Assembly (NCBI GenBank): GCA_046563655.1
Contig: CM102284.1
Location: 4,340,001-4,404,000, forward strand
Direction of reading: 5' to 3'
Length of the DNA stretch: 64,000 bases
Origin: Yuukianura sp. NJ FZ-2021
Taxonomy: Eukaryota
The notes beneath the pieces were generated by a model, which worked only from the letters and a program-made list of their open reading frames with translations, had not been told where the DNA came from and did no database searches. Position numbers and translations under genes: made by a program. Below are positions 1 to 64,000 of the stretch, one piece after another; position 1 is the stretch's first letter; the number at the start of each line of letters is the position of its first letter.

Positions 1-3000
1 CTTCTGTCCTGGATTGAAACTTTGTCAATTGTGTTAAGACAAGAGTTGGACTGAGAATAATTGAATTGCGATTCAAGTTGAACCAATTTCTGCTTAAGCG
101 TTCACAATTCAGACTTTTCAAATGTGTCTGACATTCTTTAAAAATGGAAAGGACTAAGATTCGGAACGGAAACTCCACCCTTCCTTGCTCTAGTTTAAAC
201 GGAAAGGAAAATGAGAGCTTCACAATTTGCTAAACTAAAAGCAAAAGCGATGCACCTAACTTCTGCCGAAATTGAAACTTACAGTTTGAGTTTTTCATTT
301 TCTGTCAAAATCAATTTCAGTTTCAGTTTTTTGATTTTCGTCAAAATCAATCCATGAATTTTGCAGCTTTCAGGAAACAACCTTACAAAAGGACTCAATC
401 TTCAAGGATTTTCTACTTTTTTTTTTTAAAAAAAATTTTTCAAAAAATTCTTTTGTTTTGGCCTAGAAGAATTGGTATAATTTGAAATATCGGCGGAAGT
501 TGATCAGTAAATGGGTGATAGACGCAGGTTGAAATACTTGAACCTACTGAAGACTTAAGCTTAAGGTAGGATTGCAAAATTCTCCTTTGCTATGGAACAA
601 GATGGGAAGATAATTGAGAAACCCTTGGTTGCCCATTCGGATCCAATTCCTTGCGCAGTCAGAAAAAAAAACTTGAAATCGCTTCTTGTTTAGATTTTTA
701 TAACAAGCTGAAGGGCAATGGACCTAGAACGATTGGAGTCAAGCCGTCAGGAAGTCAATTCGAACAATTCAACCCCCGGGGGGACCAAATCATCCCCAGC
801 AGACTCCACGAATTTAAAGACTAAGCTTGTTCAAAAATTTAGCCCTCTCAGCAATGGCTTGAGCAGCATCTCAAGGGCTGCTCAAAAAAGTTTCCAAATT
901 TCGAGAGAAAAAAAATTCAAGCTTTGGACATTGGTTAGACCGAGGTAGCTGGCTTTAAGAAAACAACCGATGAAGTGATGAAGCCTGAGTCTTGGTTGTA
1001 CACTACAGAAGCCTATTTTTTGTTATAGTCTTATTTGATAGACTATTTTAGCAGGGCTATTAAGGTAAAAAGTAGGAAGATGTTTGGTGGTGTACTTGAA
1101 TTGAAGAAGATTTGGAGGAAGAGGAGCGACAGGTGGAAGTTGTCCATGCGGAATTCCGCTGCTTTACAGGATTTGAGCTCCCATTTATTTTATTAGAACC
1201 ACTTAGGAATTAAAGGGGGCTGGAAAAGCATCTCTTAGTTCAGGCGTCCAGCCATCCTGCTTCTGCGCTCGTGCTTAATAATCTTGGTCCATTCAGAAAA
1301 TTACGTCGTCCGTCCGGGGAGTTTTTAGAGGGGGTGGGGGGTTGTCAAACTATGGTTTCAATTGCATGCTCAAAATTTCAAAAAAGTGTTGCATGTTGAT
1401 TTTAATGAATGAGACTCATACACAAAACACAATGGTTGGTGGCACGAGCTAAAAGTTTGCATCTTGCATGTTAGGCATTTTTTGGCAAAAATTGAACAGA
1501 GAGGAGAGGAGGGTGGTTCTTGGACGGACGCCAAGTCAAAATCTTGCAAAAGAAAACACACCCTCTTGGCATGCAATGTTTCCAAGTTAAGAAAAAAAAA
1601 GAGAAAAACACACAAAGTTTGACTTTTTAGAGCAATTTTTGGTGCGCAGATTCATTATAATTTTGCAATTTTGCAATTTTATTAAAGAATAAAAATTATG
1701 GTCGGGCTTCCGGTACTTTTGTGGGCTCGTGGCATCCACCAATCTCTTGACTTCATCTTTAGTGTTTCATTTCTTAACCTAAACTTATTAACATTTCCGT
1801 AAAAGTCAGTATTTAAAACTGTCAAGATTTGAAGTTGATTTGAAGATTTAGAGCTAAGGACCCTTGCAATTGCCTCCAAAAGTCAAAAAAAGTAGAAGAT
1901 TACTGAGATTAACTAGAAAAAGCTGCTAAATGACTTCCTTCTCGTGTTAATTACAAAACACGAGGTGTCAGGAAAAAAAAATCTAAGAAAAATACTTCCT
2001 GAAAGCTTTCCTCAGTTTTTTCTACCTTCAGGTCTGAAATTTTTTAATCTTGAAACATTTAGTTTTGAAAACCACAAAATATCAAACATAACATCTTGAA
2101 AAATACGAGAAAAACTGCAAGACGCATTGAGTTGGAATTTGAACTTTGACTATTTTATGTGTAAGTAGTAGTACTAGTGAGATTTTGAATTTTTTTTTGA
2201 ACATTTCCTTCCGCAGATTACGACACGTCAGGATTAAGTTCAAAACAAAAGAAAAAAAAACAGAAAAGCGAATTTGAAGATTTTTTTTTCCCGAGACTTT
2301 TGGATTTTTTTGAAATTTGAAGTTACATTTTCTCTCGGATCTGATTTGAAACTTTTCTAACTTGTGTGAAATGTAATTTGTACAAGTTGCATGTTAATAA
2401 ATTTTGTTAGTGGAGTTGTAGAAGTTAGCTGTTGGATTTGGGTGGTTACGTATCCTAATTATTTGAAATTTGGCTTGCGAGTAATTAGAAAGTACAAATA
2501 GGAGGTCAGTGGCCTCTGACTCGACCAAGATCACGGATTGCTGACCAACCGGTAACTTCTGTGCCAACGTCCATGCGTGCGTGTGACCCTAGGTCTTACA
2601 ATTTACAATTGCTTACAGTACTGCGCAAAGGAATTGCTGCTGTTTGACCCGCTCGTGTCAATAACTTTTCTACTCTGATTGTTCTCAAAAGGGCAAAGAC
2701 GCAAACGAACGTTAGGAAACTAACGTAATTTTTTAACAATTTTTGACCAAGGATCCAAAAATACTTGGACCATAACGTTTTGAGTGTTGTGCGAACTTAG
2801 AGGGCTATCTTGTCCACTTTCCAAATTTTTGTTATTAAAGTTCTACTTTTTTCGTAATTACGGAGGAGGAGGAAATTTCGAAATTACTCACAAACAATTC
2901 TTACAATCTCTAACTTTAGTAATTTCTCAAATTTTTAAATCTTAACGGTACACTAATTTTGATGCGAACCAACTCAAAATTCACAACAACAACATTTAGC

Positions 3001-4516
3001 ATGCTAGCTTTTCAAAATTCCATTTCAATTTCAATATTACAAAGTTGTCAAAATTTTGAAAATTCGTATTTCAAAAAAGTGTTACACTATTTTTTTTTTA
3101 GATTACTTAGTCCATTGGTCAACATAAACTTCAATTCAGATTTAGCTTATTATTTCTCTTTTCTAAGTAAAATTTACAAGGATTTCAATCCTGCAAAAGC
3201 GAATTGGGTTTTCTCAGCAATAATTTTCAAACGTTTCCAAATTCTGAAGGAAATCATGAAATTATTTTTTCTTTGGCAAGTTTTTTGAATTTGAAGTTTC
3301 CTGACTTTTCCACAGATTTTCGTGCGTGTTTTCCTTTCACTAATTGAACAGGATCTTGGCCTCGTGCAGTGTCGTGTGCCTAGCAAAGCGTTACTTGTTA
3401 ACCTGAGCCCCTTCATAACTTCTTTTTGAATGAAAAATAAAAAAAAAACGAAGGCGCAAGGGGTCAGGAACAAGATTCAAATCAATTCCAAGAAAAGCCA
3501 AGGCAGGCGTGACCCCTTGAAGTCCCTTTAAATTTGGTAGTTTGAATGAAATTTAAAAACCGAATAAGATTTCCTGTTGATTAAGGACCCTCAGTCCAAG
3601 TCGGATTTCCGTTGGAAATGAATTAACTTTGGAAGAGGAGGACTTGGAGTTTGTCGGTTCTGGTCCAGCGTAGGTGGAGGAAGCTGCTGAAGCGTTAAGG
3701 GCCCCCTTGGCTACAAGTACTCCCCTTCTTCCCTTAAGTCCTTTAATTCGATCTCGTGCGGAGATTAGACAGTAAAGTAGCAACTTCAAAATAAAAAAAA
3801 GGAGTTGTCATAAGTGAGTGATTTTCAGATGGTCAAGACTACGAAAGTCTTGAAGGAAACTCGTATTTTTTGGCTTCCTTTTCCTTTTTCTTTGAAGCTC
3901 GAGCCAGGCACGCGCTTGAAAAACTACTTTTTTCCCGAAACTCAAAAACAGCTTTTTTCAGAAGCTAAAAATCACCTGCTCCTGTAAAAAGCTCCTCCAT
4001 TAACATTTCAGAACCTAAACATACGCAAGGTGTTTCGAAAAAGAAAAGAAGAAAAGTGGGCATAGAACCACACACAAAAAAAAATCACTTCTTCAAATTT
4101 TCTATGCATTTTCTGGTTTTATAGACGTTTCTTATAGACTGGATTTTCTACGCCGTTTTCAGACATTTTCAATTTTTTGTTTTTGGTCAAATCCAAGGAA
4201 AGGAAAATCGAAAGAAAAGGAGAAAGCGTTATTACAACTTGTTTGAAATTTCACACATAATACGAGCCTTATATGCTAGGCTACCTCAAGTCCCTAGGTG
4301 ACTTGAGGTAACGTAGGGAGCCCTTGAAGGGAGGATCAGGAAAATTAAGAAATTGGATAGATTTTTAAGGTTTTATTTGTTCATTCCGTTGGAGAGCGGA
4401 GTGGGAACAATGTGTTTAGAAAAATTCAAAGGAAATTGCGCTGTTCTAAGAATTTGTGTTGTTCTAAACACAGTGGCACTGTGAAGTAGAATGGAAAATG
4501 ATATTTCTGAATTTAC

Positions 4517-4673
4517 CTGTTCCTTCCAGGAGATCCACGTGAGGAACAATTAAAGTCCTGTCGTCATGCTCAAATATTTGAAGCAGATCTTTCAACTGTG
4601 AAGATTTGCGCTTTTGTGTCTTCCTCCAGAAACTATCTTCCTTCCGAAGGTCATGCTGTTCATCATTAATCAT
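4517..4673 (-). other. Possible first coding exon of an unidentified minus-strand gene
   Basis: AAAATG start, a 52-codon hydrophilic ORF and a good donor CAG|GTAAAT. No recognisable homology and no downstream exon found. Confidence 0.3.
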
Positions 4674-7600
4674 TTTCCTCAGTCACAGTTCATCTCAATT
4701 GTTCAAATTTATTCAATTAGTGATGAAGCTACTTTTTAATGTTAAAGGAAAACAACTAATTTTTAAAACGAAGAAATTGACATTCCACCATTCCAGATTC
4801 TATCTTAAAACTGAACAGATTTCGAATCGCTTGAGTTTGTAGCATCTCAGAACATTCCGCCATTCATAGAAAAAAACGATTTCGGAAACGATGAAAAATC
4901 TTTCATGAGATGTAAAATTGCTTTCGCCGCATTTAAAAAAAAAATCTGAAATTCAGAATTCGGATTCGTGCTTATTTCAGAAATTGCGTTTTTGGCATCC
5001 GACGTTTTCAAAAAATGAAGCTTTCAGTAAGCAAATCTAGGCTCCTGTTTTTGTTTTCTGTGTCATGGGTTGGGGACTTGAAAAGTTTGGAGTGCATGCC
5101 ATGGATTTGTTTAAAGGAAATTGTCTAATTTTTCTTTTTTGATATGCGCCAGACCCAATTTGACTCAAAAGTTAAACTACAATGAATTTTGTTCAGTAGA
5201 AGACAAATAAAATACAAATAAATTCCCGTTGCCCCAAGTGAGTGACAGAGTCTCCTTCCGTCGAAGAACAATCGCATGCAACAGACTAGGATTCTCAGGA
5301 AGATGCGGATTTTATTCCAAGCGGCAGCGATTTCCCGAGCTTATGTTGATATTGTCCTCCAGCAAAAGCCAACAGGTAGGCATACATAAGGAGAAGGTGG
5401 CGATGGTCGTAAGAAGGGGACAAGAATAGAGGAAACCGCGGTGGTGGTGGAGGAAGTGGAAATCCTAAATTATCATATGACGAAGCACATCGTTCGTAAG
5501 TACCTCAGCAGTGTTCTAAAAAGTTGAAACTTAAAACACACCGTGTGGGAAACCGCGTTTCCTCTGCTCAATCCAGAACCCTTTTGTAGCCAAAATAACA
5601 CAAACAATTGAGAAATGCAAGTTTTCAAAAACTTTTCACTCAAATTCAAGTCATAGATGTGAATTAAACGAATTGAGAGATAAAATATATATTAAATCTA
5701 TATTTCTTTATATTGAAATCATGCCAAAATCCGAAGGAATTGGCGTGGGAAGCAAGTTTCACCTTAGATTTTTATCACTCGCCGATTCATAAGCAACCTG
5801 GACAAATCTTAATACATTTTCGTCAAAAAGAATTTTTTCGGGTTTTCTAAGAATTCGAGAGTTGATACTTCCAAAAAAATAAAATTATGTTAGGTTTTAT
5901 TTAGAATAGGCGAATTAACCTAACATAAGTTGAGATTCTGCTAAGTCTCGAAGGAGGTAACCTGATAAAAACCTGCTTTCACCAAAAAATTTACCTTCGG
6001 AAGCAACCGGAAAAAGTTGTGTGACTTTGGCATTTGTCAAGATTAGTTTTAAAATACCAAAAAAAATGCGAATTTTCCAAAAACTAAAACTGACATTTCT
6101 AGCTAAAAGTAAATTGTGGGTTTTAAAAGTTTTTATAACTTTTACTTTTAAGTTAAAAGTTAAAATAAACCGTAAAGGTTGAAGTGTATAAGCAACGTGT
6201 CTGGCCAAATTTGCTGATACTAACTATGAGCAATAGTTGAAAAGTTTAAAAACTGTAAAACTTTCATTTTGAGATGGTAAGAAAGTGAGTCATTGTTTGG
6301 TTGTGTTGTTGTTGACCTTTTGAGTAAAAAGTGTTCCTAGAGGTCATTGTTGGAGGAGATGATTATGACTATTAAGGGTAGTTTTGAACACTGAACGCTA
6401 CTTCTGCGGTGAGCACGAGCTCACACAAACAGCTTCCTGTGATCTTCTACTTTTTTTAAATTTCTGTTTTCAAAACAGCACCTGGACTATGGTTTGTCCG
6501 TGTTAATCATAACCTTTCCTTTGAACCTAACCGATTAATTCAAACACCAGAAGCTTGTGCACGGCGTCAGCGGTTTCTTGCCTGGATCCACACGGCAGAC
6601 CACCGTTTCCAACAAAAAACTGTTACCGAATGCACTTTTTAGATCCAACTTAAGTTATTTTGAGATTAAAAATGGCCGAAGATGGACTACCGCCAGAATT
6701 TAGATTTAGTCCAATTCGGTCAATTGAAAAAGTGTTGCGAGTCATGATGATGAACAATTGAAAAGAAGCAGTTCCGGTGGAAATTACAAAGGAGAATGGA
6801 GTTTTCCCGAAGTAGAAGACAAGAATAGATTTTCAGTAAGGATCTGAACGTTGAGATTTCGGTAGGGTAGGCGGTGAATGTTGTGACGTGTGTTACAGCG
6901 TCTAAACCCATTAACACTCGTCCCATAACAAGTAAAGTCACATAAAACTTTGATTTAATACCCTATACAACGCTTGGCAGGTGGAGAACCTTCAATTCCC
7001 ATTACGAACCCCATTAATTGTTTAGCCGATGATGGTGGCTCGGGTTGGGATACTTCGGACGGATCCTCCGGAAGACAATGCAATAAAATTTCACACCAAA
7101 TTTCTATTGTTTCCAATCAACGAGACTTCAGAACCCTCAGATTTTGCATTTTTGCTTTAGTTCTCATGTCAAGTCGAAAATCCGCTTTATCTGACGAACG
7201 TTTACCTCCGATATCCACAGAAATAAAAAATTTTCAATGATTTACCATAAAAGACACTTCTACGATTCGGAAATCCGCGATTTTTAGGAATTCAAGCAAT
7301 CATTTTTGGTTGGTGCCGAAAATTTTGGAATTTAGAATTTCAAGCTTCGAAATCTCAAAAAAATACAACAACTACCCTATTTATCGGCGTTTACCTCACA
7401 CTAAAACAAAATTTTGCAATGTTCAGGATTCCAAGGAAGATTCACGCCAGGATCTGAAACATTGGGAATGCTTTGAAATTCAAAATTTTGAAATTTTGGC
7501 TCAGCATCTGGGAATTTGGTTTCTAATTTCTTCTGAAACGTAATTGACGCCAACGGTACCGGTAGATGCAGAGTAGAAAGTTGCTAAAGCGTGACACGGT

Positions 7601-10600
7601 GATGTATCATTGACATTGTTTCGCTCAATTGGAAATCGGCAAAGTTCAAGTGTCGAGGCAGCTGCCTTTGTCTAAGAAATCAGTTTAGGTTGCCGTTGCG
7701 TCCAAATTTGAATTGGTGTCTTTGTTCAGATTGTTTCTTACGTAAAAGCGTTGGTGGTAGTGTTTGGGATGTTTTTTGAGGTAAAAAGTGTCTATTGTTG
7801 GCAGTATTAGCAGGGGAATACTGCAGGTACGTTGAAAAGTTGTGCCCAACCTACCTGTTGTTTTGTTCGGCAAGAGTAATCCAGAGCCTCAAAGATTCAG
7901 TGAAGCATCAGACTCTACCCAGGTCTGTTCCGCTAGTTTATCATCCCACCTTAACCCTCTCCAACAATACTTTCAACAATACTTCCAACAATAATCATTC
8001 ACACACCATCAATTCACTACTTTTTAAAACAAAAAGTTATGTTTTAGTTTCAGTTTTTTAAATTTTTGAACACAAAACAACGAAATTTAAATCTCTTCTA
8101 CAATCATTCACAGAAAACGACGCCGTTCGAAAATTCAGACAGTTGTAAACCGCTACACACCCATACACAATAAACTGTAAAGTGATATAGTTCATCTAAG
8201 TTTGGCGAAATGGCAATTAAGTAACTGGTTCTTTAGAAGCAAACGTAAGTAAAATTCTTCAAATTTTCAAAATTTCGAAAAAAAAATTGAAAAAAAAGTT
8301 GATTCAATTTTTTTAAACACAACTTGTCTCTTGTTTATTAACTAGTTTTCAGTGCAAATAATTTTAGTAAAACTTAAAAAAAATAAAGAAATACTTTTCA
8401 AAATTGAAATAGAAACAAAAAAAAATCGAAATGGAAATGTAAAGCTTATGATTTTGCCGCTAAAGTAAGAATATAAATGGGATTAAAATTTATGATCGAA
8501 ATAAAAATTTATTTCGAATTTACGCGGATTTGGTTATGTTTTATAAAGAAAACAAGCAAATTATTGTTTGTTTTATTCTATCCAGTTTAACGAAGTAGTA
8601 AATTAGGAAATATTTAACTTGGTATGCAATTTAGCACGTCGTTAACATTGTCCAAATTGAATCATTTGCACTTGTTATCCTTTGCTTTTGGAAATGCTCA
8701 CTTTTTCCTCCGAGTATGAAAAAATTGTAGAGAAAGTTGCGTGTTCTCTTCCAATTTTGTCCCCTTTGTGTCAACAATCACTTTTCTCCTTTTTTGTCCA
8801 AATTGGTTCAATCGGTGGTTTAGGAAAGAAGAGGTGACAAATTGGCTATCGCCAGTGAATGACTATTGGCCCAATTTCCACATTTCCTTCAACTATTTTT
8901 GCCAAATTGTGCCAAGTAATGCTAAATTCAGGAGGCAGGATTTGGTAGCTGTTTCGTTGGCTGTAACTGTTTGAACGGAATGTTTTGAAAGTGCTTGAGA
9001 GTCGTTGACTTTACAAATGAAACCATCTGACGCTTCAAAAGTCTTTCTTTTCCTTTCCAACTTCCCACTGCCAAGTTTCTTTCAATTCCAAAATGTGAAT
9101 GTGATGGACTGACATATGGTCACAGTTAGAATTAGAAATATACATTTATACATACAAAATGCATAAATGTAATGCTAAAAATTTGCGTATTTTCACCAAG
9201 GAGCTCATTAACTAATGACGAGTGTCCAGACTTTAGGATTCCGCTTTTTAAATTTCTGCAATAATGGAAACATAATTTTTCAAGTACAAAAGAACAACCT
9301 CAGCCTTAGTTTGCCAAAATTAGTAAAAACTTCTGAACAATGGATAATGTCACATTAGCTTCAAAGAAATAGAAAACCTCCCGCTAATTAGCAAACTATT
9401 GAATTCGAATTTACAATTTTGCAAATTTTCAATTCTCAAAATTCAATTTTGGGTATTAAGTGTAGTTCCGTAGTAGGAGTATCAAATAATTATAGTTTAA
9501 ACCATGCTACGATTACGGAATAGGCAATGACAACAATATACTTATTGAAAATTTTTGCTGTATAAGTATAAGTTTGAGCGTTAAATTTTTTTTGTCGAAT
9601 TTTGATCACAGAATTGTGTATAAAAGCGTTTTTTGAGATGAAACAGTTAGAAACCAAAATGTTAAAAATCATTTAAGCAGAACGGAATCCACACGTCTGT
9701 ATTTCAAATCTTTCATTTTTGCACTAAATTGCCAAAATAAATTCTACTATTGCGAGGTTAACCTAAACATTTTTTGTACCTTTGTTGCAATTTTGCTCAT
9801 GTGGTTCGTTCTTTCATTTTTCTAATTTCACACACAATGCCAACTTTAACATTCGACTAAAGTTAGGTATCACTTTGTACAACTTTCGAAACACTTTGGA
9901 AGCTTTTCTTTCAATTTTGTTCTTAAAGCAAAAACTGTTTCGGTTTTTCACGATTTCTGGACCTGAGAGGAAAAGTTGATGCAAAAAATTGCGAATTGGA
10001 AGGACTTGCGTAATATTTAATAGAATTATGCAAACGCAGCGCAGCGTAACGCACCAGCTACTGAAGTCTGAAGGGTGGTTTGTCCCTAACCCTTCCATTG
10101 CTTTATGCATCGCTTCCCTTCACTCAAAAATCTGTGTAAGGTTCCTGCTTGAGTAAGCGCCGTAGTAAACAAACGTTGACGGCAGTTGTTACCTAACCTG
10201 AAACAAGCGTTTTTTTAGCGTAGTAAACCCTATGACTTTGACCTTTACTGTAGCATCTGCTGCTGCTAAGTTGAAAAATCCTAAGAAACCTTGTTCGTTG
10301 GAACTTTGAATACGATTTTGAATGATATCCTCAATATTTTCCCACGCCCAGAAAAAAATTTCAACAAAATTTGAAACTTTATGCTGGAAAAATTCTCCCA
10401 AGCTACAGCGGCGGTCCCTTAAACCAGTTTACTGGAGTCACATCAAAGGTCTTCAACGACCAACGGTCCCAGATTTTCACACTGTACAAAACCATGTAGA
10501 GCTCTCCGCACAGACACTTAGTTATGACCAATTAATTTTTAACCAATGTTTTGTCTTCCCATAGATTCCTGAAATTTCAAGGCCACGAGATTCCTGGAAG

Positions 10601-10678
10601 TACATTCATAAAAAAGGCGAACACGGGGTACGCTTGAGCAGAACTGCGTCTGTGCGGAGACATTTCAGGCCTTGAGAA

Positions 10679-10766
10679 ATGATTAGCAGCATGGACGGTT
10701 TGGGCGGGGGCTCCGGAACGACGATTCTTCAAAATGTCTCCAACGACGAGTCCAGTAAGAAGAAGC
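10679..10766 (+). CDS. Putative distal alternative first coding exon of Pax2/5/8 (MISSMDGLGGGSGTTILQNVSNDESSKKK)
   Basis: ATG at 10679 and a consensus donor GTAAGT at 10767. It is phase 1 and joins the paired-box exon at 25203 in frame (R-HGGVNQ). An acceptor-like TTGTCTTCCCATAG ends at 10564. Confidence 0.5.
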
Positions 10767-12117
10767 GTAAGTTTCTATTTTCGGAAATACGGCCAAATTT
10801 CGAAATTTCGAAATTTGGTTTGGTAGGGGTTCCGCTCATTCTGAATTTCCAAAATTTCGACACCAAGAATTTTAGAAACCGGCAACAGAAGGGGAATTCA
10901 GTTATTTCAGAAGGGGGTTGAAGTAGGGGGGGTGAAAGTGTGCTAAATTCTAAGGTGATGATGTTTTTCTTAAAAGTGGATTTTTTTTTCAAAATTTTGG
11001 GTTTTCTTTTTCATTTTTTTCGATTTATTTGACGAGTAGTGTTGGTTCTTAGCTCGTGCTCCCATTTACAAGTCTCGTCCTCACGTCCCTTGAGGGTAAA
11101 TTGAAGGATTTTGAAAGAGATCTGGACCAAGATGCTGATGGTTCATAATGATCCTTGAGTTATAGAAAAAAAAGTAGATTATGAATGGACCCATATAGAC
11201 CATTGTCCACCCCCAATCATCCCCTTAAGTACGTTTTGAGTCTTCTAAGATACTCAGAGGTGTTAAGCACCTCCACCGCAAAGCTTAACATCGTCGCTTC
11301 AAGAAAGAAATCAAGAGACAATGAAAATCTGCTACAAACCTCGTACCTGTTCCTCTCCCTCTGTAAAAATCCAACGTCCAAAAGCCACTTTTGTACTGGA
11401 ATTGAAAACAAACCACTTTTTCCAACCCCACCGGAAACTTACTAAAAAAGTCCACAGTGAGGCTACATCCGGTCCGTCCAGTCTCTAACTCCTGTTTTGT
11501 CTACTTGACTGTTGGAACTCTCCGTAAAAAAGTAATTATTCTTCTGCTGAGATACTACCTTCTAAAAAAACATTTAGCATAGCATAGCTTATACCAAAAA
11601 CATAACCCATTCCGAACTAAAGTTGATGTGAAAATCTAGTTTGTAAAACACATAAAGAGTAGTGGAGACGGAGAGAGAGGGGGAGGATAACAATAGACTG
11701 ACTCAGATTTTTAATAACTTGATTCTGCCCGTATTTTTTCCCAAACACTTTTTGTTTTCATCCCCCTCCGCCTGCTTCTCCCGGGAAGCGAACCTACGAC
11801 GCAAAATTCCAACAGGTAATATTTTTCCTACCTGTTGAATAATTTTCAAAACATTAAATCAACTTTTCCTGCTGTGGAGTGATCCAGTGAATGCTAAAAA
11901 AAAATTTTAAGTATTGTTTCAACCGAGAGGGTTGATCTATAGAACAATGGAGCAGGAAATGGAACAGATCAGGATCTAATATCCTCTTTTGCTGTCCAGA
12001 GATTAACATGAAAAATCTAAAGAGCCAATCAATCCAGGAACAATCAAAATCCACCCCCTCTAATCAAGCGCTTGAGGGTGGGGAGCCCTCTGCCCCCTTT
12101 GATCCTACATCTTGCTT

Positions 12118-12145
12118 CGTGGGAATATTTAGAATATCGTGGGAA
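12118..12145 (+). promoter_or_regulatory. Pair of high-affinity Su(H)/CSL sites (CGTGGGAA x2, starts 20 bp apart)
   Basis: CGTGGGAA at 12118-12125 and 12138-12145 in the Pax2/5/8 non-coding region. Function is inferred. Confidence 0.45.
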
Positions 12146-15100
12146 AGTAGGCGAAAAAAAAAGTTTGGCGCCGAAAGCTCAAAGGAATTGATCTTTTTAC
12201 CAAAAAAATTTGTGCCGTTTTTGGCAAAGTCATCTCTCAGTGCTATGTGTCGAAAATTTTGAAAAAGCTTTCTCAGGGTGTCAATTGTCACTTTAAAAAG
12301 TTCTAATTTAGGATGAAGGGTGAAAATTGATTCATGATTCATCATAAACATCCATTCAAAATTCTAAATCGATTTATGCACGGAGTTTTCAAAAAAACCT
12401 TTCAAAAGTTCACATTCCCCGATGTACCATTTTTGCAAGATTTCTCCGAATTTTTAGTGAAAGTTTTGAAAATGATATGAAAAAGTAAGATTTGGTGTTA
12501 AGAATTTTTTTTTGAAAGTGTTTAGGGGGATGAATGAGTCCATTTGTGTAAGATGGAACTTCGTGTTGGAATTTCCTTGTCTTTTCCCCATTGTAGGAAT
12601 TTGTAAAACGATTTTTTTTTTGAATTTAAGTTGAATTAGGATTTAAGTTGGATTAGTCAGCAGAATCTGGACACTTTGTCCAAAGGAAGGTGCATGTTCC
12701 TCAGTAAAACAATTGAACGAAAGCTTCTTTTCTTTACGCATGTCTATGTGTGGGCTTCCTATTCACAAAATCCCGAAAAGAAGCTAAAAGAAGTCTTAGC
12801 TTAAACTCCCGCATCTTCCAGTGCCTCAGGCAATTTTGTAACTTTTATTAATGACAAAGGACACCACCACCACCCGGGAGAACAGCTCTGAATCTACTCA
12901 CTGTTCTTCATTCATCTCCTCTTCTCGTCACTTTCTGGACAGTGGTTTCCAAAAAAAAAAGTCACAAAAAATGACAGATTTTAAAAAAGTCAAAATTTCA
13001 TTATAAGATCCGTTTCGGCAATACTTTTTACGCCAGTATGAAAAATTTGAGATCAATGTCACTGCAAACTTTTTAAAAACGAAGTTGTAAGCATGAGCAA
13101 GCTCTTCGGTAAGGAAAAGTTGTTTGCCGAAAACAAGCCGAAAACTTGCTCCACAAAAATACTAGCAAGAATCAAAATTTCGAAAAGAAAAAAAAACAAG
13201 GAAATAATTGGAAATTATCATAATACTATTTTTACGACATAACAAGAACTTTAGCACACGCCCAAAAGCAAAAATTTTCAAACATGCATTCAATTTTCAA
13301 AAAAGATCTAGAAATGTGAATATTTCAATTCATATTTCATATTCTGTATAACGAGTGATGAAAGTAAAAAATGCGAATGTATGGGGGGATTTTGGTGGTC
13401 CAAAGCGTTCCTCTTTTTTAGAATGGAGACAAGCAGTGTAATTGTGTTCATGACTTCCGGTTGAAGGGATTTTTTGTGTCCTGCAAAACCTTTCGGTACA
13501 AGACCAAACTTCATTTTTTATATATTCTTGAATCTACAAAGCCCAAAGGCTTTTCTAAATGTGTGGATGAACGAAGTCATTTTTGAAGCATGATCCATTC
13601 TTCATGTGTAGTAGAGATGTCGAATTCCTTAATACATGAAATTAAACTCAATTCTTTTTGGTTCAAAACTGTCCAAAAACCACACATTTCTGGCAAAGAA
13701 AGAAAAAAGGCAACCTCAACTTGCAAAGGAGTAATTGCGGATTGCTTATAACGTTTTATGTTTCTATAGGTGTAATAACGTTTCCTGCGTATGAACACTT
13801 TAACCAATTTTTGCAATTCCTGCTGTTGACACTTTTGTGGATCAATACTTTGTATAGTACTGCTGAATTTGAAATTATTTGAAAGAAAAACATACAAAAA
13901 ATGCCGTGTGTGTGAGAAGAAAATTGATTTCGACATTTTTTGTACCACGTTTGTACAAGGTTTGTCAAAATGCTGTATACTCAAATTACCTTGATTTAAA
14001 ACGATGTCCTCATTTCTACTACTCGGATTTTTTTTTAGTTTTTGCAAAAAAAAAATATTCTCACAATCCAACTCATAAGTTTTTCGACAAATATTGATTT
14101 TTATGGGGTCGATTGGAAACTGTAAATGATAATTTATGTTTTAAAAAAACATGGGGGAATTTCCGTAGCAGAAAATGGAAGAATTCCGTTGCAAAATTTG
14201 AAGTCAGACTTGAAGTTGGAATGGGAGTTATTTTTGAATTTCCAACTTGGACTTCTGCTTACTCATTTCTATGTAAATTATTTAATTCCAATGTTAATAT
14301 GTTCATTAATATGTATGAGAAATACAAAGTAAAGGAATGAAAGGAGGCTTTTGACACTTTTATTAGACGAAGCGAATTCAAAAGCAGATGCTGCAAATTC
14401 GTTTCTTTCACCAACGAATATCAACTCCGAGTTTAATTTTGCACAAGCCAAACTTAAGATGATTGGTTGCTAGCTTGAATCAGATTTACCATCATAAAAG
14501 TTAGCTCAATCAACAACGCTAAGCGCGAGGTCTTGTTTCATAAGATTTTCACAATTTCGAATTTCCTCAATTTTGAAAATTTGAAAATGCCAAATCGAGT
14601 TTACCTTTCACGCAATTCTTTTGCAGAGCTATCTCGCGGTTTTGAGCTCAGCATTCGTCACGAATTTGCAACGAAACAGAACGCGAGTATTTTTAATGTT
14701 GATCATTCATGAATGCTGGAATATTTTTCAGGTTATTAGAAATGACAAATTCCATGTCTAAAAAAAACGAAAGTTGAAATGCTCATTTTTTGCAATTCCT
14801 ACAATCTGTGATCTTTTATGTTTCCATTTTTTCATTTTTATATTTTTTGATGTTGTGGTACGATATGGGCATGAATGAAAGAAGTGATGAGCGGAGCGTC
14901 TGGAGATTTGAGTCGTGGGTTTCCTTATGCAAGACGTTTTTGTTAATGGAGTCACGGTTCCATGGGCACTGGCCTCGCTTTCCCCATTAGCCCCCTTTAT
15001 TCTTATTAATCCAACCTCATTTGTATTTATCCAACAACATTTTGGAGACAGAAGGAATCCGACGTCTTCAGAGGTTTAGGCTTCCCACAACAATTCCTCC

Positions 15101-15515
15101 AGGACTGGCAGAGATTCGTCTTTAATAAATGTCTCTCCTCTCTCCGAATTCGGAGTGAAGCTCTTTTTGGAATGAAGTCCCTAATGCCCCTCTGCGTTAT
15201 TAATGGACCCCGAATTATGTATTTTTACCCGCCACAGCAAGAGATACAGGCACAAAGTCGAGGACAGCCAATTTGTTATGAGACGCACAATCCCGGGTTT
15301 CGGGGCAACGCTAAAGCCGAAGCTTTTGACGTCAGAGTCATTTTCTGGACGAGAGGAGACGCCCGGCTTTTTCGGAATTAGCGACACTCAACTCCCGGGA
15401 GTAAAAGCTGCTTTAGTTATAAAGTCATCTCAGAAGCATAACCTAACTACTCTGGTTTTTCATTCTGATGACAATGCTTTCGTTAGGCTATCACATAAGT
15501 TCTTTCCGGTGCACC

Positions 15516-15549
15516 TTGAAGAGGTCAACTACATTTGAAGAGGTCAACT
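15516..15549. repeat. Short direct repeat TTGAAGAGGTCAACT x2 (19-bp period)
   Basis: Copies at 15516-15530 and 15535-15549. Confidence 0.75.
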
Positions 15550-18500
15550 TCAGATCATTTTCACTTTCCAAGTTAGCTTGGAAGATATACTACTGGGTGC
15601 AATGGCGCATTTTTTTTCAGGATTTGTTTTTTGCAATATAGCAATTCGCATTTGGAGAGACAATGGGAGTGAATTTTTTTTTTGCAATAAGTCAGAACAA
15701 TAGCTCGCTAATTTGCATCTCCTGGAAGGTGATCTGTTCAGAAGATGCTATGATTTCTTACAGCTCCTTCGTTGCAGACGCAGATCATCTCGTTTTTTAA
15801 CGAGCGTGGATCTCATGTGAATGCTTAAATGCCTAGCAATGAAGACGAAGAACTGTTGCCTCCGCCTCCCATTCTGTTGTTATTAGGGAAAGTGGATGGA
15901 TCCCGCCCCTACTCTGCCTCCACTAACTCAACACCCCTACACTAATCAATTTCCCATGTCCTCGCACTTATGCCCAATTTAATAACCATCATCATCTCAG
16001 TTGGATGAGGAGACGATGGCATGATCTGCCAAATCTTAAAGATGAGCAGAGAGATTGCAGTGGTCACTGTGCCCAGCATGTTTTATGGTCCCATTGAAAC
16101 CTAAACCCAAGTACCCGCCTTCTATCTCCCTCGTATGGTGCCCATGACCTCCCGAACTCTCGGAAGATCAGCTACTCGAAATTACCTATTCATCTCATCA
16201 CCACAAATATTCATGGGGTGTAATTAATTTTGAATTTTTACGGGCAGAGGTCATGGTCAGTAATTTCATGACCTCATACACCGCTTCCTTGTTCCTTACT
16301 GCATAACTCCTTAACATGATGTAAGATGTAAGTAAAACAGTAATCTCCTAGAACGAAGATTTTTCAAAAATTTCTAAAAATAGAATCCTGAGAAATTCAC
16401 ATTTTAAAAATGAAAACGAGGTTGAAATTTGTGCGAGGAAACTTGGTAGGGGGGAATCATCTACATGAAGATCGAACTCGTTAGTTTTAGATGGATTCTT
16501 GGAACTTCAAACGTTGCAACCTCTATGATGTACTGTTTCTGGAAGACAATTGATTGTAAAGTGGCTTCATTTAGAACTAATCCTGCCGATTTTGTCCCAA
16601 AATCGGTGGAGATCCGATTTTTGTTTGTGGAAGGGAAAGTGATACCCAATCTGAAATCAACTACGAATCAAGCCATTTGTTTGGAACGCGGATGTGAAAA
16701 CAATGAAAGATTTGTGTATTCCCAGTGGTTGGGTGATACCGTTTGAAGTCCCCCTTCCAGAATCGTTGCAATTGGTCACTTAAATGTTGTCATCCAGTGG
16801 GGTCCCTTGAGTCTGTTCCAAATGTTAATGAAAACATTAGTTGTTAGGTCGAGTGGAGGGAAGTAGTGAGGAATCGGACTTACTTTCTCCGGGTAGTGCG
16901 TGACAGATGGTCATTTGGCTGGCACAATTCCCGTGTGTCCCCTTCATCACCTACGAACAGTCAAGGGGGCCCTTTGTTCCTTGCGGAGCCTTTGTAGCTC
17001 TTCCAAGTGGCCTTTGAACCTCAAACTGTTACAGAAGAGGGGGACTTAACATCAATTGATGAGGAATATTATGTTATCAAATCATAGTGGCATAAGGATG
17101 GCCCATTTCTCACAAGTCATTTCAAAATGTCAACAGGATTGGACTGAGGGACGCTTCGTCATTCAGCTTTCCCGCCAAATCATCGCCTCACTCCTATGTG
17201 AAAATCCAATTTCCGCCAATGTGCCACCCAAATTTTACAAAAACTATTGCGTATCAAACACAAAATTTTGAAGGTATTACGTCGTAACGGTTTGGTTGAA
17301 CGATTATAAATGTTTAAGGAGAATGGATTTGAAGAATTTGGCGTAAAATTCAGGAGCAGGGAGAAAGTGCCCGAAAGTTACCCAATTTGTAATGGGTCCT
17401 ACCCTTCTAAAACCCTGAGACGCGCTAAATTTTCAAAATTTGGAGGATCTTGTGTTTTGAGTGGCACAGAGAGAGTTGATGATGTTGAGAGCTGAGGGTG
17501 GATTTGGTTGATGTTCAGTGGTTGGTGGACCCACTGATCTTTGGGTGGGTGTGTTTTGAAAGATCTTCTTGAATCTCTCATGAAGCTCATTTGGAAAGAT
17601 CAAAGGCTTCAGCAGAAGATCACTCTCCGCGCGTCATTTAACAGCTTGAGCTCCTTAGGCCTCCAAATAAAAGTTCTCGCTTCTAAAGAACTTTCCGATC
17701 CTACATCTCATGACTTTGTGATGAGCAAGACTCAAGTAGCTCAGAAACACTGGAAAGAGTCAAAGCGCTTTGCCAAAAAAAAAGTCTAAAGTTGAAAATG
17801 AAATGAGAGGAGAAGAGTGCCGGAGGAATTTGGCGGATGAGTTGTGGTTGTCTGTTTTGAAAAGAATGCGGGTGAAATTGTCTGGCGAGAGTGTTGATTA
17901 GTTACTTTTGAATGTTGGCAGTTGAATCAGATCCTCTTGGCTAGCTACTAAATCGGAGGCCACGCCCAGTGAGCTTCATGCCCAATTTTAAGAGGCTATG
18001 AGCCAAGCTTGATCCGGAAAATTTTGAACTCTGATGAGAGTATTTTGAGAAGTAAAAGTGTATGTTGCAGATTTGTTTTTGCACAAAGTTTGTGATCAAG
18101 AGCGTGGCGCCGCCGTAGGGTTCGGGCGTTGGTCGTCTCACCGTCGCGTCGTCGTGTGAATTATAGATGAATGGACTCGGAAGTTCTGGAAGGGAATCAA
18201 TGCTGGTCATTTTCACACTTGACGCTCTGTCGACCTTCCATGTCAACTTTGGCACTGGGGCAAACTCACACGCTCCGTGCACTTTGACACGCTTCCCCAC
18301 TTCGAACCCCACCACTTTCACAGTTTCACAGTCCTCGAGTTACCTTTCACTGTAAACAACTCAAACATAACTAACATAATTTACACCTTTTGATTAAGTT
18401 AAAACTTATTTAACCAAATCTTACCGTAATGCGAAACCAACACTAACATCCCCGACATTGTGTTTCAATACCTAGCAGCTCTAACTTGATTGATTGACGT

Positions 18501-21500
18501 CTCACCTTACCCCACTATTTTGGCATGATTTCGATTTTCAAATTAAAAGTCAGGCTATGTTATGGTGAAAGATGAAGTGGAGAAAAAAGTTGAGCAGTTT
18601 CATAGTATGTTAGGTTTTCCTTGGCTTTGTATCCGCTTGGATTGCAGAAGTTAGGTTAGGTTAGGCTTTGTATGGAAATCTCCTGAGATGCTTGACGTTT
18701 GACAATAAGAAGGAAGAAGGGAGATCACAAAAGGCCTTTGAAATGGGAGAAGGGGTTCCATTTCTAGAGATTGGAACTGCTGGGGACAAGAAGCGTCTCG
18801 AGGGAACAAAGGGAGCCTTTTAATAATAAACATAATAATAACTAGGGAACAAAGCCAAGTTTTAATAAAAATAAAATAGAATTATAATAAATAAAAATAA
18901 AGCCGAAATAATAAGGCCTCTTACCCTCAGTCCGAGTCCAGGGACTCCATGAAAAATGAGTGGAGAGACGGAAAATGTCAATGGGGAAAATACGACCACT
19001 TTCTCCGCTTTCTTTCCACAAGTTACCCACACACGCCCATCCCCACCCAGAGGAAACCCAGCGAAAGTTAGAAAACGCTTCAAAAAGAAAAAGTTTTGGC
19101 TCCAGAACTTCATTTTTCCATTCTTGATTTTCATGATGATGTTTTTTGTGGGGAGAAAGAGAAAGCGAGTAGAGTGGAGTCCTTTGCCAGTGCTTTTAGG
19201 AATATAAAGGACTTTGTTCCTTGTGCAGTGGATGGTGCACATGATCATCAAGGCTCCCCAAAGCACCGAGACCAAGGGAGATGATGAAGGACTCGCGGAG
19301 ATGCCATTTCACGCTTCCACGATCTTCCATATCAACGTAAATGGGCACTCTACCCAAATTAGCAGCGTGGACTTCCATAAGCAGAACAAGGGTTTTGCAA
19401 CACAGCCATCGGCTAGCTAGCAGCAGTAGTGCTGTCGAGATGACTTATGCTGCTGCCCATTTGTGAACTATGGCATTCTATGCAAAAATGCTGACGAAAA
19501 GTTCAACAGTCAGTAGCTCTACACCGATTTTCATTCGCTCAACTTTTTCAATTTCTTCATCAAATCAAAGTCTTAACGTAATTATGCTGACTCAGCTAAC
19601 TTAAAATTAACATACAACTGCGCCTAACATAACCAAAGCCAAGCTTAACTAACTTGAACTGTTAACGTAAGTTAACATTTCCAATTTTTCAACTAGGTCA
19701 AATTTTTTTGTTCTCCCCCGACTTTTCTCACGCACAGAATAAATGCTGCAAGGATTTACAATAGGGTGGCTGTAAATTTAAGATAGTGCAAATTACAAAC
19801 GTGCGAGTGTTGAGCGAATGGTGTTTGCACTTTTTTGTCGTTGAACTTTTAGTGTCTGGTGCCTAACAATGCCTAAGGAGAAAGTTAGTACCTTTTGTTG
19901 TATGACTGAAGACGTTGTCTCGGGAGAGAGTTGTGAGTGAAAGTCATTTACATCCCAGAAAGAATATGTCTCTTCATAAAAGACATTTTTGTTTAGAAAA
20001 AAAGTTAGGATAGGGACAGGGTTCTTTTATGTTTGAAATTAGGCTGTTCTTTGTCTCGTAATCTTCATTTTTATGCTTAGTCGAATCTCTTGATCCCACT
20101 CCTCCCAAGTGGAAGAACAACCTGCAAACTTTCCCTTTCCACCCACCCTTAAGTCCCCCCTCTGATGACTTCCATTAAGAAACCCTTTGTTTCCTAATTG
20201 AGAAACTTCTCTTCAAAGCTCTTCTCTACACTCGTCCCAAGGGAATTCACTTTCTTTCTACTTTTTTCTTCTTCTAGAAAACCCACGCAGAAAGTTTCAT
20301 CGTTTGTTTCAACCGAAAAACAAAGCTTTTTTTCAAATTAGTTTAGTTCTCCAAAAGTTTTTAGAAAACAAAATATTTAAAAATTCTGACTTTACTTGAA
20401 GTTCAAAAGAATGCGGAATGGAATTCATTGTTTGCAGAAGCAAACTTTTTGTTACTTTTGCTTCAAACAGCGCTTGAATCGCTTATACAGTAAAGCATAT
20501 AGCTGAGCTCTTTCTTTTGTCAATGAATGGACAATTGATGATGGGTTTCTCTTCAAAAGTCCATTAAAGGGTCCCTGTGCCCTTAACAAAACGTCATGTT
20601 TGTAACGATATAATCCACTGCGAGAATGAGGGTTCCCCCCTTTGTGTCTGGGGCGGCAGAAGTTAAGGGTCCCCCTTCTCACTCTCTATGGTCTCCATTG
20701 TCACCGAGTAAAGATCTCCAGGTCTACTAAGGGCTTCTACGGAAATTGACTCTTTCCGAGTCCTCGGGAAACCTATTCAACCTAACCTAAAACCGAATCT
20801 TGACTGGCTCGAACAATAATGGACTGTCAAAGTTTATTTACTCTCAGAACTGGTCAGAATCCAGGTGAACTTGGGAGAGCCCTTTAAAGCGCCCTTGCTA
20901 GTACATGAAGTAGCAGATTTTCAGATCTTTAAGGGTTCAGTGCCTCACTGGAACTCAGATTTTCGGTTTTGGAATTCAAGGGCTCTTCTGATTTTCATAA
21001 CCAAAATTTCGCAATTTTGTTCCAGTGATAACTGAAGAGTGCCCGTACTTTTTTTTGACACGTTAAGGTTAGGTTTCAATTTCACATATTGAGGAAAACT
21101 ACCTGTAGGCTGGAAGTTTCAATTTCATCTAGAATTCCCAGGAACTTTGAAATTGAATCCGTCCTGACATATTTTGTATCTTTTTTGTGCCTCTTTTGAA
21201 GCCTGTTTGTGTTTGAAAGTGAATCTGTGTGTGAAATCAGTGCCAGTGAGCAGTGACCTCCTTAAGTTGTTCTGGAAGTGAGTCCACTGCTGAGCAGGCG
21301 TCGGAAACTGTAGTACTGTTAGGTTGAGGTGTAAGCTTTTTTGAAGCTGCGTTCTGCCTCATTTGAAGGCTGCCGAGTGAGCGGGAAGGCGGGGATACGG
21401 GAGGGGTTGTATTTAATACACGGTGGAACAGGATTGGACTTCATTCGGCAACTGAATCCGCATTCCCGCTTTTCTCCGCTCACCAGAACATGGAGGAGAC

Positions 21501-21778
21501 TCCACTTTCTCTCCAGTCTTGAAAAAAAGTTTAACATTTTTGAATTTTGGAAATTACTAAAGAACAGTATCTGGAAAAGTGTGGTTAGTGACAAGTGAAA
21601 ACTAAGAGAGAAAGTTAGTTTAAACAGAAAGTGGATTGAGTTTTGGTGACCTTTAAGAGTGAAAGTGGCGTTGAGGTTTTGACCTTGGCCCCACCAAGAA
21701 GTAAAAGTGGATCAGAGAGCCCTTTATTTTTTACGCTACGGCGGTGGTGGTGGGTGTTCCACCACGGCGGCTTCAACA

Positions 21779-36380
<14,602 letters not shown>

Positions 36381-37275
36381 ATTAATTGCAATTAAGTTAA
36401 CAAAGTTAAGGTTAAACCAGGAGTTACGGAAGCCTGCTGAAGCAAAAATCGAACAGAAGCCAAATTTTAAACTACAATTGAAAGTTACCAACCAGCAGGA
36501 AGCAGGACGCCCACATACGAGCATCGAAACCAAAGTTTTTAAAATCTTGAGTCAAAACAACAAAACTGTTCTCAAAAACGTAATTTTAATTTTTAAACAG
36601 TTTCATTTTGTTTTAGTTTAATTTTAGATTTATTTTAACTAAGTTTGTAGCAATTATAATTAATTTTAAGTTTAGAACAAATGTTAATCAACGATCAGTT
36701 GCTACCCAAATAAGGTCAGAGAAGTTCAATTTTGTGATTGTCCGCTACATAACCGCTAATGGTCAAAATGGTCAACAGACAAAACAGGCAACACTAATTT
36801 TAATTTTTACAAAAGTGTACGGAAAAGTTGTACAATTAAGTTTAGGTTTTTTAGGTGTTGGGAATGACAATCTTTCTATTTTAAATTTGACGCAGCAGTT
36901 AACTTCCTGCTTATAATTTATAGTAGCCGAAATTTTGTAATTTTAGTTTAAAAACCGTGTTGAGGAAGTTCGTGTGTAAGGAAAAAGTTGTTGAACTGAT
37001 TCTGTAACAGTAACGCCAACGAAACCAAATCTCTCTAAATGATCTTTTGAACAATGACAGCTAAAGTTTTTAGGTTTTACGTTTTTTTTTTTGGAAAATG
37101 TAAATCTTTGTTTTTGAAAATCTCAACTGAACAAACGAATGCACCAAACTCTGAAAATGCAATTTTTTGACTTTGTTTCTCACGTAAGGATTTTTTTTAA
37201 TTTTTAATTTCTCTTTAAGTCGTGTCCTCCTCCACAGGAAAAACAAATTTTACATCAATTGTCAATGGATAAATG

Positions 37276-37281
37276 AATAAA
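37276..37281 (+). terminator. Candidate polyadenylation signal of Pax2/5/8
   Basis: AATAAA about 900 nt after the stop, at the end of an AT-rich 3' UTR-like tract. Confidence 0.4.
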
Positions 37282-37372
37282 AACGGAAATATTCTCTCAT
37301 GAACATTTCAAATTGTACATAAGCTAATGCAATACAAACTTAATAATGCAGTTAACTTTAATTGTATAACAG

Positions 37373-38953
37373 TTAATTAGTCAACCTACATTTACAGTCA
37401 GATTGGGAGCAAGAACAGAGTGAGAGGGTTGAGTCGAAGATACCCGCATTTCTCAGAACGATTTCCTGTAGGAGTTTGTATGAGCTACAATGACGACAAA
37501 CCGAATTTAATTCCCCAGTTTTCGGATAATAATCAACGTGACCAACTTGACCTCTTGACCCCCAAGTTCTTAGCTTATTTTCACTTCTACTAGAGAGATT
37601 CCACGATGCCTGAAACATTTCATCAAAAGCTTTCAAAACTGTTTTTAGTACTCGTTAGGTTTTTAGTACTCGTTAGGTAAGAGTGAGATTCCCTAAACTT
37701 AGCATAAGAGTTTGAATTTGATCCTTAATTTTTTTTAAATGCTGATTTGTTCTAAATTTATATTAGATTCGTCTCTCTCTATACTGCAATTAACTACTCT
37801 TATTTTTGCTATTTTTTAAAAAAAAAGTTTAGAATTTGTCTTACGCCGCAGGCGTTCTCTTCGTCGTCATCAGTATGAATTGCGTCAACAAATTGAGCAT
37901 CAGTAATGTCAAGTCTATCTGCGTCGTCGCAATGCTTGACATTTGCAGGATCAAGCCCTGTGATACGTCCTAGTTTTACAGCCCGAGATCGCTGCAGCGT
38001 CTCTCCGACGATTCCACCGATATGGGCCCCTGTTCCAATAGAAATGTTTCAACTGAAATAATTAGTTTTTGAATATGACATTCGAACTGGAGAATATTTC
38101 ACCCAAATTATGTCCAATGAAATGGATTTTATTGAAATCCAGAGCAGAGAAACGATAGACATATCCCAGCATTTCTACAGTCCGTTCACCGACAATGCGC
38201 ATGTTCCTTACAGCAGTTTGAACCATACTACTGTTTGCTAGTGCCTCCCAACCAACAACAACGACGTTAACGTTTACGGAGTTTCCGAGTAGGCTTACTG
38301 CAGAGGATTTTAAAAGAATTGTTAAAATTTTTGTTTTTCAAAAGTTTCGTAGGAAAAAAACAGAATTTTTAATTTCTAAATTACAAAGTGGCTTACTCGT
38401 TTTTAGTTCAGCTGGAAATGGTTTTTCGTGCGAACTTTTGTAGCCGTGACAAAAAATGAGGGTGGTGGCATTCTCGTGAAAAAACGGCAGCCATGCTGGA
38501 TTGTCATCGTCAATTCGGATTTCGTGTTTTTCTTCGCCTAAGTTTTGGCTGGGGATTCAAAAAACATAAGGAATTATTTTTGGAAAAATGTGTTTTTTTT
38601 ATGGAAATGGTCAGATTTTTGTTTAACTTTACCGGTTTGTGTATAAGAAAAATTTGACTGTATGATCGTCTTGATCACTGCGTCCGATTTCTGAATCTGG
38701 GGGATCCGACAGATCAACCTCCGAAAATGTTCCGTCCTCATCCGGGGAGGGGTAGAGAGCCAAGTTAGAGTCGGAGCCACTTTTTCTAAACATTTTAAAA
38801 ACAGATTTCACAAATTGCCAAGTTTTGAAAATAAAACTGTAGAATTTACCCAAGATGTTGCGTCGTGGGAGAACAATTGATGAGTTCAGTAAAAATTAAT
38901 ACAACAATTCCAAGAACGCGATAATTTTGAACAGTTTGTTTGAAGCGAAACAT
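37373..38953 (-). CDS. Secreted pancreatic-lipase/phospholipase A1-family protein, probably catalytically inactive (about 341 aa)
   Basis: Minus-strand exons 38953-38850, 38785-38633, 38548-38397, 38297-38103, 38029-37845, 37609-37373 sum to 1026 nt in frame. Features: signal-peptide-like N-terminus, [67 protein letters not shown]. Confidence 0.9.
37641..37676. repeat. 18-bp tandem duplication (GTTTTTAGTACTCGTTAG x2) in lipase intron
   Basis: Two exact adjacent copies. Confidence 0.85.
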
Positions 38954-40425
38954 TTAAGCAGAAATTGAATAATTCTGAAGATTTTTAGAACAAGTTGTCT
39001 GTACTTTCCCACTGCCATAAGCGAACTTATTGCAAACAATCCAATCGCTTGGCTTCTGTTTGAACAACACACTTTTCGAAATTTTAAACAAAACTCTTTT
39101 GTTCGCCTTCTTCGAAAAATTTCTAAATTCTGAATCAACTATGGGAAGTTCCGTTGGACTTAAAAATAGCTCTTGCCCTTTAGCCTTTCGTGGGGTCAAG
39201 CCTAGGTCGAGGCTTTCAAAAATAAATTGTACGTTTTTAACAATAATAAATATGGAATGCATTTGTGAAAAAATGGATTTTTGAAAAAAAAAATATAAAA
39301 ACGGCAATTGCTTAACTACCATTGATTTGTTTTTCAATTTCTTTTTAACTCAATTCTTCACATATCCGGTCAGTTGTAGAGGATTCATAACTATTGTTAG
39401 CACAATGATCGCAGAAGTTTGTGAGAATTTCAAACTTACAAAGACAAACAATAATTAGCTTCAGTAGTGCTTAATTTAAATTTAGGAATTAAAAAATTAA
39501 ATTAGTACTAGTATTTAGAACAAACACGGAATATTTGCAAAACATGTTTTTGTAAATCTTAAGTTTCAAAGTTGTTCACGCTAAAATTGTGTAAATCGCA
39601 GACTGGTTTGCTGACTCTTGCTTTTTCTGAATTGCGAATTTGCAATTGGATTTGACTCATCAAAATTTCTAGATAAACACATCCCTCACTTCATCATTCA
39701 TCAATTATTATTGATCTGTTTACGAATTCATTGGTTCGTCATAGTTTGACACTCAAGAACAAATTAGGGCAATTTGAGCAAAAGAACTTTGTTTTTCTCA
39801 CCGTTGACGTCGTCGGCTAAAGGCTGGAGATTTCTACACTTTCTAACTTTGTGTGCATTATATTTCCGAATTGGAAAAAACTCACAAATTCTAAACAAAC
39901 TAACGGTAATGGTATTCCTCGAGCTGCTGGGTTTCGGCCTAACTTCAGTTTGAATTTGAACAACTCACCTCATTTAGGTGTCTGTGCATCATACCTTACT
40001 TACATAAGTTGGTTTGGAAGTTTGCAAAAATTTGAAAAACCGGACTTACGTAATTTGGCTATGTCAATGGCATTGGCATTGCTAAAACTCATAAAATTAC
40101 ATCATGATTTGTCTTATTCACTCCAAGGAGTTCTAGGAAATCAAATTCCTCATGTTTATGGTCCAGGAAGACTTAAGCTTTGAGGTTCTACGACGTTTTC
40201 CACGAGGAAGGAATTTGAGTTTACCTTTGACCTCTGACTGTGTCTCGTGCACTTTTTGGTTCTTTCTGGACAAACCGACAACATTCACATCACCATCACA
40301 TGATTTCAACCCAGGGTTGAATAGACCAGCTCTGTTCGTATTATCCTTGGTCCAAAACATACAAATATACACAATACTAAAAGTACAAACCCCTTCAACC
40401 CCCTTATTTTTGCCTCCTTCAAAGT

Positions 40426-40432
40426 TTATAAA
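40426..40432 (+). promoter_or_regulatory. TATA box of cathepsin L
   Basis: TATAAAA upstream of a putative non-coding first exon ending at donor GTAAGT 40592. The acceptor ends at 40805, just before the ATG. Confidence 0.55.
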
Positions 40433-40815
40433 AGAAACTGCCCTCACAGATTCCACTTAACTCTCCACACACTTACCCACTTGAAGCTCAATTGAACACA
40501 ACTACAAGTTCCTGATCATCCTTCCAGAATCACATCTTCTACCGTTGACTACGAAGCATAAAAATTCAACTTGACCTCTTGGCACAACCAAGTAAGTCGG
40601 GCTAAAATCATACTTCGTTTTTAACTAAGGTGGAATTGGTTGCTATAGTTTGCTGTTCATCAATGATTGCACCTTGCACTCAAAAGTTTCTAATTATTTT
40701 CTGCTTTCTGTTCACTTCAACTTCTCATAAAAATTTAAAACTGAAGTTTCAGCTATCAAGTTGAGGATTCTAATTTTCAAAATTTTGTACATTTTTGATT
40801 TTTAGTCAAACCAAC

Positions 40816-43123
<2,308 letters not shown>

Positions 43124-43177
43124 CACCAAATTTACCTAAACACAAAATCACCAAAATTCAAAATTACTTATTCGTTA

Positions 43178-45023
43178 TTAAGAAGGAATCACACATGGCA
43201 ACGGTGGGTCTCGTTTCGCCTTAAATTAATTAACTTTGACGCCTAATTAGAAGTCACAGGTATAACGTAGAAATGTCTACAAGGGCTCTAAAAATTCGTC
43301 ATTATCTGTAGAATGCAGAGCCTTGAACCAAACTTGAATTTTTGTTGTGAAGTGATACTAAAAATTGAATACAAGGTTCAATTTTTTCTACGCGTCGAAT
43401 GATACCAAAATTCGGGAATTTGGTCAAGGCGGCTTAAGGGCCATGGTCTTCCGGATTTTTAGACACCTCAAACACATTTCTAGGTGTTATAATGAACATC
43501 TAATTAGCAAAAGTAGATGAAATTCTGAGGTAATTTACAAATTTGCAAATGTCGGCAATGAAATTAGCCGTTTCCATGGGAACATGTTGATTGTTTTGTT
43601 CCAGCTTATTTGATGTGTTGTACCCGGAAAAACTTTGATTCGTCAACCATTCAAAACAGTGCCGACTTTTGCACGTTTGAGCAGTGATTTTGCTTGGTTA
43701 CTAACGGCAATGACTGACACCAAATCGTAAACAAACGCTGCCTCTTACCCGTCCTTAATGAGGCGATTTACAGATTCGCTTATACGCAATTTCCCATAAG
43801 ACTTTTGGTGCATTTATTTCCTGATTGGTTAGGCGCTCAAAAAACTACGACCACACTTTTCGCATTAGCATACGCTGCTCCACATCCCGAGAATCGGCTT
43901 CCGGACGAAAACAGGACCCTTCGTCCACAAAACATAGGTTTTCTGGATGACGTTCCAGAAATCCACGGATTTTTGCTTTCTTTTCCTACGCATGGCAAAA
44001 CGGTTGAAGATTCGTCAAAAAGCTGATTCTCGGGATGTGGAGCAGCGTATGCTAATGCGAAAAGTGTGGTCGTAGTTTTTTGAGCGCCTAACCAATCAGG
44101 AAATAAATGCACCTTAAGATTGGGTCAGAGTTCACGAATTTTGTGTTTACAATTTACAATTTCGTATTACGTCACTAAGAGATGGGGCAACCTGAGAATT
44201 GAGGCTAAGAAATGGCTCACCCACTTCGCCATACCTATTCAGAAAAACCGCGAATGGTTCTCAAATTTGAAATTTTACGCAGTGATTCGCGAGTTAGCAT
44301 GAGTTGTACAAAATTTCAATCGTCAAGAATCCACCCGGCAGGGTTTTGCATGATAACGTAATGTGGGATTTCTCAATTCTCAGTCGTTGCTATGTCTACA
44401 AAGCGTTTTTTAGCGTTATTTTTATTGACCTGATGTCTCACCTTAAGGACGGGTAAGAGGCAGCGTTTGTTTACGATTTGGTGTCAGCCATTGCCGTTAG
44501 TAACAGAGCAAAATCACTGCTCAAACTTGCAAAAGTCGGCACTGTTTCCAATGATTGACAAACCAAAGTATTTCGCAGGATAGGAATTCAAACAACCTGG
44601 GACTCAACAATCAACTTGTATCCATGGAGACGGCTGATTTCAGTGCCGACATTTGCGAATTGCTAAATAATGTCAGAATTACATCTATTTTCTCTTATAA
44701 GTGTCTTACTATAATACCTAAAAATGCGTTTGAGGTGTCTAAAAATCCGGAAGACCATGGCGGACAATGATCAGGGACCAATTTCCCAAATTTTGGTGTC
44801 ATACAATACTTAGACAAAATTGGACTTTGTATCGTATTTTTTGCATTGTTTAGCAGCAAAATATCAAATTCTGACCCCTGATAATTCTTCCCCATGTATC
44901 AACGAATTTTTAGAGGTATTGTACAAATTTCTACGTCATTCCTGTGAGGACTTATAAGGCCTGAAAGTTAATTAATTTGAGGCAAAACGAGACCCACCGT
45001 TGCCATGTCTTATTCCTTCTTAA
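43178..45023. mobile_element. Array of TTAA-delimited non-autonomous DNA-transposon-like modules forming a large nested inverted repeat
   Basis: Arms 43182-43754 and 44447-45019 (573 bp each) are reverse-complementary homologs. TTAA occurs at 43178-81, 43755-58, 44114-17, 44443-46 and 45020-23. No transposase ORF is present. Confidence 0.85.
43807..44113. mobile_element. MITE-like element (307 bp) with 94-bp terminal inverted repeats
   Basis: 43807-43900 and 44020-44113 are reverse complements with one mismatch. Termini are GG...CC with TTAA on the right flank. This explains the mirror-image ORFs 43805+ and 44112-. Confidence 0.85.
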
Positions 45024-45188
45024 GTCCAAATTGCGATGTCTGTGATTCACTCCTTAGACTATCGCTATCAGCTCTCAAAATTTGTTAACTAGTTACAATT
45101 ATTAATCAAACTACTTAATTTACTGTGTTCTTAAGATTTATTTACGCTCTCTTCAATTTCAACTTTTTACTCTGCCTTTAGTACTTTA

Positions 45189-45194
45189 AATAAA
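45189..45194 (+). terminator. Candidate original polyadenylation signal of cathepsin L
   Basis: AATAAA in T-rich, UTR-like sequence resuming after the TTAA-bounded array. Confidence 0.4.
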
Positions 45195-46544
45195 CTTCTT
45201 ATAAATTCACTTTTATTTGATTTGCCAGCGTTGCATATTGCTTTCTCTAACGCTAAAAGTTAGCATCTTAAGCCTAACTCCCACTAACTAAAAGCGTAAT
45301 TTTAAAAATAGGTAAATATGCACACAAGAACGCAACAAAAGTGGACGAATTTTTGTATAAGCAAGACTCCGTTTAGAATAATTCAGCGTTCATCCTATAA
45401 ATGTTTTTTTTTTAAATCTACAGATAAAGCGAAGCCAATTGCATTTGAAAAAAGTTAAGAAATTTTACAATTTAAAATTAAAAATAAAGACAATTTTTTT
45501 TTACAAAATTTTTCTTACGCAAAACTAAACGCAACCTCTTCAAAGTTCCGCTTTGAATATCTTACGTGTTAAGAAAATTGTACAGATTGTTTTTTGAAAA
45601 AAAAATTGAGATGGGATGAAAATCCAAATCTTTTACGTCTGCTCCAGCATGCAGCAGTCTCAGTTTGGATATTTTATTTGCACAGATTTGACCCAATTCC
45701 TAAGCTATTTCGAAATGATTGACTGTGAATACATCTGAATGAAACAGAAATACTCTAATGTCAATGTACAAAAAAAAGCTGAAGAGGAGTAGGGGTTAAC
45801 TAGATCTGTGGCGAGACAGATATTTGCAGTATAGTTCTTTTGGGGGATCTTCACACTTTACACAAAGTGTTTTGTCTTATGCTAGGCAAATGCTAACCTC
45901 AACTAAAACAAAAAAGTATACAAATCAAGATGAGGATGATGATGATGATGTGACTCTTACGAGAGTAAGTACTATGTGGATAAGCCAAAAAGTTCTGGAA
46001 ACGCTTAAAATTGCTACATTTTGCCACCTACTCCACCCCTCTTGCCACTCTCTACCACATTTGTAGTAAAGTTTAAAGACAAGATGACTATACTGTAGCC
46101 ACTTTACTCATGTGGCTAAATCATTTGTATGCCTTCCAAAACCTAATGAAGTTCAAATGAGAGCTATTAGTTAACTAGTGTGAGGCGGAGAGTGATGTTA
46201 GTAATATTTTAGTTAGCTTTGGGCTTACGTTAGAACTGACAGGAGGACCCGTATCCAGAAGATTAAAATTAGTCCATAGCTTTATCTGTAGTCTATTATT
46301 GCCCGCTGCTTCCAAAGTGGAGAGGATCCACTTGGGAAAGCAACACTTATTTTAGTCCACTATTGGGATCAGATCAGACTTGAACCTTTTGAAGCTGGAC
46401 GCTCCAGCCGCAAGTTGACCTTGGACCTGCTACGGGTCAACAAACATTCTCCTGTTTCAAAAAAATTAAGACAGACAACATTTCGAAATACAATTGGAAA
46501 CTTTGGAGGCTGCGCCGAGTGGGAAATTTCTGAAAAAGTACAAA

Positions 46545-55780
<9,236 letters not shown>

Positions 55781-56382
55781 TAGATTGACCTCTGACCTTC
55801 CCTTCCAGGATAACACCCTGCCATTGTGACTTAACCTTGTTCTAATCATTGTTTTATTAATTTCCACAATAGACCAATAAATACTTCTCGTTTTACTAAA
55901 ACATTCGTCTATTCTCAACGAATTAACTTTTCTGCTTGATAATTTAAAGAAAATTAAATTTTGAATTAAAAATACTAAGTTCTATTTTTTACGGTTACGC
56001 CATCATCTGGCTGCATCTTGGTATGTATAAGACCAGCTTAAATTTTTTGTCTGTTCTTTTGTTGCTTTTTTACAACAATGCGTCTCTCTCCAGGAGTGCC
56101 AGGTTACGCCTAAACCTAGCCTTATATCTTCCACTTAACATGTTTTGTTCCCTCTTATATTGTGCAAAAGATGAATCAGACGCTTAAAACACACCTTCGG
56201 AATCCAATATTCACCTGTCCCTGTCCACCCCTATGCCAGAGGAAGCAATTCATTGATATTTTTATAACAAGGCACTTCCAAACATCAACAGTTCATTTTG
56301 GAAGTTCATTTTTAGTAGGAATTTAGTCCCGAGTTCCGCTTCTGACGCTAAGCTAAAAATTAGAAATTGCAAAAACAAAGCA

Positions 56383-57140
56383 ATGGGGAAAGCACTTTTA
56401 CTTGGACTTGGCGGAATTACAGTAGCGTACTTGGGCTTGGCTTTACTATGTAAGTTTCAAATGAAAAGCAAACTGCATTTTTGTTATTTTGATTAGGCGT
56501 GGCGTATAGAGCTGTTTTAAGTTCTAATTGTCTAAAACTTTAAGTTTAATTGAAAATTGTTTTGGGATAGTGACTATTCCGGAGTCGTTTGGAATGAAAT
56601 GCTGGGTATGCAATAGCTACTCGGATCCGAAGTGTTCCGACCCCTTTGACAACAGATCCTACATCATCACTGACTGTGACTCAGAAGACCAGCAAAGAGA
56701 CAATCTTGCTGGCGTTCGATCCACTATGTGCAGAAAAACGTCGCAAAAAGGTGTCACCCATAATCTAAAAATCAAAATCGGGAAAAGTATTTAAAAACTT
56801 CATTGGAATCTGGTGATTCTGATTTTTAGTCAACGGAGTCTGGAGGTACATCAGATCCTGTGGATTCTTGGGTGAGCCTGGAATCGGTAGAGATGAGCGT
56901 TACTGCCGAAGACGCAAAGGAACCAACGACATTTACATTGAAGACTGTCTCTGCAGGTGAATAAAATAAGCCGGAATTTAACTTTTGATTTCACAATTTT
57001 TATGACATTGACCTTGACTTTCACCTCTTAGGGGAAAGGATGGATGCAACGACTCAAGCAAAACCGGGTTTTCATTGTTAATGACGCTAGTGACACTGAT
57101 TGTCCACATTGCTTCTGCTCATTTACTCGTCACAACATAA
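56383..57140 (+). CDS. crok: Ly6/uPAR (three-finger) GPI-anchored protein, crooked-like
   Basis: Exons 56383-56449, 56571-56750, 56830-56956, 57032-57140. Signal peptide; KCWVCNSYSDPKCSDPFDN...TMCRKTSQKVNGVWRYIRSCGFLGEPGIGRDERYC...CLCRGKDGCN; hydrophobic GPI-signal tail. The pattern matches Drosophila crooked as I recall it. Confidence 0.88.
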
Positions 57141-58239
57141 CAATTTATTGAACAACAAAAATTCGCGTTACTTTCTACATGTATTCGTATCTATCTTTAA
57201 GCCAATGTTTTAAGTCCATATTTATTTTCGAGAAACAGTCTGTACGGAGTTGAAGTTTTTAAAGTTTTCTAATTTTATACAGTAAACGTTCCATATCAAT
57301 ATCGGAATTCACAAACGTTTTAATTATCAGGCAGAACAATGTACATTACGAAAGTGCCTACTAAAATATAACCAGTACAACCACTTATAATTTATTGAAG
57401 CTCACTTTATTTTATTAAATATAAAAATTAAGTGTTAAAGAGTTGAAAAGATCATGAAATTAAATTTTTATTATTAAAAAAACAGAAATTCATTAAAATA
57501 GTTGCCCATATCTGCTTTAGCAGGGTAGCCTAAGCTGGTACAGGAACTTGTACTCCGACATTTGCGAAAAGGTGACGAATAAAATACTTAGCATAATAAA
57601 TAAAATAAAATTATGTATGAAAATGAATTAAATTAATTTTAAATACGTTCAATTTTAGTAGTTTTCTAAATAGTACAGTATTTGTAATCGTAATTAATTA
57701 ATTACTTTAGAGGAAGTTGAGGTTGTCAACAGGCAGAGCTGACTGTCAGACTTGAATTTAGCGGAAGAGTAGACACGTGACATACAGAGGAGCACACTGA
57801 GGAAAGAACCATTGTGTTCTGTTGCACGAGTCATTCGGTCTCTCACGTTGTTTGGATCGTTCAGTCGTTAATCGATTAATTACATCTCCAATTATCAAAG
57901 GTAAGATTAAAAAACATTGCTCTAGGTTTGGACTATTGTGTAGTACGTAATTGCTTTGAATTTTTTCGTGTTCGAATAAGTTGTAATGACAAAGACAATG
58001 ACACTGCAATGCGGTCGTGTGGTGCCGGTTTTCGTCGCTTAGATTAGCAACTCAGCGTTAGTTTACATTCATCGAATCATGTTAATTGGTCATTTATGCA
58101 GTAGCGCTAGTAACCAAAATTAAGAGCGTGACGTATGAAGTTTTAGCGGTAGCATAGCGCGGGGTTGGATAAGGTTTTTAATGACATTTTATATGTGGAT
58201 CCTTGAACGGATTGAAACGTTCTGATATTTTGTTTCCAG

Positions 58240-58845
58240 ATGAGGTACGTCGCTGGTTACTTGCTGTCAGCCTTGGGAGGCAAGGAAAACCCTTCAGCCG
58301 CAGATATTGAGAAGATCTTAGGCGCTGTTGGTATTGAAGCCGAGGGAGATAAACTGAACAAAGTTGTTTCAGAACTAAAAGGAAAGAATCTTGAAGAACT
58401 GATAGCTGCCGGTAAGACAAGTCGTAGTAATAGTTGATTAGATTCGTAAAACTGAATCCGAATCCAATGATTGTGTATCGTTTCTTGTTTCAGGTCAATC
58501 CAAACTCGCCTCCATGCCTGCTGGTGGTGCAGCTCCAGCGGCAGCTGCCGCCGCCCCTGCTGCTGCAGCGGATTCCAAGAAAGGCAAGCGATCTTTATAT
58601 ATTTCGAAAGTATCTGTCGAATTTGTCAATGATGTTCTAATCACACCATCTTTCGACTGCATGACTATGCTGAAAGCCTTTTGATTCCTGAGAACTTTCA
58701 TTTAAAAAAAAAAACTCAATTTTTAGAATTTTCATATCCTAATTTTTTCAATTTGCTTTATTTTGCAGAGGAGAAGAAGGAGGAAAAGAAGAAGGTCGAA
58801 TCAGAAAGCGAGGATGACGATATGGGATTTGGTCTATTTGATTAA
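58240..58845 (+). CDS. RpLP2: 60S acidic ribosomal protein P2
   Basis: Exons 58240-58411, 58494-58583, 58769-58845: MRYVAGYLLSALGG...KLASMPAGGA...ESESEDDDMGFGLFD*. A non-coding first exon ends at 57900 and AATAAA lies at 58876. Confidence 0.97.
58625..58695 (+). ncRNA. Intronic box C/D snoRNA, U51/U32/snR39-like (LSU rRNA 2'-O-methylation guide)
   Basis: C-like box ATGATGT 58629-35; guide CACCATCTTTCG 58644-55, antisense to conserved LSU rRNA CGAAAGATGGTG; D'-like CTGC 58657-60; C'-like TGCTGA; D box CTGA 58688-91, 77 nt from the 3' splice site of a ribosomal protein gene intron. Confidence 0.8.
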
Positions 58846-59686
58846 GCCTGAGCCTCTATTCTAATCCTTTCTTTTAATAAACGATTTAATACAGTTGAGA
58901 AACTAAAAATCCAATAAGATGTTCTTTGTTCTCATTTTATTTCGACTAAAGTAACGTAAGTTTTCAAGACTACATGATTCATAACATGCTGGTCCAAAGT
59001 TGCATTCGGTTTGAATTTCATGTTCAAAATACGCTGAGGTTTTCAAAATAGATCAGCGTTAGTCATCAATCGTTCCTTTTAGAACAGCACATCATGTAAG
59101 GGTAAAGATTTTCATTTTGTCAAATACTTTTGTTCTTTAGGGAATAGAAATTCAATGGATGAATATAGGCTTCGAATAGGTCTTCAGAATTTGTACATTT
59201 CACTTTAGCTTCAAAGCTTTAAGCCTTGTAAGTAGGTAGTATTCGTGTTCTAAAAAGCTAACACGAACATATCGAGTCTAGTAATACTTTGGCACACGAA
59301 ATCTGTTATATTCTAGTAGGGGGAATTATTCTGGAAGACGCAAGCGTTGACTTTTGCTGGTACAATTTTTGCTTACAACTACACATTGAACAGCAGAGGT
59401 TTGTATCTTGCTCCGAACAGACAATAAGATCCACCCGAAGTGTTAAGGAGGTGGAGGAACTTAACACCCCTTATCAATTGAGCACTTATTAAAAACTAGA
59501 AACCAAGCCACATGTAAACTTAGTTTCCAATTGACGCTGATTCCACAAGTGGTAAGTAGAACAATAAGAGAGATTGGGAGCTAACTAGAACCAATCTAAA
59601 AAGCTCTTGCTTGTTCAATTTATTGCTGTTAATGTCTTCATCAATTTGTTCAATTGTTTAGATTTCGCGCACAGAAGGACTGCAGT

Positions 59687-62141
<2,455 letters not shown>

Positions 62142-62762
62142 CTTAAAATTTTTTTGAAACAACACGTTCTCCTTGAACACGTTCTTAAAACTCCTACAGA
62201 TTTAAGATGCATGACGACTTAACTTAATGCGAGATTTTTAGAATTCCGAATTTTGAGATTTTTAGAAATTCGAAACATGCCTTACTAACTTCAGCCAAAA
62301 ATTCTCATGAAGAAAAGACAAAAAGCTGAAAAATAGTGGAATTTGACTAAATAAATCAATATTTTTTTTCTCTTCAAAATTTTCTACACAAATTCAAATG
62401 TGCTAAATAATTTAATTTATTAACGTAAGCATGCACATTTTTAAAACCAAAATCACAAAATCTAACACGTTCTGTTTTATAGGATTCATGATTTTCAAAA
62501 AATTAAAAAAAATTAGGAAAAGTGATTTAGCACAACCAAGAGATCGTTGGAGCCTTGAAGTCTCTTAAAGTCACAATGTAGTTTTATTGTAGAGCTTGTT
62601 GAAGATTGGTGTTGCAGATTTATTAGAGAGGTTTATTAAGGTTGATTAGAGAGATTTATTAAGAGTGGTTATTGTAGAGTGGTTGAAGGCTTGAAAAAGT
62701 ACGTAAAGTGCCATTATTGATGCGGTTTACTGCGTCAGGGTACTTAGGAAGTGACCTTGACA

Positions 62763-64000
62763 TCAGTCAAGTTTGGAATACATGTCAGCCAACTGTGGCT
62801 TGAAATACTCTTTGAGTTGTGGCCGTTTCGATTTGAGTGTGGGCGTCAGAAGGCCATTTTTGACAGAGAATGGATCCGGATGGAGGTAGATGTCTTTTAC
62901 CTATGAGTAACACAGGGATTAATTAACTTAACTTTTACTAATTAGTTTCATTCAATTAGTAAAATTCGGTGTTCTTACTTGTTCGAATGATTTAAGTCCT
63001 GCTTTCTTTCCATAGAGAATGAGTTCATCAAATATCATATTTTTGACTCTTTCGTCGTTACAGAGAACGGACAGCGTTCCAACGATTCCGTTGTCCACTG
63101 CCCACTCCTTGACTGCTTCCACATCAGGCACAACTATTGCTATGACGCAAGACTTTAGAGATTCACCATACAGGTAGATTTGAGACACGAATGGACTTCT
63201 GAGGTAAATGTTCTCAATTTTCTCCGGAGCGATGTACTCGCCTTGAGACAACTTGAAGATATGTTTCTTCCGGTCAATGATTTTCAGCGTTCCATTCTTC
63301 AAAAGAAAAATTTCAAAATTTCAATTTTTTTCAATTTATGAAAAGTATCACGTTTAACTGATGGAGGTGCTTACAGGCAGCCAAGATCCAATGTCACCCG
63401 TGTGCAAATATCCATCAGAATCGATGACTTCCTTTGTCCTTTCAGGATCCTTGAGGTAGCCCTTGAAAATTGTTGTCCCAGTGACACAAATTTCACCTGA
63501 AAGCCACAAATGACAAATTAAAATGTCAAAATTTTGAATACGGGCGACATTTTGCGTGTGCAGAGAAGTGTATGACACCTTTCACAACTTAATTTCGCCA
63601 AAATTTTGTGAAGGATTTTTTTTGAAGTTCACCTTGTCCTGCTGCTGCAAAGTATTCCATTTCAGGCACATCCACCTAGAATTTTGTCGGGATTTAAAAA
63701 TTTTTTGCCATGTATTCCTTCGAATGATTTTGATTCTTACGAGTTTGATTTTACAGCATGCCATAGGTGGTCCAACGTGGCCTGGAGTGCAGTCGCCTTG
63801 AATCGTTAAAGTACATGCCCCACCACATTCGGTTTGCCCATACGCTTCCACAACCTAAGAAAATACGTTGCGAAAAATTTGCAAAGAATATTTTTGTTTT
63901 ACCGCAACGCAATTTTCAAGTATTTTAAAACTTACGACACATCCAAGCGCTGCCCGAATAAAATTGAGAACATTTCCACTCAGGGGTGCCTGGAAAGCAA
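62763..64000 (-). CDS. Long-chain fatty-acid-CoA ligase (ACSL1/5/6 type), 3' portion; 5' end lies beyond the window
   Basis: Minus-strand exons >64000-63936, 63854-63741, 63675-63633, 63496-63375, 63296-62979, 62900-62763 (TGA). Motifs [47 protein letters not shown]. Confidence 0.95.

What the first reader, a model, noticed from the sequence alone, without database searches (positions are those of the whole stretch)
43178..45023. Composite-transposon-like array: TTAA-sharing modules bracketed by two inverted 573-bp elements
Seen: two arms of exactly 573 bp (43182-43754 and 44447-45019) in inverted orientation, each with TTAA on both sides. By my count the outer 60 bp differ at 4 positions and the inner 104 bp at 4 positions, while the middle is much more diverged. 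Between the arms lie a 307-bp MITE (43807-44113) and a 325-bp TTAA-to-TTAA segment (44118-44442). The four modules read GA..CC, GG..CC, GA..CC and GG..TC. Established: TTAA target sites with RR..YY termini characterise Kolobok transposons, whereas piggyBac uses TTAA with YY..RR. Inference: either serial insertion of Kolobok-like non-autonomous elements into one another's TTAA, or a Tn10-like composite unit in which two inverted elements mobilise the cargo between them. Conserved length with a diverged interior suggests an end-spacing constraint.
Basis: partly seen in the sequence, partly recalled or inferred. Interest (0 to 1): 0.8.

Follow-up and report, generated by a model that had tools for sequence, protein, structure and literature searches.

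The report
Three transposons stacked at one TTAA
Three separate non-coding mobile elements, likely moved by Kolobok-type enzymes, sit end to end at one TTAA site just behind a protease gene, a site that is empty in other samples; such end-to-end stacking is far commoner in this genome than chance, likely because the site beside an existing copy is favoured.

Summary
The inverted 573-bp arms and four TTAA junctions are real, but the array has three elements, not four. A and B are young copies from two subfamilies of a 573-bp family that is solo elsewhere. The overlooked 48-bp gap, the "MITE" and the 325-bp segment form one 684-bp element X (41 of 41 loci). X is an internally deleted derivative of KolobokE transposons in this genome; the scan noted one of these earlier (e1-7469913). 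The "MITE" is X's internal palindrome. Other samples carry the empty single-TTAA allele. No second arm-cargo-arm unit exists, and both outer ends are left ends, so Tn10-like mobility is unsupported. Serial insertion fits best. End-to-end junctions number 5 among 136 element sites against about 0.02 expected (3 without this locus, P about 2e-6), across families, suggesting targeting beside resident ends or extreme hot spots. The 573-bp length looks constrained (p = 0.012). The filled allele was not seen in reads, and A/B's transposase is not identified.

The parts
42960..43123 (+). Last coding exon and stop codon of a papain-family (C1) cysteine protease gene; the array begins 54 bp after the stop, likely in the 3' UTR
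   Evidence: Pfam PF00112, E 1.3e-20, on 42962-43120; the UTR position is inferred, and no RNA holder was listed
43166..43177 (.). Native flank that resembles the left end of element B (9 of 12 bases); it may have seeded the first insertion
   Evidence: highest of 228 insertion flanks; 22 of 7,600 background TTAA flanks reach 9 or more; post hoc
43178..43181 (.). TTAA target site (the one TTAA left in the empty allele)
   Evidence: joint 43177 to 45020 in runs X1 and X2
43182..43754 (+). Element A: 573-bp non-autonomous element, GA..CC, young subfamily, left end outward
   Evidence: 2 of 573 differences from solo copies L002 and L003; TTAA on both sides in 28 of 30 fetched copies
43755..43758 (.). 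Shared TTAA: A right end against X left end
43759..44442 (+). Element X: 684-bp non-autonomous internal-deletion derivative of KolobokE, TG..CC; includes the 48-bp gap, the palindrome and the 325-bp segment
   Evidence: Parts co-occur in 41 of 41 loci; matches bases 6-496 and 7163-7328 of a 7,328-bp transposase-coding element; 2 of 684 differences from solo copy L031
43807..44113 (.). Internal 307-bp palindrome of X (arms about 43802-43909 and 44011-44118), not a separate MITE; arms evolve in concert
   Evidence: also present in the long KolobokE copies; arms differ at 9.9 of 104 within a copy and 19.5 between copies
44114..44117 (.). Internal TTAA that is part of the palindrome's outer edge, not a target duplication
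   Evidence: TTAA in 6 of 44 copies; co-varies with the opposite 4-mer
44443..44446 (.). Shared TTAA: X right end against B right end
   Evidence: the same junction type occurs with a different X at L092
44447..45019 (-). Element B: 573-bp element of the same family as A, different young subfamily, left end outward
   Evidence: 1 of 573 differences from L091 (85 kb away on the same contig) and from L092
45020..45023 (.). Outer TTAA duplication

Best explanation
The array is three separate TTAA-flanked non-autonomous transposons (573, 684 and 573 bp) lying end to end at a site that is empty in other samples, likely built by three successive insertions into the same TTAA by KolobokE-type transposases. 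Shown: each part occurs solo elsewhere with TTAA flanks and has near-identical relatives; X derives from transposase-coding KolobokE elements; the empty allele keeps one TTAA; end-to-end junctions recur at other loci far above chance. Inferred: each insertion duplicated the TTAA, and later elements took the copy beside a resident end (simplest order: X first, then A and B, each with its right end toward X). Inferred and less certain (about 45% of this explanation): transposase bound to a resident end tethers the incoming complex, so the TTAA next to it is favoured. The alternative is passive re-use of hot spots (rival 1). That A and B use a KolobokE enzyme is inferred, not shown.
For: Solo copies with TTAA flanks. 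A, X and B differ from separate solo copies by 2/573, 2/684 and 1/573. The long partners encode PF20700 plus YqaJ, with the catalytic and zinc-finger motifs, and their TTAA duplication is shown by empty satellite units for L139 and L141. Empty allele in X1 and X2 (study P1) and in X4 (study P2). Five junctions at four loci against 0.022-0.024 expected for 136 sites; 3 remain without this locus, P about 2e-6; regional clustering is only 1.6-3.2-fold. At L196 an A copy sits in the TTAA before an old X-like left end, and homologous sites L167 and L171 show the single-TTAA state, which is serial insertion beside a resident end.
Against: No intermediate allele (X alone, or A plus X) was listed at this site, and the second site tested (L157) lacked both partners in the one empty allele seen (at most 3 and 2 samples, tables cut). 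No listed run bridges the filled allele. Terminal versus internal TTAA use is p = 0.027, but p = 0.12 without this locus. Solo insertion flanks are hardly more end-like than background (6 of 228 versus 157 of 7,600 at 8 or more of 12; Mann-Whitney p = 0.048). The candidate partner of A/B (L139) does not align above shuffles. 136 sites is a lower bound; 500 would give 0.33 expected.
Confidence: 0.78

Rival explanations
1. Serial insertion by passive hot-spot re-use. A few TTAA sites are very good targets (open chromatin, local hopping, tolerance in a compact genome), so they are hit repeatedly without any role for the resident ends. This differs from the best explanation only in the cause of the bias; the confidence given is its share of that cause.
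For: P-element dimers form this way at strong sites (bioRxiv 10.1101/158386, passages). Elements cluster regionally 1.6-3.2-fold. B's nearest twin is 85 kb away. The end-versus-internal test is not significant without this locus.
Against: Flank preference is weak (C before TTAA in 63 of 214 flanks). No internal TTAA was found used (0 of 233, counted in full-length copies, which biases this toward zero).
Confidence: 0.4
2. Concatemer co-insertion. Excised elements join outside the chromosome through their self-complementary TTAA ends, in any orientation, and enter the target together in one event.
For: At both sites tested the empty allele lacks all partners. All three parts are equally young. 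The L024 pair is identical (0 of 573) while 6-7 differences separate it from the two relatives compared.
Against: The outer ends would be left-left in three of four arrays, an unusual pair for asymmetric ends (inference). L196 shows insertion beside an old embedded end. Few haplotypes were sampled. TTAA overhangs are recalled from piggyBac and not shown for Kolobok.
Confidence: 0.12
3. Tn10-like composite transposon. The inverted A and B copies mobilise X as cargo, using their outer ends.
For: The geometry fits, the empty allele lacks the whole 1,842 bp, and a cut-and-paste move would leave no donor copy. KolobokP shows that composite-like forms exist in the superfamily, with direct repeats (PMC9587614, parts 1-4 of 6).
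Against: A and B come from different subfamilies (79% identical), each matching its own solo copies. No other arm-cargo-arm unit among 48 left ends (read by eye). X's twin L031 has no arms. Both outer ends are left ends, and left and right ends share only 8 of 20 bases.
Confidence: 0.05
4. Assembly artefact. The inversion or stacking was created by mis-joining repeats.
For: No listed run bridges the filled allele.
Against: The arms are different subfamilies, not a mirrored read. All four joints are exact TTAAs. Unique flanks are colinear with a 19,769-bp contig that holds the empty allele. The same X-B junction type occurs at L092 with a different X.
Confidence: 0.04

Closest known systems
KolobokE lineage of the Kolobok superfamily and its non-autonomous derivatives (Kojima and Bao 2022, PMC9587614; read parts 1-4 of 6)
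   Same: TTAA duplication; the long partners have GA..CC ends, a DDD/E transposase with C/DxxH, two zinc fingers and a downstream PD-D/ExK (YqaJ) nuclease.
   Different: A, B and X have asymmetric ends with almost no terminal inverted repeat (8 and 4 of 20); X's mobile subfamily starts TG, not RR; X carries a 307-bp subterminal palindrome; end-to-end stacking across families is not described in the parts read.
Tandem dimers by double insertion at one target site, P element and hobo (McGurk and Barbash, bioRxiv 10.1101/158386; passages)
   Same: Intact ends separated by exactly one target duplication; formed during active transposition; polymorphic.
   Different: There the dimers are of one element and mostly head-to-tail (55/85 strains versus 8/85 head-to-head); here 3 of 5 junctions join unrelated families, 3 of 5 are right end to right end, and one site holds three elements.
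Plant MITE multimers (Jiang and Wessler 2001, seen only as summarised in review PMC5172404; passage)
   Same: Non-autonomous elements found adjacent or nested more often than expected, from independent insertions, sometimes across families.
   Different: Here insertion is at the terminal duplication and was not found inside the elements; different superfamily and host.
IR-targeting by IS30 and IS911 (PMC9333248; passages) and Sleeping Beauty tethering near transposase binding motifs (PMC4786924; passages)
   Same: Insertion next to, or near, sequence bound by the element's own transposase; IS30 makes abutted end-end junctions.
   Different: IS30 gives only left-right junctions of one element through circles; Sleeping Beauty is enriched within 100 bp, not at the terminal duplication. 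The mechanism here is inferred from counts only.
KolobokP composite-like elements and bacterial Tn10 (PMC9587614; Tn10 features recalled)
   Same: Two similar end-bearing units around an internal segment; length-constrained units (about 450 or 660 bp in KolobokP, 573 bp here).
   Different: KolobokP repeats are direct and flank a recurring coding region; here the arms are inverted, of different subfamilies, and the unit occurs once.

Membership tests
Kolobok superfamily | TTAA target-site duplication | tested here: met
   Empty allele with one TTAA; TTAA on both sides in 28 of 30 A copies; satellite empty units for L139 and L141
Kolobok superfamily | 5'-RR..YY-3' termini (elements A and B) | tested here: met
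   GA..CC in both; a third subfamily reads GG..CC
Kolobok superfamily | 5'-RR..YY-3' termini (element X in the window) | tested here: not met
   X starts TG; its long partners and other subfamilies read GA..CC, so X is filed as a variant derivative by descent, not as a typical member
KolobokE | DDD/E transposase with C/DxxH and zinc fingers in a partner that shares the ends (X) | tested here: met
   L138 and L141 share both ends with X and encode PF20700 with all motifs; catalytic residues assigned by inspection against the paper's description; no tree with named Kolobok sequences was built
KolobokE | [quoted passage not shown] | tested here: met
   PF09588 YqaJ, E 2e-12 to 8e-12, in 3 of 3 transposase copies
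KolobokE | Autonomous partner that shares the ends of A and B | tested here: inconclusive
   L139 shares the terminal 6 bases with the right end and two short motifs at the left; anchored matches 11 and 14 of 30; local alignment not above 100 shuffles
MITE (the 307-bp piece) | Occurs solo with its own target duplication | tested here: not met
   0 solo among 41 loci and 58 of 58 exact arm-motif hits in X copies (matched by eye to loci; for two new ones); TTAA on both sides in 1 of 44
Composite transposon (Tn10-like) | The arm-cargo-arm unit recurs or moves as one | tested here: not met
   One occurrence among 48 left ends; X's twin has no arms; mobility itself cannot be assayed here
KolobokP | Long terminal direct repeats around a recurring internal region | tested here: not met
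   Arms are inverted; no shared internal region next to A or B copies
piggyBac | YY..RR termini | tested here: not met
   Ends read GA..CC and TG..CC; rule as in PMC9587614

The most novel reading that the evidence does not exclude
KolobokE transposases have dual target specificity, like bacterial IS30 and IS911: besides ordinary TTAA sites they insert at the TTAA beside a resident element's end, across families and in any orientation. This would build mixed end-to-end arrays and inverted pairs in an animal genome and offer a route to composite-like forms such as KolobokP.
Probability: 0.35. Interest if true: 0.65.

Novelty: new variant of a known kind. Interest (0 to 1): 0.38.

Why it matters
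If only hot-spot re-use, this is a clean, polymorphic example of a known process (double insertion) in a superfamily where I found it undescribed. If the transposase targets the site beside resident ends, it is a natural end-directed targeting rule in a eukaryotic DDE transposon, testable with intact-looking transposase genes from the same genome. It would also suggest how composite-like Kolobok forms and inverted pairs arise. Locally, the 1.8-kb insert likely lies in a protease gene's 3' UTR and would give a long double-stranded RNA if transcribed through (inferred, untested).

Tried and rejected
Invertible segment in X: BLAST showed the palindrome in both orientations, but its spacer is forward in 43 of 44 copies and tied in 1; rejected as an artefact of the palindrome. 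The 307-bp piece as an independent MITE: rejected; an ancient nested origin is not excluded. L196 was first counted as a sixth junction, then dropped because its TTAA lies inside a larger repeat; one search used 6 and 4 junctions, one search uses 5 and 3. General preference for end-like flanks: not found. Twenty-one further motif hits examined for junctions: 0 of 21. Longer A/B relatives: 6 unpaired ends examined, none holds a Kolobok transposase; only 3 transposase copies were found in the genome. L139 as partner of A/B: not above shuffles. X-only allele at L157: not listed; the empty allele there lacks both elements and has one changed base in the target; inconclusive. Expression: no RNA holder listed. 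No related genomes were available. Literature: searches showed no title on Kolobok end-to-end stacking; most hits were seen as listings only, no supplements were read, and Repbase and Dfam could not be searched.

Full report
Observation. The four outer junctions are exact TTAAs at 43178, 43755, 44443 and 45020, and the two 573-bp arms are inverted and 78.9% identical by BLAST, with conserved ends. The 307-bp piece is a strong palindrome, but its left flank is TTTT, and a 48-bp stretch between arm A and it was overlooked.

What the parts are. Searches of the window's own genome (98.7 Mb, 22 contigs) gave 41 matches each for A and for B, from 40 scored candidates, so these are lower bounds. TTAA flanks both sides in 28 of the 30 A copies fetched. 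A and B belong to one family of at least 62 sites, in 10 subfamilies up to 27% apart. A differs from its nearest solo copies by 2 of 573 bases and B by 1 of 573, so the arms are two separate young copies, not one diverged pair. The gap, the palindrome and the 325-bp piece lie together in the same order in all 59 loci fetched for the two pieces (41 distinct sites). All 58 exact hits of an arm motif fall in such copies (matched by eye). They form one 684-bp element X (43759-44442), 2 of 684 bases from a solo copy. The TTAA at 44114 is not a target duplication: it is TTAA in 6 of 44 copies, and the 4-mers on the two sides of the palindrome are reverse complements in 22 of 44.

Autonomous partners. 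PF20700 has three hits in the genome, and a protein search found the same three. Two lie inside 5.6-kb and 7.3-kb elements that carry X's ends, palindrome included. X matches bases 6-496 (75%) and 7163-7328 (80%) of the 7,328-bp element, and a sister subfamily matches its first 496 bases at 95%. All three proteins carry a downstream YqaJ nuclease domain and the motifs described for KolobokE (residues assigned by inspection against PMC9587614, of which I read parts 1-4 of 6). Two of them sit in satellites whose uninterrupted units show the single-TTAA empty site. X is therefore an internal-deletion derivative of KolobokE, although its own left end reads TG, not RR. For A and B the partner is not shown: the third element shares the terminal 6 bases of their right end and short motifs at the left, but alignment is not above shuffles. 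The 46 X-type copies with both ends indicate that unlike ends are normal for this family.

Polymorphism. Contigs of runs X1 and X2 (one sample, study P1) join 43177 to 45020, skipping 1,842 bases and leaving one TTAA; a 19,769-bp contig spans the site. Run X4 (study P2) shows the same empty state with small differences; X6 barely covers the region. No listed run bridges the filled allele and no partial allele was listed, but at most three samples were examined and the tables were cut. At a second junction locus (L157) one contig shows an allele that lacks both partners.

Stacking recurs. Among 223 element ends read in fetched loci, five junctions share a TTAA: two here, A-A at L024 (identical copies), X-X at L034 and X-B at L092. 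A sixth case (L196) was dropped from the count because its TTAA lies inside a larger repeat; it still shows an A copy entering the TTAA before an old X-like end, with empty homologues at L167 and L171. With 136 sites and 0.76-0.86 million TTAAs (density), uniform use predicts 0.022-0.024 junctions. Against this: the site count is a lower bound (500 sites would give 0.33); terminal versus internal TTAA use is 5 of 223 versus 0 of 233 (p = 0.027) but p = 0.12 without this locus, and the internal count comes from full-length copies; solo flanks are hardly more end-like than background; 0 of 21 further candidates were junctions. In all four true junctions that involve A or B it is the right end that faces the neighbour (p = 1/16 by my arithmetic); L196 uses the left end.

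Mechanism. Shown: three independent, young, TTAA-flanked elements at a polymorphic site, with stacking far above uniform expectation. Inferred: successive insertions, each duplicating the TTAA, most simply X first and then A and B. The cause of the bias is open. Transposase bound at a resident end may tether the incoming complex, as reported for Sleeping Beauty near its binding motifs (PMC4786924, passages) and for IS30 next to its ends (PMC9333248, passages). Or a few sites are extreme hot spots, as for P-element dimers (bioRxiv 10.1101/158386, passages). I put these at about 45 to 40. The native flank here matches B's left end at 9 of 12 bases, the best of 228 flanks, which may have seeded the site; this is a post hoc observation. 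Co-insertion of a joined unit (0.12) fits the all-or-nothing alleles but rests on few samples. The Tn10-like model (0.05) has no second copy among 48 left ends and needs a left-left end pair in elements whose two ends share 8 of 20 bases.

Length and palindrome. Of 48 full A/B copies 37 are 573 bp. Private changes are 205 substitutions to 9 indels; changes between subfamilies are at least 280 to 2 (Fisher p = 0.012). KolobokP units are also length-constrained. X's palindrome arms differ at 9.9 of 104 bases within a copy and 19.5 between copies, which shows concerted evolution; the spacer does not invert.

Context and verdict. The array starts 54 bp after the stop codon of a papain-family protease gene, likely in the 3' UTR; expression could not be examined. 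Another note of the scan calls the host a springtail (e1-7469831, unchecked). The elements are new non-autonomous relatives of a known lineage, and insertion at a shared target duplication is known from P elements and from MITE multimers (PMC5172404, passage). What I did not find in print (searches; mostly listings, no supplements, no Repbase or Dfam) is cross-family, any-orientation stacking of Kolobok elements at this frequency. Verdict: real, not a composite transposon, a new variant of a known kind; interest 0.38.

Noticed in passing
L024/L197 (G000:C4:8338373-8339522): Two identical 573-bp A copies joined right end to right end at one TTAA, a perfect 1.15-kb palindrome; likely a local re-insertion beside the twin copy, or conversion between arms.
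   Followed up: partly
L139:3170-8050 and L141:2318-9645: Two of the three KolobokE transposase copies lie inside satellite arrays on contig C4, about 47 kb apart; both genes look intact.
   Followed up: partly
L115:1382-3603: A B-family copy interrupted by an element with two 554-bp direct repeats (97.7% identical) and an integrase-like frame; 'Pao/BEL-like LTR retrotransposon' is a recalled label.
   Followed up: no
L143:993-9000: Several long frames next to the C5 KolobokE element resemble integrase, DNA polymerase and capsid-type genes of a Polinton; the label is recalled and was not tested.
   Followed up: no
L167, L171, L196: An old repeat in which an X-like left end with a diverged palindrome follows a shared 41-bp lead-in; possibly a captured Kolobok end inside another element.
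   Followed up: partly
L194:400-1750, L127, L129, L133: X copies with an internal part-duplication (L194, unresolved) or large deletions that remove most of the palindrome, suggesting that the hairpin is unstable after insertion.
   Followed up: no
window 43265-43298 and 43452-43485: Element A holds an internal degenerate inverted repeat of 34 bp, possibly transposase binding sites.
   Followed up: no
window 43823-43831 and 44089-44097: Each palindrome arm holds a CCAAT-box-like word (motif recalled); in the long elements the palindrome lies upstream of the transposase gene and may be its promoter.
   Followed up: no
window 44102 and 45189: X supplies an AATAAA on the gene's strand at 44102; the first native one after the site is at 45189, so the insert could change polyadenylation.
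   Followed up: no
L222-L225, L227, L228: Another repeat family of at least 1.1 kb, 90-97% identical among six loci, with two close TTAAs; unrelated to A, B and X.
   Followed up: no
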